From: Thermoanaerobaculia bacterium
Lineage (GTDB): Bacteria > Acidobacteriota > Thermoanaerobaculia > Multivoradales > Multivoraceae
NCBI GenBank assembly: GCA_942492505.1
Contig: CALOFD010000013.1
Span: forward strand, 10,756-74,755
Direction: 5' to 3'
Length of the DNA stretch: 64,000 bases
Shown: piece by piece, positions 1 to 64,000 of the stretch
Layout: the number at the start of each line of letters is the position of its first letter
How positions within the stretch are numbered: position 1 is the first letter of the stretch
Program-made: the position numbers and the translations under genes
The notes under the pieces: model-generated
Told to the model about the DNA's origin: nothing
The model's database searches: none
Seen by the model: the letters and a program-made list of their open reading frames with translations, nothing else

Positions 1-879
1 AAGGTCTTCCCCGGCGACACCCTCGTGAAGATCCCGCGCGAGACCACGAAGACCAAGGACATCACCGGCGGTCTGCCGCGTGTCCAGGAACTCTTCGAGG
101 CTCGCACGCCTCGCGAGCCCGCGGTCATCACCGAGATCGACGGCGTCATCCGCCTCGGCGAGATCGTCAAGGGCATGCGCGAGGTGACCGTCGAGAACGA
201 CGCCGGCGAAGCCCGGATCTACAAGATCCCGCGCTACATCCACGTCAACGTCCAGGAGGGCGAGTACGTGGAGGCCGGGGATGCGTTGATCGACGGCCCG
301 ATCAACCCGCACGATGTCCTGCAGGTGCTGGGTGAGAAGGAGCTGCAGCGCTACCTCGTGGACAAGATCCAGGAGGTCTATCGTTCCCAGTCCGTCGCCA
401 TCAACGACAAGCACATCGAGGTCATCGTCCGCCAGATGATGCGCTCGGTGAAGATCGAGGAGGTCGGCGACACCGACTTCCTGATCGACGAGCAGGTCGA
501 TCGTTGGCGCTTCCAGGAGGAGAACGAACGCGTGTTGGCCGCCAGCGGTCAGCCGGCGATCGGTCAGCCTCTGCTGCTGGGTATCACCAAGGCCTCGTTG
601 TCGACCGAGAGCTTCGTCTCGGCGGCTTCGTTCCAGGAGACCACCCGGGTTCTCACCGAGGCGGCGATCAGCGGTCGTGTCGACTTGCTGCGCGGCCTCA
701 AGGAGAACGTCATCGTCGGCCGCCTGATCCCGGCCGGCACCGGCATGGAGCTCTACCACGACCACCATCTCACCGAAGAGCCGGTGATGACGGAGGAAGA
801 GCAGGACGCCGAGATGTTCTTCGAGTTCGGAGATCAGGAGATCCGGACCATGCCCCAGGAGCTCGCTTCGACCGATTAG
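1..879 (+). CDS. rpoC: DNA-directed RNA polymerase subunit beta', C-terminal fragment (5' end upstream of window)
   Basis: Frame 1 is open from nt 1 to TAG 877-879. Conserved beta' C-terminal motifs are present ([47 protein letters not shown]). Confidence 0.95.
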
Positions 880-942
880 GAGCCAGGCGACAGAGCCGAC
901 GGCTTCGGCGCTCGAGAACTTGCTTCTCCGACGCCGAAACCG

Positions 943-971
943 TTGACGCGCCTGGCTCGAAGTGCTACCGT
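943..971 (+). promoter_or_regulatory. Candidate sigma70-type promoter of the str operon (TTGACG-17 nt-TACCGT)
   Basis: The hexamers and 17-nt spacer were read directly in the rpoC-rpsL gap. The same architecture recurs upstream of lexA and the ilv leader. Confidence 0.35.
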
Positions 972-1127
972 AGGCGGGTTGCGCCTTAGTTCCCGTCTTC
1001 GGGCCACAGCGCTTTCTCAACTCAAAACACGAACTCGTCCCCCGTAAGTACGGGTGCGGCAACTCACGAGAGACTCAGTCCCGTCTCGGGGCCGTGGCTC
1101 CGATTGTTTTAGGAGACATCTTCAGCA

Positions 1128-1502
1128 ATGCCGACGATTCATCAACTCGTGCGCAAGGGGCGCCGGCGTCAGACCGCCAAGACCAAGAGCCCCGCGTTGC
1201 AGGGATCGCCGCAGAAGCGAGGCGTTTGTGTTCGTGTCTACACGCAGACGCCGAAGAAGCCGAACTCGGCTCTGCGCAAGGTGGCCCGCGTCCGTCTGAC
1301 CAACGGCATCGAGGTCACGACCTACATTCCCGGAGTGGGACACAACCTGCAAGAGCACTCCATCGTTCTCATCCGTGGAGGCCGAGTGAAGGACCTCCCC
1401 GGTGTCCGCTACCACGTGATCCGCGGCACGCTCGACTCGGTCGGAGTCGACGCCCGTCGTCGTGGACGCTCGAAGTACGGCGCCAAGCGCCCCAAGTCCT
1501 GA
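1128..1502 (+). CDS. rpsL: 30S ribosomal protein S12
   Basis: 124-aa [15 protein letters not shown]...[10 protein letters not shown]...VRYHVIRG, a canonical S12 sequence in the canonical position. Confidence 0.97.
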
Positions 1503-1515
1503 GGATCGATCGGTT

Positions 1516-1986
1516 ATGCCCAGACGCAGAGAAGTTCCCAAGCGCGAGATCCTTCCGGATCCGCTCTACAAGTCCCAGATCGTCACTCGATTCGTCAACG
1601 TCATCATGCGCGACGGCAAGAAGTCGACCGCCGAGCGCATTCTCTACGATGCCCTGGCAACGATCGAGGAGCGCACCAAGGAAGACCCGATGAAGGTCTT
1701 CCAGCGCGCGATCGAGAACGTCAAGCCCGCCGTCGAGGTGAAGTCGCGGCGCGTCGGTGGCTCGACCTACCAGATCCCGGTCGAGGTTCGTCCGTCGCGG
1801 CGTCTGGCGCTCTCGATGCGCTGGATCCTGATCAACGCCCGCAAGCGCAGCGAACGCACGATGAGCGCCAAGATGGCCGGCGAACTGATGGACGCGGCCG
1901 AGCATCGTGGTGCTGCAGTGAAGAAGAGAGAAGACACCCATCGGATGGCGGACGCCAACAAGGCGTACTCGCACTACCGCTGGTAG
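1516..1986 (+). CDS. rpsG: 30S ribosomal protein S7
   Basis: ATG at 1516 gives [16 protein letters not shown]...YSHYRW (156 aa). It lies 13 nt after the rpsL stop. Confidence 0.95.
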
Positions 1987-2080
1987 TCCCGGCTCGAGAA
2001 CTCAATCGGCGAGGCATTCGCCGCCCTTCGGCGGACAACAGTCTCGACCTCGAACTTGAAGAATCTGAAGGCAACAAATC

Positions 2081-4165
2081 ATGGCACGCAAGGTACCGCT
2101 GGAGCGGATTCGCAATATCGGCATCATGGCCCACATCGATGCCGGCAAGACCACGACGACTGAGCGGATCCTCTATTACACCGGCGTCAGTTACAAGATC
2201 GGTGAAGTCCACGATGGCGCAGCCACGATGGACTGGATGATCCAGGAGCAGGAGCGCGGCATCACCATCACGGCCGCCGCGACGACCTGTTTCTGGAAGG
2301 ACTATCGGATCAACATCATCGACACTCCGGGCCACGTCGACTTCACCGCTGAAGTCGAGCGTTCGCTGAGAGTCCTCGACGGTGCTGTCGCGGTGTTCGA
2401 TGCCGTTGCCGGCGTCGAGCCGCAGTCCGAGACCGTCTGGCGCCAGGCCAACAAGTACCACGTACCGCGCATCGCCTTCGTCAACAAGATGGACCGCGTC
2501 GGCGCCAACTTCAAGCGCACCGTCGACATGATGGTCAGTCGCCTCGACGGCCGTCCGGTGGCCCTCCAGCTGCCGTGGGGCATCGAGGAGAACCTCCAGG
2601 GTGTCATCGATCTGGTCGAGATGAAGGCTGTTCACTACTCGGGTGACAACCTCGGCGCCGACTACAGCATGGTCGACATCCCCGAGGACCTGCAGGCCGA
2701 GGCCGAGGAGTGGCGCGAGAAGATGGTCGCCGCGGTTGCCGAGACCGACGAGGGTCTGCTCGAGAAGTACCTCTCCGGCGACGAGATCGGCAACGACGAG
2801 CTGCGAGCCGCCATCCGGCGCGCCACGATCGCCGACCAGCTGCATCCCGTTCTGTGCGGCAGCGCGTTCAAGAACAAGGGCGTGCAGCCGTTGCTCGACG
2901 CCGTCATCGAGTTCCTGCCTTCGCCGATCGAAGTCGCTTCGGTCGAGGGTCATCTGCCCGGCGACGAGGAGAGTGTCGAGACTCGCGAGACCTCCGACAA
3001 GGACCCGTTCTCGGCCCTGGTCTTCAAGATCATGACCGACCCCTTCGTCGGTCAGCTCGCCTACATCCGCGTCTACTCGGGCGGCATCCGCACGGGCGAC
3101 AGCATCCTCAACGCCGCTCACGGAAAGAAGGAGCGGGTCGGTCGTCTCCTCAAGATGCACGCCGACAAGCGCGAAGAGATCGAGCAGGTCTGGTCCGGCG
3201 ATATCGCTGCCGCCGTCGGGCTGAAGGACGTCCACACGGGCGACACCATCTGCGATCCCAACCACCCGATCATCCTCGAGGCGATGACCTTCCCGGAACC
3301 CGTCATGTCGGTTTCGATCGAGCTCAAGGCGAAGGCCGACCAGGGCAAGATGTCGATGGCGTTGGCGAAGCTCATGAAGGAAGACCCCACCTTCCAGGTG
3401 CGGACCGACCATGAGACCGGCCAGACCCTGATCTCCGGCATGGGCGAGCTCCACCTCGAGATCATCACGGATCGCCTGATCCGGGAGTTCGGAGTCGAGG
3501 GCAACATCGGCAAGCCCCAGGTCGCGTACCGCGAATCGGTCACCCGTGAAGCCAAGGGAGACGGGCGCTTCGTTCGTCAGTCCGGCGGTCGCGGTCAGTT
3601 CGGCCACTGCCAGATCATCCTGCGGCCGGCCGATCCCGAGGGCCCGGAGCTGATCTTCAACAACCAGATCGTCGGTGGCTCCATCCCGAAGGAATTCATC
3701 AAGCCGATCGAGCAGGGCATCCGCGAGGCGATGGAGACCGGACCGCTGGCGGGCTATCCGCTGACGGCCGTCGAGGTCGATCTCTACGACGGCTCCTTCC
3801 ACGAGGTCGACTCCTCCGAGGTGGCGTTCAAGATCGCCGGATCGATGGCGTTCCAGGACGCCACCCGCAAGGCGGCTCCGGTTCTCCTCGAGCCGGTGAT
3901 GGCGGTCGAGACGACGACGCCCGAGGAGTACATGGGCGACGTCATCGGCGACCTCAATTCCCGCCGCGGGCGGATTTCCGAGATGGAGCCGCGCGGCAAC
4001 GTGCAGGTGATTTCAGCGAAAGTTCCACTGGGCGAGATGTTCGGCTACACCACCGACCTGCGCTCGTTGACCCAGGGACGCGCGACCTCGGTGATGCAGT
4101 TCCATGCCTACGAGCCCGCGCCCAAGAACGTTTGTGACGAGGTCGTCGCGAAAGCCGCCGGCTGA
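2081..4165 (+). CDS. fusA: Elongation factor G
   Basis: 694-aa intact ORF. G domain [31 protein letters not shown]; canonical position after rpsG. Confidence 0.97.
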
Positions 4166-4193
4166 TCGCTAGACCGAAACCAGGAGTAGAGAG

Positions 4194-5387
<1,194 letters not shown>

Positions 5388-5417
5388 CGAGTCGTAACCG
5401 GTACCGAGGACAGCGAT

Positions 5418-5735
<318 letters not shown>

Positions 5736-5745
5736 GAGCGCTCCG

Positions 5746-6375
5746 ATGCCTGGAATTCTCGGTCGAAAAGTGGGCATGACCCAGATCTATGGTGAGGACG
5801 GCGTCGTCGTCCCCGTCACCCTGATCCATGCCGGCCCGTGCGTCGTCTTGCAGCGCAAGACGCAGGACAGTGACGGCTACGAGGCGGTCCAGGTCGGCCT
5901 GGTGGAGGCGAAGCCGCCCCGCAAGGTCAGCCAGCCGCAGCGCGGTCACTTCAAGAAGGCCGGCGCCGATCCGGTGCGGACGATCGAAGAGTTCCGCGTC
6001 GACGCCGGCGACGAACTCGGAGTCGGAGATGAGATCAAGGTCTCGGTCTTCGGTGAGAACGACTTCGTCGACATCGTCGGCACCAGCAAGGGCAAGGGTT
6101 TCCAGGGCGTGATGAAGCGTCACAACTTCGGCGGCGGCCGTGCGACCCACGGTTCGATGTTCCATCGTGCTCCGGGCTCGATCGGCCAGGCCTCCTACCC
6201 GTCGCGTGTCTTCCCCGGCGTGAAGCTGCCCGGACAGATGGGCAACAAGCGCATCACCATGAAGAACCTGCGCGTCGTGAAGATCGACGAGGACCAGAAC
6301 CTGCTCTACATCCGCGGTGCAGTTCCGGGCGCTCGCGGCAGCTACGTCACCGTTCGGTCGGCGAAGAAGGGTTGA
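5746..6375 (+). CDS. rplC: 50S ribosomal protein L3
   Basis: ATG at 5746 gives [15 protein letters not shown]...; the upstream part of the 5701 ORF overlaps rpsJ and is not L3-like. Confidence 0.95.
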
Positions 6376-6382
6376 AGTCGAG

Positions 6383-7007
6383 ATGAAGTTGCAAGTCAAG
6401 AACCTCTCCAGCGACAGCGTCGGTGAGATCGAAGTGCCCGACGAGGTCTTCGACTACCCGCTGAAGAAGGACCTCATCCACGGTGCCGTGGTGGCGCTTC
6501 AGGCCTCCTGGCGCGCCGGCACGCATTCGGCGAAGAATCGCACCGAGGTGGCGGGCTCGAACAAGAAGCTCTATCGCCAGAAGGGCACCGGCCGCGCCCG
6601 TGTGGGGCGAGCCGCCAGTCCGATTCGTCGGGGTGGGGGTACGGCCCACGGACCGCAGCCGCGCAGCTACGAGAAGGGCTTCAGTCGGCGTGAGAAGCGT
6701 AACGCTCTCAAGTCGGCCCTGTCCCAGAAAGTGCGTGACGAACAGCTGATCGTCGTCGATCAGCTCGACCTCGACAGTCACAAGACCGCGGCCTCTGGCC
6801 GGGCAGCTCGCGGAGCTCGGTGTCGAGGGCAAGGCGTTGGTCGTCGATCGGCACGAGAACGGCAATCTGCTGCTCGCGACGGGCAACAACCCGTCCCTCA
6901 AGACGGTCGATGCGCTGGGCGTCAACGTCTACGACGTGGTGGACCGCTCCTGGATGGTGACCAGCCAGGGCGCGCTCGAGCGGCTCGTCGAGGTGCTCTC
7001 CAAATGA
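6383..7007 (+). CDS. rplD: 50S ribosomal protein L4, frame-disrupted as written (one extra nt near 6788-6796)
   Basis: The N-terminal 135 codons (MKLQVKNL...DLDSHKT) are in the frame of 6383. The L4-like C-terminus [18 protein letters not shown]...[10 protein letters not shown] is in the +1 frame and ends at TGA 7005-7007. 625 nt minus 1 gives 208 codons. Confidence 0.85.
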
Positions 7008-7291
7008 GAATCCAGGAAGTCATTCGCCGCCCGCTCATCACCGAGAAGGCGACCGAGTTGTCGACGCTCAACGTGATCGCCTTCGAGGTCGACCGACGCG
7101 CCAACAAGATCCAGATCCGACGCGCGGTCGAGTCGCAGTTCGACCGCAAGGTGGCCGAGGTCCGCGTTGCCAACATGCACGGCAAGGAGCGTCGCCAGGG
7201 GCGCTACGTCGGGCACCAGCCGGACTGGAAGAAGGCCTACGTTCGCCTGGCCGCCGGTGAGAAACCCATCGAGTTCTTCGAGGGAGTGTAG
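7004..7291 (+). CDS. rplW: 50S ribosomal protein L23
   Basis: [19 protein letters not shown]...; its ATG overlaps the rplD stop (ATGA). Confidence 0.93.
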
Positions 7292-7295
7292 AGAG

Positions 7296-8123
7296 ATGGC
7301 AGTACGAAAGTCGAAACCGACCAGCCCCGCGCGGCGTTTCCAGGAGTTCTCCTCGTTCAACGAGGTGACGACTGCGAAGGCCCACAAGCCGCTGACCGAG
7401 GGCAAGAAGCGCGGCGGCGGCCGTGGCAACACCGGGCGGACGACCGTTCGCTTCAAGGGCGGCGGTCACAAGCGGCTCTATCGCATCATGGATTTCCGCC
7501 GCGACAAGCTCGGCGTTCCCGCGACGGTGGCGTCGATCGAGTACGACCCGAACCGGTCCGCTCGCATCTGCCTGCTGCACTACGCCGACGGCGAGAAGCG
7601 CTACATCCTCTGGCCGCACGGCCTGAAGGTCGGCGACTCGGTGACGTCGGGTCCCGACGCCGAGATCAACCTGGGCAATGCCCTGCCGATCTCTGCGATC
7701 CCCCTCGGCACGGTCGTGCACAACATCGAACTGCGCCCCGGCAAGGGTGGGCAGATGGTGCGCAGCGCCGGCGGCAGCGCTCAGCTGATGGCCAAGGAGG
7801 GCGCCTACGCCCAGATCCGACTTCCTTCCGGGGAGCAGCGCCGGGTGCTCACGACCTGCTACGCCACGGTCGGTCAGGTCGGCAACCTGGATCATTCGAA
7901 CATTTCTCTCGGCAAGGCCGGGCGGAGTCGTTGGCTCGGCCGTCGTCCCCACAACCGGGGCGTCAGCATGAACCCCGTCGATCATCCGATGGGCGGCGGT
8001 GAAGGCAAGTCCTCCGGCGGTCGGCACCCCACCACCCCCTGGGGTCAGCCGACCAAGGGCTATCGCACACGCAGCAACAAGCGCACGGACGGCATGATCG
8101 TCCGACGTCGCTACAAGAAGTAG
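7296..8123 (+). CDS. rplB: 50S ribosomal protein L2
   Basis: ATG at 7296 gives [16 protein letters not shown]...[18 protein letters not shown] (275 aa). Confidence 0.96.
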
Positions 8124-8132
8124 GCGGGCAAG

Positions 8133-8418
<286 letters not shown>

Positions 8419-8435
8419 GGGAGAGGGAGTTGACG

Positions 8436-8789
8436 ATGGAATTTACAGCACGACTCCGCTACCTGCAGGGTTCACCGCAGAAGGTGCGCCTGGTTGCGGA
8501 CCTCATCCGCGGCAAGGACGTCCAGGTGGCCTCGAACCTCCTGCAGTTGTCGACCAAGTCGGCGGCCGTCGATATCCGCAAGCTGCTCAACTCGGCGATC
8601 GCCAACGCCGAGAACCGCGACGAGCAGATCGATATCGATCGGCTCTACGTGAAGGAGATCTTCGTCGACAAGGGGCCGGTGGCAAAGCGCTTCCGGCCGC
8701 AGCCCCAGGGCCGCGCCTTCCCGATCCTCAAACGACAGAGTCACGTGACCATCAAGCTCGATACCCGCGAAGCGGACGTTGCCGAGTAG
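8436..8789 (+). CDS. rplV: 50S ribosomal protein L22
   Basis: ATG at 8436, preceded by GGGGAGAGGGAG; [27 protein letters not shown]... (117 aa). Confidence 0.92.
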
Positions 8790-8816
8790 ACGACAGGAAA
8801 AGAACGGAGAGAACTA

Positions 8817-9474
8817 GTGGGTCAGAAGACACATCCCTACGGCTTTCGCCTGGTCTACAACAAGAGCTGGCATTCCCGCTGGTTCGCAGAGCAAGGACTA
8901 CGCCGAGACGCTTGCGACCAGGACCTGAAGCTGCGTCGACCGACCTGAAGAAGCGGCTCTTCAGCATGCCGGTGTCAGCGAGGTCGACATCGAGCGCGCC
9001 GCCGACCAGCTGCGCGTCACCATCTACACCGCGCGTCCGGGCATCATCATCGGTCGCAAGGGCGCCGAGGTGGACAAGCTGCGCGACGACCTGCAGAAGC
9101 GCATGGGTCGGCCGGTGCACATCAACATCCAGGAGATCCAGCGTCCTGAACTCGACGCCCAACTGGTCGCCGAGAACCTGGCGCAGCAGCTGCAGCGCCG
9201 GATCGCCTTCCGTCGTGCGATGAAGAAGTCGATGGAATCGGCGTTCCGCTTCGGCGCGAAGGGCGTGAAGGTCATGATCGCCGGTCGTCTCGGAGGTTCC
9301 GAGATCGCCCGCACCGAGTGGTACCAGGAAGGACGCCTGCCGCTCCACACCTTGAAGGCCGAGATCGACTACGGCTTTGCCGAATCCCGCACCACCGCGG
9401 GTGTCGTCGGCTGCAAGGTGTGGGTCTACAAGGGCGATCTACAGCGCGAGAGAGGCCGTCGGGCGCAGGCCTGA
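8817..9474 (+). CDS. rpsC: 30S ribosomal protein S3, frame-disrupted as written (four frame changes within 8890-8968)
   Basis: GTG at 8817 gives [26 protein letters not shown]3-like segments [23 protein letters not shown] and [32 protein letters not shown]... then lie in frames 1, 0, 2 and 1 respectively. The C-terminal 134 aa (ORF 9070-9474) are intact. Confidence 0.85.
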
Positions 9475-9503
9475 CAGCCTTCAACTAGAGGAGAGCACCA
9501 GCC

Positions 9504-9923
<420 letters not shown>

Positions 9924-9941
9924 GCGCTGAAGGATAGATCG

Positions 9942-10139
9942 ATGAAAGTCACCGAATTGAGAGAAATGACGGTCGAAGAGCTGAAGGCGAAGGAATCCGA
10001 CCTCGCCCAGCAGCTTTTCGCCCTGCGCTTGCAGCAGGTGACGGGTCAGCTCGAGAACCCCGCCAAGCTTCGCCAAGCGCGACGCGACATGGCGCGAGTA
10101 CTGACGGTCTTGAAGGGAACAGGGCAGGCCGAGGGTTGA
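9942..10139 (+). CDS. rpmC: 50S ribosomal protein L29
   Basis: 65-aa [34 protein letters not shown]. Confidence 0.93.
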
Positions 10140-10171
10140 GCGACATCAGCTCGATCGAGGAAGGACAACCG

Positions 10172-10450
10172 ATGGAACAGACGCAAACCAGTACCCGCGG
10201 ACGCCGGCAGGTGAAGATCGGCACGGTCGTCAGCGACAAGATGGACAAGACGGTCGTCGTGGCGGTGGAGAACACTGTCGTGCACCGCCTCTACCACCGT
10301 TACACCAAGCGAACTTCGAAGTTCACTGCCCACGACGAGACCAACGAGTGTCGCATCGGCGACCGGGTCGTGCTGATCGCCAGCCGCCCGCTGTCGAAGC
10401 GCAAGCGTTGGCGGGTGCGCGAAGTCGTGCGCCGGGCGGAGGAGAGCTAG
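10172..10450 (+). CDS. rpsQ: 30S ribosomal protein S17 (an alternative TTG start at 10136 overlaps the rpmC stop)
   Basis: ATG at 10172 follows GAAGGA; ...[22 protein letters not shown]...[13 protein letters not shown]. Confidence 0.9.
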
Positions 10451-10453
10451 GCC

Positions 10454-10822
10454 ATGATTCAGATGGGAACTGTCCTGGACGTCGCCGACAACTCCGGCGC
10501 CAAGAAGATCGCCTGCATCCACCTGCTCGGTGGATCGAGCGGTCGCTATGGCTCGGTCGGGGACGTCATCACGGCTTCCGTCAAGGAGGCTTCCCCCGAC
10601 GGCACCGTCAAGAAGGGCGACGTCGTCAAGGCGGTCATCGTGCGCACGCGCAAGGAGCGTCGTCGCCGCGATGGCAGCTACATCCGCTTCGACACCAACT
10701 CCGCAGTGGTGATCAACGACAACCAGGAACCGGTCGGTACCCGAGTCTTCGGGCCGGTCGCTCGCGAGCTGCGTGAACGTCGGTTCATGAAGATCGTCTC
10801 CCTGGCCCCCGAGGTTCTCTAA
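10454..10822 (+). CDS. rplN: 50S ribosomal protein L14
   Basis: 122-aa [21 protein letters not shown]... Confidence 0.97.
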
Positions 10823-10858
10823 GGAATCGCAGACTCCGGGCTGCAAAGGACAAACGCT

Positions 10859-11179
10859 GTGAAGGTCAAAATCAAGAAGAACGATCAGGTCCAGGTGATC
10901 GCCGGGCGGGATCGGGGAGCGAGCGGCAAGGTGCTGCGCGTCTTCCCGGCCAAGAATGCCGCGATCGTCGAGGGCGTGAACATCATCAAGCGCCACACCC
11001 GCCCGAACCCCCAGAAGGGGATTCAGGGTGGCGTGGTCGAGAAAGAGGCGCCGATCCTGCTCAGCAAGATCAAGTTGATCTGCCCCGAGACCGGGCAGCC
11101 GAGCCGGGTGGGACGCAAGCGCCTCGAGGACGGGACTGGTGCCCGAGTCGTCAAGCGCTCTGGAGCTACCCTCGCCTGA
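10859..11179 (+). CDS. rplX: 50S ribosomal protein L24
   Basis: GTG start; KIKKNDQVQVIAGRDRGASGKVLRV (KOW motif). Confidence 0.93.
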   Translation: MKVKIKKNDQVQVIAGRDRGASGKVLRVFPAKNAAIVEGVNIIKRHTRPNPQKGIQGGVVEKEAPILLSKIKLICPETGQPSRVGRKRLEDGTGARVVKRSGATLA

Positions 11180-11195
11180 GGCGTAGGAGATCGAG

Positions 11196-11798
11196 ATGTC
11201 TGAGAAGAAGAAAGAGACCCTCGCCGTGGAGCCGCGCCTTCGTGTGCTCTACCGTGATCAGGTTCTCCCCGCACTCATGAAGCAGTTCGACATCGACAAC
11301 GTCATGTCGGCTCCGGGGATCGAGAAGATCGTCCTCAACATGGGTCTGGGAGAGGCCAGCGGCAATATCAAGATCCTCGACGCCGCCGTCGAAGAACTGG
11401 GAGCGATGGCCGGCCAGAAGGCGGTGATCACCCGCGCCCGCAAGTCGATCGCGGCGTTCAAGCTGCGCGAAGGCATGCCGATCGGCTGCCGCGTGACGCT
11501 TCGTCGCGAACGGATGTGGGAGTTCCTCGACCGTCTGATCAGTGTGGCGCTGCCGCGAGTGCGCGACTTCCGCGGATTGTCGCCGAAGAGCTTCGATCGT
11601 CGCGGCAACTACACGCTGGGAGTCCTGGACCACCTCATCTTCCCGGAAGTCGACAACGACACCAATGAGGGTTCCAAGGGACTCAACGTTTGTATCGTGA
11701 CCACCGCGGACAACGACGAGCAGGCACTCTCCCTGCTGACCCAACTGGGAATGCCTTTCCGCAAGCCCAACGAAGAGCAGGAAGCAGCAGCATCATGA
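11196..11798 (+). CDS. rplE: 50S ribosomal protein L5
   Basis: 200-aa ORF ...[13 protein letters not shown]...[15 protein letters not shown]... Confidence 0.95.
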
Positions 11799-12193
11799 GC
11801 ATGACCGACCCCATCGCCGATTTCCTCACCCGGATCCGCAACGCGATCATCGCCAAGCAGGACCGCACCGACGTCCCGGTTTCCAAGCTCAAGCTCGAGC
11901 TGTGCCGGATCTTCAAGTCCAACGGATTCATCTCCGACTTCGAGGAGATCGAGGACCAGCCCCAGGGTTGGATCCGCATCTTCCTGAACTATTCGGATGA
12001 TGGAACACCAGCCATTCAGCGCCTTGCCCGGATCTCCAAGCCGGGTCGCCGGGTCTACCGCAGTGCCGACGAACTCCAGCCTGTCCTCAACGGCATCGGC
12101 ATGGGCGTGATCTCGACATCGGCCGGACTCCTGACCCTCGAAGAGGCGAAGGAGCGGGGCATCGGTGGCGAGGTCCTCTGCGAGCTCTGGTAG
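11795..12193 (+). CDS. rpsH: 30S ribosomal protein S8
   Basis: ATG at 11795 overlaps the rplE stop (ATGA); [17 protein letters not shown]...GGEVLCELW. Confidence 0.95.
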
Positions 12194-12206
12194 GGAGAAC
12201 ACGACG

Positions 12207-12743
12207 ATGTCACGCACAGGCAAACAGCCGATCCCGGTTCCGTCGAACGCCAAAGTCGCGTTCGCGTCCGGTGTGTTCACGGCCGAAGGGCCGAAGGGAA
12301 AGCTGTCGCAGACGGTTTCCGACGCTCTCGATGTGTCCGTCGACGGCGGTGAGATCACCGTGACCCGCAAGAACGATCTCGGCCAGACGCGGGCCTTCCA
12401 CGGTCTCTACCGTGCACTGCTCGCGAACGCGGTGACCGGTGTGACCGAAGGCTTCACCAAGGAACTCGAGATCCACGGCGTCGGCTATCGCGGCGAGGTG
12501 AAGGGTACGAGCGCACACTTCCGTCTCGGCTACTCGCACGAAGTCGTGTACCCCGCTCCCGACGGCATCACCATCGAGATCAACGGCAACAGCATCTCGG
12601 TCAGCGGCTCCGATCGTCAACGGGTCGGTCAGGTCGCAGCCGAAATCCGCAAGCTACGCAAGCCCGATGCCTACAAGGGCAAGGGCATCCGTTACAAAGG
12701 CGAACAGCTTCGCCTCAAGGTCGGTAAGTCCGGCACCAAATAG
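12207..12743 (+). CDS. rplF: 50S ribosomal protein L6
   Basis: ATG at 12207 gives [17 protein letters not shown]... (178 aa). Confidence 0.95.
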
Positions 12744-12760
12744 GGCGGAGTCCAAGAACC

Positions 12761-13147
12761 ATGAGCAGCAACCACAAGAAGAGGATCCAGGAGAAGCGTG
12801 CGCGACGCAAGCGCACTCATCTGAGGGTCCGCAATCGAGTCAAGGGTACGGCGGAACGGCCACGCCTGGCAGTGTTTCGCAGCCTGCGCTATACCTATGC
12901 GCAGGTCATCGACGATCGCACCGGCAACACCCTGGCACAGGCCAACTCTCGCGAGAGCGAGTTGACCCAGGCCGTCGAGGGAGGCAGCGGCAGCGTCGCG
13001 GCGGCGCGAGCCGTCGGCGAGGCGATCGCCGAGCGGGCGAAGGCGAAGGGCGTCGAGTCCGTGGTCTTCGACCGCGGTGGTTTCCTCTATCACGGCAAAG
13101 TCCGCGCCCTCGCCGAGGGTGCGCGCGGTAAGGGCCTGCAGTTCTGA
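12761..13147 (+). CDS. rplR: 50S ribosomal protein L18
   Basis: 128-aa ORF ...[20 protein letters not shown]...[20 protein letters not shown]. Confidence 0.94.
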
Positions 13148-13169
13148 TTCGGATCAGAAGGAGTAGAAC

Positions 13170-13715
13170 GTGACGAACAGAGACTCAGGATCCGACCTCT
13201 TCGAACAGGTCGTGAATATCAACCGCGTGACCAAGGTCGTCAAGGGCGGCAAGAACTTCTCGTTCACCGCCCTGGTGGTGGTCGGCGACGGCAACGGTCG
13301 CGTCGGCTACGGCCTCGGCAAGGCGAAGGAAGTTCCCGTTGCCATCCGCAAGGGAATCGAGATCGCCAAGAAGAGTCTGGTGCGGATCAAGCTCGAGGGC
13401 ACGACCATTCCCCACGAGGTCGTGGGCGTCTTCGGTGCGGGTCGCGTGATGCTTCGCCCTGCCTCCGAGGGAACGGGCGTGATCGCGGGCGGCGCCGTTC
13501 GGGCGGTGGTCGAGTCGGCGGGTATCCAGGACATCCTCACGAAGTCGCTGGGCACGAAGAATCCCCAGAACGTCATCAAGGCGACAATGGAAGGACTGAT
13601 GAGCCTTCGGACTCGCAATCAGGCGCGTCGGGTGCGCGGCCTCGCCCCGGTCCAGGACGCGGTGGTGGCAGCCGCCGGAAGCGAAGATGCGCCGGCTGAG
13701 GAGGCCACCGAATGA
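13170..13715 (+). CDS. rpsE: 30S ribosomal protein S5
   Basis: GTG start; ...[42 protein letters not shown]... Confidence 0.95.
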
Positions 13716-13900
13716 GCAGTGCGAAGACGCTTCGAATTCAGCAGGTGCGCTCGGTGATCGGAGGTACCCAGAAGCAGAAGGATGCCCTTCGCGGGCTCGG
13801 ACTGCGCCGCATTCGTCACACCGTCGAGCGTCAGGATGTTCCCTCGGTTCGTGGGCTCGTCGCCCAGATCCCCCATTTGGTTCGCATTGTCGAGGACTGA
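13712..13900 (+). CDS. rpmD: 50S ribosomal protein L30
   Basis: 62-aa ORF; [28 protein letters not shown]. Confidence 0.92.
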
Positions 13901-13902
13901 TC

Positions 13903-14335
13903 ATGAAATTGCACGATCTCCAGCCCCGCGAGGGCAGTCGTAAAGGCAAGAAGCGGGTCGGCCGTGGACCCGGCTCGGGACTCGGCAAGACTGCCGGCCG
14001 GGGCCACAACGGCCAGCGTTCACGTTCGGGTTACTCGCAGCGTGCGGGCTTCGAGGGCGGACAGATGCCGCTCTTCAGAAAGCTGCCGAAGCGTGGTTTC
14101 ACGAACATCTTCCGCGTCGAGTACACGACGGTCAACGTCGGGCGTCTCGGCGACGTGGGTGAGAGCCGCCAATCCCGAGACCCTGCTGGCCGCCGGCCTG
14201 ATCCACCGCGGCAAGCCGGTCAAGGTCCTCGGTGACGGCGAACTGACGAAGGCCATCGAGGTCTCGGCCCACAAATTCTCCAAGACGGCGCGCGAGAAGA
14301 TCGAAGCCGCCGGAGGCACCTGCGTAGAGCTATGA
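13903..14335 (+). CDS. rplO: 50S ribosomal protein L15, frame-disrupted as written (one extra nt near 14160-14166)
   Basis: [38 protein letters not shown]...[10 protein letters not shown] is in the frame of 13903. [28 protein letters not shown]...GGTCVEL* is in the +1 frame. 433 nt minus 1 gives 144 codons. Confidence 0.85.
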
Positions 14336-15711
14336 TCGAGAGTCTTCGCAATATCTTCGCGCTTCCGGAACTGCGTCGCCGGCTCGGCTTCACCTTCGGG
14401 CTGCTGGCCGTCTATCGGCTCGGCTGCTACATCCCGACGCCGGGCGTCGACCCCGATGCCCTGCTCGAGGTGATGAACTCACTTCAGGGCACGGTGTTCG
14501 GGTTCGTGAACACCTTCACCGGTGGCAGCCTCGAGCGTGTCGCGGTCTTCGCGCTGGGAATCATGCCGTACATCACGGCGTCGATCATCCTGCAGCTGCT
14601 GACCGTGATCGTGCCGTTCCTCGAGAAGCTGTCGAAGGAAGGCGAACTCGGTCGCAAGAAGATCACCCAGTACACCCGCTATCTGACCGTCGTCATCTCG
14701 ATCGTGCAGTCGCTGTTCATGGCGATCTTCCTCGAGAACACGCCCACGCCGGGCGGCGCCTCGCTGGTCGCCAGTCCGGGCTGGGGCTTCCGCCTGATGA
14801 CGATCCTGTCGCTGACGACCGGTTGTGCCGTCGTGATGTGGCTGGGTGAGCAGATTTCCGAACGCGGCATCGGCAACGGCATCTCGCTGGTGATCTTCGC
14901 CGGCATCGTGGTCGGCCTGCCGGGCGCGGTGGTCGGAATCGTGCAGCAGATCCAGTCGAACTCGCTCGGTATCATCTCGGCTCTCTTCCTGGGCGTCTTC
15001 ATGGTGCTGGTGGTGGCCTTCATCGTGTTCATGGAACGCGGTCAACGCCGGGTGCCGGTGCAGTACGCCAAGCGCGTGGTCGGACGCCGCGTCATGGGAG
15101 GGCAGGGCACCTACCTGCCGCTGCGATTGAACACCGCCGGCGTCATTCCGGTCATCTTCGCGAGTTCGGTCATCACGATCCCGCAGACGATCGCCAGCAT
15201 GATTCCGCACCCCTGGCTGCAGACGATCTCCGAGTACATCGCCTGGGGACAGCCGATCCACTACCTGCTCTACGTCGGCGCGATCGTCTTCTTCTGCTAC
15301 TTCTACATTTCGATCATCATGAACCCGACCGAGATCGCCGAGAACCTGCGCAAGGCCGGCGGCTTCATTCCCGGGATCCGATCGGGACGTCGGACGGCGG
15401 ACTACATCGACAAGATCATGACCCGTCTGACGCTCGTCGGTGCGGTCTATCTGGCCGCGGTGTCGGTGCTGCCCGAGTTCATGCTGGCCGGTTTCCACGT
15501 CGAGGGCATTCCCTTCATCGGAGCCCAGCTCGACGAGGCCCTGCCGGCTTTCATCACCCAGGGCATGGGGATCAACTTCCAGTTCGGCGGCACCTCGCTG
15601 CTGATCGTGGTCGGCGTCGCCATGGACACGGTCCAGCAGATCGAAAGCCAGCTCGTCATGCGCAACTACGACGGCTTCATGAAGCGCGGGAGGATCCGTG
15701 GCCGCCGGTGA
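14332..15711 (+). CDS. secY: Preprotein translocase subunit SecY
   Basis: 459-aa multi-TM ORF with canonical motifs ([15 protein letters not shown]) in the canonical position. Confidence 0.97.
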
Positions 15712-16273
15712 TCTCAGGATCGTCATGCTGGGCCCGCCGGGCTCGGGCAAGGGCACCCAGGCGGCTCGCCTCGAGGCGCCCCTGGGGATTCCTGCGATCT
15801 CGACCGGCGACATGCTGCGCCTGGCGGTCGCGGAAGGCAGCCAGCTCGGCAGCCGGGTCGAGAGCGTGATGAACGCCGGCGACCTGGTGGGTGACGAACT
15901 GATGGCCGAGGTGGTGAAGGACCGTCTGGCCCAGGACGACGCTGCGAAGGGCTTCCTGTTGGACGGCTATCCTCGCACGGCCTCCCAGGTCGAGACCCTG
16001 GACGGGATCCTGGAGACTATCGGTGTGGAGCTGGACCATGTAGTCTTCATCGATGCTCCCGAAGAGGAGTTGGTGGCGCGTGCGCTGGCTCGTCAGCGCG
16101 CCGACGACACCGAAGACGTGATCCGGGAGCGGCTGCGGGTCTATCGCAGCAAGACCGAACCTCTCGTCGATGCCTATCGCCAGCGCGGTCTGTTGCGTTC
16201 GATCGCCGGCGACCAGTCGATCGACGAAGTGGGCGCGGAGATTCTGACGGCTCTCGGCGTGGATGAGGGCTGA
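15698..16273 (+). CDS. adk: Adenylate kinase
   Basis: GTG start; P-loop LGPPGSGKGTQ, LLDGYPRT. The start overlaps the secY 3' end by 14 nt. Confidence 0.93.
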   Translation: MAAGDLRIVMLGPPGSGKGTQAARLEAPLGIPAISTGDMLRLAVAEGSQLGSRVESVMNAGDLVGDELMAEVVKDRLAQDDAAKGFLLDGYPRTASQVETLDGILETIGVELDHVVFIDAPEEELVARALARQRADDTEDVIRERLRVYRSKTEPLVDAYRQRGLLRSIAGDQSIDEVGAEILTALGVDEG

Positions 16274-16312
16274 GGCGACCCCGCCTCGGCTGGAAAGGAA
16301 GTTTTCGAAGTC

Positions 16313-16537
16313 ATGACGAAGAAAGAAGAAGCGATCGAGGTCGAAGCGGTCGTCGTCGAGACTCTTCCGAATGCGACGTTCAAAGTGAAATTGGAGAACG
16401 ATCACACGGCTCTGGCGCATATTTCGGGGAAGATGAGGAAACACTTCATCCGGATTCTGCCTGGCGACAAGGTGCTCGTCGAACTCTCGCCGTACGACCC
16501 GACCCGTGGGCGAATCGTTTACCGCCTGCGCGGCTAG
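16313..16537 (+). CDS. infA: Translation initiation factor IF-1
   Basis: 74-aa ORF; [46 protein letters not shown]. Confidence 0.97.
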
Positions 16538-16552
16538 GAAGGTGACCAGGAA

Positions 16553-16666
16553 ATGAAGGTCAGACCATCAGTCAAGAAGATGTGCAAGAACTGCAAGGTC
16601 GTACGCCGCAAGGGCGTCGTGCGCGTGATCTGCGACAACCCCAAACACAAACAGCGGCAGGGATAG
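16553..16666 (+). CDS. rpmJ: 50S ribosomal protein L36 (too short for the supplied ORF track)
   Basis: My own translation gives [37 protein letters not shown] (37 aa, CxxC...C..H zinc-ribbon type). Confidence 0.93.
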
Positions 16667-16672
16667 GGCAAA

Positions 16673-17053
16673 ATGGCAAGAATTGCAGGAGTGGATCTTC
16701 CCCCGAGGAAGCCGGTAGAGATCGGACTGACGTCGATCTACGGGATCGGACGCGCGCGTGCCAAGGTGCTGCTGGAGCAGGCCGAGGTCGATGGAGCCAC
16801 CAAGGTCAAGGACTTGACCGAGGATGAGGCCCGTCGGATTCGCGAGGTCATCACGAAGGTCGGTGGCGTCGAGGGTGACCTGCGCAAGGAGGTCACTACC
16901 CACATCCGTCGTCTGATGGAGATCGGGTGCTATCGCGGAGTCCGTCACCGTCGCGGTCTGCCGACCCGGGGCCAGCGCACCAGCACCAATGCCCGCACCC
17001 GCAAGGGACCCAAGCGCGCGACCATCGCAGGAAAGAAAAAGGCGACCAAGTAG
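16673..17053 (+). CDS. rpsM: 30S ribosomal protein S13
   Basis: [13 protein letters not shown]...[26 protein letters not shown]. Confidence 0.96.
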
Positions 17054-17082
17054 CCGCAGGCGCTTGAAGTCCGGAGAAGACC

Positions 17083-17475
17083 ATGGCAAAGCAAGAAACA
17101 CGAAGTGCACGCAAGAAGGAGCGTCGCGACGTTCCTCATGGCGTCGCGCACATCCAGGCGTCGTTCAACAACACCCTCATCACCATCTCGGACCCGGAAG
17201 GCAACGTCGTTGCCTGGTCGTCGGCCGGGCGCAGCGGTTTCCGGGGTTCCCGCAAGGGCACTCCCTTCGCAGCCCAGGTCGCGGCACAGAATGCCGGCCA
17301 CCAGGCCCGTGACAGCGGCGTGCGCGCCGTCGATGTGCTGGTGAAGGGTCCGGGAGGCGGACGCGAATCCGCCGTTCGCGCCCTGCAGACGGCTGGAATC
17401 ACCATCAAGTCGATTCGCGACATCACTCCGATTCCTCACAACGGTTGCCGGCCGCCGAAGAAGCGCCGCGTCTGA
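17083..17475 (+). CDS. rpsK: 30S ribosomal protein S11
   Basis: ...[30 protein letters not shown]...[16 protein letters not shown]. Confidence 0.96.
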
Positions 17476-17554
17476 TCCGCTGCTGCCGGCCGGCCCGTTG
17501 GCCCGGCTGGCGCGCGTCAAGAATTCGAACCCGAGTTCAAAGAAGGAGAGAACC

Positions 17555-18550
17555 ATGCATTGGAAGGGATTTCAGCGTCCGCAACGCGTTCAGGTGAATG
17601 CGGAGACCTTGACCGAGACCTACGGCCAGTTCACGGCCCAGCCGTTCGAGCGCGGCTTCGCGACGACCGTCGGCAACGCGCTGCGCCGCTGCCTGCTGTC
17701 TTCGATCGAGGGCGCGGCGATCACCGCGATCAAGATCGAGGGCGTGCTGCACGAGTTCTCGTCGATGGCCGGCGTGGTCGAAGACGTCACCGATATCGTG
17801 CTCAACCTCAAGCAGATCCCCATCCGCCTGCATGGTGATGGAGACCAGATCATCCGGATCGACAAGAAGGGCGCGGACATCGTGACCGCGTCAGCCTTCG
17901 AGGGCGATCCCCAGGTCGAGATCGTCGATGGCGATGCGCTGGTGGCGACCCTGACCGAGGGCGGCCACCTGCAGCTCGAGGCCCAGGTCCGCAACGGCCG
18001 TGGCTACGTCAGCGCCGACAAGAACTTCGACGAGGAACTGGGCATCGGCTGGATTCCGATGGATTCCGTCCACTCGCCCGTTCGGCGTGTGAACTACCGG
18101 GTCGAGTCGGCCCGCGTCGGACGGTCGACCGACTACGAGCGCCTGGTGCTCGACGTCTGGACCGACGGCACGGTCACCCCGGAAGACGCGGTGTCGCTGG
18201 CCTCCATGCTGCTTCGCGACCACCTGGCGATCTACATCAACCTTCCCGAGAGCATGATCGAGCAGGAGCAGGAGTCGGTTTCCGACGAGATGTCGGACCT
18301 CGACGCGCTCCTCGCCCAGGAGATCGACGAACTCGATCTGTCCGTGCGGTCGGCCAACTGCCTCAAGAATGCCAACATCAACACCCTCCGTGATCTGGTT
18401 CGCCGGACCGAGAAGGAGATGATGGAGACCAAGAACTTCGGACGCAAGTCGTTCGAGGAACTGCAGGATCTTCTCGCCCGGCTCGGCCTGGGCTTCGGCA
18501 TGGATGTGCCGGAAGACACCCCGATCCTGTCGTTCAACGCCGAGGCCTAG
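17555..18550 (+). CDS. rpoA: DNA-directed RNA polymerase subunit alpha
   Basis: ATG at 17555 follows AAGGAGAG; ...PFERGFATTVGNALRRCLLSSIEGAAITAIKIEGVLHEFS...; C-terminal-domain motif LDLSVRSANCLKNANI. Confidence 0.95.
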   Translation: MHWKGFQRPQRVQVNAETLTETYGQFTAQPFERGFATTVGNALRRCLLSSIEGAAITAIKIEGVLHEFSSMAGVVEDVTDIVLNLKQIPIRLHGDGDQIIRIDKKGADIVTASAFEGDPQVEIVDGDALVATLTEGGHLQLEAQVRNGRGYVSADKNFDEELGIGWIPMDSVHSPVRRVNYRVESARVGRSTDYERLVLDVWTDGTVTPEDAVSLASMLLRDHLAIYINLPESMIEQEQESVSDEMSDLDALLAQEIDELDLSVRSANCLKNANINTLRDLVRRTEKEMMETKNFGRKSFEELQDLLARLGLGFGMDVPEDTPILSFNAEA

Positions 18551-18577
18551 GTCGACGGCGGATAGGGAGCTAGAACC

Positions 18578-18952
18578 ATGCGTCATGCAAAGCGAGGCAG
18601 GAAACTGGGGCGGACTTCGTCCCATCGCATCGCGATGTTCCGGAATCAGCTTGCGTCCCTGGTCGATCACGGCCGGATCGTGACCACCCTCGCGAAAGCG
18701 AAGGAGTTGCGACCGGTCGCCGAGAAACTGGTGACGCGGGGCAAGGAAGACAGCGTGCACGCGCGCCGTCTGGTGCGCCGCTGGCTGCCGAACCGGGACC
18801 ACGTCACGAAACTCTTCGACGAGATCAGTCCGCGTTTCGTGGATCGCTCGGGTGGCTACACCCGCATCACGAAGCTCGGGCCGCGGCTGGGCGACAAGGC
18901 CGAAACCGCCGTCATCGAGTTCGTCGACTACGAGTCCGTGAAGACGGACTGA
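18578..18952 (+). CDS. rplQ: 50S ribosomal protein L17
   Basis: [17 protein letters not shown]...[15 protein letters not shown]. Confidence 0.95.
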
Positions 18953-18996
18953 ATCGGGTCTGCGAAGACTCGGGCCGCGAGGCCCGTGAAGAGAAG

Positions 18997-19024
18997 GCCG
19001 TCAGCCCTGTGGCTGGCGGCTTTT
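18997..19024 (+). terminator. Rho-independent terminator after rplQ, usable bidirectionally with the convergent EF-G paralog
   Basis: GCCGTCAGCC-ctgt-GGCTGGCGGC (10-bp stem, one G.U pair) followed by TTTT. A smaller hairpin CGGGCC-gcga-GGCCCG lies at 18971-18986. Confidence 0.6.
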
Positions 19025-19029
19025 GCCGT

Positions 19030-21120
19030 TCAGTGCTCTTCTTCTTCGTGGCGCTTGTTCGCGGCGATCACCTGTTGCTGGATGTTGGCCGGCATCTCCT
19101 CGTAGTGGGAGTAGTTCATGGTGAAGCTGGCCCGGCCCTGGGTCATCGAAGTGAGAGCGGGGGAGTAGTCGAGCATCTCGGCCATCGGCACCAGGGCCTT
19201 GATCACCTGATGGCCTCCATCGAGGGCGTCCATGCCCTGGGGTCGTCCACGGCGCTGGGAGAGATCGCTCATCACGTCTCCGGTGTACTCCTCGGAGAGC
19301 GAGATCTCCACCTGCATCATGGGTTCGAGGAGCACCGGTGCGGCCCTGGACATGGCGTCCTTGAAGGCCAGGGAGCCGGCGATCTTGAAAGCCATCTCGG
19401 ACGAATCGACGTCATGGTACTGCCCGTCCTGCAGTCGCACACGTAGATCGACGACCGGGAACGACGTCGAGTAGCCGAGTTCGGCGGCTTCGCGGATTCC
19501 CTTCTCGACGGCGGGCCGGTAGTTCTGGGGAATGGCTCCGCCGAAGATCTCGTCGATGAACTCGAATTCCTCGCCGCGCGGCAGCGGCTCGAGGCTGATT
19601 CGACAGTCCGCGAACTGACCGCGTCCGCCGCTCTGCTTCTTGTGGCGGCCGTGTCCCTGGGCCGGTCGTCGAATCGCTTCCCGGTACGGGACCTTCGGCG
19701 GATGCAGGATGACGTCGACCTTGAACCTTGAGTGCAGCTTCGCCACGGCGATCTCGACGTGGAGCTGACCGGCTCCTGACAGCAGGTATTCACCGGTCTG
19801 TTCGTCGCGGCCGGCGTGCAGGGCGATGTCCTCGTCCATCAGGCGGTGGACGGCTTCGCCGATCTTCTCGTCGTCGCCCTTCGACTTCGGTTCCACCGCG
19901 AAGGAGATCGCCGGGGTGGGAGCGACGGGGAAGGCGAGTTTCACCGGCGCCGCCTTGTCACACAGGGTGTCGCCGGTGTTCGAGATCTTGAGTTTGGCAA
20001 CGGCGACGATGTCGCCGCAGATGGCGCGGTCGACGTTCTCGCCCTGCTTGCCCTGGATGTGCAGCAGGTGGCCGACCCTCTCGGCCTCCTCGGCACGACT
20101 GTTCCAGAAGGTGCTGTCGGAGTTCAGGGTGCCGCTTACGACCCTCAACAGCGAGACGCGTCCGCTGAAGGGGTCGTTGTTGGTCTTGAAGATCAGCGCC
20201 GAAGCGGGCGCATCGGGCGACAGCTCCACTTCGGTCGCTTCGCCGGCGATATTGGTGGCCGGAAAGGGAACGCGGTCCTGGGGTGAGGGAAACAGATCGA
20301 CGAAGGCGTCGAGGACCGCTGAAGTGCCGATTCCGTGACCGGCCGCTGTGGCCATGACCGGGAAGATCTGACGCGTGGCGATGGCCTTGCGCAGCCCCTC
20401 AGCCAGTTCCTCCGAGGTCAGGGTGCCCTCCTCGAAGAACTGCTCCATCAGTTCGTCATCGCTCTCGGCGACCGCTTCGACGATCTGGCTTCGCCAATCG
20501 GCGACGGCCTCGGAGAGATCCTCGGGTACGGGGCCCTCGTCGGCCTTGCCGTTGCCGTCACGGGTGAAGGTCAGGGCCTTCTCGGAGAGCAGGTCGACGA
20601 CGCCGGAGAACTCACTCTCCTGGCCGATCGGCAGGAAGAGCGGCAGGACACCGCGTCCGAACTTCTCCCGCAGACTGAGAACGAGGGTGTCGAAGTCGGC
20701 GCGTTCGCGGTCCATTCGGGTGGCGATGAGGGCCACCGGCTGCTCCATCTCCTCGCAGGTCTTCCAGAGTCGATTCGTCGAAACCTGGATCCCCGACGAG
20801 CCGTCGATGCACAGGCCGACCGCGTCCGCCACCCGGATGCCGCTGCGGATCTCGCTCGAGAACATCGGCAGGCCGGGGCAGTCGATGATGTTGACCTTGT
20901 GGTGTCTCCAGGGAGCGTAGACCGCCGACAGGCTGATCGAGATCGACCGTGCGATCTCCTCCGGGTCGAAGTCCGTGAGGGTGTTGCCGTCTTCGACCTT
21001 GTTCAGACGGGTGGTGACCCCGGATGTGTAGAGGAGGGCACTGACGAGGGTCGTCTTGCCCGTGTCGTTGTGTCCCACGATCGCGACGTTGCGGAGTCGG
21101 TCCACCGAATCGACCTTCAT
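19030..21120 (-). CDS. Elongation factor G paralog (EF-G2-like translational GTPase)
   Basis: 696-aa ORF; G domain NVAIVGHNDTGKTTL, DCPG, TRMD. EF-G domains II-V are recognisable (GQLHVEIAV..., GGRGQFADC...) but clearly diverged from fusA at 2081. Confidence 0.9.
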   Translation of the reverse strand: MKVDSVDRLRNVAIVGHNDTGKTTLVSALLYTSGVTTRLNKVEDGNTLTDFDPEEIARSISISLSAVYAPWRHHKVNIIDCPGLPMFSSEIRSGIRVADAVGLCIDGSSGIQVSTNRLWKTCEEMEQPVALIATRMDRERADFDTLVLSLREKFGRGVLPLFLPIGQESEFSGVVDLLSEKALTFTRDGNGKADEGPVPEDLSEAVADWRSQIVEAVAESDDELMEQFFEEGTLTSEELAEGLRKAIATRQIFPVMATAAGHGIGTSAVLDAFVDLFPSPQDRVPFPATNIAGEATEVELSPDAPASALIFKTNNDPFSGRVSLLRVVSGTLNSDSTFWNSRAEEAERVGHLLHIQGKQGENVDRAICGDIVAVAKLKISNTGDTLCDKAAPVKLAFPVAPTPAISFAVEPKSKGDDEKIGEAVHRLMDEDIALHAGRDEQTGEYLLSGAGQLHVEIAVAKLHSRFKVDVILHPPKVPYREAIRRPAQGHGRHKKQSGGRGQFADCRISLEPLPRGEEFEFIDEIFGGAIPQNYRPAVEKGIREAAELGYSTSFPVVDLRVRLQDGQYHDVDSSEMAFKIAGSLAFKDAMSRAAPVLLEPMMQVEISLSEEYTGDVMSDLSQRRGRPQGMDALDGGHQVIKALVPMAEMLDYSPALTSMTQGRASFTMNYSHYEEMPANIQQQVIAANKRHEEEEH

Positions 21121-21176
21121 TGGAGCTCCCTGGAGCGTTGTTGAGAAACCCTGAGTTTATCGTAGGGGCCGGCTGA

Positions 21177-21288
21177 GGATCGCACGCGATCTCGCCGTGT
21201 CCTCGCTCATCCCCTTGTGCGACGTAGCTCCGCTACGCCTCCGCGGGTCCTCGCTGCGGTACGACGATCTCACGCACGCTTCTCAGCC
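21177..21288 (+). repeat. M1 module (about 112 nt conserved structured repeat), copy A
   Basis: About 93% identical to 25335-25446. Also homologous to the reverse complements of 25806-25911 and 43291-43406. Confidence 0.85.
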
Positions 21289-21314
21289 TAGCGTGGGCGG
21301 GCCGGCCGGGGATC

Positions 21315-21442
21315 GCGGCAACCGTTCCGATTGCGGCAACCGTTCCGATTGCGGCAACCGTTCCGATTGCGGCAACCGTTCCGGTTGCGGCAACCGTTCC
21401 GGTTGCGGCAACCGTTCCGGTTGCGGCAACCGTTCCGGTTGC
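21315..21442 (+). repeat. Tandem array, 7 x 18 bp (GCGGCAACCGTTCCGRTT); each unit forms the hairpin GCAACCG-ttc-CGGTTGC
   Basis: Counted directly: units start at 21315, 21333, 21351 (CGATT variant) and at 21369, 21387, 21405, 21423 (CGGTT variant). There are no spacers. Confidence 0.95.
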
Positions 21443-21704
21443 TTGGGAGTTCGCTTCGCGAACTCCTGCCCCAATCTCGCCGAGTGCTCGTCGAGTCCCG
21501 TGTGGGCAACGCTTCGCGTTGCGGGAACCGTTCCGGTTGCTTGGGAGTTTCGCTTCCCGAACTCCTGGCGTAGGCCCGAGCAACCCCGCGGGTTGCTTTG
21601 AAGTTGCTGCGCGGACTTCTGCCAACACGGCTCTTGGGGGGCCGTTCCTGCGATTCGGGGAGGCCGCAGCTGTAGCGGTGGCCGGCAACCCTTTGGGTTG
21701 CCGT

Positions 21705-21757
21705 CCCCATCGAGGGCTGATCGATTTCTCCCCGGGCCCCGACTGATAGCGGTGACC
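21705..21757 (-). repeat. M2 module (about 50 nt repeat), copy A
   Basis: The reverse complement GGTCACC..CAGTCGGGGCCCGGGGAGAAATCGATCAGCCCTCGATGGGG matches 42862-42907. Confidence 0.75.
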
Positions 21758-21885
21758 GTGCGGCCGTTGGGAACGCTTCGCGTTCCTTGGCAGTTGCTTC
21801 GCAACTGCGGTGTCTGGACTCGGGTGGTCTTGGAGCTTCTGGCCTTCTGGATCGGGCCGTGGATGGAGGCTGGCCTGGGGTCGCT

Positions 21886-23244
21886 CTATCGGAATCGGGT
21901 ATCGGGCTGGACGACTTCGGTGGGGCCGAATTCTTCCAGTTGGGGCTGGAGTTCGCTGGCGGGGCCGACGGCTACGAGGGTCATGGTTTCGGGGTGGAGG
22001 TGGTCCTTGGCGACGCGGGCGAGGGTCGGGGCGTCGATGGTGGCGATGTCGTTCTGCCAGGTCTGCCAGTAGTCCTCCTCGAGGCCGAAGATGGCGAGGG
22101 TCCTCAGGTGCTGGAGGATGCCGCCGTTGGTCTGCAGGCCGTAGGGGAAGACGCCGAGGAGGTAGGAGCGGGTGTCTTCGATCTCCTCGGTGGTGGGGGG
22201 CTCGGTCTGGATCCTGGTGAGTTCGCCGAGGGTTTCCCGCAAGGCGGCGCCGGTGACGTCGGTGCCGACGGCGGCGGAGGCGACGAAGGGCCCGGGGCCG
22301 ATGCGGTGGGCGAAGGCGGTGCGGGCGCCGTAGGTGTAGCCGTGGCGCTCGCGCAGGTTCAGGTTGAGGCGGCTGGTGAACTTGCCCCCCAGCAGCGAAT
22401 TGAGGAAGGTCAGCGCGCTGCGATCGGGGTGGTCGCGGGGTTGCCCGACCTGGCCGACGCGGATCTCGGTCTGCGCGGCGTTGGGGCGGTCGACGATGAC
22501 GACTCGTCGTTGTGCCGCCGGCGGGGCCACAGGGGGGTAGGGCGGTGTCTCGCCGGCAGTGAGTGTGCCGAACGACTCGACGACCTGGGACGCGAGTTCG
22601 TGCGACTCGAAGTCGCCGACGGCGATCACGTGGGCGGAGCCGGAACGGTAGCGAGTCTCGTGGAACGCCACGAGGTCGTCTCGCTGGATCGATGCGACGG
22701 CCGCCTCTCCGCCCACCAGGGGAACGCCGTAGACGGTTCCCCGGTAGAGCTCGGAGGAGATCGTCGTCGAGGCCAGGGCGCCCGCCTGCGAGCGCATGCG
22801 CAGGATCTCGGCGAGTCGCTCGCGGCGCAGTCGCTCGATCTCGTCGTCGGCAAAGGCCGGCCGGATGACCGAGTCGGAGAGCAGGTCGAGACCGTCCGCG
22901 AGGTAGCTCGACAACAGGCTGAACGACGCCGAGGCGGTGTTCCAGCCGGCGCCGCTGGCCAGGCGGCCTCCCAGGCTTTCGATGTGCTGGGCGATCTCCT
23001 CTGAACTGCGGGTGCTCGTTCCCTCTTCGAGGAGGTCGGCGGTGAAGCCGGCCAGCCCAGGTTGGGACTCGGGATTGGCGTGGCCGCCGGCCTCGAAGAC
23101 GATCTGCAGCGTGACCAGGGGCGCGTGGTCGCGCCGACAGCTCCACAGGGTGAGCCCGTTCTCCAGGCGATGCCTTTCGAAGGCCGGAAACGTCGACTCG
23201 ACCGGAGCGCGTCGCGCCGGAGGCTGGCTGCGATCGAAGCTCAT
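21886..23244 (-). CDS. M16-family peptidase, HxxEH-less (non-catalytic-type) subunit
   Basis: ATG at 23244 (MSFDRSQPP...) overlaps the stop of the upstream M16 gene (ATGA). 452 aa. The longer 924-aa ORF is an out-of-frame extension. Confidence 0.88.
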   Translation of the reverse strand: MSFDRSQPPARRAPVESTFPAFERHRLENGLTLWSCRRDHAPLVTLQIVFEAGGHANPESQPGLAGFTADLLEEGTSTRSSEEIAQHIESLGGRLASGAGWNTASASFSLLSSYLADGLDLLSDSVIRPAFADDEIERLRRERLAEILRMRSQAGALASTTISSELYRGTVYGVPLVGGEAAVASIQRDDLVAFHETRYRSGSAHVIAVGDFESHELASQVVESFGTLTAGETPPYPPVAPPAAQRRVVIVDRPNAAQTEIRVGQVGQPRDHPDRSALTFLNSLLGGKFTSRLNLNLRERHGYTYGARTAFAHRIGPGPFVASAAVGTDVTGAALRETLGELTRIQTEPPTTEEIEDTRSYLLGVFPYGLQTNGGILQHLRTLAIFGLEEDYWQTWQNDIATIDAPTLARVAKDHLHPETMTLVAVGPASELQPQLEEFGPTEVVQPDTRFR

Positions 23245-24530
23245 CGAGCGCCTTCCTGGGGTTCGACCCGCACCCGCGCTCGTCCCGTGCCGGTCGACAG
23301 CCGTTGTGCGACCTGGCGGACGTCGTCGGTCGAGATGTCGTGCAGCAGCTCGATCTCGCGCTGGAAGTGCAGCGGGTCGTCGAAGTAGGTGGTCATCTGC
23401 GAGAGCAGATCGGCGCGTCGCTCGAGAGTCTGGATCTCGCCGTAGTAGGAGGTGAGAACCCGATTCCGGGCACGCTCGACATCCTGTTGCCTGGGTCCGT
23501 TCTCGGCGATCCTGTCGATATGCTCGAGCAGGGCGTTCTCCACCTCCTCGGCTGAAGTTCCCGGCCGGGCCGTGGCGCTGACGTGCAGGCAGCCGCTCTC
23601 TTCCGTGGGAAAGACGAAGGCACCGGCGCTCTGGGCGATCTCCCTGCGATAGACGAGGTCGTTGTGCAGCAGGCTGGACTTGCCGCCGCTCAACAGCATC
23701 GCGAGCAGATCGGCCGCGTACCAGCTGCGCTCGCCGTAGGCGGGAATCCGGTAGGCCATCATCGAACGAGACAGCTGAACGTCGTCGACGAGTTCCTCGC
23801 AGGGATCGTCGTCGCTGAGGTCGGCGTCTGCCCACTCGACCTCGGGAACCTCGGGGCCGGCCGGCAGATCGCCGAAGTAGAGCTCGACACGCTGCAGGGC
23901 CTTGTCGGGCTCGAGGTCGCCGGCCAGGGTGAGGACGGCGTTGTTCGGGGCGTAGTAGGTCTGGAAGAACTCCCGCACGTCGTCGAGGGTGGCGGCGGCG
24001 ATGTCTTCCATGTACCCGATCACCGGCCAGTGGTAGGGATGTCCGTCGGGAAACGCCAGCTCCTGGAGGCGCTCGGAGGCCCGACCGTAGGGCTGGTTGT
24101 CGACCCGCTGGAGCCGTTCGTTCATCACCACTCCACGCTGGTTCTCCAGCTTCTCCGACGTCATCGCCGGCAGCAGGAAGCCCATTCGGTCCGACTCGAG
24201 CCACAGACCGAGGTCCAGCGAGTCGGCGGGCAGGGTCTCGAAGTAGTTGGTGCGGTCGTACCAGGTCGAGCCGTTGGCCACGCCGCCGACCTGCTGGACG
24301 TACCTGAAATGGTCGTTGTCGCCGACGTTCGCGCTGCCCTGGAAGAGCATGTGCTCGAAGAGGTGGGCGAATCCGGTCTTGCCCGGCCGCTCGTTCTTGG
24401 AGCCGGCGTGGTACCAGAGGTTCACCGCCACCAGCGGCAGTCGCGGGTCGGGATGGATGACGACCTCGAGGCCGTTGGCGAGGCGATGTCGCTCGACTCT
24501 CAGGGGGGGAATGGTGGGCGTCGCAGACAT
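23241..24530 (-). CDS. M16-family zinc peptidase (pitrilysin-like, catalytic subunit)
   Basis: 429-aa ORF with the inverted zincin motif HLFEH in GFAHLFEHMLFQG. Confidence 0.92.
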   Translation of the reverse strand: MSATPTIPPLRVERHRLANGLEVVIHPDPRLPLVAVNLWYHAGSKNERPGKTGFAHLFEHMLFQGSANVGDNDHFRYVQQVGGVANGSTWYDRTNYFETLPADSLDLGLWLESDRMGFLLPAMTSEKLENQRGVVMNERLQRVDNQPYGRASERLQELAFPDGHPYHWPVIGYMEDIAAATLDDVREFFQTYYAPNNAVLTLAGDLEPDKALQRVELYFGDLPAGPEVPEVEWADADLSDDDPCEELVDDVQLSRSMMAYRIPAYGERSWYAADLLAMLLSGGKSSLLHNDLVYRREIAQSAGAFVFPTEESGCLHVSATARPGTSAEEVENALLEHIDRIAENGPRQQDVERARNRVLTSYYGEIQTLERRADLLSQMTTYFDDPLHFQREIELLHDISTDDVRQVAQRLSTGTGRARVRVEPQEGAR

Positions 24531-24653
24531 GACGGTCGAGTCTACGGGAGCCGGCTTCGAAGCGCATCCCGTCGCACCCCGAGCCCTCCACCGTGGAAGA
24601 CGGCCCGATCCCGGTGAGGGATGCGGGTGCGGGCGGCGCCGTCGGCAAACCTC

Positions 24654-24682
24654 TTGACATGCGCCTTGTTTACGCCTACCCT
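24654..24682 (+). promoter_or_regulatory. Candidate lexA promoter TTGACA-17 nt-TACCCT
   Basis: The -10 ends 6 nt before the GTG at 24689, which implies a leaderless or near-leaderless transcript. Confidence 0.35.
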
Positions 24683-24688
24683 GGTTCG

Positions 24689-25317
24689 GTGACGACCGTC
24701 AAGAACTACCTGACCAAGCGCAGAAGGAGATCCTCGAGTTCATCGAGGATTTCACCTCCAGCAACGGCATCTCGCCGACCCACCGCGAAATCTGCGAGGA
24801 GTTCGGCTACTCCTCCTACGGCACGGTGCACAAGCACCTCAAGCTGCTCCAGCAGAAGGGCTTCCTGAAGCGCGACTGGAATCAGAAGCGCGGACTCCAG
24901 CTCATGCGGCCTGCGGCCAGCGCCGCGGAGCCGCCGCTCGCGGAGGTTCCCTTCTACGGCCGTATCGCAGCCGGTCGGCCGATCGAGGCGTTGCCCGGCA
25001 ACGATTCGCTGCCGATCCCTCCCAGCCTCCTGCGTGGCGCCCACGGCGACCACTACGTCCTGCAGGTCACCGGCGATTCGATGATCGAGGAAGGCATCCA
25101 CGACGGCGACCTGGTGGTGATCCAGCGCAGCCAGCAGGCGAAGCCCGGCGAGATGGTGGTCGCGCTGGTCGACGACGAAGCGACGCTCAAACGCTTCTAT
25201 CCCGAAGGTGAGATCGTCCGCCTGCAGCCCTCGCATCCCACCATGCAGCCGATGCGCTTTCCGGCCGAGAGTGTGAGGATACAAGGCATAGTAGTAGGCC
25301 TGATGAGGTCCTTCTGA
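24689..25317 (+). CDS. lexA: LexA repressor, frame-disrupted as written (one nt missing near 24719-24722)
   Basis: VTTVKNYLTKR is in the frame of 24689. QKEILEFIEDFTSSNGISPTHREICEEFGYSSYGTVHKHLKLLQQKGFL... continues in the -1 frame to the S24 peptidase domain (VTGDSMIEEGI). 629 nt plus 1 gives 210 codons. Confidence 0.85.
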
Positions 25318-25334
25318 CGTCGAGGCGCGGCCGG

Positions 25335-25446
25335 GGATCGTACCCAATCTCGCCGTGTCCTCCTTCGTCCCCTTGTGCGACGTAGCTCCGCTACGCCTCC
25401 GCGGGTCCTCCCTGCGGTACGACGATCTCACGCACGCTTCTCAGCC
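25335..25446 (+). repeat. M1 module, copy B1
   Basis: Near-identical to 21177-21288. Confidence 0.85.
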
Positions 25447-25604
25447 TTTCGTAGGTGGGTCGGGCGGGGATCGCGGCAGCCCTTCGGGCTGCTTGGGAGT
25501 TCGCTCACGCGAACTCCTGCCCCAATCTCGCCGGATCCTTGTCGAATCCCTTATGCGAGGTTGGCAACCCTTCGGGTTGCTTAGAAGCTCGCTCCACGAA
25601 CCTC

Positions 25605-25667
25605 ACGCTCCGCTACGCTTCCGCGGGTCCTCACTCGCGGTACGACGATCTCCTGCACGTACCAGCC
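25605..25667 (+). repeat. M1 module, partial copy B2 (3' two-thirds)
   Basis: CGCTCCGCTACGCTTCCGCGGGTCCTCACTCGCGGTACGACGATCTCCTGCACG aligns to M1 positions about 50-112. Confidence 0.7.
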
Positions 25668-25805
25668 TCAGGTTGGGTAGTGATTGGACCCCTGATGTTG
25701 CCTGGAAGGCTTCTCGGGTTGACTCGGCCGGAGGAACTTCGAAGGGTCAGAGTTCTTGAGGCGCATTGGAGTTTGCAGCAACTCCAGCTAGCCAACCCAA
25801 CCTGA

Positions 25806-25911
25806 GGCCGGGAAGCGTGCGCCAGATCGTCGAACCGCAGGAGAGACCCACGAAGAGTTAGCGGAACTACCTCAAGCACACCCGACGAGGACTTGCCGAG
25901 ATGGGCGATCC
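25806..25911 (-). repeat. M1 module, copy B3 (inverted)
   Basis: The reverse complement GGATCGCCCATCTCGG...GGTAGTTCCGCTAAC...GCGGTTCGACGATCTGGCGCACGCTTCCCGGCC aligns to M1. Confidence 0.8.
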
Positions 25912-25972
25912 CCGGCCGACCCCGATCATGATACAGTTGGGGATTGCTAACTCTCTATAACTGAACGAACAA

Positions 25973-27406
25973 ATGACTGTAACGCCACTGTCGCAGGACG
26001 CCCCTGCGTCTACGATCGACGAGCTTTTGCGCCTGATGGCGGCGCGGGGGGCTTCGGATCTGCACTTGAAGCCGACGCGCCAGCCGTTGTTGCGGATCGA
26101 TGGTCGGCTGGTGGCGTTGGATGCGGAGCCGCTGCGTCGGGGTGAGATCGGGCGGATGTTGAAGGACGTTCTGCAGCCGCATCAGAAGGCGCGGTTGGAG
26201 AAGAACCTGGCGGTGGACTTCGGTTATGGGGTGCCGGGGTTGGCGCGCTTCCGCTGCAATGTGTATCTGCAGCGCGGCACGCTGGCTGCGGCGTTCCGGC
26301 GGATTCCGATCGAGATCGCAGGGCTGGAGGAGCTCGAGCTGCCCGAGAGCCTGCTCGATTTCTGCAATCTGCCGATGGGTCTCGTGTTGATCACCGGCCC
26401 GACCGGCAGCGGCAAGTCGACGACGCTCGCAGCGCTGCTGAAGCACATCTCGGCGACCCGCCCGGTGCACATCATCACGATCGAGGACCCGATCGAGTTC
26501 CTGTTCGTGGACGACAAGGCGAGCATTTCGCAGCGCGAGATCGGGATCGACACGCCGGCCTTCAGCGAGGCGCTGCGCAACGCGGTCCGTCAGGACCCCG
26601 ACGTGATCATGGTCGGCGAGATGCGCGACCCCGAGACCGTCTCCACGGTCATCACCGCCGCCGAGACCGGTCATCTGGTCTTTTCCACCCTCCATACCAA
26701 CAGCGCCACCCAGACCGTCGACCGGATTCTCGACAACTTTCCGGCCAACCAGCAGGCGCAGGTGCGCTCGCAGCTATCCCAGCTGATCAAGGGCGTCGTT
26801 TCGATGCAGCTGGTCGAGCGCACGGAGGGCGGGCGGATCGCGGCCCTCGAGATCCTCAAGGCGTCGCCGCAGGTCGAACAGATCATCGAGAAGGGGAGAA
26901 CGGCGGATCTGCACGAGGCGATCGAGTCGTCGGTGGCCCATTTCTCGATGCAGTCCATGAATCAGTCGCTGATCGCACTGCTGGTCCACGGCTCGATCAC
27001 CTACGACGAAGCGATCCGCCGGTCCACGGATCCAGATGACCTGTCCCTGAAACTGAGAAAGATGTTCCCGAAGATCGAATCGGAGGGTGAAGATATGTCC
27101 AGCGTCGCCGATTTCTCCCAGATTTCCGAGTTGCGAGAGTTCCGCCGGCTGTACGAAGAGCAGGAAGACAAGGTCAAGGTCCAGCTCGAGCAGAAGGACG
27201 AGCTGATCGCCGATCTGCGCGCCCGGATGCAGGAGCAGCAGAGCGAGTTGGCCACCCTCGAGGGCCGCCAGAAGGATCTTCGCGAAGAGGTCCAGCGGCT
27301 GGAGGCGGAGCGCGATCGCACCGCCCGCGAGCAGCAGCAGAAGACCGACAAGCTGATGGAGAGGATCAAGGAACTCAATCAGCGCCTGGTCAGCCTCGGC
27401 GGTTGA
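25973..27406 (+). CDS. pilT: PilT-family type IV pilus retraction ATPase with a C-terminal coiled-coil extension
   Basis: 477 aa; Walker A GPTGSGKST, Asp box ITIEDPIEF, Walker B DPDVIMVGEMRD, His box TGHLVFSTLHT. The last 110 aa or so are heptad-like and charged. Confidence 0.9.
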   Translation: MTVTPLSQDAPASTIDELLRLMAARGASDLHLKPTRQPLLRIDGRLVALDAEPLRRGEIGRMLKDVLQPHQKARLEKNLAVDFGYGVPGLARFRCNVYLQRGTLAAAFRRIPIEIAGLEELELPESLLDFCNLPMGLVLITGPTGSGKSTTLAALLKHISATRPVHIITIEDPIEFLFVDDKASISQREIGIDTPAFSEALRNAVRQDPDVIMVGEMRDPETVSTVITAAETGHLVFSTLHTNSATQTVDRILDNFPANQQAQVRSQLSQLIKGVVSMQLVERTEGGRIAALEILKASPQVEQIIEKGRTADLHEAIESSVAHFSMQSMNQSLIALLVHGSITYDEAIRRSTDPDDLSLKLRKMFPKIESEGEDMSSVADFSQISELREFRRLYEEQEDKVKVQLEQKDELIADLRARMQEQQSELATLEGRQKDLREEVQRLEAERDRTAREQQQKTDKLMERIKELNQRLVSLGG

Positions 27407-27519
27407 CGCGCCGACCGCTCGCTTTTCTACGCGCGGGCCCTCTCCAGCCGGTGTGGTGACGGCTTCGAGTGGCTCGGCGAAGAGTTTCTTTGCCTGATTC
27501 CGGCTCCGCCCGTAGAATC

Positions 27520-27813
27520 ATGGTCATGGCTCTAAGTGCCGAAGAAGTCAGGAAAATCGCCCGCCTCGCCCGACTTCGGCTGAGCGCCGAGGAAGAGAGG
27601 ACGTTCGCTCCGCAGTTGGCGGAGATCCTCGCCTACGTCGAGCAGTTGGACGCTTTCGAGACAGCCGAGGCGACCGAGCAGGGCAGTGACGGACTGGAGC
27701 GCGACGACATCGTCGGGGAGTCCGTGGAACGTTCCCGGTTCCTGGCCAACGCACCGCGCTCCTGGGGGTCGTTCCTCCTCGTGCCGCAGGTCAAGGCCAG
27801 TGGCGATGAGTGA
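27520..27813 (+). CDS. gatC: Asp/Glu-tRNA(Asn/Gln) amidotransferase subunit C
   Basis: MVMALSAEEVRKIARLARLRLSAEEE..., immediately upstream of gatA and overlapping it by 8 nt. Confidence 0.88.
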   Translation: MVMALSAEEVRKIARLARLRLSAEEERTFAPQLAEILAYVEQLDAFETAEATEQGSDGLERDDIVGESVERSRFLANAPRSWGSFLLVPQVKASGDE

Positions 27814-29284
27814 GTCGGACCACACGGTTGTCGCGATCGCTGCTCGCGTTCGGGCCGGCGAACAGAGCGCCGTCGAGGTCGCGGAGTCCTTCCTCGGCCG
27901 GATCGAGGCCTCGGAGCCTCACCTGGGAGCCTTTCTGGAGGTGCAGGCCGAGCGCGCGCTCAGGGTCGCCGGCGACATCGATCGACGGCGTGCGGCCGGC
28001 GAGGCCCTGGGTGCCCTGGCCGGAGTTCCCGTTGCCCTGAAGGACAATCTGAGCGTCGAGGGCCAGTCCCTGACCTGTGCCTCGAAGGTTCTCGTCGGCT
28101 ACCAGGCGCCCTACACGGCGACGGCGGTCGAGAAGCTGCTGTCGGCCGATGCGGTTCCGGTCGGTCGACTCAACATGGACGAGTTCGCGATGGGTTCCTC
28201 GTGTGAGAACTCGGCCTTTCAGGTCACCCGCAATCCCTGGGACCTGCAGAAGGTGCCGGGGGGGTCGAGCGGCGGATCGGCGGCCGCGGTCGCGGCCGGC
28301 TGTGTACCGCTGGCGCTCGGCTCCGACACCGGGGGCTCGATTCGGCAGCCGGCCGCGTTCTGCGGCGTGGTGGGGATGAAGCCGACCTGGGGGCGCGTGT
28401 CGCGTTACGGGCTGGTGGCGTTCGCCTCGTCGCTCGACCAGATCGGGCCGTTGACCCGCGACGTGCGCGATGCCGCTCTCACCACGGGCGTGATCGCCGG
28501 CTACGATCACCGAGATGCGACGAGCGCCAGGGCGCCGGTGGCCGACTACCTGGCTGCGATCGACGAGGGCGTTTCGGGTCTGCGGGTCGGGGTCGTCGAG
28601 GAGATCGATACCGGTGCCCTGCCGGCGGACGCCCGTGCGAGCTGGTCCGAGTCGTTGGCCGCCCTCGAGGCCGCCGGCGCCGAGTTGCGACCGGTCTCGG
28701 TGCCCAACCTGCCGTCGTCGGTGGCGCTGTACTACGTGCTCGCCAACTGCGAGGCGAGCGCCAATCTGGCCCGCTTCGACGGCGTGCGCTACGGACATCG
28801 GTCGGAGCACGCCGGAAGCCTGCTCGAGCTCTATGAGGAGAGTCGTGAGGAGGGCCTCGGAGCCGAAGTGAAGCGGCGCATCCTGCTCGGAACCTTCGCG
28901 CTCTCGTCGGGCTACTACGATGCCTACTACGGCAGAGCACGAGGGGTTCTCGAAGCGCTTCGCAGGCAGTTCGCGACGGCCTTCGAGTCGGTCGACCTGA
29001 TCGCCAGCCCCACCTGTCCGGGCCCCGCCTTCGGCATCGGCGAGAAGGTCGACGATCCTCTCGAGATGTACCTCCAGGACACGTTCACGACGCCTGCCAG
29101 CCTGGCGGGCCTGCCGGCCATCTCGGTGCCGAGCGGTTTCGACAGCGCGGGACTGCCGCTCGGACTCCAGTTGATGGCGAAGCCGTTCGACGAAGCTCTC
29201 CTGTTCTCGGCGTCGGCGGCCTTCGAAGCCCGGGCCGGCTTCGGAACTCCGGTCGCCAGGGGGTTGGAAGGAGCCCTGGGATGA
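27806..29284 (+). CDS. gatA: Asp/Glu-tRNA(Asn/Gln) amidotransferase subunit A
   Basis: ATG at 27806; amidase signature [14 protein letters not shown]...[12 protein letters not shown]; 492 aa. Confidence 0.95.
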
Positions 29285-31038
29285 TCCGGTCGGACGCAGG
29301 CCGTTCAGCCTCCCGGTTTCACGCCCCGATCCTGGCGCTCGTCGTTCTGGCCTCGGGCCTGGCCGCGGCGGCTTCCGCGGCGACCCGCAGGGTCGAACTG
29401 GGAGACGGCATGGTGGCGAGCCTGGGCGACGATCGCGTTCCCCGTTTCGAGGCCCTGCCGCTTCAGAACGAGGGCCTGTTGAAATTCGCGGAGCGGCTCT
29501 GCGGCGACCAGGGCCTGGCGCCCCGCATTGCGGAGGCCAACGGTTCCATCCAGCGGTTGCTGGCCGGTGTTCGCTACGAGGTGCCGGTCGGGCTGTTGCT
29601 GCCGCACTTGCGTTTTCGAATGATGGAAGCGCTCTTCCAGGAGGACTCGCGGACTACCGACGGTTGGCGCCACGTGGTGCACCCGGCAGGCGGCCGGCAG
29701 AGCGAAACCTTGTGGAGCATCGCCGAGTGGTTCACCGGCAACGGGCGCAACTACGGCGCGATTCGCCGCTTCAACGGCTTGCAGGACGAAGAGATCGACC
29801 TCGGCCAGGTCCTGATCGTGCCGAACGCCCTGCTGCTGCCAGGGCTGGCGCTTCCACCGCCTCAGTTGCCGCCGCCGCCGACAGACCTGCAATTCGGCTC
29901 CGATTCCCGGGGGGCCTACGGCGTCTATTCGCTGCAGGCCGGCGAAGCGCTCTACTCCTCGGTCGTCGTTCGTTTCACCGGCCGGATCTTCGCCGACGAC
30001 GTCAATCGCCTGGCTCGCGAGATCGCCGACCGGAGTTCGATCGACGACGTCACGGACATCCCGGTCGGCTATCGCGTCAAGATTCCCGAGGAGCTGCTGC
30101 AGCCGGAGTTCCTGCCGCTCGATCACCCGCGCCGTTCGAGCTACGAGGCGGACCTGGCCTCGACGGCCGGCTATGCCAATCGGGTGATGGCCCTCGATCT
30201 CGATGGAGTCACCGTGATCCTCGACGCCGGCCACGGTGGACGCGACGTCGGCGCCTCGATCAGCGGAGTCTGGGAGAGCACCTACGTCTACGACATCATG
30301 CTGCGGCTGCGTCAGTTGCTGGTTTCCCGGACGACTGCCGAAGTCATCACCACGACCCGCGACGGCGGCGGCTATATCCTGGCGGATCGAGATCAGCTGG
30401 CCGGCTCGCGGGGTCATAGCGTCCTCGTGACTCCGCCCTATGCGATCGAGGATTCGCGGATTTCGAGCAACCTGCGCTGGTATCTCTCGAACAGTATCTA
30501 TCGCGACCGCACCACTCGCAACGGCCGCGACCCCGAACGGGTGGTCTTCGTCTCGATCCACGCCGATTCGCTGCACCCGTCGCTGCGCGGCGCCATGGTC
30601 TACCTGCCCGGCCTGCTCGAGAATCCGGCCAACTACGGCAAGACGGGATCGGTCTATACCTCTCGCAAGGAGGTGCGGGAGCGCCAGCGGGTCACGTTCA
30701 GCCGTAGCCAACGGGTTCGCAGCGAGGGGCTGTCGCGCGACCTGGCGGAGAGGGTGATCCAATCGTTCCGCGACGAGGGCCTCCAGGTCCACGCCAACAA
30801 ACCGATTCGCGATCGCGTCATCCGCAATCGCAGCGCCTGGGTGCCGGCGGTGCTGCGATTCAACGAGGTCCCGGCCAAGGTGCTGGTGGAGGTCTGCAAC
30901 CTCGCCAACGCTGAAGACCGCCGGCTGATCCAGACCCGCGCCTTCCGGCAGCGGGTGGCCGAAGCCCTGGCCGATGCGCTGCTCGACTACTACGGCAGGG
31001 ATCCCGACCGCGACGGTCAACAGGTCGCGGGTCGCTGA
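29281..31038 (+). CDS. N-acetylmuramoyl-L-alanine amidase (Amidase_3) with signal peptide and LysM-like region
   Basis: 585 aa; LDAGHGGRDVGA...VFVSIHADS (Amidase_3 metal ligands); N-terminal hydrophobic segment; ETLWSIAEWF...IDLGQVLIVP is LysM-like. Confidence 0.85.
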   Translation: MIRSDAGRSASRFHAPILALVVLASGLAAAASAATRRVELGDGMVASLGDDRVPRFEALPLQNEGLLKFAERLCGDQGLAPRIAEANGSIQRLLAGVRYEVPVGLLLPHLRFRMMEALFQEDSRTTDGWRHVVHPAGGRQSETLWSIAEWFTGNGRNYGAIRRFNGLQDEEIDLGQVLIVPNALLLPGLALPPPQLPPPPTDLQFGSDSRGAYGVYSLQAGEALYSSVVVRFTGRIFADDVNRLAREIADRSSIDDVTDIPVGYRVKIPEELLQPEFLPLDHPRRSSYEADLASTAGYANRVMALDLDGVTVILDAGHGGRDVGASISGVWESTYVYDIMLRLRQLLVSRTTAEVITTTRDGGGYILADRDQLAGSRGHSVLVTPPYAIEDSRISSNLRWYLSNSIYRDRTTRNGRDPERVVFVSIHADSLHPSLRGAMVYLPGLLENPANYGKTGSVYTSRKEVRERQRVTFSRSQRVRSEGLSRDLAERVIQSFRDEGLQVHANKPIRDRVIRNRSAWVPAVLRFNEVPAKVLVEVCNLANAEDRRLIQTRAFRQRVAEALADALLDYYGRDPDRDGQQVAGR

Positions 31039-31137
31039 TCCCGGTCCAACGATCCCGACGGCCGACCGGCAGGAGGATCGCCTCCGTGCGAACGGCCGGG
31101 AACCGATCGAGGCTTCGTCTGGTCTAATCGAGGAGAC

Positions 31138-31719
31138 ATGGCGTTCGGAAGAACCATCGTCGCGCCCCTGCCCCAGTGTTCGGAGTCCGAACTGCTCGAA
31201 CTGCATCGGGTGGGGGACACGGAGGCCTTCGAGGAGGTCTACACGCGACATGCGTCGATGGTCTACGCCCTGGCGATGCGGATGTGCGGAGATCCGTCCA
31301 GAGCCCAGGACCTGACCCAGGAGGTGTTCCTCAAGGTGTTTCGGTCGCTCGGAAGGTTCCGAGGCCGTTCGTCGCTCAAGACCTGGATCTACCGGGTCAC
31401 GCTGAACCACTGTCGCAGCCGGCTCGGCCGCCGGAGGATCGAAACGGAGTCTTTCGAGGCCGAGGATCTGGAACGACGCGCGGTGGATCCCGGACGCGGT
31501 CCCGAGAGCCGCAGCCTGGCGGCTGACGCCGAGCGCGCCGTCCAGGCGGCGCTGTGCGCCCTTCCCGGGCGTTTTCGGGAAGCCGTGATCCTGCGCGACC
31601 TCGAGGAGCTGTCCTACCGCGAGATCGCCGAGATCCTCGGCGTTCGGGTAGGGACCGTGCGGTCGCGGATCGCGCGGGGTCGCGACCGTCTGCGGGCCGA
31701 GCTGGAGAAGGAGTCATGA
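31138..31719 (+). CDS. ECF-type RNA polymerase sigma factor (sigma-70 group 4)
   Basis: Region 2 DLTQEVFLKVF...TWIYRVTLNHC; region 4 SYREIAEILGVRVGTVRSRIARGR. Confidence 0.9.
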   Translation: MAFGRTIVAPLPQCSESELLELHRVGDTEAFEEVYTRHASMVYALAMRMCGDPSRAQDLTQEVFLKVFRSLGRFRGRSSLKTWIYRVTLNHCRSRLGRRRIETESFEAEDLERRAVDPGRGPESRSLAADAERAVQAALCALPGRFREAVILRDLEELSYREIAEILGVRVGTVRSRIARGRDRLRAELEKES

Positions 31720-32352
31720 CTTCTCACCTTGCAACCGATGTCCTGTCTGCCTACCTCGATCGGGAGCTGGCACAGCGTCAGGCGGTCCGCGTGGAGCGAC
31801 ACCTGGTCGACTGCGCCGCCTGCCAGCAGCGCCTCGACGGTCTGCGCAGGGTGGTCGCGGACCTCAAGAGGGCGGGCGCTCCGACGATGCCCTCGACGGT
31901 GGTCGCGGGCCTGCGTCACCGCCTGCGCGCCGAGCAGCAGCCGCGAGGCTTCCTGCAGCGCTTCGAAGACCGTCTGCGAGAGATGGCGATTCCGCAGACT
32001 TCGATCGTGCTGGTCTTCGCCCTGGTGATGACCCTGGTCGGTCTGGTCTACGTCTTCGTATGGGGAGTCGACAGGGCAGGAGCCCGCCGCGACCAGCGGG
32101 TCGACCCGGCCGCGGGACTCGAGAGCGTCGAAGAAGTGGTTCTCTCGGGGAGAACGTTCGTGCGATCGGGCGACGCCTGGATCGAGGCGACGGTCATCGA
32201 TCGCCCGATCGCCCGCCGCCTGGGCTTCGATGCTGCGGACGAGGCGGCGATCCTGGGCCGCCGAACCGCTGCTCGGCGACCTCCTGCGCTCGGCCGACCT
32301 GGTCGTCGAGTGGCGCGGCGAAGCGGTACGGCTGGCTCGTCGGCCCGACTGA
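31716..32352 (+). CDS. Anti-sigma factor (zf-HC2, single TM); the 3' part probably changes frame near 32245-32255
   Basis: ATG overlaps the sigma stop; HLVDCAACQQRL motif; TM segment IVLVFALVMTLVGLVYVFVW. The frame-0 tail is Arg-rich and low-complexity, whereas the +1 frame reads SWAAEPLLGDLLRSADLVVEWRGEAVRLARRPD* (stop 32350-32352). Confidence 0.65.
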
Positions 32353-32379
32353 TAGGCCGCGGACGATCGGGTCAGAAGT

Positions 32380-32494
32380 CTGATCGAAGATCAGACGGAT
32401 CGCTGATCGAAGATCAGACGGATTGCTGATCGCAGATCAGACGGATTGCTGATCGAAGATCAGACGGATTGCTGATCGAAGATCAGACGGAGGC
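32380..32494. repeat. Tandem array, 5 x 23 bp (CTGATCGAAGATCAGACGGATTG); each unit contains the hairpin CTGATC-gaa-GATCAG
   Basis: Units start at 32380, 32403, 32426 (gca loop), 32449 and 32472. The array holds 10 GATC sites and lies between convergent genes. Confidence 0.95.
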
Positions 32495-34535
32495 CGAGGG
32501 TGTAGGTCTTGCCCTCGATCTCCAGGGTGTCGCCGACCTTGCGGCCCATGATCGACTGGGCCAGTTCCGACTCGTACGACACGATGCCGTCCTCGGGCGA
32601 ACTCTCCCAGGGGCCCAGGATGGTCAGCGTCCGCGACTCGTCGCCCACGAGGTCGAGGTGGGTGCCGATCCGGACCTCGGAACAGTCGACGGTGTCGAGT
32701 TCCAGGACCTGGGTGCGCCCCAGCTGTCCGTCGAGCTGGGCCGCCATCGACGACAGGTACTCGTGACGTTGGCGCGCCGACTTGTACTCGAAGTTCTCCC
32801 GCAGGTCGCCCATCTCGCGGGCTTCCTCGATGGCCTTGCGGTTGGCGGGAATCTCTTCCTCGAGCAGTTTTCGGAGTTCCGCGCGCTTGTCGAGCAACGA
32901 GGTCTCGAGCGCGTAGATGGGCTGGTCTTCTTCGGAGCGAAGCTGCGGGAACTTCAAGTGGATCGTCGTGATGAGCGGGTCGCGCTGGTGGCGGGGCAGG
33001 CCGACGCTTCGCAGCAGGGCTTCTTCGGCGTCGGCGGCCTCCCTCTCGTCGAACAGGGCGATCAGGTGCGCCATGCTGCCACCGGAATCGGTCTGGTCGA
33101 GGAGGCGCTTGCGGTAGGTGGAGAAGTTCTCCTGCGGAATGGAGGACAGCACCTTCTTGAACATCCTGGGTCCCACCGTCTCGAGGATCTTCTCGTCCTT
33201 CGCGGCCCTCTCCGCGAGCCAGGTGAAGAATCCGGGGCCTCGAACCGGTTGCGCCAGGCAACGATCGACGGCACGCCGCCATTCCTGGGGTGCCTCCTTG
33301 CGCAGCGGAGCGGAGAGCTTCTTGAGGAGTTTCGGCTCGCTCTCGGAGGGCAGGGCCCGGGCGTACAGGTCGTGCCAGTCCTCGCGCAGCTCGCGGATCA
33401 GTTCGTAGAGCCGCTCGCGAGGCGCCCGGCTGTCGATGTTGTTGAGCAGACGCAGGGGATCGGCCGAGGTTTCGACCAGGGCCTTCGGCGAGAACAGTTC
33501 CTCTTCGATCTCGATGCCCGCTCGCTCGAGGCCGTGGCCGATCTCGAAGGCAGCACTGGGGTCGTCGCTGAGGGCGTTGGTCGCCAGCCGAGCGAGGGTG
33601 CGCATCATTCGCTCGCGTAGCCGTTCGTCCTCGTTGGCGGCCCGGCGCAGGAGTTCGATCTTGGTTCGGGTGGACGCCGAGTCGAAGCTCTTCCAGAGCG
33701 CGCCGCGGGCGTCTTCGGTCGTCTCGACCCAGACGTAGGCGTTACGCACCTCGGGACTGGCGACGATCTGCGGGTGTTTGCGGGCCGCCGTCCACCAGGT
33801 GCTCCAGCGCTGTGGCGTCACGAAGCCGTGCAGGGCGTCTCGAAGGTCGGCGGCGGTCATCGGCCTGCCGAAGCTTTCGAGGATCTCGGCCAGGATCTCG
33901 CTTGGAGCCGCATCGGCGAGGCTGTCGGGCTCGGTGACCTTGCGGGCGAGGACGTGCTCGTCCGGCAGAGCTTCGAGGACCTTGGAGGCGGCCCGGAAGC
34001 CGACCCTCAGCTGGCCCTTGCCGTCGATGTCGATCTGGAAGCTCTCCAGACCCTGGTTGACTTCGGTGATCACTCCGACGCCCTTGCCGGTCATGTAGAC
34101 CACGGTGCTCTCGTCGAAGCGCAGCAGGCTCTCGAGGCGCCCGACCTTGTCCCAGAGCACTTTCGTGTCCCTGCATGTCTTGGCCAGTCCGACGGTCTGC
34201 ACCAGCCCGTCGAACGACGTCGCGTCGCCGTGGAGGTGGTGCAGGGTCTCGAGAATGACGCTCTGCAGGCGCCCGATCGAGTGTTGGATGTCGCCGGTGC
34301 GGCGCAGGAACTCGAGGTGGAGCTCCCAGTCGCCGGACTCCTGGATCTGCTCGTCGAGGATCTCGAGCAGCATCTGGGCGCGTTCCGTTTCACCCGCTCC
34401 GACGAGGGAACGCGCCACGGAGGCGAAGGTCGAGATGTCTTCGGGGGAGTCGTCGACTCTTGCGAGCCACTCGGATTCGACGGCGTCGAAGTCCTTTTTT
34501 TCGATGTTGAGACGAGTGCGGCGAGGAAGTACCAT
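32460..34535 (-). CDS. Large GreA/GreB-domain protein (C-terminal Gre-like coiled-coil plus FKBP-like domain; possible CarD/TRCF-like RNAP-binding domain near residue 150)
   Basis: 691 aa. The C-terminus ...AIEEAREMGDLRENFEYKSARQRHEYL...VRIGTHLDL...VSYESELAQSIMGRKVGDTLEI resembles GreA. The segment VVYMTGKGVGVITEV resembles the CarD_TRCF motif. The last 9 codons are encoded by the 23-bp repeat array. Confidence 0.75.
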   Translation of the reverse strand: MVLPRRTRLNIEKKDFDAVESEWLARVDDSPEDISTFASVARSLVGAGETERAQMLLEILDEQIQESGDWELHLEFLRRTGDIQHSIGRLQSVILETLHHLHGDATSFDGLVQTVGLAKTCRDTKVLWDKVGRLESLLRFDESTVVYMTGKGVGVITEVNQGLESFQIDIDGKGQLRVGFRAASKVLEALPDEHVLARKVTEPDSLADAAPSEILAEILESFGRPMTAADLRDALHGFVTPQRWSTWWTAARKHPQIVASPEVRNAYVWVETTEDARGALWKSFDSASTRTKIELLRRAANEDERLRERMMRTLARLATNALSDDPSAAFEIGHGLERAGIEIEEELFSPKALVETSADPLRLLNNIDSRAPRERLYELIRELREDWHDLYARALPSESEPKLLKKLSAPLRKEAPQEWRRAVDRCLAQPVRGPGFFTWLAERAAKDEKILETVGPRMFKKVLSSIPQENFSTYRKRLLDQTDSGGSMAHLIALFDEREAADAEEALLRSVGLPRHQRDPLITTIHLKFPQLRSEEDQPIYALETSLLDKRAELRKLLEEEIPANRKAIEEAREMGDLRENFEYKSARQRHEYLSSMAAQLDGQLGRTQVLELDTVDCSEVRIGTHLDLVGDESRTLTILGPWESSPEDGIVSYESELAQSIMGRKVGDTLEIEGKTYTLGLRLIFDQQSV

Positions 34536-34634
34536 GAGGCTTGCAAGTTATCAGTTTCCGAAGGCCTTCGGGGGCTTTCAGGAGGTCTGTAGACGCGATC
34601 CTGATTGACCGCGCGTGTCGCTGGTCAATAGAGT

Positions 34635-35612
34635 GTGGAACACTCGCAAGACATGCGCGACCTGGCGCCAGAAGAGAAGAAGGTTCACCCCTGGGAAGAT
34701 GCTCCTGACGGCGCCGGCGGCAGCTTTGGCGGCTGGCTGCGCCAGCATCGCGAGATTCGCGGCATCTCGTTGCGTGAGATCTCCGACAGCTCGAAGATCA
34801 GCATTCGTTATCTCGAGGCACTGGAGGCCAGCCGGTTTTCCGTTCTGCCTGCTCCGGTCTTCGCGAAGGGCTTTCTGAGGCAGTACGCAAGCCTCGTGGG
34901 CCTCGACCCGGACGAGGTCGTCAACTTCTACATCGTCGCCCAGAAGGACTCTCCCGACGAAGAAGACCTGCTTCCGCAGGGTTCGCGACTCCATTCGGCC
35001 ACCCACTGGGCCTACGGCTTCTTTCTCACCTTCGGGATCGTGGCGCTGTTCGGGATCGTGGCACTGTTGTCCTTTCTGGCCGAGCGGCGACAACCCGCCG
35101 ATGAAGACCCGCCCCCGATGGCGGCGCCGGTCTTCCAGAACTCTGTTCTCCCGACGCCGATCGAGGCTGAGCAACCTTCGGTGCCGCTGCTCGTGACCCT
35201 GGACTTCGTGCAGGACTGCTGGGTCGAGGCCGTGGTCGACGGCGAGAACACGGTGGCTGAACTGCGCGTTCAGGGTGAATCCCTGCGGATTCAGGCTCAG
35301 CGAAGCGTCGCACTGACTCTCGGCAACGCACCGGGGGTCAGCATCCAGGTGAATGGCGAGGACTACCTGTTGCCTGAGGGAACGGGAGAGACCATCGCCG
35401 GGCACATGATCCTCGCTCCGGTCGTGCCGGAGCCGATCGCCCTGTCCGGGGACGACGATTCCCCGACGGGATCTGAGGGCGGCGGTGCGACCTCCGGCGG
35501 CGGAGAGGACTCGCCCGACGTCGATTCCGGCCCGCCAGGTGGACAGCTGCCCTCCACCGGGGGCCGGTCTCCGATCGGCGGTTCGACCGGCTCGCCGGCA
35601 CCCCGACCCTGA
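34635..35612 (+). CDS. RodZ-like cytoskeleton protein (XRE-type HTH, TM segment, DUF4115-like domain, low-complexity tail)
   Basis: FGGWLRQHREIRGISLREISDSSKISIRYLEALE (HTH); TM FFLTFGIVALFGIVALLSFL; the C-terminal beta-rich domain LVTLDFVQDCWVEAVVDG. The start could instead be the ATG at 34653. Confidence 0.75.
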   Translation: MEHSQDMRDLAPEEKKVHPWEDAPDGAGGSFGGWLRQHREIRGISLREISDSSKISIRYLEALEASRFSVLPAPVFAKGFLRQYASLVGLDPDEVVNFYIVAQKDSPDEEDLLPQGSRLHSATHWAYGFFLTFGIVALFGIVALLSFLAERRQPADEDPPPMAAPVFQNSVLPTPIEAEQPSVPLLVTLDFVQDCWVEAVVDGENTVAELRVQGESLRIQAQRSVALTLGNAPGVSIQVNGEDYLLPEGTGETIAGHMILAPVVPEPIALSGDDDSPTGSEGGGATSGGGEDSPDVDSGPPGGQLPSTGGRSPIGGSTGSPAPRP

Positions 35613-35621
35613 GGGCTGTCC

Positions 35622-36662
35622 TTGGACGAATTCTCGACCGAGAAGGAACTCGCGGCTCGGGTGTTGTCGGGAGAGGAGCCCCGCCTGCTGGAACTCGCAG
35701 CGCAGGGACTCCTGCCGATCTCGGTCGAGAAGCTGATCGAACTGCAGCTCGAACTGGGCCGATCGAGCGATCCTCGTCTGGCCGAGATGGCGATCGCCAC
35801 TCTCAAGGAGTCGGAGCCGGCGGCCGTCAGTGAAGTTCTCGAGTCGGCCTCGGAGGAGGTTCTCGAGTTCGCCTGCCGCAAGCTCGCCCACCCGGTGATT
35901 CTCGAGAGCGTCCTGATGCGCCCGAGGCTCGATCCGTCGCTGATCGGCTACCTGGCGTCGTGGGTCGGGCCTGACCTGCAGGAGTTCGTACTGCTGCGTC
36001 AGGACGAGATCCGCTCCCGGCCCGAGATCCTCGGACGTCTGGCGTCGAATCCGTCGGTGAGCCGACGCTCGCTGCGTTTGATCGAGGAGTATCGGCGCCA
36101 TCTGGTCGGGCAGCGGCGCGACTCTGGAGTCGGCCAGGTCGGGGACGTCGAGGAGGTCTTCGATCTCGACGATCGGCCGTCTCCGGAGGAGATCCTCGAG
36201 GTCATCGAGCAGGCCGCCCAGGCACCGGTGGAGGGCGAGGTCGATGTCGAGTCGGGACTGAGCGAGGGGCAGATCCGATCGCTTCCCGTGGGCCTGCGGA
36301 TGAAGCTGTGCTTCGGCGCCACTCGAACCGTCCGTGACATCCTGTTGCGTGACAACAATCCCCAGATCGCCGTCGGAGCGTTGAAACACTCCTCGATCTC
36401 CGACGCCGAGGTCGAAGGCATCGCTCAGCAGCGCAACGTCGTGCAGGAGGTGCTGGTGGAAATCTCGCAGAAGCGACGATGGATGTCGCGCTACGGCACC
36501 ATGCTGGCCCTGGTGCGAAATCCGAGGACGCCCGTTGGGATCGCCCTGCGCTACGTGCCGCGTGTCGCCGTGCGTGACCTGCGAACCCTGAGCATGGACC
36601 GCAGCATCGCCGATCCGGTCCGCAAGACCGCACGACGGGTCTACAGTCAGAAGATCGGCTAG
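35622..36662 (+). CDS. Hypothetical alpha-helical repeat protein
   Basis: 346-aa ORF, TTG start 10 nt after the rodZ-like stop. Coding-like composition, no motif I can name. Confidence 0.55.
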   Translation: MDEFSTEKELAARVLSGEEPRLLELAAQGLLPISVEKLIELQLELGRSSDPRLAEMAIATLKESEPAAVSEVLESASEEVLEFACRKLAHPVILESVLMRPRLDPSLIGYLASWVGPDLQEFVLLRQDEIRSRPEILGRLASNPSVSRRSLRLIEEYRRHLVGQRRDSGVGQVGDVEEVFDLDDRPSPEEILEVIEQAAQAPVEGEVDVESGLSEGQIRSLPVGLRMKLCFGATRTVRDILLRDNNPQIAVGALKHSSISDAEVEGIAQQRNVVQEVLVEISQKRRWMSRYGTMLALVRNPRTPVGIALRYVPRVAVRDLRTLSMDRSIADPVRKTARRVYSQKIG

Positions 36663-36674
36663 GGTCGTTCGTCG

Positions 36675-37289
36675 ATGAAGAACTACTACTCCATTCTCGG
36701 CGTCGGCCGGAGCGCCCCGACCGATGAGATTCGTCGCCGATTCCACGAGTTGGCCCGCCTGAAGCACCCGGACCGGTTCCGTGGAGAGGCGAAGCAGGCG
36801 GCGGAGGCCGAGTTCCAGTCGATCACCGAGGCGTTCAATGTCCTGCGCAACGAGAGTCGCCGCCGACAGCACGACCAGGAACTGTCACAGACTCCCGTGG
36901 AACGTCGCCCCCAGGAACCCGAGCGGATGGTCCAGGCCTATCTCCAACGCGGCGTCAAGGCGTTCCGTGAGGGGCAGTGGACGGTCGCTGCCGATGCCTT
37001 TTCCCGTGCCACCGGGGTCGATCCGACGAACGCCAAGGCCTGGCACTACATGGCCCTGGCGTGTTCGAGAGATCCACGCAGGCTGTCACGCGCGATGTCG
37101 GCGATCCAGAAGGCCTGCGAGCTCGAACCGATGAACGCGGCCTTCCTGAAGATGGCTGGACAACTCTTTGCCGGTCGTGGACTCACACGAAGGGCGCTGA
37201 GATTCTATAATCAGGCACTCCAATGGGGAGGACCTGACGAGGCGATCGAAGAGGCCATTGCACGGCTTCAGTCGCTGGACGGTGGCTAG
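36675..37289 (+). CDS. J-domain protein with TPR-like C-terminus
   Basis: NYYSILGVGRSAPTDEIRRRFHELARLKHPDR (J-domain with HPD); the C-terminal half has TPR-like repeats (AKAWHYMALAC...). Confidence 0.85.
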   Translation: MKNYYSILGVGRSAPTDEIRRRFHELARLKHPDRFRGEAKQAAEAEFQSITEAFNVLRNESRRRQHDQELSQTPVERRPQEPERMVQAYLQRGVKAFREGQWTVAADAFSRATGVDPTNAKAWHYMALACSRDPRRLSRAMSAIQKACELEPMNAAFLKMAGQLFAGRGLTRRALRFYNQALQWGGPDEAIEEAIARLQSLDGG

Positions 37290-37333
37290 GCCTCGCGTCT
37301 CGGGTAGGATGGGCATTCGTTGGGGGATTCTGG

Positions 37334-38089
37334 ATGAAATTTCGCGCAGCCGGACTCAGCGACACCGGCTTGGCTCGCGAGCACAACGAGGACTGTTTCG
37401 GGATCGACGGTGCGTCCCGGCTGTTCGTCGTCGCCGATGGGATGGGAGGCCACTCCTTCGGTGAGGTTGCCTCGCGGATTTCGATCGACAGCATCGTCGA
37501 CTTCATGAAGTCCGACTCCGCCGACGGTTCGGTGGACGGTCAGGAACTCCAGCCTCAGTCGAGGAGACTGAAGACAGCGATCGAACGGGCCCAGGACGAC
37601 GTCCTCGGAGCCATCGAGCAGGACGAGTCGCTGCGCGGAATGGGGACGACGGTCGTCGGACTGCTCCTCGACGGAGAGACCGGCACGCTGGCGCATGTCG
37701 GAGACAGTCGCCTCTACCGGCTGCGCGGAGAAGAGTTCGAGCAGATGACCGAGGATCACACCTGGGTCAACGAACAGGTGATGGCCGGCTATCTGACCGC
37801 AGAACAGGCGCGCACCCACCCTCTGCGGAATGTCGTGACACGAGCGCTGGGAGGCGAGGCCAACGTCCAGGTGGAAGTCACCGAGGTTCCGGTCCAGGAG
37901 GGAGACATCTTCCTGTTGTGCTCCGACGGATTGACCGGAATGCTTCGCGACAGCGAGATCCAGGACCTCCTGGAGAACGGTGAGGATCTCGATCAGACCT
38001 GCCAGAGTCTTGTCGACGCCGCCAACGATCGTGGTGGCGGCGACAACATCACCGTAGTCCTGGTCTCGGTAGAGCGCGACGGCGCTTGA
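37334..38089 (+). CDS. PP2C-family Ser/Thr protein phosphatase
   Basis: GLAREHNEDCF, FVVADGMGGHSFGEVAS, LLCSDGLTGML, GGGDNITVV. Confidence 0.9.
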   Translation: MKFRAAGLSDTGLAREHNEDCFGIDGASRLFVVADGMGGHSFGEVASRISIDSIVDFMKSDSADGSVDGQELQPQSRRLKTAIERAQDDVLGAIEQDESLRGMGTTVVGLLLDGETGTLAHVGDSRLYRLRGEEFEQMTEDHTWVNEQVMAGYLTAEQARTHPLRNVVTRALGGEANVQVEVTEVPVQEGDIFLLCSDGLTGMLRDSEIQDLLENGEDLDQTCQSLVDAANDRGGGDNITVVLVSVERDGA

Positions 38090-38119
38090 GGCCGTAGCCG
38101 CAGTTCTCGAGGAGTCCGA

Positions 38120-41008
<2,889 letters not shown>

Positions 41009-41074
41009 TCGCGGCGGCCGGGAGGCCCTGAGCCTCCGAACGTGGGCCGGTCGACCCTTCGGCGGCGCCGCCCC

Positions 41075-42647
41075 TCAGATCGACGGCGACGCTGGGGTCT
41101 GCAGGGACAGCGCGAACTCCATGGCGTCGGCGAGGGCCGCCCAGCTGGCCTCGATGATGTTGGTGGACGCTCCGACGGTCGTGAACCGGTGTTGGCCGAG
41201 TTCCGAGTCGATCAGCACCCGGGTGGTGGCAGCGGTCCCCTCGGCGTCGAGAATGCGCACCTTGTAGTCCCGCAGTTCCAGCTCCTCGAGCTGCGGATAG
41301 TGCGGCAGGAGGGCCTTGCGCAGGGCGAGGTTGAGGGCGTTGACCGGTCCGTTGCCGTCGGCGACGGTGTGGGCGATTTCCTCACCGATCCGCACCTTGA
41401 CGGTCGCCTCCGAGAAGAGCCCGCGGCCCTCCCGGTGTTCGACCACGGCCATGAAGTCGACCAGCTCGAAAGGCGCCTGGTAGTCGTCTTCGGCGCGCTG
41501 CAGCATGACCTGCACCGAGGCCTCGGCGCCTTCGAAGGTGTAGCCCTTGTTCTCGAGTTCCTTGACCTGTTGCAGGACCTTGCGGGCGTTCTCGTGGCGC
41601 GAGTCGAGTCCGTGACGATCGGCGAGGTCGAGGATGTTGCCGCGCCCGGAGAGCTCCGAGACGACGCTTCGGCTGATGTTCCCGACCGTGCTCGGGTCGA
41701 TGTGCTGGTAGCTGTCGACGGCCTTGCGCATGGCGGCGACGTGGATGCCGCCCTTGTGGGCGAAGGCGCTGTGGCCGACGAACGGCAGGTGGTCGTCGTG
41801 GGGGATGTTGGCCAGTTCGGCGACGAAGCTCGACAGTTCGGTGAGTTTCGACAGCTGTTCGGCGCTGACGCACTCGATCCCCATCTTGAGCTGCAGGTCG
41901 GGGACGATCGCCGTCAGGTTGGCGTTCGCGACCCGTTCACCGTAGCCGTTGATGGTGCCCTGAACCATCACGCAGCCTGCCCGTACCGCGGCGAGCGAGT
42001 TCGCGACGCCACAGCCGCCGTCGTCGTGGGTGTGGATCCCCAGCCGGGTCGAGGTCGCCGCTCGCACCGGCCGTGACGATCTCCTCGATCTCCCAGGGAA
42101 GCGAGCCGCCGTTGGTGTCGCACAGCACCAGGAAATCCGCGCCGGCCTTCTCGGCCGCCAACAGTGTCCCCAGCGCGTGATCCGGATCGGCCTTCCAGCC
42201 GTCGAAGAAGTGCTCGGCGTCGTAGACCACCTCACGCCCGAGATCCTTCAGATAGGCGACGCTGTCGCCGATCATCGCCCGATTCTCTTCGGCGGTCGTT
42301 TCGATCACCTCACGGACGTGCAGATCCCAGCTCTTCCCGACGAGCGTCACCACCGGTGTGTCGGCGGTCACCAACGCCTGGATGTTGGCGTCCTCCGAGC
42401 ACGACGTGTCCTTGTACCGAGTGCTGCCGAAGGCACAGATCCGCGCCTGCTCGAGGTCGAGTTCCCGTACCCGCTCGAAGAACTCGACGTCCTTCGGATT
42501 CGATCCCGGCCAGCCCCCCTCGATGTAGGGCACCCCGAACTCGTCCAGCCGAGCCGCGATCTTCAGCTTGTCGCTCAGCGACAGCGAGATCGACTCGCGT
42601 TGCGTTCCGTCGCGTAACGTCGTGTCGTAGAGAAAGAATTCGCTCAT
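41075..42647 (-). CDS. cimA: (R)-citramalate synthase-type LeuA-family enzyme, frame-disrupted as written (one extra G in CCGGCC at 42067-42072)
   Basis: N-terminal [21 protein letters not shown]...[10 protein letters not shown]...[11 protein letters not shown]. The C-terminal ORF ...[28 protein letters not shown]...LeuA dimerisation domain is in another frame. 1573 nt minus 1 gives 524 codons. Confidence 0.85.
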
Positions 42648-42861
42648 CGTGCTGCTCTCCTGAAAGGAGGCCCCAGGCCCCCGTTGACGGACCGATCAGG
42701 CCGTCGCAGGAATGCAACTCGCAACGGCAAGAGCCGTCACGGCGTTCTCCTCAGAAGCGAATGACACGAGATCCCTCAACATGGGCCGCGGATCGTACCC
42801 CGCACCCTCCCCCTCGAGCAAGCGAGCGGCAACCCCCCAGGGTGGCCCCGGCCGCGGGCAA

Positions 42862-42907
42862 GGTCACCAGTCGGGGCCTGGGGAGGAAGCGATCAGCCCT
42901 CGATGGG
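42862..42907 (+). repeat. M2 module, copy C
   Basis: GGTCACCAGTCGGGGCCTGGGGAGGAAGCGATCAGCCCTCGATGGG matches the reverse complement of 21705-21757. Confidence 0.75.
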
Positions 42908-43290
42908 ACGCGGGCAACCCTTCGGGTTGCGGCAACCCCTCGGGTTGCTTGGCAGTTGCTTCGCAACTGCCGGCAACAAGAAGGGGCGAACCGTTCCAGT
43001 TGCTCGGAGGCTCACACTTTGCTTGCTTCGGACGTCGCGAGGGAATGGAGTTCCCGCCAGCGATCTCCGAAGGGTTCCCGGCGTGCTTCGAATCGTTGCA
43101 GCGAGGGTCAGCGCCGCTCGTCCCCAACCAGGGCTGCCCCCCCCGGTCACCCTTGAGCCACGGCCTCCCAGGTTCGCGCTCAAGTCCGATTCGAAATCGA
43201 TTGTGAAGACAATCGCCGCACATCGAAGCCTTTCCCGACCACTGTCGCCAGGAGTTCGCGTAAAGCGAGATGCGACCCTTAGGGTTGCCC

Positions 43291-43406
43291 CTGAGAGTGC
43301 GTAGCGTGCGTCGAATCGTCGTAGCGCAGGAGCGAGGCGCGGAGGGGTAGCGGAGCTACCCCGCACAAGCCGAGTGACGAGCACACGGCGAGGCGGCGTA
43401 CGATCC
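43291..43406 (-). repeat. M1 module, copy C
   Basis: The reverse complement GGATCGTACGCCGCCTCGCCGTGTGCTCG...GGGGTAGCTCCGCTACCCC...CTACGACGATTCGACGCACGC aligns to M1. Confidence 0.8.
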
Positions 43407-43412
43407 GCACTC

Positions 43413-46307
43413 TCAATCGACCTGGCGGAGGAGTTCTAGCAACTCATCCCGACTGAAGATCTTGCCGAGTTTTGGATGATCCGCCTGCACGACGCTCGAC
43501 ATGAGCTTGCGCTTGCGGTCGATCATCGCCGCGATCTTCTCCTCGAGAGTGTCCTCGGTGACCAGCTTGAAGACCTGGACGGCACGTTTCTGGCCGATCC
43601 GGTAGACCCGGTCGGTGGCCTGATCCTCCTTCGCCGCGTTCCACCAGCGGTCGTAGTGGATGACCACGGAACCGGCGACCAGATCGATGCCGGTGCCGCC
43701 GGCGCGCAGACTGCCGAGGAAGACCCGGCAGTCGGGGTCCTGGTTGAAGCGATTGACGACTTCGCCGCGCTTGCGAGTCGATCCGGTGAGTTTCACCAGC
43801 GGCACGCGGCGTTCGCGCAGGTAGTCCTCCATGATCGAGATCATGCCGAGGTACTGTGAGAACACGACCACCTTCTGGCCGCTCTGCAGGCTCTCCTCGA
43901 GCAGGTCGACGAACAGGTCCCACTTGCTCGAGCGATGGTCACGCCACTCCTCGGCCTTTCCGATGGCCAGCGCCGGATGGTCGCAGATCTGCTTGAGCTG
44001 GTTGAGGAGCGCGAAGATGTGGATGTAGGGCAGGGGATCCTTGCCCTTGCGGATGGTCTCCGCCAGCGCCATGCCCCGGGTGTCGATCGTGCTGCGGTAG
44101 AGCTGGCGCTGCTCGTCGCTCAGCGAGCAGGTGCGGATGTCTTCGATCTTCTCCGGCAGTTCGTGCAGGACCGCGGTCTTCAGGCGACGCAGCACGAAGG
44201 GAGCGATGAGCCGACGCAGGTCTTCGAGCGTGGAGTCGTCGGGCTCGTCTCGAGAACTGGCGCCGTAGCGATCGAAGTAGTCCTCGTCTTCGCCGAGGTA
44301 GCGGGGCAGCACGAGGTCGAAGAGATTCTTGAGCTCGGAAAGGGAGTTCTCGATCGGCGTACCGGTGAGGCCGACCTTCATCCGGGCCGGCACGGTGATC
44401 GCGGCCCGGTGGGCCTGGGTCTCCTGGTTCTTGATCTGCTGGACCTCGTCGAAGACCACCAGGCTCCAGGGGACCTCGCTCAACTTGGCGACGTCGTTTC
44501 GCAGGACGCCGTAGGAGGCGATCACGACGTCGGCCTCCTCGAGGGTCTGGTCGAGATCGCGCTGCGAACCATGGTAGACGGCGGCTCGCAGCCCCGGGGC
44601 GTACTGAGCGATCTTGTCGCGCCAGTGGCTGATGACCGTGCGCGGGCAGATCACGAGGTTGGGATCCTCGACGCCGTGCTGTTCGCGGATCAGGACCATC
44701 AGCGCCATCGCCTGATGGGTCTTGCCGAGGCCCATGTCGTCACACAGCAGGCCGGCGAGATGATTCTCGTAGAGGAAGTGGAGCCACTCGACACCGAGGG
44801 TCTGGTAGGGCCGCAGTTGGCTCGTGAGGCCCTTCAACGGTACGAGGGGCTGGGAGGGGCGGTAGTCCAGCAGACGGTGGAGGATGTCGGTGCGGTCCTG
44901 GGACGCTTCGATCCTCACCGGCTTGGAGGTCGACGACTTGAGTCGCAGGATCTGCGCCGAGGAGAGCTTCAGGCTCTCGTTGGGCGGGGCGTCGGCCTCG
45001 CGAGCACCGATGAACCCTTCCACACCGCGCAACTCGGGGGCGCTCAGGTCGACCCAGCCGAGGTCGGTCTCGAGGTATGCGAGACCGCGGCGCTTGGCGT
45101 CGGCGATGTCCCGGATCGCCACTCGCGCGTCACCGAAGGCGTAATGCACGTCGAGTTCATTTTCGTCCTGGGCGGCGATCTCGAGATGATCGAATTCGCG
45201 CAGGATCCGCAGTTCGCGGGTCGGATCGTCGAGCACGACCTTGGGAACCGGGTCGTCGAAGGGTTCCCGCTGTCCCCACTGGGGGACCGGGGTGGGTGTG
45301 CGCTTGCGAGCCCGGTGGAGGGCCGCGGCGCCGTCGGGATCCTCGAACTCGGTGAAGACGCTGAGTTCCGGGATGAAGGCGAGATTGCCGTAGATGAAGG
45401 GCTCGATTCGCTCGGGCGCGATGCCGGTCTCTTCATAGTCGAGGACGGCCTGAACGCTCTCGGCCCAGCCGCTGCCGCTCTCGAGGCTGGCGCTGTTCGA
45501 GAGAATCGACTCGAGCGAGCCGATGGCGATGTCCAGGGGTGGCTCGAGTCCGCCCTCGGCGGCGAACTCGAGGACGCTGGGAACTCGTGAACGAGGCACG
45601 TAGAAGGTGGCGGAGGGCTTGCCGGACTGTCGATGGTAGGTCAGCCCGAGGATGCCCCGACTGCGATGGACGGAGAGTTCGTAGGCTCCCTCCTCGTCTT
45701 CGAACTCGCGGAAGCAGTGGTAGGCGAAGCGGTACCACAGGCTCTCCTCGAACGATTGACGATTGGTCTTCATGCCGGCGCGGTTCAGATGCTGCTCTTC
45801 GGAGCTGCGCAGGAAGATGGACAGCTTGTCGATGAGTTCGGCCCGGTCCTGAAAGCCGATCTCGGGGCTGACCTTGCCGAGCCTCTCGAGCAGTCGCAGC
45901 GCCCCAGGGGAGATCTCGTGGTAGTCGACGAGAGCCTCGCCGGCGGTGTTGTAGAAGCGCAGCCGAGGGCCGTCTTCGCGTTCGATGCGCGTTACGGTCG
46001 AAGTCACGAAGGCTTGCGGGTCGCCCTCGAAGAGCCGATGGGCCAGCTCGTGCCAGGGCGACGCGGAGAAGATCTCCCCGAAGGAGCGACCGCGGTACTT
46101 CTTGCGGAACAGCTTGATCTGGCGACCGAGTTCGGCGAGGTGCTTGCAGGTTCGTCGTCGTCCCGCGGTGCAGCTGCAGAAGCGTAGGGGGCGGGTCGAG
46201 CCGGCGGCGTTCTCGAGGTAGATCGCGGCGCCCGGATCGGCGTCGTTCAGCGCCGTCAGGACTCCGATGCCGGAGCGGTGAAACTCGAGGTTGGAGAACT
46301 GCGTCAT
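43413..46307 (-). CDS. SNF2-family helicase/translocase with N-terminal SWIM zinc finger
   Basis: 964 aa; SWIM CSCTAGRRRTCKH; SNF2 motifs LCDDMGLGKT (I), DEVQQIKN (II), LTGTPIENS (III); the helicase C-terminal domain ...GGTGIDLVAGSVVIHYDRWWNAAKEDQATDRVYRIGQ. Confidence 0.9.
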   Translation of the reverse strand: MTQFSNLEFHRSGIGVLTALNDADPGAAIYLENAAGSTRPLRFCSCTAGRRRTCKHLAELGRQIKLFRKKYRGRSFGEIFSASPWHELAHRLFEGDPQAFVTSTVTRIEREDGPRLRFYNTAGEALVDYHEISPGALRLLERLGKVSPEIGFQDRAELIDKLSIFLRSSEEQHLNRAGMKTNRQSFEESLWYRFAYHCFREFEDEEGAYELSVHRSRGILGLTYHRQSGKPSATFYVPRSRVPSVLEFAAEGGLEPPLDIAIGSLESILSNSASLESGSGWAESVQAVLDYEETGIAPERIEPFIYGNLAFIPELSVFTEFEDPDGAAALHRARKRTPTPVPQWGQREPFDDPVPKVVLDDPTRELRILREFDHLEIAAQDENELDVHYAFGDARVAIRDIADAKRRGLAYLETDLGWVDLSAPELRGVEGFIGAREADAPPNESLKLSSAQILRLKSSTSKPVRIEASQDRTDILHRLLDYRPSQPLVPLKGLTSQLRPYQTLGVEWLHFLYENHLAGLLCDDMGLGKTHQAMALMVLIREQHGVEDPNLVICPRTVISHWRDKIAQYAPGLRAAVYHGSQRDLDQTLEEADVVIASYGVLRNDVAKLSEVPWSLVVFDEVQQIKNQETQAHRAAITVPARMKVGLTGTPIENSLSELKNLFDLVLPRYLGEDEDYFDRYGASSRDEPDDSTLEDLRRLIAPFVLRRLKTAVLHELPEKIEDIRTCSLSDEQRQLYRSTIDTRGMALAETIRKGKDPLPYIHIFALLNQLKQICDHPALAIGKAEEWRDHRSSKWDLFVDLLEESLQSGQKVVVFSQYLGMISIMEDYLRERRVPLVKLTGSTRKRGEVVNRFNQDPDCRVFLGSLRAGGTGIDLVAGSVVIHYDRWWNAAKEDQATDRVYRIGQKRAVQVFKLVTEDTLEEKIAAMIDRKRKLMSSVVQADHPKLGKIFSRDELLELLRQVD

Positions 46308-46418
46308 GGGCGGCGAACGTCGGAAGGCGAATCGCAGACTGTAGCAGGCGAGCCACGCCCCTTCCAGGGTTCAGCGGTCCTTTTCCGCGTTTCGCGGGCA
46401 CGACGCCGGCCGCTTCGC

Positions 46419-46447
46419 TTGACTTGCACGGGGAACTTCCATACAGT
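46419..46447 (+). promoter_or_regulatory. Candidate promoter of the ilv-leu operon (TTGACT-17 nt-TACAGT)
   Basis: Hexamers read directly. Located 240 nt upstream of ilvE, just before the leader ORF. Confidence 0.4.
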
Positions 46448-46458
46448 GCCGCGCCAAC

Positions 46459-46578
46459 GTGACTTGCGAAGACATCATCACCGTTTCGAAGGCTGCGGTT
46501 GGACAGCGGGTTGTCGCTCGTCCTGTCGTAGTTCTTGGAGTCCTGGTTCTTATTGGCACTATCGCCGGGGTGACCTAG
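46459..46578 (+). CDS. Candidate branched-chain amino acid leader peptide (39 codons, GTG start)
   Basis: My own translation gives MTCEDIITVSKAAVGQRVVARPVVVLGVLVLIGTIAGVT*. 17 of 39 codons are Val, Ile or Leu. The ORF ends 29 nt before a strong terminator. No Shine-Dalgarno sequence (possibly a short-leader mRNA). Confidence 0.45.
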   Translation: MTCEDIITVSKAAVGQRVVARPVVVLGVLVLIGTIAGVT

Positions 46579-46606
46579 AACTCGCAATCATCGAAACGAG
46601 ACGAAG

Positions 46607-46642
46607 GCCCCCGGCGAAGTAGACCGGGGGCTTTTTGTTTTT
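46607..46642 (+). terminator. Intrinsic terminator (attenuator) upstream of ilvE
   Basis: GCCCCCGG-cgaagtaga-CCGGGGGC followed by TTTTTGTTTTT. Its 5' arm can alternatively pair with CGCCGGGG at 46563-46570. Confidence 0.8.
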
Positions 46643-46689
46643 CAGGCTGCACGACGCGCCAGACCGACGACCGAAGAAGGAGTAGGACG

Positions 46690-47640
46690 ATGCCGATCGA
46701 GAGCTCAGAGTGGATGTGGCACGGTGATCAGTGGGTTCGCTGGGCCGACGCGACGGTCCACGTCACGGCTCACGCGCTGCACTATGGAACGAGCGCCTTC
46801 GAGGGGATCCGGGCCTACTCGACTCCCAACGGACCCGCCATCTTCAGGTTGCCCGAGCACATCCGGCGCCTCGAGGACTCCTGCAAGATCCTGCGCTTCG
46901 ACATGGGCGAGTACGATCACTCCCGTCTGTCCGAGATCTGCCTTCAGCTGGTGGCGCGCAATCGCCACGAGTCGTGCTACATCCGACCGCTCGTCTTCCG
47001 CGGTTCGGAGACCATGGGCATCTACCCCCTCGACTGCCCGGTCGAGGTCACGATCTTCAGCTTCTCCTGGGGGCGCTACCTCGGCGAAGAAGCGATCGAG
47101 GGCGGCATCGACGCCCAGGTGAGTTCCTGGCGTCGCTTCGCTCCGGGCACCACCACCCCTCTCGGCAAGATCGGCGGCCAGTACATCACCAACCAGCTGG
47201 TTTCGATCGAAGCCCGTCAGAACGGCTTCACCGAGGGCATCATGCTGGATTCCGCCGGATTCGTGTCGGAAGGCGCCGGCGAGAATCTCTTCCTGGTCCG
47301 GGACGGCGTGATCACGACGCCGCCTCTCTCGGCTTCGATCCTCGAGGGGATCACCCGTCGATCGGTGATCGAACTGGCCGCCGACCACGGCATTCCGGTG
47401 AGATTCGAGAACGTCACCCGAGAGATGCTCTACCTGTGTGACGAGTTCTTCATGACCGGCACGGCCGCCGAGGTCACGCCGGTGCGTTCGGTCGACCGGG
47501 TACCGGTGGGCAACGGCAAGCGAGGCGAGATCACCCGCACCCTGCAGGAAGACTTCTTCGCGATCGTGGCGGGTGAGGTGGAGGACCGGCACGGCTGGCT
47601 CACGCCGGTGCCGCCTTTGGAGTCGGACGACGCCTCGTAG
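46690..47640 (+). CDS. ilvE: Branched-chain amino acid aminotransferase
   Basis: 316 aa, class IV aminotransferase (HALHYGTSAFEGIRAY..., EGAGENLF, ILEGITR). Confidence 0.93.
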   Translation: MPIESSEWMWHGDQWVRWADATVHVTAHALHYGTSAFEGIRAYSTPNGPAIFRLPEHIRRLEDSCKILRFDMGEYDHSRLSEICLQLVARNRHESCYIRPLVFRGSETMGIYPLDCPVEVTIFSFSWGRYLGEEAIEGGIDAQVSSWRRFAPGTTTPLGKIGGQYITNQLVSIEARQNGFTEGIMLDSAGFVSEGAGENLFLVRDGVITTPPLSASILEGITRRSVIELAADHGIPVRFENVTREMLYLCDEFFMTGTAAEVTPVRSVDRVPVGNGKRGEITRTLQEDFFAIVAGEVEDRHGWLTPVPPLESDDAS

Positions 47641-47668
47641 GAGTGGCTGAACCCGGAGGAACCAAGAG

Positions 47669-49375
47669 ATGAAGCTGACCGGTGCAGAGATCGTCTGGGA
47701 AAGTCTGATCCGCGAGGGCGTCGAGGTGGTCTACGGCTATCCGGGAGGCGCCATCCTGCCGACCTACGACGCGTTGTCGAAGTATCCCCAGATCCACCAT
47801 GTCCTGACCCGCCACGAGCAGGGTGCGACCCACATGGCCGACGGCTATGCCAGGGCCTCGGGGCGCGCGGGCGTGGCGATCGCGACCAGCGGACCGGGCG
47901 CCACCAATCTGGTGACGGGCATCGCGACGGCCATGATGGATTCGTCTCCCCTGGTCTGCATCACCGGCCAGGTCGCCCAGTCCGCGATCGGAACCGACGC
48001 CTTCCAGGAATGCGACGTCACCGGTATCACGCTGCCCATCACCAAGCACAACTATCTGGTCGACGACGTGGCCGACCTGGCGGAGACCATCCGTGAGGCC
48101 TTCTACATCGCCCAGAGCGGCCGTCCGGGTCCGGTCCTGGTCGACATCCCGAAGGACGTCCAGATCGCGGAGACCGAGTTCTGCTACCCCGAGGGAGAGA
48201 TCCGGCTGCCGGGCTACCGGATGCCGTCGGCGGCCAGCGAGAGCGAAGTGCGCGACGCCCTGGCGTTGATCCGTGAATCGAGGCGCCCGCTGATCCTCGC
48301 CGGTCACGGTGTGATGATGTCGGGGGCGGTTCGGGAACTCCAGGAGTTCGTCGAGAAGACCCAGATTCCGGTGGCATTGACCCTGCTCGGCAAGGGCGCG
48401 CTGCCCGAGCAGCATCCGCTGTGTCTCGGCATGATGGGCATGCACGGCGAGGCCTACGTCAACAACGCCGTGCAGCAGGCCGACCTGCTGCTGGCCTTCG
48501 GGATGCGCTTCGACGATCGTGTGACGGGCACTCTCGAGACCTACGCGCAGGGCTCGCGCAAGATCCACGTCGAGATCGATCCGTCCGAGATCAACAAGAA
48601 CGTGAAGGTCGACGTCGGCATCTGCGGTGACCTGCAACAGGTCCTTCGCCAGCTGATTCCGGAAGTGAGCCGAGAAGTCGACCCCGAGTGGCTGCGGCGC
48701 ATCCAGGGTTGGCAGCAGGAGACCCGCGAACGCGACGTGATGCACGCCCAGGACAGCGGACGTCTGTTGGCTGCACACGTGATCAGCGATCTCTGGAAGT
48801 TCACGGGTGGCGACGCCACCACGGTCACCGACGTCGGTCAGCACCAGATGTGGGAAGCCCAGTACTACCCGCACGAACGCCCCCATACGCTGATCACGAG
48901 CGGCGGTCTGGGCACCATGGGGTTCGGCCTGCCGGCGGCCATCGGGGCCAAGATGGCTCGCCCCGAGGAGGAAGTCTGGGCGATCGTCGGCGACGGCGGG
49001 TTCCAGATGACGATGTGCGAGCTGGCGACCGCGGTGCAGGAGCGCGTCGAGGTCAAGGTCGCGATCGTCAACAACGGCTATCTGGGCATGGTCCGCCAGT
49101 GGCAGGAGTTCTTCTACGAGGAACGCTACAACGCCACTCCGATGATCGCTCCAGATTTCTGCAAGCTGGCCGATGCCTTCGGGATTCCGTCGGTCCGGGT
49201 CTCGAAGAGAGACGAGATCGAGGCGGCGGTCGAGAGGGCGAGAGCTCATTCGGGCGGGCCGATCGTTGTCGAGTTCCAGGTCGAGAAGCACGACGTGGTC
49301 TATCCGATGGTGCCCTCGGGGGCGGATCTGAGTGCGATGATCCGTCGTCCGAGCGTCACTCCGGAAATGGTCTGA
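47669..49375 (+). CDS. ilvB: Acetolactate synthase large subunit
   Basis: 568 aa; ThDP enzyme motifs (GYPGGAILP, GPGATNLVTG, GLGTMGFGLPAAIGA...GDGGFQM). Confidence 0.95.
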   Translation: MKLTGAEIVWESLIREGVEVVYGYPGGAILPTYDALSKYPQIHHVLTRHEQGATHMADGYARASGRAGVAIATSGPGATNLVTGIATAMMDSSPLVCITGQVAQSAIGTDAFQECDVTGITLPITKHNYLVDDVADLAETIREAFYIAQSGRPGPVLVDIPKDVQIAETEFCYPEGEIRLPGYRMPSAASESEVRDALALIRESRRPLILAGHGVMMSGAVRELQEFVEKTQIPVALTLLGKGALPEQHPLCLGMMGMHGEAYVNNAVQQADLLLAFGMRFDDRVTGTLETYAQGSRKIHVEIDPSEINKNVKVDVGICGDLQQVLRQLIPEVSREVDPEWLRRIQGWQQETRERDVMHAQDSGRLLAAHVISDLWKFTGGDATTVTDVGQHQMWEAQYYPHERPHTLITSGGLGTMGFGLPAAIGAKMARPEEEVWAIVGDGGFQMTMCELATAVQERVEVKVAIVNNGYLGMVRQWQEFFYEERYNATPMIAPDFCKLADAFGIPSVRVSKRDEIEAAVERARAHSGGPIVVEFQVEKHDVVYPMVPSGADLSAMIRRPSVTPEMV

Positions 49376-49391
49376 GAGGAGTCGGAAGATC

Positions 49392-49934
49392 ATGTCGCGA
49401 CATACGCTGGCTGCACTGCTCGAGAACCGGCCGGGCGTCCTGAACCGGGTCGCCAACCTGTTCCGGCGGCGCAACTTCAATATCGACAGCCTGACGGTCG
49501 GGCGAACCCACGACGACGACGTTTCGAGGATGACCCTGGTGGTCGAGGGCTCGAAGGCGGAGGCGGATCGACTGGAGAAGAACCTCTACAAGTTGATCAA
49601 CGTGATCGAAGTCGACCATCTCGACGACAAGACCTCGCTGCTGCGAGACCTGGCGCTCATCAAGGTCGCGGTCGACGGTGAGAGCCGCCGAGAGGTCACC
49701 CAGTTGTGCGACATCTTCCGGGCCCGCATCATCGATGTGTCGCCCGCCTCGATGATCATCGAGCTGACCGGTGACGAATCGAAGATCGAGAGCTTCGCGC
49801 AGTTGCTGCGGCCGATCGGGATCGTCGAGATGGTCCGGACCGGCGTCGTGGCGATGGCTCGAGGCGCCGAGACTCTCAAGTACGACGGTTATTCACCGAC
49901 GCGGCCGACGTCGGCCCGCAAGTCGGTGCTCTAG
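49392..49934 (+). CDS. ilvN: Acetolactate synthase small (regulatory) subunit
   Basis: 180 aa; ACT domain HTLAALLENRPGVLNRVANLFRRRNFNIDSLTVG. Confidence 0.93.
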   Translation: MSRHTLAALLENRPGVLNRVANLFRRRNFNIDSLTVGRTHDDDVSRMTLVVEGSKAEADRLEKNLYKLINVIEVDHLDDKTSLLRDLALIKVAVDGESRREVTQLCDIFRARIIDVSPASMIIELTGDESKIESFAQLLRPIGIVEMVRTGVVAMARGAETLKYDGYSPTRPTSARKSVL

Positions 49935-50009
49935 CTCCCGCAAGGCCCTTGCGGGAACTCCACCATCCATTCATCAGAACCCCAAGCGATCAGAGAGGAA
50001 CAGAGGAAC

Positions 50010-51008
50010 ATGGCGAAGCTCTACTACGACCAGGATGCCGATCTCGGGCGACTGCAGGGAAAGACCGTGGCCGTGATCGGCTACGGTTCGCAGGGGCATG
50101 CCCATGCCCTCAATCTGAGGGACAGCGGCGTGGATGTCGTCGTCGGACTGCATGCCGGCAGTCGAAGCGCCGACAAGGCCCGCCGCGACGGCCTGCGGAC
50201 GACCTCGGTCGCCGAGGCCTGCAAGGAAGCCGACGTGATCATGGTGCTGGCGCCGGACACGGTGCAGGCGGACCTCTACAGGAACGAGATCGAACCCAAC
50301 CTGGAGGCGGGCAACACACTGATGTTCGCCCACGGCTTCAACATCCGCTACGGCGAGATCGATCCGCCCGAGGGGATCGACGTGTCGATGGTGGCGCCGA
50401 AGTCGCCGGGACACCGTGTGCGTGAGGTGTTCCAGGATGGAGGTGGAACGCCGGGCCTGGTGGCCGTCGAACGCGATGCCTCCGGCGAAGCGCTGGCGAA
50501 TGCCCTGGCCTATGCGAAGGCGATCGGTTGCACGCGGGCCGGCGTGATCCAGACGACGTTCAAGGAAGAAACCGAGACCGATCTGTTCGGCGAACAGGCG
50601 GTGCTGTGCGGCGGCGCTTCGGCACTCGTGCGATCGGGATTCCAGACGCTGGTCGAAGCCGGCTATCAACCGGAAGTGGCCTACTTCGAATGCCTGCACG
50701 AGCTGAAGCTGATCGTCGACCTGATGTACGAGGGCGGCCTCACCTACATGCGGTATTCGATCTCCAACACGGCCGAGCATGGCGACTACGTCGACGGGCC
50801 CAAGCGTCTGGTGACCGGCGAGACGCGTCGAGGAGATGAAGCGCAGATCCTCTCGGACATCCAGTCGGGCACCTATGCGCGTCGCTGGATCGACGAGAAC
50901 CGCCAGGGCCGACCGTGGTTCGACGGTCGCCGCGGTGAGGAGCGCTCTCATCCGATCGAGAGTGTCGGCCGGGAGCTTCGCAAGATGATGTCGTTCCTCG
51001 ACGCGTAA
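50010..51008 (+). CDS. ilvC: Ketol-acid reductoisomerase (class I)
   Basis: 332 aa; [21 protein letters not shown], ...[11 protein letters not shown]... One short segment (50828-50846) looks like a compensated double frameshift. Confidence 0.95.
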
Positions 51009-51060
51009 GGAAGTGCCCGGGAGGTCTGAACCAGGCCGGCTGAAGAGAGAGGAGATCCCG

Positions 51061-52664
51061 ATGACCCAGCGAATCCGACGTAGTTCGCATTTTCGACACC
51101 ACGCTGCGCGACGGCGAGCAGTCGCCGGGCGCCAGCCTGACCAGTGACGAGAAGGTTGAAATCGCCCACCAGCTGGCGCGGTGCTCGGCGTCGACGTGAT
51201 CGAAGCCGGCTTTCCTGCCGCCAGTCCGGACGACCTCGCTGCCGTGCAGCGGATCGCCGAGGAGGTCGGGCGCCCCGACGGGCCGATCATCGCCGGCCTG
51301 GCGCGGGCCAATCGAGGCGACATTTCGAAGGCCTGGGAAGGCGTCAAGCACGCCGCCAAACCCCGCATCCACACCTTCATCGCGACCTCGGAACTCCATA
51401 TGGAGCGCAAGCTCGAGATGACCCGGGACCAGGTCGTCGCCCAGGTCCGCGAGATGGTCGAGTACGCCGAGCAGCCTCTGCGACGACGTCGAGTTCAGCC
51501 CCGAGGACGCCGGTCGCTCCGATCCGGACTTCCTGTCGAGGTGCTCGAGTGGCCATCGAAGCCGGCGCGACGACGCATCAACATTCCCGACACGGTGGGC
51601 TATACCGATGCCCGACGAATACGGTGCGCTGTTCCGCAACCTGATCGCCAAAACACCGGGGATCGGACGTCGCGTGGTCTGGTCGGTCCATTGTCACGAC
51701 GATCTGGGCTTCGCCACCGCCAACACGCTCGCCGGCCTCGCAGACGGCGCGCGCCAGGCCGAGGTCACGCATCAACGGCATCGGCGAACGCGCCGGCAAC
51801 ACCAGCCTCGAAGAAGTGGTGATGGCGCTTCACACGCGGCGCCCGGTCTTCGGTCTCGACACCCGGATCAACACCCGTCAGCTGGCCCGCAGCAGCCAGA
51901 TGGTGGCGAACTACACCGGCATCGCGGTGCCCCGCAACAAGGCGATCGTCGGCCAGAACGCGTTTGCCCACGAGGCCGGAATCCACCAGGACGGCATGCT
52001 CAAGGACCAGCGCACCTACGAGATCATGACGCCGGAAACCGTGGGATTGACCGAATCGAAGCTGATCCTCGGCAAGCACTCCGGTCGTCACGCCTTCCGC
52101 ATCCGGATGTCGGAACTCGGCTTCGAACTGAGTCCCGGCGAGCTCTATCCGACGTTCCAGCGTTTCAAGCTGCTGGCCGACCGGAAGAAGACGATCGCCG
52201 ACGCCGATCTGCGGCAGTCGTTGGTGCAGTCCGACCTGATCGCTCCGGACGCATCTTCGACGCTGCTCGACCTCCAGGTCGCGTGCGGATCGACCGGGCT
52301 GCCCACGGCGACGGTGAGGATCGCCGGGCCGGACGGCAAGGAGCATGTCGAAGCCGCGGTCGGGACCGGCCCGGTCGATGCGACCTTCCAGGCCATCAAC
52401 CGGATCGTCGAGATCCCCAATACCCTGATCGAGTACAACGTCCACAGTGTCACCGAGGGAATCGACGCCGTCGGTGAGGTGACCGTTCGACTGGCCTCGA
52501 TGGACGGCCAGCGCAGCGTCGGAGGCTACGGAGCCGACACCGACGTCATCGTCGCCTCGGCGCAGGCCTATCTGAGCGCCCTCAATCGAGCCATCGCCGC
52601 CAGCGGCGACGGCGCCGAGGGCGGCGAAGCCGCGACCTCGATCCCCTCTGAACGGGCTTCCTGA
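51061..52664 (+). pseudogene. leuA: 2-isopropylmalate synthase, disrupted by about 8 frame changes between 51061 and 51771 (pseudogene or error-dense assembly)
   Basis: LeuA-like segments [90 protein letters not shown]...[16 protein letters not shown] and [20 protein letters not shown]... lie in alternating frames. From 51771 to the stop the frame is intact. 1604 nt minus 2 gives 534 codons. Confidence 0.85.
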
Positions 52665-52671
52665 GGACACC

Positions 52672-54096
52672 ATGATGACCGGACCGCAGACCCTGTTCGA
52701 GAAGATCTGGGATCGACACGTCCTGCCCGGTAGCGGTCAGGACGGATTGCCGCATCTGCTCTACATCGACCTCCATCTGGTCCACGAGGTGACGTCGCCC
52801 CAGGCCTTCGCCGAACTCGACCGCAGAGGCCTGAAGGTTCGCCGGCCGTCGCAGACCCTGGCCACGATGGATCATTCGACCCCGACCACCACGGGAATGA
52901 CCCGGTCCGAACTGAAGGTGCTCGACCCGATGGGCTCCGCGCAGCTCGATCAACTGGCCGAGAACTGTCGGCGGCACGGCATCCGGTTGTTCGAACTGGG
53001 AGATTCGAACCAGGGCATCGTCCACGTCATCGGCCCCGAGCAGGGGCTGACGCAACCCGGCATGACGGTGGTGTGCGGTGACAGCCACACGTCGACCCAC
53101 GGGGCTTTCGGGGCCCTGGCCTTCGGCATCGGCACCAGCGAAGTGGGGCACGTCCTGGCGACCCAGTGCCTGCTCCAGCACAAGCCCGCGAGCTTCGAAG
53201 TCCGGGTCGACGGCGCGCTCGGCGACTCGGTGACGGCCAAGGACGTGATTCTCTACATCATCTCCCGGCTCGGCATCGAGGGCGGCACCGGGAGCGTTTT
53301 CGAGTACCGCGGAGAGGCGATCCGCTCGCTCGACATGGAAGGCCGGATGACGGTGTGCAACATGTCGATCGAAGGCGGAGCGCGGGCGGGAATCATCGCT
53401 CCGGACCAGGTCACCTTCGACTACGTCGAGGGAAGGCCGTACGCTCCACAGGGCTCGGCCTTCGAGGCCGCCGTCGAGGACTGGAAGACCTTGAAGACCG
53501 ACGCGGGGGCGGTCTTCGACAAGACGGTCGCCTTCGACGCCGCGCAGATCGCTCCAATGGTCACCTGGGGCACGAACCCCGGGATGGCCGCCTCGATCCG
53601 CGACCGGGTGCCCGAACTCGGCGATGTCGAGGAGGGAGCCCGAGAATCGTTGCGCAAGGCTCTCGACTACATGGCCCTCGAGCCGGGCGAGGAGCTTCTC
53701 GGCCGCAAGGTCGACGTCGTCTTCGTCGGCAGCTGCACCAACTCGCGGATCTCCGACCTGAGGGCCGCCGCTGCGGTGCTCGACGGTCGCCGCGTGGCCT
53801 CGGGCGTTCGGATGCTGGTGGTCCCCGGGTCGCAGAACATCAAGCGTCAGGCCGAGGAGGAGCACCTCGACGAGGTCTTCCGTGCGGCCGGCGCCGAGTG
53901 GCGGGAGGCCGGGTGCTCGATGTGCCTCGCGATGAACGAGGATCGTCTCGAACCGGGCCAGTACGCCGTTTCGACCAGCAATCGCAACTTCGAGGGCCGA
54001 CAGGGCGCCGGCGGCCGCACCTTCCTGGCGAGCCCGTTGACGGCGGCCGCCTCGGCGGTCCGCGGCCACCTCGCCGACGTCCGGGAACTGGTGTGA
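52672..54096 (+). CDS. leuC: 3-isopropylmalate dehydratase large subunit
   Basis: 474 aa; aconitase-family motifs ([43 protein letters not shown]). Confidence 0.96.
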
Positions 54097-54107
54097 GGAG
54101 GGAGCCG

Positions 54108-54716
54108 ATGAGTCGTTTCTCAGCGTTCGATGCCCGTGCCGTCCCGCTGCCGGTGCGCAACATCGACACCGACCAGATCATTCCTGCGAAGTACCTCAAG
54201 GTCACCAACCGTGAAGGCCTCGGCGAGGGCCTGTTCTCGCGCTGGCGGGTCGACGACGCCGGTGAGCCGAGAGCCGACTTCGCCCTCAATCGGCCCGAGT
54301 ACGCCGACGCCGAGATCCTGGTTGCCGGTGACAACTTCGGTTGCGGCAGCTCGCGGGAGCATGCGCCGTGGGCGCTGCTGGACTACGGTTTCAAGGCGGT
54401 GATCTCGAGCGGCTTCGCCGACATCTTCCGCAACAACTCGCTGAAGAACGGGCTGCTGGTGATCGAGGTCGAGCCTGCGGTCCTCGACCGTCTGATGAAG
54501 GCGATCAGCGACGATCCCGAGACCCGGATCGGCGTCGATCTCGAGTCGAGAACGCTGGCGCTGCCGTGGGGTGAGTCGATTTCCTTCGAGATCGATTCGT
54601 TCTCCCGCCAGTGTCTGCTCGACGGGGTCGATCAGTTGGGCTATCTGGTCGATCGGATCGGGGAGATCGAGGCCTTCGAGAAGCAGCATCCGGCGCGAGT
54701 CGAAACGGCTTCCTGA
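54108..54716 (+). CDS. leuD: 3-isopropylmalate dehydratase small subunit
   Basis: ATG at 54108; ...NIDTDQIIPAKYL...GDNFGCGSSREHAPWAL (202 aa). Confidence 0.94.
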   Translation: MSRFSAFDARAVPLPVRNIDTDQIIPAKYLKVTNREGLGEGLFSRWRVDDAGEPRADFALNRPEYADAEILVAGDNFGCGSSREHAPWALLDYGFKAVISSGFADIFRNNSLKNGLLVIEVEPAVLDRLMKAISDDPETRIGVDLESRTLALPWGESISFEIDSFSRQCLLDGVDQLGYLVDRIGEIEAFEKQHPARVETAS

Positions 54717-54741
54717 AGTCCGATGAAACCAAGGAGATACC

Positions 54742-55816
54742 GTGTCTGAGTCCCTCGTAGTGCTCCTGCCTGGAGATGGTGTCGGAGCGGAAGTCCTGGC
54801 CGAGGCGCGTCGAGTACTCGAGTGCGTCGCTGGCGAGCAGCGACCTGTCTCTCGAGTTCGAGGAGGCATCGATCGGCGGATGCGCGATCGACGCCGAGGG
54901 GACCCCGCTTCCCGAGGCCACCCTGGATCTGTGCCGGCGAGCCGATGCGGCTTTTCTGGGGGCCGTCGGCGGTCCCAAATGGTCGGATCCGACAGCGGCG
55001 GTTCGCCCCGAGCAGGGGCTCCTGGCCCTGCGCAAGGAGTTCGATCTCTTCGCCAACCTGCGGCCGGTTCCCGTCTTCCCCTCGCTGGTCGATCATGCGC
55101 CGCTACGCAGGGAGCTGCTCGCAGGCGTCGACATTCTCTTCGTTCGCGAGTTGACAGGCGGCCTCTACTTCGGTGAGCGCAAGGAGCAGGGCGACGGGCA
55201 GGACGCCTACGACACCATGGCCTACAGCGTTCCGGAGGTCGAACGCGTGGCTCGAGTCGCCTTCGAGGCGGCTCGCCTGCGCGACCGTCGCCTGACCTCG
55301 GTGGACAAGGCCAACGTGCTGGCTTCGATGCGGCTGTGGCGGCGGGTGGTCGATGCGGTCGCCGCCGAATATCCCGACGTCGAAGTGGAGCATGTTCTCG
55401 TCGACGCCTGCGCGATGCACCTGATGAAGAGGCCGTCGACGTTCGACGTCGTCCTGTGCGGCAACCTCTTCGGCGACATCCTGAGCGACGAGGCCTCGAT
55501 CCTGGCGGGTTCGCTGGGAATGCTGCCGTCGGCGTCGATCGGATCGGGAACCTTCGGTCTCTACGAACCGGTGCACGGCTCGGCTCCCGACATCGCCGGA
55601 CAGGGAATCGCCAACCCGCTGGGAGCGATCCTGTCGGCAGCCATGATGCTGCGCTACTCCTTCGGCAGGGAGGGCGAGGCGCGTTCGATCGAGAACGCGG
55701 TCGCCGCCGCCCTCGAGGCCGGCTTCAGGACTCCGGACCTGGCCGCCGGCAGCATGTCGGTGGGGACCGGTGAGATGACCGAGGCGGTGCTGGAGCGGCT
55801 CGATCAGGAATCGTAG
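54742..55816 (+). CDS. leuB: 3-isopropylmalate dehydrogenase, frame-disrupted as written (one extra nt near 54835-54842)
   Basis: GTG at 54742 gives [56 protein letters not shown]...[12 protein letters not shown]...[14 protein letters not shown] continues in the +1 frame. 1075 nt minus 1 gives 358 codons. Confidence 0.88.
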
Positions 55817-57807
55817 AAGACGTTCTCTGCGCCCTGCTCGCTGGCGATCCGGTCGACGTGCGCCAGCAGGGCGTCCCAGCGCTCGAACAGGGCCTTGAGT
55901 TCGATCGGCGTCAGGTAGGGCTTGAGGCGGGCGGTGAGGGCGTCGCGGTCGGTGTTGCGCATGGTGTCGACGATCTGACGGCTGGCCTGGTTGATGGCAG
56001 CGATTCGCTCTTCATCCTCTTCGGTGAAGAAGGTGCGGGTGTGGTCGATCAACCAGATCTTCCAGTCCGCGGTGATGAGCGTATTGCCCTCGTTGCGATC
56101 CTGGTTGTTGACGAGAGCGTCGAAGAACTTTCGCCCCAGGAGCTGCTTGACGTAGGGACCCGGTTGGGGGGGCGTCAGGCCCTGCTCGAGAATGTCGGCT
56201 TCGCGCTGGGCGTTCTCGACCCAGGCCTGCAGGGAGCCGGTCTTGCCGGCCACCCTGTGCATCATGGTGGGTGGAACCATGTGGAGTCCGAGGGCCTCGC
56301 TGAGTTCGTAGGCTGCGCACTCGTAGATGTAGGAATCCTTGAAATAGCGGTAGAAGCGACCGTTGGGCCCCTGCTGGTTCTGCCAGACGGTCTCGGAGGT
56401 TCTCAGGATGGCTCGTGCCTGGACCCCGTCGGCCTCGAAGGTGTACCGGACGGGGCTGTTGATGCCGGTCGCGATCACCTTCTGGTCGACGATCTTCGCC
56501 TCTTTCAGGAAGTCGAGGAATTCTTCTGGAGTGGAGAAGGGCAGGGGGTCGCCCGAACGACCGGGCCATGACCACCCGGACACGACTGAGGCCTGCGCCG
56601 TGTCCGACTCGGTCTTGCCTGGCTCGGACCGATGGAGGACTTCCCTGCTGCCGTCCGGGTAGATTGCCGTGAAGGTGCCGTCGACGATCTCGAGCGCACT
56701 GGCGTTGCCGCCATAGAAGCTCGACAGCATTCCTGTGTCGATGATGAAGATGCGTCCGTCGAAGCGCGGCAGGATCTTGCCGTTGAGCTGCGGCGTGTGC
56801 CCGACCACGACGTGCTCGACCGACTGGAGGTCGAGGACGGCTTCGATGTGCTCGAGCCCGTCGTCGCCGTTCCAGCCGGTACTGCGATCGGCGTTGAAGT
56901 AGTAGTCGCGAAGCCAGAGGGGGCCGCTCTCGCTCAGGACGAACCAGTCCTGATATCCCTCACACTGCTCGAGCACGCCGAGAGCCGCGGCCTCGGGTGG
57001 TTTGAGAGAGGAGGGGTTGCGTTGGCGGAATCGCTCGAGGACCGCCGTCCCGGCCTGGATCATGTCTCCGGCCGGAGAACTCTCGGCCAGGTAGCCGAGG
57101 TTCTCGAGGTGATGGTGACAGGCGTCGGCGGCCGAGATCTCCCACTGGGCCCTGGTGTTGATGTCGGCGATCGGCAGTGCGGCGGTAGTTTCGTTGAGGC
57201 CGCCGTGCAGGAAGATCGTGTCGCCCACCTTGGCGACCGCCGGCAGGGTCCGGAGCCAGGCGCCGTAGTTGCCGTCGGCGGCCAGGTCGCGGATGTAGTT
57301 CAGCGAGCCGGGTGGATTCTGTTCGAGCCAATTCGCCTGGTGCCCAGGGCTGCCGGCGCCGCTCTGACGTCCCAGCAGTCCGTCGAGCTTGCGTGCCGCC
57401 TTGGCGACGGAGCGGAACTCGGCCGACCGATTCTCGCCTCCCGTCGCCCAGTCGGAGTAGCTGGCGAGGCCGACGTCGCGTCGCTGCAGGAGCAGGTTCA
57501 TCGCTTCGTGATTGCCGAGCAACGCGATCACTCTGCCTCCCTGTTGGGGAGCCTCCTCCTGGAGGCGCATCATGAGGTCGAGGACGGGGCGCGTGCGACT
57601 GCCGCGGTCGAGCAGGTCGCCGGTCTGGACGAACGTGGTGTCGCCTCCACTCCAATGGAGATCGGCGTCGATCAAACCGGCGGTCTGGAGGATTCCGATG
57701 AAGGCGTCGTAGTCGCCGTGGACGTCACCGATGGCGACGACCCGTTCTGCGAGGGTCGCAGCGGGTAGCAGCAGCCCGAGGGCGGCAGCCAGGACCAGGC
57801 GTTTCAT
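55804..57807 (-). CDS. Secreted PPP/calcineurin-like metallophosphatase fused to a C-terminal kinase-like (PI3/PI4K or HipA-like catalytic-loop) domain
   Basis: 667 aa; signal peptide [20 protein letters not shown]; GDVHGD, GDLLDRG, GNHE. The C-terminal region has [12 protein letters not shown] ... WLIDHTRTF. The 3' end overlaps leuB by 13 nt (convergent). Confidence 0.8.
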
Positions 57808-58250
57808 TCCCCTGCGCCGATCTGCTGTTTCTGCAGGATCTCCCTGAAGAGTGCCCGCACGATGTCGATGTTGTTCGAAAGAAGGTCGAAGAAATCGTCG
57901 GCTTCGATGGCCAGGACGGTGGTCGGCTTGGCTGCCGTGGCGCTGACGCTGCGCAACCGGCCGGAGAGGATCCCGAGGACTCCGAAGGTCTCGCCGGGTC
58001 GGGCCTTGCGATCGGAACCATCGCCGTGGTCGAGACCGACCTCGCCTTCGACCACGCAGTAGAGCGCGTCGGCGGGGTCGTTGACCTCGTAGATGGTGTC
58101 GCCGGCTTCGAACCGTCGTTCACCGGCGATGGCCGCGATCCGGATGACCTCCTCCGCGCGGCAGTGCGCGAACGGCGCCGCCCCGCGCAGCAGGATGACT
58201 TTCTCGATCTGGGCGAGTTCGTTGATGGCAGCTCCGGCTTGTTCGCTCAT
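57804..58250 (-). CDS. Cyclic nucleotide-binding domain protein
   Basis: ATG at 58250 overlaps the hemH stop; 148 aa; FEAGDTIYEVNDPADALYCVVEGEV...GETFGVLGILSGRLRSVSATA. Confidence 0.8.
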   Translation of the reverse strand: MSEQAGAAINELAQIEKVILLRGAAPFAHCRAEEVIRIAAIAGERRFEAGDTIYEVNDPADALYCVVEGEVGLDHGDGSDRKARPGETFGVLGILSGRLRSVSATAAKPTTVLAIEADDFFDLLSNNIDIVRALFREILQKQQIGAGE

Positions 58251-59305
58251 GACAGTTCCACTCCCGACAAGGCGGTTCCTTCCCGGACGATATCGACCAG
58301 CGCGTCCACCCACGGATCGCCGTCGTTGAGGGACGGAACCAGATAGAGATCCTCGCCTCCCGCTTCGATGAAATCCTCGCGTGCTCGCATGGCCAGTTCC
58401 TCCAGGGTTTCGAGGCAGTCTGCCACGAAGGCCGGCGACAGCACCGCGACCCTCTGGACTCCGGCACGAGCCAGCTGCGGCACGACTTCGTCGGTGTAGG
58501 GACGAATCCACGGGTCTCTACCCAGCCTCGATTGAAAGGTAACCTGGTAGCTGTCGGGTGGAATTCCGGCCAGTGCGGCGATGCCGCGTGCGGTGGCGAA
58601 GCACTGGGCGCGGTAGCAGTTGCGATTCGCGGGCCCGATCGACTCGCAGCAATCCGCACTCTGCAGGCAGTGGGATCCCTCGAGTCCACCGGTGTCGTCA
58701 CTCTTGCGCACCTGTCGTTCGGGCAGTCCGTGAAAGCTCATCAGCCAGAAGTCGGGCCGGAACTCATCGCGAACCCGGCGTGCGGTCTCGGAGAAGGCTT
58801 CGAGGAACCCTGGGTGGTCGTAGAACGGAGGCACGACCTGCAACGCCGGGACGTTCCAGCGACTGCCCGCTTCGGCGAACAGCTTCTCGACGGCCGAGCC
58901 CCAGGCGGAGGAGGAGTACTGTGGGAACAGGGGGACGGCGACGATTTGGTCGACTCCCTGCTGCTGGAAGCGGTCCAGGGCTTCAGAGATGGACGGGTTC
59001 TGGTAGCGCATGGCGAACTCGACGGCGACGGCGTCGCCGAATCGAGCGGCCATCCGGTCGGCGAGGCGCTGGGTGTAGACCAGCAGGGGAGATCCTTCCT
59101 TCCACCAGATCTGGCGGTAGGCCTCGGCCGATTTCTGGGGCCTGAAGGGCAGGATGAACAGGTTCAGGACCAGGCTGCGCTGCAGGGCGGGGATGTCGAG
59201 AACCCTCGGATCCGAGAGGAACTCGCGCAGATACGTTCGCACCGGCGCGGTTTCCGGTGCGTCCGGGGTGCCGAGGTTGATCAGGAGGAGGCCGTGGCGT
59301 TTCAT
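58247..59305 (-). CDS. hemH: Ferrochelatase
   Basis: 352 aa; GLLLINLGTPDAP...YLREFLSDPRV...PLFPQYSSS...SFHGLP. Confidence 0.93.
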   Translation of the reverse strand: MKRHGLLLINLGTPDAPETAPVRTYLREFLSDPRVLDIPALQRSLVLNLFILPFRPQKSAEAYRQIWWKEGSPLLVYTQRLADRMAARFGDAVAVEFAMRYQNPSISEALDRFQQQGVDQIVAVPLFPQYSSSAWGSAVEKLFAEAGSRWNVPALQVVPPFYDHPGFLEAFSETARRVRDEFRPDFWLMSFHGLPERQVRKSDDTGGLEGSHCLQSADCCESIGPANRNCYRAQCFATARGIAALAGIPPDSYQVTFQSRLGRDPWIRPYTDEVVPQLARAGVQRVAVLSPAFVADCLETLEELAMRAREDFIEAGGEDLYLVPSLNDGDPWVDALVDIVREGTALSGVELS

Positions 59306-59361
59306 GGGACTGACTCTTCAGCTTAGCAGCGCCAGAGCAGGGGACCGCCGGCTCCTGCGGG

Positions 59362-62205
59362 TCATGCGACCGGCATCGAACGAAACACCCAGAGGGCCGA
59401 TTCCTGGATCAGCGGGCGTGACTCATCGATGGTGAGGTCCTGCACCAGCGGGAAGAGTCCTTCGACCCGGTCTCGACGGATGACCTCGATCGCCGCGATC
59501 CCGATCCACATCGCCACCGAGTCGTCGTGCGGCGCACTCTCGATCAGGCGCTTCAGGGTCGAGTTGCGATCGGTTCGTTCGATTTCGAAGAGTCGACTCG
59601 CCTCCGCGAGTCGTTGTTCGGTCGAGACCTCGTCGGCGACCGCCAGGACCTGGTGGCGGATCGTCCCTTCGAGAGAATTGTGGAGGTACTCGAGGGCGTT
59701 GCCGCGCAGCCGTTTGTCGGTGCTCTGCAGTTGCTCGTAGGCCGTCGAACTCTCTCTGCGCGGGTGAACCAACGACAGCAGGGCGAAGAGGTTGTCGATG
59801 TGTTCGGTCAGCCGATCGATCAGGAGCTGTTGCAGGAGATTGGGGTTCTGGTCCGACATCCAGCGGGCCAGGACCCCATCGATGGCCAACTCTCCGTGCG
59901 AGGACAGGGTCGAGAGATCGGCCAGGGTGTTCAGGTACAGGCGGGACTGTTCGACGATGTGGGGTTCGATGGCGACCGCATCCCAGGTGGCGTCGGGACG
60001 ACTCTCACGGATCGACACGAGGGCCTGGATGATCTTTCGCTTGAGATAGAAGTCGCTGGTCGCCAGGCTGTTGGTGAGCGACTGCCGGGCGCGTTCGTCG
60101 TCGAATCGCGCGAGGGTCTTCGGCAGCGCGCGCCGCACCCAGAGATTCTCTTCGACGTCGTTCATGAAGTGGTTCAGCAGGGGAATGACGCCGGGGCCGC
60201 TCGAAACCAGGGCTTCGCGGGCCTCGTGCTTGAGTCGACGGTCGTGCAGCAGGGAGATCAGGACCGGTGCGAAGATCCGCAGGTCTTCCTTGTTGTCGGC
60301 GCGAAGCCGCACGCTGGCGATCGCCTCCCGGGCGACCTCGACATCGGCGTCGGAGAGCAGCTGGAGGAGGCTGTAGTGGGTGGATTCGCCCAGCACCACG
60401 CCGAGGGCCCGAGCCGCCGCCTTGCGCGCCGACGGATCCGCGTCGCTGCGCAGATCGTCGAGGACGCTTTCGGCTTCTTTGCGCAGCTCCGGGTCGTCGA
60501 GCTGCATGAGGCAGACGACGGCGGTCGAGCGGAGTCGGGGATCCGGGTCCTTGAGTCGCGGCAGCATGATCTCGGGGCGGCCGCTCTCGGACAGCAGGCT
60601 GAGGGTGCGAAGCGCCTCCGCTCGCACCTCGGCGTCATTGTCGGAGAGGGTTTCCTGGACCAGCGAGACCGCATCGCCGCGGTGGGCCCGGTGGAGGGCC
60701 CGCAACGTCGCGAGGCGGATCTTGGGGTCGTCGTGGCGCAGCAGGATCGGAGGTACGAGTTGGCCGCGTCCCTGCATGTCGAGGATCTCGATGGCGTGCA
60801 GGACCTGGTTGGAATCCGTGCTGCCGATCGAGCGCATCAGGGCTTCGAGTGTGTAGGTGTCGGAGAGGTCGAGCGTGTCCTCGGGGTCGATCTCACGATC
60901 GAGGAGCCCCTGTCGGAAAGCGGCGATGTAGTGACGGTTGGCGTAACCCGCCTGGACGATCCACAGGCCGACGAGAGCGAGGGCCATCCAACCCGCCTGG
61001 ATCGGCGTGATCCACCCGAAGGTGACGGTCAGGAGCAGGACCGCCGAGAGGCTCTTGGAGAAGCGCTGGACGAGAACGTCGATGTAGGCCTTGACCTTGG
61101 ATCGAATCGTCGCCGGAACCGGCACGAAGAGCAGTTCGCGGGTTCCCTGGTCGAGCGAGTAGCGAACCGCGTTCTCGGCGATCTTGACCGCGGCGACGGT
61201 CGCGACGAGGAAGGCCGGCAGTGCGGCTGAAACGAACAGGGTTACCAGGAGACCGACGCCGAGAGTCACGGGCAGGACCCGCATGGCGGTGCCGATGCCG
61301 AGTTGCCGGTGAACGCGGGACGTGACGAGGAGTTGGAACAGGAACGCCGACAGTCCCATGAGGCTGTAGAGGTTGCCGAAGAGCGCCGTTCTCCCCGTCA
61401 GGTTGTCGGTGGCGTTCTCGATCACGTAGTTGAACTGGAGGTCGATGATCTGGGCGACCAGGATCGACACCACCATCAGCCCGGCGATGCTCTTGAGGTG
61501 GGGGGACTGGAGAATGAGATGAAGGGCTCCGCCCGGATCCTGGCGTTCCTTGCGCTCGTCCTCTTCGCCGCGCTCAACCAGGTAGGAACGCATGATCGGG
61601 ACCAGGGCCACCATTCCGGCCAGCAGGACGATGTTCGACAGCAGCGTGGCGCGAGTGTCGAAGCTCTCCGATGCGATTCGAGCCAGCTGGCCGCCGAGGA
61701 TGCCTCCGAAGAGGCCGCCGGAGAGAACGAAGGCGAAGAGACGCCGCGCCTGGCGCGCGTCGAGGACCTGGTTGGCGAAGGTCCAGAACTGGCTCACCAG
61801 CATCACCGTGACGATCGAGATCCAGATGTAGAAGGAAAAGCTGATCCACGGCGAGGAGAAGCCCATCAGCCAGTAGAAGAGCAGGAGCGAACTCGCCACG
61901 AGACCGATCGAGAGGACGATCACGCGGTCCATCGCGACCCTGAGAGTGGCCTTCGAGTAGCCTCGAAGGATCGGATAGGCGAAAACGGCTACCAGGAAGT
62001 AGACGGCCGGCAGCCACTGGAAGCCGAGGGAGTCGACGAACGTCGATTGCCGAATGCTCTTGGAGGCGAACTGAAAAGCCCCCATCAGGAAGCAGTAGCC
62101 GAACAGCGCCGCCGCGACCTTCGTTTCCGAGGCCTGAACGGTGATTCCGAGTCGCGCAAGAACCAGCCAGAAGCCGGCTGCCTGATCGTCCTGGCGTGCG
62201 TTCAA
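59362..62205 (-). CDS. TLC/Npt-type (ATP:ADP antiporter family) membrane domain fused to a cytoplasmic HEAT-repeat domain
   Basis: 947 aa. About 12 TM segments with SQFWTFANQVLDARQARRLFAFVLSGGLFGGILGG (TLC-like), then repeated ...D.D..VR..A...L motifs typical of HEAT/PBS-lyase repeats. Confidence 0.8.
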   Translation of the reverse strand: MNARQDDQAAGFWLVLARLGITVQASETKVAAALFGYCFLMGAFQFASKSIRQSTFVDSLGFQWLPAVYFLVAVFAYPILRGYSKATLRVAMDRVIVLSIGLVASSLLLFYWLMGFSSPWISFSFYIWISIVTVMLVSQFWTFANQVLDARQARRLFAFVLSGGLFGGILGGQLARIASESFDTRATLLSNIVLLAGMVALVPIMRSYLVERGEEDERKERQDPGGALHLILQSPHLKSIAGLMVVSILVAQIIDLQFNYVIENATDNLTGRTALFGNLYSLMGLSAFLFQLLVTSRVHRQLGIGTAMRVLPVTLGVGLLVTLFVSAALPAFLVATVAAVKIAENAVRYSLDQGTRELLFVPVPATIRSKVKAYIDVLVQRFSKSLSAVLLLTVTFGWITPIQAGWMALALVGLWIVQAGYANRHYIAAFRQGLLDREIDPEDTLDLSDTYTLEALMRSIGSTDSNQVLHAIEILDMQGRGQLVPPILLRHDDPKIRLATLRALHRAHRGDAVSLVQETLSDNDAEVRAEALRTLSLLSESGRPEIMLPRLKDPDPRLRSTAVVCLMQLDDPELRKEAESVLDDLRSDADPSARKAAARALGVVLGESTHYSLLQLLSDADVEVAREAIASVRLRADNKEDLRIFAPVLISLLHDRRLKHEAREALVSSGPGVIPLLNHFMNDVEENLWVRRALPKTLARFDDERARQSLTNSLATSDFYLKRKIIQALVSIRESRPDATWDAVAIEPHIVEQSRLYLNTLADLSTLSSHGELAIDGVLARWMSDQNPNLLQQLLIDRLTEHIDNLFALLSLVHPRRESSTAYEQLQSTDKRLRGNALEYLHNSLEGTIRHQVLAVADEVSTEQRLAEASRLFEIERTDRNSTLKRLIESAPHDDSVAMWIGIAAIEVIRRDRVEGLFPLVQDLTIDESRPLIQESALWVFRSMPVA

Positions 62206-62352
62206 CTTCGGTCTCTCAGGGCGACGGATGCCGCAGGATTCCTGAGCTCGGTCGCAGCGGGCATTCGTAAAGGCAGAGGGCTCTGTTCAGGGTGGGGACG
62301 AACCCGAGGTTATCACGCTGGGCGGGGGTAAGATGAGGGCCTGGACTACCCC

Positions 62353-63171
62353 ATGAAGGCCCTTCCTCTCGAGTTTCTGGTGTCGCTGTTGGCCCTGGCG
62401 GCGATACCGTCGGGGGCTTGCGCCGTCGAAGACGAGGCCGTGGTTCTGGCCGCTGATCCGGGGACCGTAGTGCGCTGGCAGGCGGCGGGAACGACGCGCT
62501 GCGAGGGACGCTCCGAGACCTGGCCCGCAATCGGCGACACCTGCTACTTCCCGGTGGATCTGCTGGCGACGGGCAGCTACCAGATCGGCCGTTGGCGTGG
62601 CGGCGAACGGGAAACGGCGCGGATCGAGATCGGTGCCTATCCCTATCCGGAAGAGCACGTCGAGGTCGCCAGGAGCTACGTCGAACTGTCAGCGCAGGAT
62701 CTCGAGCGGTCGAATCGGGAGTCCGCCCGAATCGGTGCGCTGTGGAAGCTGGAATCGCCGGTGTCGTTCTCGCTGCCGCTCGCAGAGCCGCTGACCGACC
62801 TCCCCGCCGGTCGCAACTTCGGTACCCGAAGGTACTTCAACGGCGAACCGAGGAACCCGCACAGTGGAATCGACTACTCGGCAACGGTCGGGACTCCGGT
62901 TCTCGCCGTGTCCGACGGTACGGTGGCGCTGGCCGAGGACCACTTCTTCGGTGGCAAGACCGTGTTCATCGATCACGGTGGGGGCCTGATCAGCATGTCG
63001 ATGCACCTCTCCGAACTCAGCGTCGAGACCGGGCAGGCGGTGGTGCGAGGTCAGCAGATCGGCAGGGTCGGCGCCACCGGCAGGGTGAGCGGACCGCACC
63101 TCCACTTCGGATTTCGCTGGCACGGAGCGCGGATCGATCCGCGTGTGCTGCTGCCGGCTGCCGGCGACTAG
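62353..63171 (+). CDS. M23-family metallopeptidase (lysostaphin-like) with signal peptide
   Basis: PHSGIDYSA...GTVALAE...IDHGGGLISMSMHLS...TGRVSGPHLHFG. Confidence 0.88.
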   Translation: MKALPLEFLVSLLALAAIPSGACAVEDEAVVLAADPGTVVRWQAAGTTRCEGRSETWPAIGDTCYFPVDLLATGSYQIGRWRGGERETARIEIGAYPYPEEHVEVARSYVELSAQDLERSNRESARIGALWKLESPVSFSLPLAEPLTDLPAGRNFGTRRYFNGEPRNPHSGIDYSATVGTPVLAVSDGTVALAEDHFFGGKTVFIDHGGGLISMSMHLSELSVETGQAVVRGQQIGRVGATGRVSGPHLHFGFRWHGARIDPRVLLPAAGD

Positions 63172-63947
63172 CGGGCGAAGAGTCGACGAGCGTTGTCGGT
63201 GGTCGCTCGAGCGACCTCGTGGATCGGGAGATCCTTGATTCGGGCGATCGTTTCCAGCGAGATCGTCACGTTGGCCGGCTCGTTCCTCGTTTCGGGATCG
63301 GGTCCCAGGACGGGACTGTCGGTCTCCAGCACCAGGCACTCGAGGGGCAACTGTCGGATGAGTTTCTGCTTCTGGGCTGAGCGGACGATCGAGGGCGGCA
63401 CTGAGAAGAAGTAGCCGGCGTCCACTCCCGGCCGCGCCTTGACGGCGCGCCCGTCGAAGGCGTGCATCAGCACTCTCGTGGCTCCACACTCGGTGAGGAC
63501 CTCGAGCGTCGCCCTCCCAGCCGAGCGGGAATGGACGTTCAAGGGGAGATCGAGTTCGATCGCGAGAGCGATGAAGGTCTCGAAGATCCGACGCTGTTCG
63601 TCCCATTGGTCCGGCTCCTTGAGCACCCAGTGATCGAGGCCGACTTCACCGATCGCGACGAAGTCGTCCCGCCGGTCACGAAGGAGTTGTGCGATTCGTT
63701 CGGCCTGCTCGGGGTCGAGGTGGGTGGGGTAGAGGCCGGCGGTCGGCCACACGAATCCGGGATACTGCTCGGCCAGTTCGAGGTTCGAGGTCGCGTCCTC
63801 GAGCGTCTCGCCGACGACGACGACGGCAGCGACGCCGTTGGCGATCGCCCGGTCGATGACAGCGCTGCGATCGCCGTCGAAGACGCCGTCACCAAGGTGT
63901 GCGTGGCAGTCGATCAGCCCCGAGGGGGCGGAGGAGCTCGACGTCAT
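63168..63947 (-). CDS. TatD-family metal-dependent hydrolase
   Basis: 259 aa; IDCHAHL, AIGEVGLD, LNVHSR, HAFDG, LVLETDSP. Confidence 0.9.
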   Translation of the reverse strand: MTSSSSAPSGLIDCHAHLGDGVFDGDRSAVIDRAIANGVAAVVVVGETLEDATSNLELAEQYPGFVWPTAGLYPTHLDPEQAERIAQLLRDRRDDFVAIGEVGLDHWVLKEPDQWDEQRRIFETFIALAIELDLPLNVHSRSAGRATLEVLTECGATRVLMHAFDGRAVKARPGVDAGYFFSVPPSIVRSAQKQKLIRQLPLECLVLETDSPVLGPDPETRNEPANVTISLETIARIKDLPIHEVARATTDNARRLFAR

Positions 63948-64000
63948 GGTGAGGCTCCCGGGCTCGCCGGACCCTGCCGCTGGCCCTTCCAGTCCTCGAG
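63944..64000 (-). CDS. 3' end of an unidentified upstream ORF (partial, window edge)
   Basis: The minus-strand frame is open from the window edge (..LEDWKGQRQGPASPGASP*) and its TGA overlaps the tatD ATG (ATGA). Too short to identify. Confidence 0.25.
   Translation of the reverse strand, partial: LEDWKGQRQGPASPGASP

Follow-up and report, generated by a model that had tools for sequence, protein, structure and literature searches.

A probable lineage-specific family of non-coding hairpin repeats in intergenic regions of a Thermoanaerobaculia bacterium

Background

Palindromic intergenic repeats (REP/REPIN, ERIC, BOX, Correia elements and MITEs) are well known from a few cultured lineages. ERIC (IRU, RU-1) sequences are enterobacterial imperfect palindromes that are intergenic, co-transcribed and found in either orientation, with longer variants resulting from internal insertions; the ERICs of Yersinia are reported with a TA target duplication. 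The BOX elements of Streptococcus pneumoniae are modular (boxA-boxB(n)-boxC), and integron attC sites are imperfect palindromes bounded by R''/R' core sites (RYYYAAC ... GTTRRRY) and located beside cassettes and intI. REPINs are hairpin-forming REP doublets, for the mobilisation of which RAYT tyrosine transposases are responsible (Bertels & Rainey 2011, PMC3116915); they show compensatory changes on both sides of the hairpin, build up clusters when units insert within or beside older ones, and occur in tandem arrays (PMC3116915). REP sequences are recognised by a GTAG/CGTC tag (PMC3733652), a size of 127 bp is given for RU-1 (PMC2759123), and the BrickBuilt MITE of Porphyromonas gingivalis contains a 23-nt minisatellite (PMC4596501). 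No palindromic intergenic repeat family of Thermoanaerobaculia, or of Acidobacteriota generally, was described in the literature searched.

The window, i.e., the whole stretch of 64,000 nt that was analysed, has a G+C content of 62-70% and contains a ribosomal-protein/rpoA cluster, after which come housekeeping genes. Its EF-G paralog has its nearest homologues, at most 68% identical, in proteins annotated as Thermoanaerobaculia or Acidobacteriota, so that the source is an uncultured lineage without a close relative in the collections. Positions 21121-21885 (locus A) are non-coding and made of recurring modules that are also found at 25.3-25.9 kb (locus B) and 42.8-43.4 kb (locus C). The central module, M1, is an imperfect palindrome of about 120 bp along its entire length, which folds as one long hairpin. 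The three loci are probably nests of a lineage-specific, non-coding and non-autonomous repeat family with REPIN/ERIC/MITE-like properties. The family is new but ordinary in kind, belonging with the well-known junk-like mobile DNA of bacteria; it represents no new type of system.

Comparison with described repeat families

Like REPINs, M1 is extragenic, about 100 nt long and forms one long hairpin with compensatory changes and no coding capacity; the nests of the window likewise form clusters in which units have inserted within or beside older ones, and include a tandem array. The arms of M1, however, are not recognisable as REP palindromes with a GTAG/CGTC tag: they are not consistently palindromic in themselves, and GTAG is confined to the apical stem (GTAGC-TCC-GCTAC), with no unpaired tag. 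The hosts differ as well, REPINs having been described in Proteobacteria and Cyanobacteria and M1 in Acidobacteriota (Thermoanaerobaculia). The loci resemble REP/BIME mosaics in their small GC-rich palindromes in extragenic mosaics (PMC2817692, PMC3733652), but the hairpins of the window are shorter (17-21 nt, as compared with 20-40 nt for REP) and perfect, and are preceded by GCG, TTG or GTGG instead of carrying an unpaired GTAG/CGTC tag. They form direct doublets joined by TTG, seven of eight of which have the same orientation on the + strand, whereas orientation alternates regularly within BIME mosaics.

M1 is nearly of the same size as ERIC and shares with it the imperfect palindrome over the full length, the intergenic location in either orientation and the internal insertions, whereas sequence and host are unrelated and no TA-type target duplication was seen for M1. 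The likeness to BOX and BrickBuilt lies in the modular mosaic, always intergenic, in which a short unit is repeated variably within an element with inverted ends; as a parallel to BrickBuilt, an 18-bp hairpin is repeated about seven times inside a disrupted M1. In this case the internal repeat is a perfect hairpin and part of a separate doublet of about 45 nt that is also found outside M1, and neither BOX nor BrickBuilt is related in sequence to the elements of the window. An assignment to integron attC sites was rejected, as the ends of M1 read GGATCG.../...GCACGCTT and the flanking genes are housekeeping genes that are syntenic in relatives. The initial annotation, which had suggested a REP/BIME-like or MITE-like element, is supported as to the kind of element, but the REP tags and MITE target duplications were looked for and not found. 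M1 is not assignable to any named family, although its behaviour is REPIN/ERIC/MITE-like.

Coding status and genomic setting

Locus A is a gap of 765 bp, flanked on one side by the EF-G paralog (19030-21120, - strand; start at 21120) and on the other by an M16 peptidase gene whose stop lies at 21886 (- strand). No credible ORF had been recognised in this gap from the sequence alone, and the ORFs that can be drawn there are indeed of low complexity and arginine-rich. GC content by codon position was flat in the ORFs of all three loci; GC3 in those of the locus A gap was 0.6-0.72 versus 0.85-0.86 in the neighbouring genes. Consensus scans of the three loci for promoter and terminator signals yielded nothing resembling a terminator and a single weak promoter-like site, which lay on the wrong strand, and a role as promoter or terminator was dropped. 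The assembly contains 1-nt indels in lexA and frameshifts in two cimA/leuA-type genes; small bulges of the imperfect hairpins and the exact length of the 18-bp array should therefore not be over-read.

The M1 unit

Covariance model R1 was built from five M1 copies and, together with nhmmer, identified four full M1 units in the window as well as a fifth that is interrupted (Table 1); with filters off, nothing further above noise was found in the window. The module of locus A, originally delimited as 21177-21288, was recovered by both searches with slightly wider limits. Pairwise identities between copies were 67-73%, except for M1-A and M1-Ba (91%) and for M1-C and a copy in another genome, JALCBJ010000063.1 (81%).

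Table 1. Sequence features of loci A, B and C in the window.
Feature	Position	Strand	Evidence
M1-A, full 122-nt unit	21169-21290	+	CM R1 139.8 bits, E 5.6e-30; nhmmer; fold
GGCCGGGGATCG, 5' start of second, disrupted M1	21304-21315	+	motif count, alignment
18-bp tandem array of H1 units, 7.3 copies	21311-21442	+	TRF score 229, 98% matches
H2 hairpin GGAGTTCGC-TTC-GCGAACTCC	21446-21466	+	perfect-stem scan; repeat family
Internal fragment of disrupted second M1 (M1 ~15-50)	21467-21505	+	nhmmer E 0.012; alignment
H1 hairpin GCAACGC-TTC-GCGTTGC, then imperfect H1+H2 doublet	21506-21567	+	stem scan, repeats, blastn
Degenerate doublet: AGCAACCC-CGC-GGGTTGCT and decayed second hairpin	21579-21625	+	stem scan, blastn
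H1 hairpin CGGCAACCC-TTT-GGGTTGCCG, adjoining M2	21683-21703	+	stem scan, blastn
M2 module	about 21705-21758	+	inverted repeat; blastn
H4+H3 doublet GGAACGC-TTC-GCGTTCC, TTG, GCAGTTGC-TTC-GCAACTGC	21770-21808	+	stem scan, blastn
M1-Ba, full unit	25327-25448	+	CM 127.7 bits
M1-Bb, complete M1 with two insertions	25460-25681	+	global alignment; CM 29.9 bits; nhmmer 1.3e-12
M1-Bc, full unit, inverted	25804-25919	-	CM 94.4 bits
Inverted M1 5'-end fragment GGCCGCGGATCGTACCCC, far end of locus C	42784-42805	+	motif count; read from sequence
M2 copy of locus C	42855-42907	-	repeats, blastn
Three hairpins H1, H1, H3 (+ strand loops TTC, CTC, TTC)	42914-42971	+	stem scan, TRF, blastn
Degenerate hairpin doublet straight after M1-C	43247-43290	-	read from sequence
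M1-C, full unit	43293-43414	-	CM 136.1 bits

RNAalifold predicted a single long hairpin of 40 pairs for M1, the apex being the same as in M1-A (GTAGC-TCC-GCTAC). In the five aligned copies, 93.9% of the cells were paired versus 83.1 +/- 1.8% in column shuffles, none of 500 of which reached the observed value, and pairing fell to 30-47% when the partners were slid by 1-3 columns. Compensatory (double) changes were found in 12 of the 40 pairs and extended to the termini. Every copy has complementary termini of 7-10 bp, the sequence of which differs between copies with compensatory changes; the outermost helix reads GGCTGAG/CTCAGCC, GGCCGGG/CCCGGCC, GAGAGTGCG/CGCACTCTC or AGAGGCCG/CGGCCTCT and remains complementary throughout. 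M1 provides a clean case in which the hairpin pairing and not the terminal sequence is conserved, which bears on how such elements are recognised.

Organisation of the three loci

The order of elements in locus A is M1, a short spacer, the motif GGCCGGGGATCG marking the start of a second M1, a hairpin doublet, an M1 fragment, further hairpins, M2 and a final doublet. About 50 nt separate the GGATCG end of M1-A from the EF-G paralog start. The second M1 is broken directly after GATCG by a doublet, the first hairpin of which is amplified to about seven copies, and the H2 hairpin following the array is the latter half of this H1+H2 doublet. The array, described initially as 7 x 18 bp and recovered as such by TRF, has the unit GCAACCG-TTC-CGGTTGC; units 1-3 carry a C/A stem mismatch (CGATTGC), and the last four are perfect. 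The internal M1 fragment downstream is supported by a blastn match of 21470-21511 to 25343-25382. The motif GGCCGGGGATCG, noted before as a recurring junction, is present in exact form also at 25329-25340 and 25906-25917 (- strand), with one-mismatch copies at 25462 and 42784; the seven matches at <=1 mismatch compare with 2.1 expected, a number reached in none of 100 shuffles. Among the perfect GC stems listed for locus A beforehand, six were recovered (21446-21466, 21506-21522, 21579-21597, 21683-21703, 21770-21786 and 21790-21808), whereas the one at 21525-21540 has only five perfect pairs followed by a G/G mismatch.

Module M2 is common only to loci A and C (21706-21758 versus 42855-42907, 83% identity) and is inverted between them; an inverted M2 module had been listed in locus A beforehand. 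A candidate origin of M2 as the remnant of an inverted M1 end was rejected, since its local alignment was not significant against shuffles (p 0.07-0.98).

Locus B consists of an M1 on the + strand, a 12-nt spacer, a second complete M1, a 122-nt spacer and an inverted M1, and is thus bounded by inverted M1 units. M1-Ba begins 11 nt past the stop of the lexA-like gene, and the GGATCG end of M1-Bc lies about 50 nt upstream of the start of the T2SSE ATPase. The two insertions in M1-Bb (25474-25518 and 25562-25605, 44-45 nt) are each a hairpin doublet H1-TTG-H2, and the first has entered at GATCG, the same site as in the disrupted M1 of locus A; the weaker nhmmer/CM match lies at 25519-25658. The collinearity of the left part of locus A with locus B, which the initial annotation had stated, is real (21161-21463 versus 25318-25601 at 74%, and 21423-21562 versus 25473-25601) but gapped.

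Locus C comprises an M1 on the - strand (starting at the SNF2 helicase stop codon), a decayed doublet, about 250 nt of unique sequence (approximately 43000-43245 by blastn), three hairpins, M2 on the - strand and a 22-nt inverted fragment of the M1 5' end. Loci A and C are mutually inverted, yet both lie between - strand genes. The layout of locus A had been read as the reverse complement of 42862-43406 as a whole; this applies to M1 (112 nt) and to the hairpin and M2 block (93 nt; blastn match of 21674-21766 to 42940-42849), but not to the rest, and the hairpins of loci A and C match in direct orientation (blastn).

About 15 perfect stems (>=7 bp with 3-nt loops) occur in the roughly 2 kb of the three loci, compared with a background rate of about 0.15 per kb, both elsewhere in the window and across some 85 kb from related genomes. 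They are concentrated at 21.37-21.81, 25.48-25.58 and 42.91-42.97 kb, and a hairpin-doublet family of 47 nt was recovered by repeat finding and blastn.

A copy in another genome and the gaps in relatives

Six M1 copies are known in total, i.e., five in the window and one in a different Thermoanaerobaculia MAG (JALCBJ010000063.1; L006 10859-10978). The latter was the sole true match when 185,579 species genomes were scanned with a degenerate M1 pattern of 22 bases. It fills the gap of 139 nt between moxR and a VWA protein gene and ends 2 nt before the VWA ATG. The same junction is present in two relatives (MoxR 94% and 92% identical), where the gaps measure 58 and 12 nt and contain no M1. Comparison of the empty site of the 12-nt allele (TTTC/GAGTG, within TTTCGAGTG, L009) with the filled site (TTTC/AGAGGCCG...CGGCCTCT/GATG, L006; slashes mark the junctions) delimits a clean insertion of 120 bp with 8-bp perfect inverted termini. 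This M1 is an insertion polymorphism. No direct repeat indicative of a target-site duplication was found at this one pair of filled and empty sites, the genomes of which also differ by substitutions at the junction.

Regarding the loci of the window, the gap between M16 peptidase and EF-G paralog measures 113 and 158 nt in syntenic relatives versus 765 nt in the window, and that between lexA and T2SSE 82 nt versus 655 nt. M1 and hairpins of this type are absent from these syntenic relatives, and M1 is absent from a further 55 kb (approximately) of other relatives. The syntenic relatives are too diverged (EF-G paralog <=68% identical) for their junctions to be aligned with those of the window so as to place the boundaries of the insertions. 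M1 is not one local duplication and was mobile at least in the past. The view of the initial annotation that the loci form a mobile or recombining structured family rather than chance palindromes is supported by the covariation, the nested copies and gaps about 600 bp longer than in the syntenic relatives.

Searches of larger collections with M1 gave only a chance match of the strict pattern inside a desaturase gene (metagenome collection), none in viral contigs (strict pattern) and none in plasmids (blastn), and a six-frame M1 pseudo-protein yielded nothing at E <= 1 against 5.8 billion proteins. The known copies thus number six after these scans, whereas a high copy number is a hallmark of such families, with tens to hundreds per genome in REPIN systems, in which the repeats also flank a RAYT (Y1 HUH transposase) gene. 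A Pfam scan of 27 ORFs of the window revealed neither a transposase nor a RAYT.

Alternative explanations

The main rival explanation, which is disfavoured and appears unlikely, is that M1 is a functional structured RNA (an RNase III or other processing site, an mRNA stabiliser or a translational regulator) and that its copies are paralogous and not mobile. The strong covariation would suit it, since compensatory change is expected for such an RNA too, and the reverse-complement strand of M1 folds far better as RNA than the other (consensus -55.3 versus -38.4 kcal/mol; z-scores of -5.5 and -6.3 in two copies). This better-folding strand is the sense strand in three copies, 2-50 nt upstream of a start codon, but in two of five it is antisense to the flanking genes, so that the orientation relative to transcription is not conserved; furthermore, mismatch cells are nearly balanced between the strands (24 G.T versus 16 A.C), and a sense strand cannot be assigned on that basis. 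The mixed orientation is joined by unrelated neighbours (EF-G paralog, T2SSE ATPase, VWA protein, lexA and SNF2 helicase), by the lack of M1 at the orthologous sites of all relatives examined and by interrupted or truncated copies. Rfam 15 gave no match in the window at the gathering score and none to M1 even at E <= 10, where only spurious miRNA-type matches on the tandem array appeared. That M1 encodes a small protein is scarcely credible, even though all five copies share an open frame with a similar peptide (...LCDVAPLRLRGSSLRYDDLTHAS...) and both gaps in M1-Bc are 3 nt each: 40-codon open frames are frequent in DNA of 65% GC, the frame has no conserved start codon and runs antisense between tightly spaced genes in L006, and its profile retrieved only two irrelevant repeat proteins from 1.84 billion representative proteins. 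This reading was refuted by the codon-position test, in which the variable columns of M1 are spread evenly over codon positions 1, 2 and 3 (18/19/20); M1 is thus not coding, in keeping with its flat GC3, and the protein-coding signal that the initial annotation had named as evidence against a mobile element is absent.

A classical MITE, i.e., an internally deleted DDE-type insertion sequence mobilised via its terminal inverted repeats, is about as unlikely a description of M1 as the functional RNA. The unit is small and non-coding with perfect terminal inverted repeats of 7-10 bp, is dispersed with insertion polymorphism, and its inverted ends bound loci B and C; however, its terminal repeats vary yet stay complementary, which would be surprising for a transposase that recognises a fixed end sequence, no target duplication was seen at the single site with an empty allele, and no related IS was seen. 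That there is no real family, and that the loci reflect a local segmental duplication together with chance palindromes rich in GC, or else an assembly artefact, is very improbable and already largely refuted. All copies of the window do lie within 22 kb, the assembly contains frameshifted genes and tandem arrays are hard to assemble, but identities of 67-91% between copies are unlike an assembly duplicate, the structure statistics are far above those of shuffles, and a second public MAG contains an independent copy, to which M1-C is closer than to its neighbours in the window.

Proposed origin of the nests

For the preferred explanation, a family of non-autonomous repeats, the replicating unit would be M1 in the form of its single long hairpin, which spreads, or once spread, by presumed insertion into short intergenic gaps and may be mobilised in trans by an enzyme encoded elsewhere. 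Since the termini co-vary, the terminal sequence is variable and no target-site duplication was seen, the likeliest substrate is the folded single strand of M1 rather than a fixed terminal sequence, which would favour mobilisation of the HUH/tyrosine type (RAYT or IS200/IS605-like) over a DDE transposase reading fixed repeats. REPINs are presumed to be mobilised in this manner by RAYT tyrosine transposases. The blocks of about 600 bp could have been built up by M1 units that landed beside or inside one another in either orientation, by insertion of doublets of about 45 nt (H1-TTG-H2) into M1, by a 7-fold amplification of one hairpin through slippage (the 18-bp tandem expansion) and by decay of the interrupted copies. 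The effect of the elements on the host is probably close to neutral. They may be transcribed together with the adjacent genes and form looped-out hairpins, which would explain why an M1 copy 2 nt from a start codon is tolerated.

The repeat blocks enlarge intergenic regions about 5-fold beside core genes (the EF-G paralog of the ribosomal cluster, lexA and cimA). Spurious ORFs are readily called in them, and MAG assemblies are likely to break or to contain errors at these places. The M1 family opens no new category of biology. It is conceivable, if rather improbable, that M1 and the doublets of about 45 nt constitute a two-tier system of hairpin-dependent, single-strand mobile DNA in Acidobacteriota, served by a putative HUH/RAYT-like or other enzyme, in which the doublets prefer the position after GATCG inside M1 (loci A and B) and the loops have a constant polarity with respect to the replication strand.

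Regarding loop polarity, TTC is on the + strand in 12 of the 15 perfect 3-nt loops of the three loci, even beside inverted M1 or M2. This may reflect a replication-strand bias and is a lead only, many of the hairpins being non-independent events. The + strand is the G-rich strand across the whole window.

Structured elements

Table. Features of the window and of L006, a stretch of another Thermoanaerobaculia MAG
Feature	Position	Strand	Remarks
M1 insertion region	L006 10841-10982		MAG JALCBJ010000063.1; between likely ribosome-binding region and ATG of VWA gene
M2, locus A	21705-21758		83% identity between the two copies
M2, locus C	42855-42907		
Tandem hairpin array	32357-32494		23 nt x ~5; unit CTGATCGAAGATCAGACGGATTG
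Canonical fusA	2081-4165	+	
EF-G paralog	19030-21120	-	
'M16 peptidase' ORF	21886-24660	-	924 aa
lexA homologue	24689-25317	+	apparent 1-nt deletion near 24721-24725
cimA/leuA-type gene	41075-42647	-	HMGL-like + LeuA_dimer; one frameshift near 42.1 kb
cimA/leuA-type gene	51100-52664	+	HMGL-like + LeuA_dimer; several frameshifts, 51.1 to 51.9 kb

Regarding the insertion of M1 (a non-coding imperfect palindrome folding into one long hairpin) in L006, the upstream context of the VWA gene can only be kept by an mRNA hairpin that loops out the 120-nt insert. The site is a natural test case for how well a structured insertion next to a start codon is tolerated. The module M2, restricted to loci A and C, showed no detectable relation to M1 in its two window copies. 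Both copies are preceded by a hairpin of type H1 (short, GC-rich, with a 3-nt loop), the loop of which, in homologous orientation, reads TTT in locus A vs. GAA in locus C, which suggests that the loop has been flipped between the two loci.

The array at 32 kb, with the hairpin GTCTGATC-GAA-GATCAGAC, is unrelated to the 18-bp array of locus A. It is flanked by a convergent anti-sigma-like ORF, the last codons of which it overlaps, and by a GreA-domain protein (691 aa). Tandem amplification of hairpins would seem to be a habit of the source genome.

Neighboring genes

The EF-G paralog follows rplQ and lies beside the M16, lexA and T2SSE genes, a placement conserved in relatives from the Thermoanaerobaculia. 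An inverted similarity of 72% over 185 nt (3788-3972 vs. 19244-19428) reflects the paralogy of this gene and canonical fusA. What was called as a single 'M16 peptidase' ORF in fact comprises two genes, as it does in relatives (439 and 454 aa). Pfam M16 domains are confined to residues 512-832, GC3 is flat in the N-terminal half, and this half is overlapped by a better ORF at 23241-24530 (GC3 0.87).

In the lexA homologue, the apparent deletion (window sequence AAGCGCAGAAGGAG, where relatives encode ...KRQ(K/Q)EIL...) cuts off the initial ~11 codons (VTTVKNYLTKR) from the remainder; the gene is either a pseudogene or affected by an indel from sequencing. The hexamer TTGACA is present at 24654-24659. 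Frameshifts that break both cimA/leuA-type genes point to an assembly prone to indels or to paralogues in decay.

Follow-up and report, generated by a model that had tools for sequence, protein, structure and literature searches.

Three palindromic M1 units probably piled up between lexA and pilT in a Thermoanaerobaculia genome, and the repeat family to which they belong

Introduction

The closest described relatives of M1, the repeat unit considered here, are 24 "predicted regulatory short RNAs" of Geobacter metallireducens, Gmet_R1001-R1024, which share the central palindrome GRCGTAGCGCTGCTACGCC (Aklujkar et al., 2009; PMC2700814, Additional files 4 and 5). Neither a structure nor a mechanism nor a placement rule was given for these elements in the 2009 paper (PMC2700814). 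Similar to M1, they are short (111-116 nt, about 113 nt), lie in intergenic or intercistronic positions and are co-oriented with genes; their central palindrome compares with GACGTAGCTCCGCTACGCC in the M1 units described here, and the flanking blocks CATCTCGCCG, CTTGTGCG, CCTCCGCGG and CGACGATCT are common to both. However, the M1 host belongs to another phylum (Acidobacteriota, class Thermoanaerobaculia), the outer stems are unlike, and the M1 units described here bear REP-like hairpin insertions and pile up. Another repeat, the Chunjie MITE of Geobacter (Geotalea) uraniireducens, measures 178-235 bp, is A+T-rich, and has 21-bp terminal inverted repeats (TIRs) and 9-bp direct repeats (PMC3184786). 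Chunjie resembles M1 in the host group of some M1 copies, in being non-coding, in forming stable hairpins and in inserting into operons, but was rejected as an identity for M1, which is 123 nt long, has 65-70% GC and shows no 9-bp repeats.

Several better known systems also invite comparison. ERIC (or IRU) sequences of the Enterobacteriaceae are 127-bp imperfect palindromes in transcribed intergenic regions, with insertions at fixed internal sites; their old copies are not known to have a transposase. M1 is like this family in size, in the rod-like palindrome, in location, in the existence of longer insertion variants and in the age of the copies. However, there is no sequence relationship, and M1 follows a stop-codon and orientation rule and has a MITE-ended relative. 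This relative, found in a genome termed G031, shares TIRs and CTAG with MITEs of the TA/CTAG type, i.e., IS630/Tc1-mariner-derived elements such as Correia and Nezha and elements with IS5-type CTAG duplications, whereas M1 in the genome studied here has no TIR extensions, and its inside is conserved across genomes while its ends are not. REP/BIME and REPIN-RAYT systems come to mind because of GC-rich hairpins (H1 and H2, see below) in mosaic clusters, compensated hairpin stems, and locations past stop codons and between cistrons; unlike these short-REP doublets, M1 is a single long, structured unit that contains conserved sequence blocks, and it is not linked to a RAYT gene. Integron attC sites, finally, carry R''/R' core sites (RYYYAAC ... 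GTTRRRY) at both ends. This identity was rejected, since M1 begins with GGCCGGGGATCG... and ends with ...CTTCCCGGCC, without AAC/GTT cores, and its copies are dispersed beside housekeeping genes.

Here, we describe a 589-bp block of repeats, termed copy B, between lexA and pilT in a Thermoanaerobaculia genome (a 3.77-Mb assembly with 66% GC). The block lies in a stretch of 64,000 nucleotides (the window; GCA_942492505.1, contig CALOFD010000013.1, positions 10,756 to 74,755), and all coordinates below are positions in the window. Copy B probably arose as a local pile-up, in which three M1 units that are independent of one another and two smaller hairpin modules lie past the lexA stop codon, with the putative promoter segment of pilT left intact.

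The lexA-pilT Block

From the lexA stop codon (25317) to the pilT start codon (25973), the gap spans 655 bp, of which the repeat block takes up 589 bp, i.e., most of it, as an earlier note on this DNA had stated (Table 1). The same note had described inverted M1 copies as bounding the block, with termini at 25329 and 25917, and here sequence, covariance model and BLAST agree: GGCCGGGGATCG at 25329-25340 and its reverse complement CGATCCCCGGCC at 25906-25917 form exact inverted termini of 12 nt. By iterated nhmmer searches, three M1 units were found inside the block. Upstream of it, the S24 peptidase part of lexA is intact (24826-25317; Peptidase_S24, 3.6e-30); downstream of it, orthologues of pilT align up to residue ~474.

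Table 1. Features of the lexA-pilT region (positions in the window)
Feature	Position	Strand	Evidence and remarks
lexA	24689-25317	+	Apparent frameshift near 24716-24724; TGA stop 25315-25317 (sequence, ORF)
M1 unit 1, full length	25326-25448	+	Covariance model 121.1 bits, E 7e-24; nhmmer 97 bits
M1 unit 2, 5' outer stem + GATCGC	25459-25474	+	Model positions ~1-13; alignment of tandem dimers
Hairpin-module insertion 1, within unit 2	25475-25519	.	H1 (GCAGCCC-TTC-GGGCTGC) + H2 (GGAGTTCGC-TCAC-GCGAACTCC)
M1 unit 2, middle (CCCCAATCTCGCC...GCGAGGT)	25520-25561	+	Model positions ~14-57
Hairpin-module insertion 2 (H1 + degenerate H2)	25562-25606	.	Splits unit 2 apical hairpin at GT^AGC
M1 unit 2, 3' half + family tail CCTCAGGTTGGGT	25607-25678	+	Alignment to unit 1; partial model match
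Unique spacer, 116 nt, with small local hairpin (TTGGAGTT..AACTCCAG)	25679-25794	.	Sole genomic match is itself
M1 unit 3, inverted, older, decayed	25795-25920	-	Covariance model 86.6 bits, E 2e-16 (25804-25920); nhmmer 66 bits
Non-repeat segment adjoining pilT	25921-25972	+	52 nt; TATAAC -10-like box 25956-25961
pilT (PilT/PilU-family ATPase, C-terminal coiled-coil tail)	25973-27406	+	TIGR01420, 1.5e-124

Unit 1 is co-oriented with lexA and begins 8-13 nt past its stop codon, depending on the boundary used (13 nt for the nhmmer start). It shares 92% identity with the M1 unit in copy A (21170-21290), and copy A has only the left ~230 nt of copy B in common with it. Unit 2 is preceded by a TAGG junction (25453-25456) and is interrupted twice: its nhmmer match (25521-25659, 57 bits) contains an insertion, its covariance-model match is partial (25524-25652), and the stretches 25607-25635 and 25637-25659 are 93 and 91% identical to unit 1, respectively. 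The partial internal M1 that the earlier note had placed at 25605-25667 is thus real and forms the 3' half of a second M1 that is itself complete. Both interruptions consist of hairpin modules, which, according to an alignment with seven other tandem dimers, occupy the same two internal positions in other M1s: after GATCGC (model position 13/14) and in the apical hairpin at GT^AGC (model position 57/58). The break at 57/58 recurs across several other M1 copies. Genome-wide, there are about 179 sites of the H1 family (GCAACCC-TTC-GGGTTGC with its compensated variants) and about 100 of the H2 family (GGAGTTCGC-loop-GCGAACTCC), and in both families roughly half of the sites are found no further than 400 nt from an M1.

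Unit 3 does not exceed 79% identity to any other M1 copy and folds no better than shuffled sequence (z -0.3 and -0.4). A short inverted repeat facing this inverted copy, noticed earlier as well, is present: CCAGCCTCAGGTTGGGT (25662-25678) and ACCCAACCTGAGGCCGG (25795-25811), 17 nt each, are 94% alike. When the folding of 25600-25920 was predicted, as the earlier note had suggested, a long imperfect stem around the ~116-nt spacer was obtained (-153 kcal/mol, z -5.8). In the full 606 nt, unit 1 pairs with unit 3 (z -7.9).

Comparison with relatives shows that the block is an insertion. The gene order M16 peptidase-lexA-pilT is kept through the order, and in the 16 relatives in which lexA adjoins pilT the gap measures only 53-268 bp, compared to 655 bp here; one further relative has a gap of 792 bp with an ogt-like gene inside. 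No M1 was found in the lexA-pilT gaps of the relatives, except for a very weak full-length match (17 bits) directly after the lexA stop codon in the relative with the 792-bp gap. Given the conserved gene order and the shorter gaps, the block is inserted repeat DNA, as seen at family and order distance, and the possibility that it is a conserved, alignable regulatory region is not borne out, since it is absent from the lexA-pilT gaps of the relatives. A search for a strain-level empty site with a PilT query found no contigs, the best metagenome match having 67% protein identity, and there was no M1 at those metagenome loci (up to 67% protein identity).

What does the insertion mean for the expression of pilT? 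According to the earlier note, the pilT promoter must either have come with the element or have been displaced by it. This is not required, because 52 nt of non-repeat DNA remain in front of pilT and contain a TATAAC box, 11 nt 5' of the ATG. In several relatives, -10-like boxes (TAGAAT, TATAAA or TACAAT) are present 5-13 nt before the pilT start. A scan for consensus promoters gave no + strand promoter before pilT; judged from its sequence, the segment 25921-25972 is nevertheless likely to be a native, compact and near-leaderless pilT promoter, which the insertion would have left in place. For this locus, neither a transposon with giant TIRs nor a displaced pilT promoter has to be assumed.

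M1 as a Repeat Unit

M1 is a rod-like imperfect palindrome of 123 nt with 65-70% GC. The genome contains 50 nhmmer matches in 35 clusters, all of them intergenic (outside gene calls); about two thirds of the clusters are single units, and several are direct tandems. The secondary structure is supported by covariation: across 19 full-length copies, the 38 base pairs are formed in 97.6% of cells, and 22 pairs have changed on both sides. None of 500 shuffles reached the observed values, and sliding the pairing partners destroyed the signal. The outer stem of 7-9 bp is itself covarying rather than conserved. Copies in this genome share 80% identity on average (best pair 92%). At the 5' flank, TA(G) is found in at least 13 of 26 copies, and at the 3' flank, which is mostly TCAGG, TA is found in 6 of 26; no clean target-site duplication was seen around M1 in this genome.

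Neither an autonomous transposase with matching ends nor a known RNA family could be assigned to M1. The large M1-bearing intergenic regions contain no transposase-like ORF. A search for the DDE_3 family revealed no IS630-type transposase in G031, a genome that is 97% complete, and the single DDE_3 match in the genome studied here was rejected as an artefact, since it falls on an arginine-rich ORF that is off-frame and shares its DNA with another long ORF. At gathering thresholds, no Rfam family matches over the window; over 21100-26000, Rfam searches yielded only chance miRNA matches on the tandem hairpin array.

Relatives of M1 in Other Genomes

Using the covariance model, full-length M1 was detected in 46 of 300 genomes of the same order, representing 25 of 89 genera and six families. 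In an exact-pattern scan with one genome per species, the hosts were mostly MAGs of Thermoanaerobaculia, of Acidobacteriota and of 'Candidatus Multivoradales'; among Geobacterales, M1 occurs in Geotalea sp. SG265 and Oryzomonas, which the model confirms at 71-86 bits. Gmet_R1006 of G. metallireducens aligns with unit 1 along 91 nt at 81% identity, with a score of 83 (shuffle mean 17.5, maximum 33). Unit 1 and Gmet_R1006 are as close to each other as copies within this genome are among themselves. The M1 family is old, common to two bacterial phyla and unusually conserved, but otherwise an ordinary kind of element. Across genomes and phyla the core is conserved and the ends are variable. This pattern is atypical of plain MITEs and suggests that the core may have a function.

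The most informative relative is found in G031, a genome of the same order but another family. Here, the M1 core is located inside a 174-nt element with the 16-nt TIR CCTGGACTATTCATGA and with CTAG on both flanks. The element is present in at least 45 copies of 86-98% identity, accompanied by core-less derivatives (52 nt) and solo ends, and the TIR pattern occurs in G031 only as pairs no more than 200 nt apart. An uninterrupted palindromic target for the G031 MITE, CCGCGCAGACTCCTAGGAGTCTGCGCGG, is absent, and the recurrent flank GAGTCTGCGCGG is therefore the end of another repeat, not a split target. The G031 element is the product of recent transposition, probably of the DDE type, into a TA/CTAG target.

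Placement and Strand Asymmetry

M1 is not distributed at random with respect to genes. In this genome, 15 of the 26 full-length units start 2-19 nt past a co-oriented stop codon, and no full-length unit (0 of 26) has its other end abutting a gene end. Moreover, 24 of the 50 matches are located between convergent genes, compared to 16% of intergenic regions, and M1 is rare between divergent genes. The rule is followed by 10 of about 19 copies standing first in their cluster in other Thermoanaerobaculia, and by all seven copies in Geobacterales (offsets -9 to +4). Within copy B, unit 1 obeys it and unit 3 does not. In many cases, the stop codon itself is the TAG that belongs to the conserved 5' flank (TAGGGCCGG). 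Stop codons adjoining M1 are TAG in 10, TAA in 2 and TGA in 2 cases, while the genome uses TAG, TAA and TGA at 28.5, 1.9 and 70%, respectively (p = 0.001). The tetranucleotide CTAG is tenfold depleted in this genome (1148 occurrences vs. about 12000 expected), and 392 of these are NNC-TAG stop codons. If M1 targets TA/CTAG, as the G031 element does, this depletion would explain much of the placement rule in GC-rich genomes.

The two strands of M1 also differ in their folding. Relative to the mRNA of the upstream gene, the antisense strand is the better-folding one in 48 of 49 copies, which come from three clades, although the covariance model was built on the better-folding strand and may slightly favor such copies. 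This strand reaches mean free energies of -67 to -72 kcal/mol (z -5.5 to -6.7), compared to -53 to -56 kcal/mol (z -3.0 to -3.9) for the other; conserved G.U pairs on the better-folding strand are A.C mismatches on the other. The recent copies of G031 show no orientation bias with respect to stop codons: 1 follows the rule in forward orientation only, 5 in reverse orientation only, 3 in both and 10 in neither. Since the recent copies lack an orientation bias, the bias in the old copies probably arose by selection after insertion.

Origin and Possible Function of M1

Taken as a whole, M1 is most probably a non-coding, non-autonomous palindromic element of the MITE, ERIC or REPIN kind, which would have spread through DDE-type transposition (cut-and-paste or copy-in) into targets that contain TA (TAG or CTAG). 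Elements would land on stop codons, with the G at the element end restoring TAG. By regenerating the target at its own edge, each insertion could provide the site for the next one, which would lead to tandem and nested clusters such as copy B. The copies that survive would mainly be those oriented with the weaker-folding strand in the mRNA of the upstream gene. As the copies in this genome are old, their mobility here is inferred, and so are the type of transposase, the target-site logic in this genome and the selection on orientation.

Could the 589-bp block instead be one composite MITE that uses its two 110-nt M1 copies as TIRs and moves as a unit? The exact 12-nt inverted termini, the inversion of the arms over ~120 nt and the folding of the whole block as a long stem would all be expected of such an element, and a + unit followed by a - unit is also found in two other clusters, on C18 and C66. 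However, copy B and these two are the only clusters with this arrangement, most others being single units or direct tandems, and on C18 and C66 the inverted units lie between convergent genes, each abutting the stop codon of its own gene, so that the inversion follows from the placement rule. More importantly, the arms of copy B are only 73% alike (72.7% over 121 nt by BLAST), while unit 1 is much closer to the M1 of copy A. The two ends are therefore insertions of different age, each M1 being a palindrome complete in itself, and the inverted pair is probably incidental. In addition, there is no target-site duplication around the block (its flanks read ...GAGGCGC and GACCCCG...), and BLAST against the genome's own 3.77-Mb assembly found no second copy of the spacer or of the whole composite. 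The composite is therefore highly improbable. The MITE-like architecture proposed in the earlier note holds insofar as the block consists of non-coding repeats that have copies elsewhere in the genome, in a family that is MITE-like by the TIRs and CTAG of the G031 element, but it does not extend to the whole block as a single MITE with 110-nt ends, given the unique spacer and the missing duplication. An independent alternative concerns the mode of spread: M1 might be a hairpin-forming repeat of the REPIN type, which a Y1 (HUH) tyrosine transposase similar to RAYT would mobilize as single-stranded DNA. The compensatory changes in a long imperfect palindrome, of which one strand folds clearly better, would fit this idea. 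In this genome, GTAG is present in the apical hairpin, and a Y1_Tnp protein (307 aa, tandemly duplicated) is encoded that is weakly similar to REP-associated transposases. Yet this protein scores only 39 bits against a family cut-off of 80, and its gene, on C59, is flanked neither by M1 nor by another repeat. The Y1 family is multi-copy and present in 205 of 300 genomes, and in about 34 of the 46 M1-bearing genomes by hand count, i.e., it is not commoner there. Furthermore, GTAG is not conserved (CGTAGC in this genome, CGTAC in most others), and the TIRs and CTAG flanks in G031 are hallmarks of DDE rather than Y1 transposition, which makes spread by a Y1 enzyme improbable.

A more serious, if still unlikely, alternative to M1 as a plain mobile element is that its core of ~100 nt is mainly a functional, structured cis-element of the transcript or of single-stranded DNA, which is kept past stop codons in one orientation and merely carried by MITE-type ends as a vehicle. 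As an mRNA 3'-end stabilizer, a processing site or a termination modulator, for instance, it could act here on the lexA 3' end and on read-through into pilT; possible actions of the core in general include effects on mRNA 3' ends or stability, tuning of translation termination and a block to antisense read-through. Conservation of the core at 81% identity across two phyla while the ends vary, the strong covariation and the maintenance of sense-oriented placement at stop codons in three clades all speak for such a role, as does the absence of an orientation bias among the recent G031 copies, which makes the bias elsewhere look selected. In the polyamine operon of Geotalea sp., three units lie between cistrons, in positions that correspond to those listed for Gmet_R1010-R1013 in G. 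metallireducens; among the operons of G. metallireducens or Geotalea, dapAB-dapL bears M1 as well. The Geobacter copies were annotated as predicted regulatory short RNAs (Aklujkar et al., 2009; PMC2700814). On the other hand, the distribution is patchy (46 of 300 genomes) with variable copy number, each genome has its own subfamily, and no Rfam family corresponds to M1. In particular, it is the antisense strand with respect to the upstream gene that forms the best fold in 48 of 49 copies, which argues against a selected stable mRNA hairpin. If the core is functional after all, it would represent an unrecognized, widespread class of cis-elements common to Thermoanaerobaculia and Geobacterales.

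Independent of a possible function, the present analysis links a previously unnamed repeat of uncultured Thermoanaerobaculia to the Geobacter elements of 2009, which have not been followed up since, and provides the family with a covariation-supported structure, a covariance model and a simple placement rule. G. metallireducens offers a culturable system for the family. Elements of this kind interfere with gene calling and with the prediction of operons, cause breaks in assemblies and can alter the fate of mRNAs; the tandem arrays of M1 reach seven units with a period of 135 nt.

M1 in tandem arrays and between genes of other genomes

M1, the 123-nt rod-like palindromic repeat, separates consecutive genes in Geotalea sp. 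SG265 (L170, 1564-4639), where units part the genes for an HTH-cupin regulator, a saccharopine-dehydrogenase-like protein, an nspC-like protein and speA. These intercistronic positions are the same as those of Gmet_R1010-R1013, M1-like predicted short RNAs of Geobacter metallireducens (PMC2700814). At two of the Geotalea sites, a second M1 unit is present, which is inverted and weaker. Tandem arrangements were also observed: seven M1 units follow each other with a period of 135 nt in Ca. Multivoradales (L192, OZ243123.1, 5044-5955), and three with a period of 133 nt in a further locus (L174, 3116-3503). The inner units of both arrays are without the outer stem.

In G031, a genome of the same order from another family, the M1 core lies inside a MITE, which often adjoins a single arm of another repeat, in the form GTTTCTGCCGCGCAGACTC|CTAG (L226-L242). 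Because an uninterrupted palindrome of this arm is absent from the G031 genome, the GTTTCTGCCGCGCAGACTC flank is the end of a second element, marking clustered insertion. Two MITE derivatives occur in G031 as well (L221, L222), each of which retains the CTAG flanks: one is a 52-nt form that keeps both terminal inverted repeats (TIRs) and lacks the M1 core, and the other is a solo-TIR stub, about 26 nt long. In G000, the genome containing the window, CTAG is depleted about tenfold (1148 observed vs. approximately 12000 expected), and TAA accounts for only 1.9% of the stop codons genome-wide.

G000 also carries a Y1_Tnp/RAYT-like gene of 307 aa in two tandem copies, which are 96% identical (G000:C59:18297-20148; L011/L056). 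Among 300 genomes of the order, 205 encode homologues of this protein, at about 45% identity and often in at least seven copies; these homologues form a large, unexplored HUH-transposase-like family.

Small palindromes and the lexA-pilT region of the window

The H1 hairpin array of copy A, the M1 locus with M1 at 21170-21290, occupies the exact position of the single H1 in copy B, the M1 block between lexA and pilT. The only Rfam near-hits of the region, all to miRNA, fall on this array and are chance matches. The 23-nt GATC-rich units have no relation to M1.

Features of the window
Feature	Unit	Position
H1 array in copy A, 7 tandem 18-nt hairpins	GCGGCAACCGTTCCGRTT	21315-21442
5 tandem 23-nt units, each a small GATC-rich palindrome	CTGATCGAAGATCAGACGGATYG	32357-32494
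S24 domain ORF of lexA		24826-25317
PilT coiled-coil tail, ~110 residues		27065-27406

The PilT tail is conserved in orthologues (L033-L055, L068-L108), and alignments with orthologues from across the order and from metagenome contigs reach residue ~474-477. The open frame of lexA comprises the S24 domain ORF alone. After ...LTKR, the lexA frame shifts (24716-24724); AAGCGCAGAAGG would encode K-R-Q-K-E if it had one extra C. Either the assembly is in error here or lexA is disrupted. In one relative (G020, L045, 660-1500), a full-length but very weak M1-like match (17 bits) begins 4 nt past the lexA stop, and an ogt-like (methylated-DNA methyltransferase) gene lies between lexA and pilT on the opposite strand.

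Follow-up and report, generated by a model that had tools for sequence, protein, structure and literature searches.

Repeat modules in the gap between a SNF2 helicase gene and a cimA/leuA-type gene of a Thermoanaerobaculia genome

A 765-bp gap separates a SNF2 helicase gene from a cimA/leuA-type gene in a 3.77-Mb Thermoanaerobaculia MAG that is 73% complete (G000, here called the host genome). Within this gap, the initial annotation of the window, which is the whole 64,000-nt stretch of DNA that was analysed, described a 620-bp stretch, copy C, as the same mosaic element as another locus, copy A, lying in the opposite orientation. The locus raises the question of whether copy C is an element in its own right or an accumulation of smaller repeats. 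Copy C is probably such an accumulation, non-coding and made of small non-autonomous mobile repeats, with no discrete functional 620-bp element, because the repeats M1 and M2 recur elsewhere while its 319-nt centre is unique.

Modules and borders of copy C

The two genes that flank the gap lie outside the element (Table 1). The helicase ORF gave Pfam matches to PF00176 (SNF2-rel_dom, E = 1.6e-63) and PF00271 (Helicase_C, E = 1.9e-17), and the C-terminal part of the cimA/leuA-type synthase (LeuA_dimer) lies in a different frame, at 41075-42235. ORFs spanning copy C gave no Pfam match. Using Rfam 15 at gathering thresholds, no match was obtained in the whole window, and a search of positions 42600-43450 with E values up to 10 returned chance-level matches only.

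Table 1. Features of copy C and its flanks, in window coordinates.
Feature	Position	Strand	Basis or remark
cimA/leuA-type synthase, N-terminal HMGL-like part	41937-42647	-	downstream flank; PF00682, E = 5.9e-22
Truncated M1 5' terminus, GGCCGCGGATCGTACCCC	42784-42802	+	faces the full M1 at the opposite gap end
M2, rare repeat of about 50 nt	42855-42907	+	repeat finding, shuffles
Hairpin a, GCAACCC-ttc-GGGTTGC	42914-42930		GC-rich, genome-wide small-hairpin family
Hairpin a, GCAACCC-ctc-GGGTTGC	42932-42948		GC-rich, genome-wide small-hairpin family
Hairpin c, GGCAGTTGC-ttc-GCAACTGCC	42951-42971		GC-rich, genome-wide small-hairpin family
Unique non-coding centre	42972-43251		two local hairpins: 43026-43038/43060-43072 and 43198-43215 (CGATTGT-gaag-ACAATCG)
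Degenerate a-b double-hairpin unit	43252-43288	-	directly 3' of M1; GCAACCCTAAGGGTCGC, then a decayed GGAGTTCGC-type hairpin; GCGACCC-tta-GGGTTGC at 43272-43288
Full M1, rod-shaped hairpin of about 125 nt	43291-43416	-	covariance-model match; sense relative to the helicase gene
Inverted GTACGATCC	43398-43406		
SNF2 helicase TGA stop	43413-43415	-	paired into the M1 terminal stem (TGAGAGTGCG...CGCACTCTCA)
SNF2-family helicase gene, 964 aa	43413-46307	-	upstream flank; Pfam

The motifs that had been listed for copy C were found where they had been placed, to within 1 nt (the CGATTGT hairpin begins at 43198 and not at 43197), and the order of its modules (M2-a ... b-a-M1) is the reverse complement of that of copy A, as proposed. 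Against a background of 300 dinucleotide-preserving shuffles, the M1 shared with copies A and B reached z = 25, with a local-alignment score of 60 compared to 11.6 ± 1.9 for shuffled sequences, and M2 reached z = 19.6, with a score of 35 compared to 7.9 ± 1.4. The M1 arm at 43298-43409 is 76% complementary to 21174-21285 over 112 nt and matches 25335-25443 at 77% over 109 nt, and M2 is 83% complementary to 21706-21758 over 53 nt. For M1 and M2, the likeness therefore extends beyond short hairpins. For the centre it does not: positions 42972-43250 gave z = 2.8 against the interior of copy A, a short-hairpin likeness only, and the 319-nt centre has no second copy in the 3.77-Mb genome. The description as the same mosaic element thus stands for the non-coding M1 and M2, the a and c hairpins and the degenerate b-a pair, which are shared with copies A and B, and fails for the stretch as a whole, since homology to copy A covers less than half of the 620 bp. 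No sigma-70-like and no terminator-like site was found in the centre; it presumably holds the promoter of the downstream HMGL/LeuA-type gene together with its 5' UTR signals, or else what is left of decayed repeats.

The full M1 scored 132.8 bits over positions 1-126 of the covariance model (G000:C13:54046-54171), and read directly from the letters it covers 43291-43409 on the minus strand. Its better-folding strand is the plus strand of the window, with a single-sequence fold of -58.6 kcal/mol. At the other border, GGCCGCGGATCGTAC at 42784-42798 exactly matches the M1 5'-terminal motif GGCCGNGGATCGYAC. This motif has 4 matches in the window compared to 0.23 expected, every one of them the start of an M1, and the M1 likeness of the truncated copy ends after about 19 nt. 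Copy C is bounded by the truncated and the full M1, face to face with their 5' ends outward. The same inverted layout recurs in copy B, at C18:48176 and at C66:20569, and a composite of CTAG, forward M1, spacer, reverse M1 and CTAG was found at least 10 times in MAGs of other phyla.

Recurrence of the modules and placement at gene ends

M1 is present in about 49 copies at 35 loci (intergenic gaps) of the host genome, only 75-90% alike, and all 35 gaps differ in how they combine the same few modules, namely M1 and the a, b, c and n hairpins. The repeated unit is the module, not the mosaic. M2 has 3 copies in the genome, the third at C18:101943, and the a-a-c block (42914-42971) finds dozens of loci that match at 86-95%. 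The small hairpins gather around M1: 60-80% of them lie within 400 nt of an M1, and the GCAACCC stem, with 50 genome copies, has 39 within that distance. The 45-nt a-b unit adjoins M1 or is nested in it at many loci, in many copies at M1 position ~17.

Outside the host genome, M1 is patchy, occurring in 8 of 41 relatives and in 19 of 251 genomes of the class. The full-length core was also found in MAGs labelled Acidobacteriota, Myxococcota, Geobacteraceae, Thermodesulfobacteriota and Binatia, where it sits inside terminal arms that differ by lineage. M1 is a member of a CTAG/TAG-associated family of miniature elements in which the structured core is the conserved part and the arms vary. Blast clustering of neighbour genes in low-copy genomes found none that recurs beside M1.

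The placement of M1 relative to genes follows a rule, seen in the host genome and also in the closed genome G006 and others. M1 usually starts at a TAG or TGA stop, in at least 12 copies with no gap between its 5' end and the upstream stop codon, and divergent gaps hold only 2 of the 49 copies. A correlation between element orientation and flanking gene direction, raised as a possibility in the initial annotation, was borne out for M1 in 21 of 24 co-directional gaps, on crude gene calls (longest ORFs with a GC3 filter); orientation follows gene direction because M1 begins, with its 5' end, at the stop codon that closes the upstream gene. In G006, read by eye from coordinates, M1 showed a weak trend in replication direction (15 of 23).

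An element after a stop codon, in fixed orientation and with a bottom-strand fold, resembles an attC-like integron recombination site; M1 starts at the stop, is comparable in length (about 125 nt) to the Vibrio VCR repeats, and has its folding strand antisense to the upstream ORF. Counting TIGR02249 matches above the curated cut-off (11 of 41 genomes), however, an integron integrase is present in 2 of 8 M1-positive and 9 of 33 M1-negative genomes, and is absent from G000 and G006. No RYYYAAC/GTTRRRY core site occurs at the M1 termini in any alignment, the upstream genes are ordinary ones such as helicase and lexA, and tandem and inverted M1 clusters occur without ORFs between them. An integron origin is therefore largely refuted by integrase distribution and missing core sites, and is considered extremely improbable.

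A simple mechanistic reason for the placement would lie in the target site. The tetranucleotide CTAG has 1148 sites in the host genome compared to about 12000 expected, a roughly 10-fold depletion, and called stop codons account for 31% of these sites, while 24% fall inside ORFs. If the element inserts at the TA of CTAG, its first base, G, would rebuild a TAG stop with that TA, and with CTAG so depleted and so often at stops, surviving insertions would be found at gene ends.

Target sites and mode of movement

Direct evidence of movement comes from relatives of M1 with symmetric ends. In family f16, an orthologous site is filled in G239 and empty in G173, G146 and G235; the empty site reads C-TA-GGAG (G146, G235) and the filled site C-TA-(181 nt)-TA-AGAG (G239). 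A second filled/empty case was found; one of the two was read by eye and the other aligned pairwise. In L083, CTAA stands on both sides. Clean terminal inverted repeats (GGAGCCYGTCCGAGTAAT.../...ATTACTCGGACRGGCTCC) delimit f16, and such repeats are also present in G028 and in the 'delta'/Polyangiaceae-type arms.

The terminal repeats may point to a parent insertion sequence. In G235, the f16-type terminal repeat lies near ~48 contig ends, and 5 of these repeats are followed by an ORF start, MDFMGKIFRAYEPDQMLLMPPSLSEWV, of which 27 residues match IS1182-family transposases; this assignment comes from tblastn against plasmids at E of about 3e-4, with ~135 nt of the left end assembled and no interior, and the 27-residue N-terminus had no Pfam match. 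The closed genome G006 carries 8 IS1182-family copies, every one flanked by CTAG, with termini (GAGTCTGCGCGGCAG) unlike the M1 terminus (GGCCGGCCG), and a Halomonas element of the same family begins with CTAG followed by GAGTCTG. No IS1182 transposase was found in G000, G012, G028, G036 or G240. A literature search on IS1182, CTAG and MITEs returned nothing directly relevant.

In the subfamily of the window, the M1 ends also pair (helix 1), but they are asymmetric, with TAG followed by GGCCGGC... at one end and ...GCCT[N]AGG at the other. In G000, G006 and the 'delta'/Polyangiaceae MAGs, TAG is found at the 5' end only, and the 3' end continues into a tail that is specific to the lineage and reads GCCT[C/A/T]AGG in the host genome. 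No consistent target duplication was seen at the junctions of the host-genome subfamily. Duplications of TA, TNA and YTAR were tried as models for it and none fitted consistently, and its TTAG...CTAA flanks are inverted, not direct.

Such ends invite a different reading, in which M1 would be a REPIN/REP moved by a RAYT (Y1 HUH) via ssDNA, with a long REP doublet hairpin and a 5' GTAG foot, the small hairpins being the REPs. Many M1 5' junctions do read GTAG followed by GG, and the asymmetric ends, one-sided TAG, lack of a clear duplication and strand-specific fold would all fit ssDNA transposition. The host genome has a Y1-like ORF with an HUH motif (C59, 309 aa). It is the only one in this 73%-complete MAG, however, and its contig is without M1 or small hairpins, though a linked gene may lie in the missing part; moreover, Y1_Tnp is found in 34 of 41 relatives irrespective of M1, and G039 has M1 without a Y1 match. 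GTAG itself is not conserved, as TTAG, CTAG and TGA occur too. A RAYT binds the GTAG-bearing strand, as with E. coli TnpA-REP, while the best-folding strand of M1 is opposite to the one bearing the 5' (G)TAG. GTAG-tagged REPs are described as supplying TAG stops to flanking ORFs and as lying in unidirectional and convergent gaps (PMC3733652), which matches the stop supply and gap preference of M1. Against this, the related subfamily has a target duplication and IS1182-type termini, which are not RAYT products, and the RAYT explanation is judged improbable. The TA/CTAG duplication together with IS1182-type termini argues for cut-and-paste MITEs rather than RAYT-driven REPINs, although the direct evidence for both is from the symmetric-ended f16 and G028 elements and not from the window's subfamily.

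The symmetric-ended relatives insert at TA within CTAG and duplicate the target, and on the MITE explanation the terminal repeats that they appear to share with IS1182-family (DDE) insertion sequences would let them be moved by cut-and-paste. In the window, an M1 would have inserted at the helicase stop codon or next to it. Another M1, later truncated, the 45-nt a-b/a-c units and M2 would have piled up beside it, and the whole gap would have decayed in place; the divergence among copies and the absence of a parent insertion sequence from the incomplete MAG are consistent with this.

Two observations sit badly with a plain MITE. A symmetric MITE inserting at the palindromic CTAG predicts no orientation bias, and it leaves the preference seen in the host genome, at least 12 to 1, unexplained. 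The model also predicts conserved termini, whereas in M1 conservation lies in the core, and the termini both vary and covary.

The conserved fold and its likeness to known systems

Covariation in M1 is very strong and is on one strand. RNAalifold gave 38 pairs, and 22 of these show compensatory changes; 97.6% of alignment cells are paired compared to 31-42% in slid controls, and none of 500 shuffles reached the observed values. Among 52 copies from 7 other genomes, 94.4% of cells are paired and 32 of 38 pairs are compensatory, and among 90 copies from MAGs of other phyla the values are 90% and 33 of 38, in both cases in model-fitted alignments, which favour pairing. The strand was read from wobble pairs. 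G·U and A·C cells number 85:4, 274:19 and 58:15 in the three alignments, the lineage consensus pairs hold 4-6 G·U compared to 0-2 A·C, and of single-step departures from Watson-Crick pairs 37 lead to G·U and 15 to A·C. The consensus fold energies of the two strands are -64.9 and -39.4 kcal/mol.

These data bear on a further explanation, in which selection at gene ends would act on the M1 core mainly as a functional structured RNA, or as a nucleic-acid structure that binds protein, with mobility only as its vehicle. Candidate roles are those of a terminator or insulator acting in one direction, of an antisense-blocking hairpin, of an RNase target and of an sRNA. Covariation is kept across labelled phyla while the arms change, conservation of the G·U pairs and of a GA/GA internal loop is confined to one strand, and the unpaired loop sequences are conserved as well. 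The orientation bias of the host genome, for which the insertion mechanism does not account, is a further point in its favour. In G235, a MITE with f16-type termini has a different interior, so the core is dispensable for mobility there. Several findings speak against a function: no conserved promoter lies beside the core in the host genome, the better-folding strand in co-directional gaps runs antisense to the two neighbour genes, no T-run follows the hairpin, and no Rfam family matches. In the symmetric subfamilies (f16/G028), orientation relative to genes is random, at 9 vs 7, and covariation could be mimicked by DNA processes that maintain palindromes. A primarily functional core is possible but somewhat doubtful. 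It is compatible with the MITE explanation and differs in making function the reason for conservation.

Within the MITE explanation, the retention of the core as a one-strand-specific fold suggests a passenger with its own role, perhaps an RNA hairpin with an insulating, terminating or stabilising effect on transcripts, or a protein-binding structure, and the core's behaviour suggests functional cargo. A stronger form of this idea would make the core an undescribed, widely distributed structured motif, most likely RNA, that is one-strand-functional cargo of CTAG/TAG-associated mobile elements in at least 5 labelled phyla; its function could be that of a direction-specific insulator or terminator, of a processing site or of a small RNA, and it might even be ribozyme-like. 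This stronger form is speculative and, on balance, unlikely. If it were true, the mosaics of the window would represent decayed remains left by that system.

For annotation, the 620-bp stretch and its sister loci are best treated as repeat debris and not as a new system. The M1 family inverts the usual MITE pattern, in that a 125-nt fold with strand-specific covariation and conserved loops persists across labelled phyla while the arms that face the transposase are exchanged. If the core is functional, it would be a new widespread structured element, in no Rfam 15 family, that hitch-hikes on mobile DNA or is selected with it.

Among known systems, the M1 family is most readily compared with MITEs of the IS1182 family (IS5-related, DDE). 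It is small, non-coding, multi-copy and patchy, and its relatives show terminal inverted repeats, TA/CTAG duplication, empty orthologous sites and termini identical to those of an insertion sequence whose ORF start resembles IS1182 transposases. Unlike MITEs, it conserves the interior instead of the termini and has strong strand-specific covariation of a fold of about 125 nt, and the subfamily of the window is asymmetric, with no demonstrable duplication and no parent insertion sequence in the genome.

The ERIC/IRU elements of enterobacteria (127-bp imperfect palindromes) and the Correia elements of Neisseria are imperfect palindromes of about 100-150 nt that lie in transcribed regions at gene ends, insert at TA, form RNA hairpins and influence neighbouring mRNAs in a way that depends on their orientation. 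M1 is likewise an imperfect palindrome of comparable size at gene ends. It has no sequence relationship to them, and it occurs in MAGs of several labelled phyla with changing arms.

The BIMEs of E. coli are intergenic mosaics of palindromic modules in variable combinations downstream of genes (PMC6006769), and the 35 loci of the host genome, with variable sets of palindromic modules 3' of genes, resemble them in organisation, not by homology. The module sequences and sizes are different, the main module having 125 nt and not the 20-40 nt of a REP, and no link to a RAYT was found. With GTAG-tagged REPs and REPINs (PMC3733652), M1 shares a terminal TAG that is often the stop of the flanking ORF, the location in unidirectional or convergent gaps, and hairpin-forming doublets. 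It differs from them in that no RAYT is flanked by M1, Y1 proteins do not specifically co-occur with it, and a related subfamily duplicates its target and shares its termini with a DDE-type insertion sequence.

Modules at the copy C locus

Copy C (42783-43406) lies in a 765-bp gap between the SNF2 helicase gene and the HMGL/LeuA-type gene, and all motifs listed there by the initial annotation are present, at most 1 nt from the positions it gave. Using a repeat finder, its M1, a ~125-nt hairpin repeat (43298-43409), was found to be 76-77% complementary over ~110 nt to 21174-21285 and 25335-25443, and its M2, a rare ~50-nt repeat (42855-42907), 83% complementary to 21706-21758. The proposed similarity of M1 and M2 between copies was borne out against dinucleotide shuffles (z = 25 and z = 19.6); sharing of the 319-nt centre could not be upheld (z = 2.8 in such shuffles), and no second copy of this centre was found in the 3.77-Mb genome. 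The left-boundary motif at 42784-42798 is the exact M1 5' terminus, so that copy C has a truncated M1 at one boundary and a full one at the other, face to face. The inverted ends described as boundaries are a real architectural motif, with the same layout in the sister mosaic copy B, although movement as a unit was not seen here. No Pfam family matched ORFs spanning the region, and no Rfam family matched copy C. The HMGL/LeuA-type gene, a cimA/leuA-type gene at 41075-42647 (minus strand), is divided between two overlapping frames, which reflects a frameshift, a pseudogene or an error in the MAG assembly.

Coordinates of features in the window and of recombinase copies in the closed genome G006
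Feature	Position	Strand	Sequence
SNF2 helicase gene	43413-46307	minus	window
HMGL/LeuA-type gene	start 42647	minus	window
cimA/leuA-type gene, HMGL-like N-terminal part	41937-42647	minus	window
cimA/leuA-type gene, remainder of HMGL + HCS_D2 + LeuA_dimer	41075-42235	minus	window
Tandem array in copy A, seven 18-nt GCAACCG-ttc-CGGTTGC units	21315-21442		window
Tandem array, five 23-nt CTGATC-gaa-GATCAG units, GATC-rich	32357-32494		window
Tyrosine recombinase copies (examples)	6274047-6274853, 6759113-6759919, 34968-35777		G006:C1

In the MAG of the window, G000 (80 contigs, 65.6% GC, 73% complete), iterated nhmmer searches identified ~49 M1 copies at 35 loci. The small hairpin families GCAACC[C/G]..GGTTGC, GGAGTTCGC..GCGAACTCC and GCAGTTGC..GCAACTGC are mostly found no more than 400 nt from an M1, and a recurrent 45-nt double hairpin of families a and b is often nested ~17 nt into M1. 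The 35 loci are all arranged differently and M2 is present only three times, so it is the modules that are repeated. The reading of the copies as the same mosaic element therefore holds for modules that are common to them and inverted, but not for one discrete element: copy C is one among many BIME-like mosaics, a decayed mosaic of non-autonomous mobile repeats of a kind already known.

Other repeats were noted alongside. The window holds two tandem arrays of small hairpins (table). Outside it, a ~750-bp segment of G000 (C62:40925-41677) carries eight long (CG)n runs, the longest 62 nt; these may adopt the Z-DNA form, and the segment explains ~180 of the perfect 7-bp hairpins counted genome-wide. 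Two coding stretches of the window on opposite strands, 3788-3972 and 19244-19428, share an inverted similarity (185 nt, 72%) that is probably due to paralogy of translational GTPase genes rather than to a repeat element.

A strand-specific core with changing termini

The consensus of 19 full-length M1 copies is a rod-like hairpin with 38 pairs, and compensatory double changes are seen in 22 of them; 97.6% of cells are paired, compared with 31-42% after sliding the partners, and none of 500 shuffles reached these values. In the terminal stem of copy C, five of nine positions depart from the consensus and all five are compensated (GAGAGTGCG...CGCACTCTC). The structure is strand-specific. The consensus energy is -64.9 kcal/mol for the reverse complement of the copy-A orientation versus -39.4 kcal/mol for the other strand, the better-folding strand at copy C being the window plus strand. 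G·U cells outnumber A·C cells by 85:4 in G000, and elsewhere by 274:19 and 58:15. Lineage consensus pairs include 4-6 G·U and 0-2 A·C, and single-step departures from Watson-Crick pairs lead to G·U in 37 cases and to A·C in 15. The internal loop 5'-GA/5'-GA is conserved, where the opposite strand would read TC/TC. In alignments to R1, the covariance model of M1, 90 distinct copies from MAGs hit by the core motif had 90% of cells paired and 33/38 compensatory pairs, and 52 copies of relatives 94.4% and 32/38, values in which fitting to the model favours pairing.

Full-length M1 was found by R1 in eight of 41 relatives (23 copies in G006, 15 in G028, 2-7 in the others). Across the class, R1 detected M1 in 19 of 251 genomes, usually as 1-3 copies; no recurrent gene was found beside it. 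A scan of all species representatives for the exact 21-base core motif matched MAGs labelled Polyangiaceae, 'delta proteobacterium', Geobacteraceae, Thermodesulfobacteriota, Candidatus Binatia and Thermoanaerobaculia, and R1 matches at these loci extend over the full model length. M1 thus belongs to a family that occurs in MAGs carrying the labels of several phyla; Rfam 15 holds no family with this strand-specifically folded core. At one locus (L086, G240:C1:3216000-3227000, ~5045-5957) the core is amplified in the manner of a satellite: a tandem array of ~135-nt period has two full cores scattered among five partial ones (model positions 23-104).

The most unusual feature of the family is a conserved interior with changing termini. 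The outer arms differ by lineage: GGCCGGC... in G000 and G006, GCCCGCATTATTCATGAG... in G028, GGAGCCYGTCCGAGTAAT... in the symmetric-ended subfamily f16 and CAGGTTGCTGAAAAAGG... in Polyangiaceae/'delta' MAGs. In f16 and G028 they form clean inverted repeats bordered by the TA of a CTAG; the G000, G006 and Polyangiaceae/'delta' subfamilies are asymmetric, with TAG only at the 5' end and a 3' tail that differs by lineage. In other phyla two M1 units often face each other across a ~135-nt palindromic spacer, with CTAG at the outer ends only; copies B and C share this layout. A 143-nt MITE of genome G235 has the termini of the M1-bearing element and an unrelated interior. This MITE (CTAG/GAGCCCGTCC...GGACAGACTC/CTAG; L105, G235:C59:1-400; also L103, L104 and L106) is high in copy number and lies at many contig ends. 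The core is thus not needed for mobility with those termini and appears to behave as selected cargo.

Insertion sites and insertion sequences

Two orthologous empty sites of f16 were identified among four congeners. At the cleaner one, the flanks, 88-90% identical, are separated by 6 nt in G173 and by 183 nt in the filled genome G239. The empty sites of G146 and G235 read C-TA-GGAG, that of G173 has TC at the target position, and the filled site reads C-TA-[181 nt]-TA-AGAG. At the second site, a convergent gene ends in TA plus a G from the element in the filled genome, and in TGA or TAA in the empty genomes.

Several observations point to a parent IS. The terminal repeat of the M1-bearing element lies near ~48 contig ends in G235, the signature of a multi-copy IS breaking the assembly, and at five contig ends it is followed by an ORF start, 27 residues of which match transposases of the IS1182 family of DDE insertion sequences. 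Eight IS1182-family copies are present in G006, all having perfect inverted repeats and a CTAG at either end, and a Halomonas member begins CTAG/GAGTCTG. The G006 IS1182 termini are unlike those of M1, and no parent IS of M1 was found in G000, which is 73% complete. A CTAG-flanked palindromic element of ~36 nt (CCAGAGGAAATGATA..CATCATTTCTTCTGG; L116 and L119) directly adjoins IS1182 copies in G006, on their left flanks; CTAG sites seem to be hot spots common to several elements. G006:C1 also encodes a ~308-316-aa tyrosine recombinase in seven or more nearly identical copies, probably another mobile element; their partial integron-integrase-like matches reach 122 bits and stay below the cut-off, and no such recombinase was seen in G000.

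Two alternative mechanisms were tested and are unlikely. For RAYT/REPIN, the sole Y1-like ORF in G000 has no M1 nearby and 34 of 41 relatives encode Y1 proteins, whether or not they carry M1; for integron attC, an integrase is present in only two of eight M1-positive genomes and the core sites were not found in M1.

M1 at gene ends

Only 2 of 49 M1 copies lie in divergent gaps, and in co-directional gaps M1 follows the gene direction in 21 of 24 cases, counts of orientation that rest on crude calling of ORFs. At least 12 M1 copies directly abut, with their 5' end (copy-A orientation), the TAG stop of the upstream gene, so that the better-folding strand is antisense to that gene; at copy C the helicase TGA (43413-43415) is paired within the terminal stem. 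The same junction rule is seen in G006 and elsewhere. CTAG is ~10-fold depleted in G000 (1148 sites versus ~12000 expected), with 31% of sites on called stop codons and only 24% within ORF bodies, which suggests that a G-starting element targeting TA in CTAG survives mainly on stops, rebuilding TAG. Symmetric subfamilies have no orientation bias relative to genes (9 versus 7), and the G000 bias (at least 12 to 1) must therefore stem from asymmetric ends or post-insertion selection. A G006 subgroup (L015-L017, L019, L021, L029, L030) has a conserved ~62-nt 3' tail ending in CCTAG with a promoter-like TTGATT-17-TATTGG directed away from M1, and such an outward site could make one orientation harmful.

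Di Nocera et al. (PMC3733652) reported that GTAG-tagged REPs often provide, with their termini, the TAG stop of flanking ORFs, and that REPs prefer unidirectional and convergent gaps. M1 resembles them in its stop-codon junctions and its scarcity in divergent gaps, and given this precedent its behaviour at gene ends is not new in kind.
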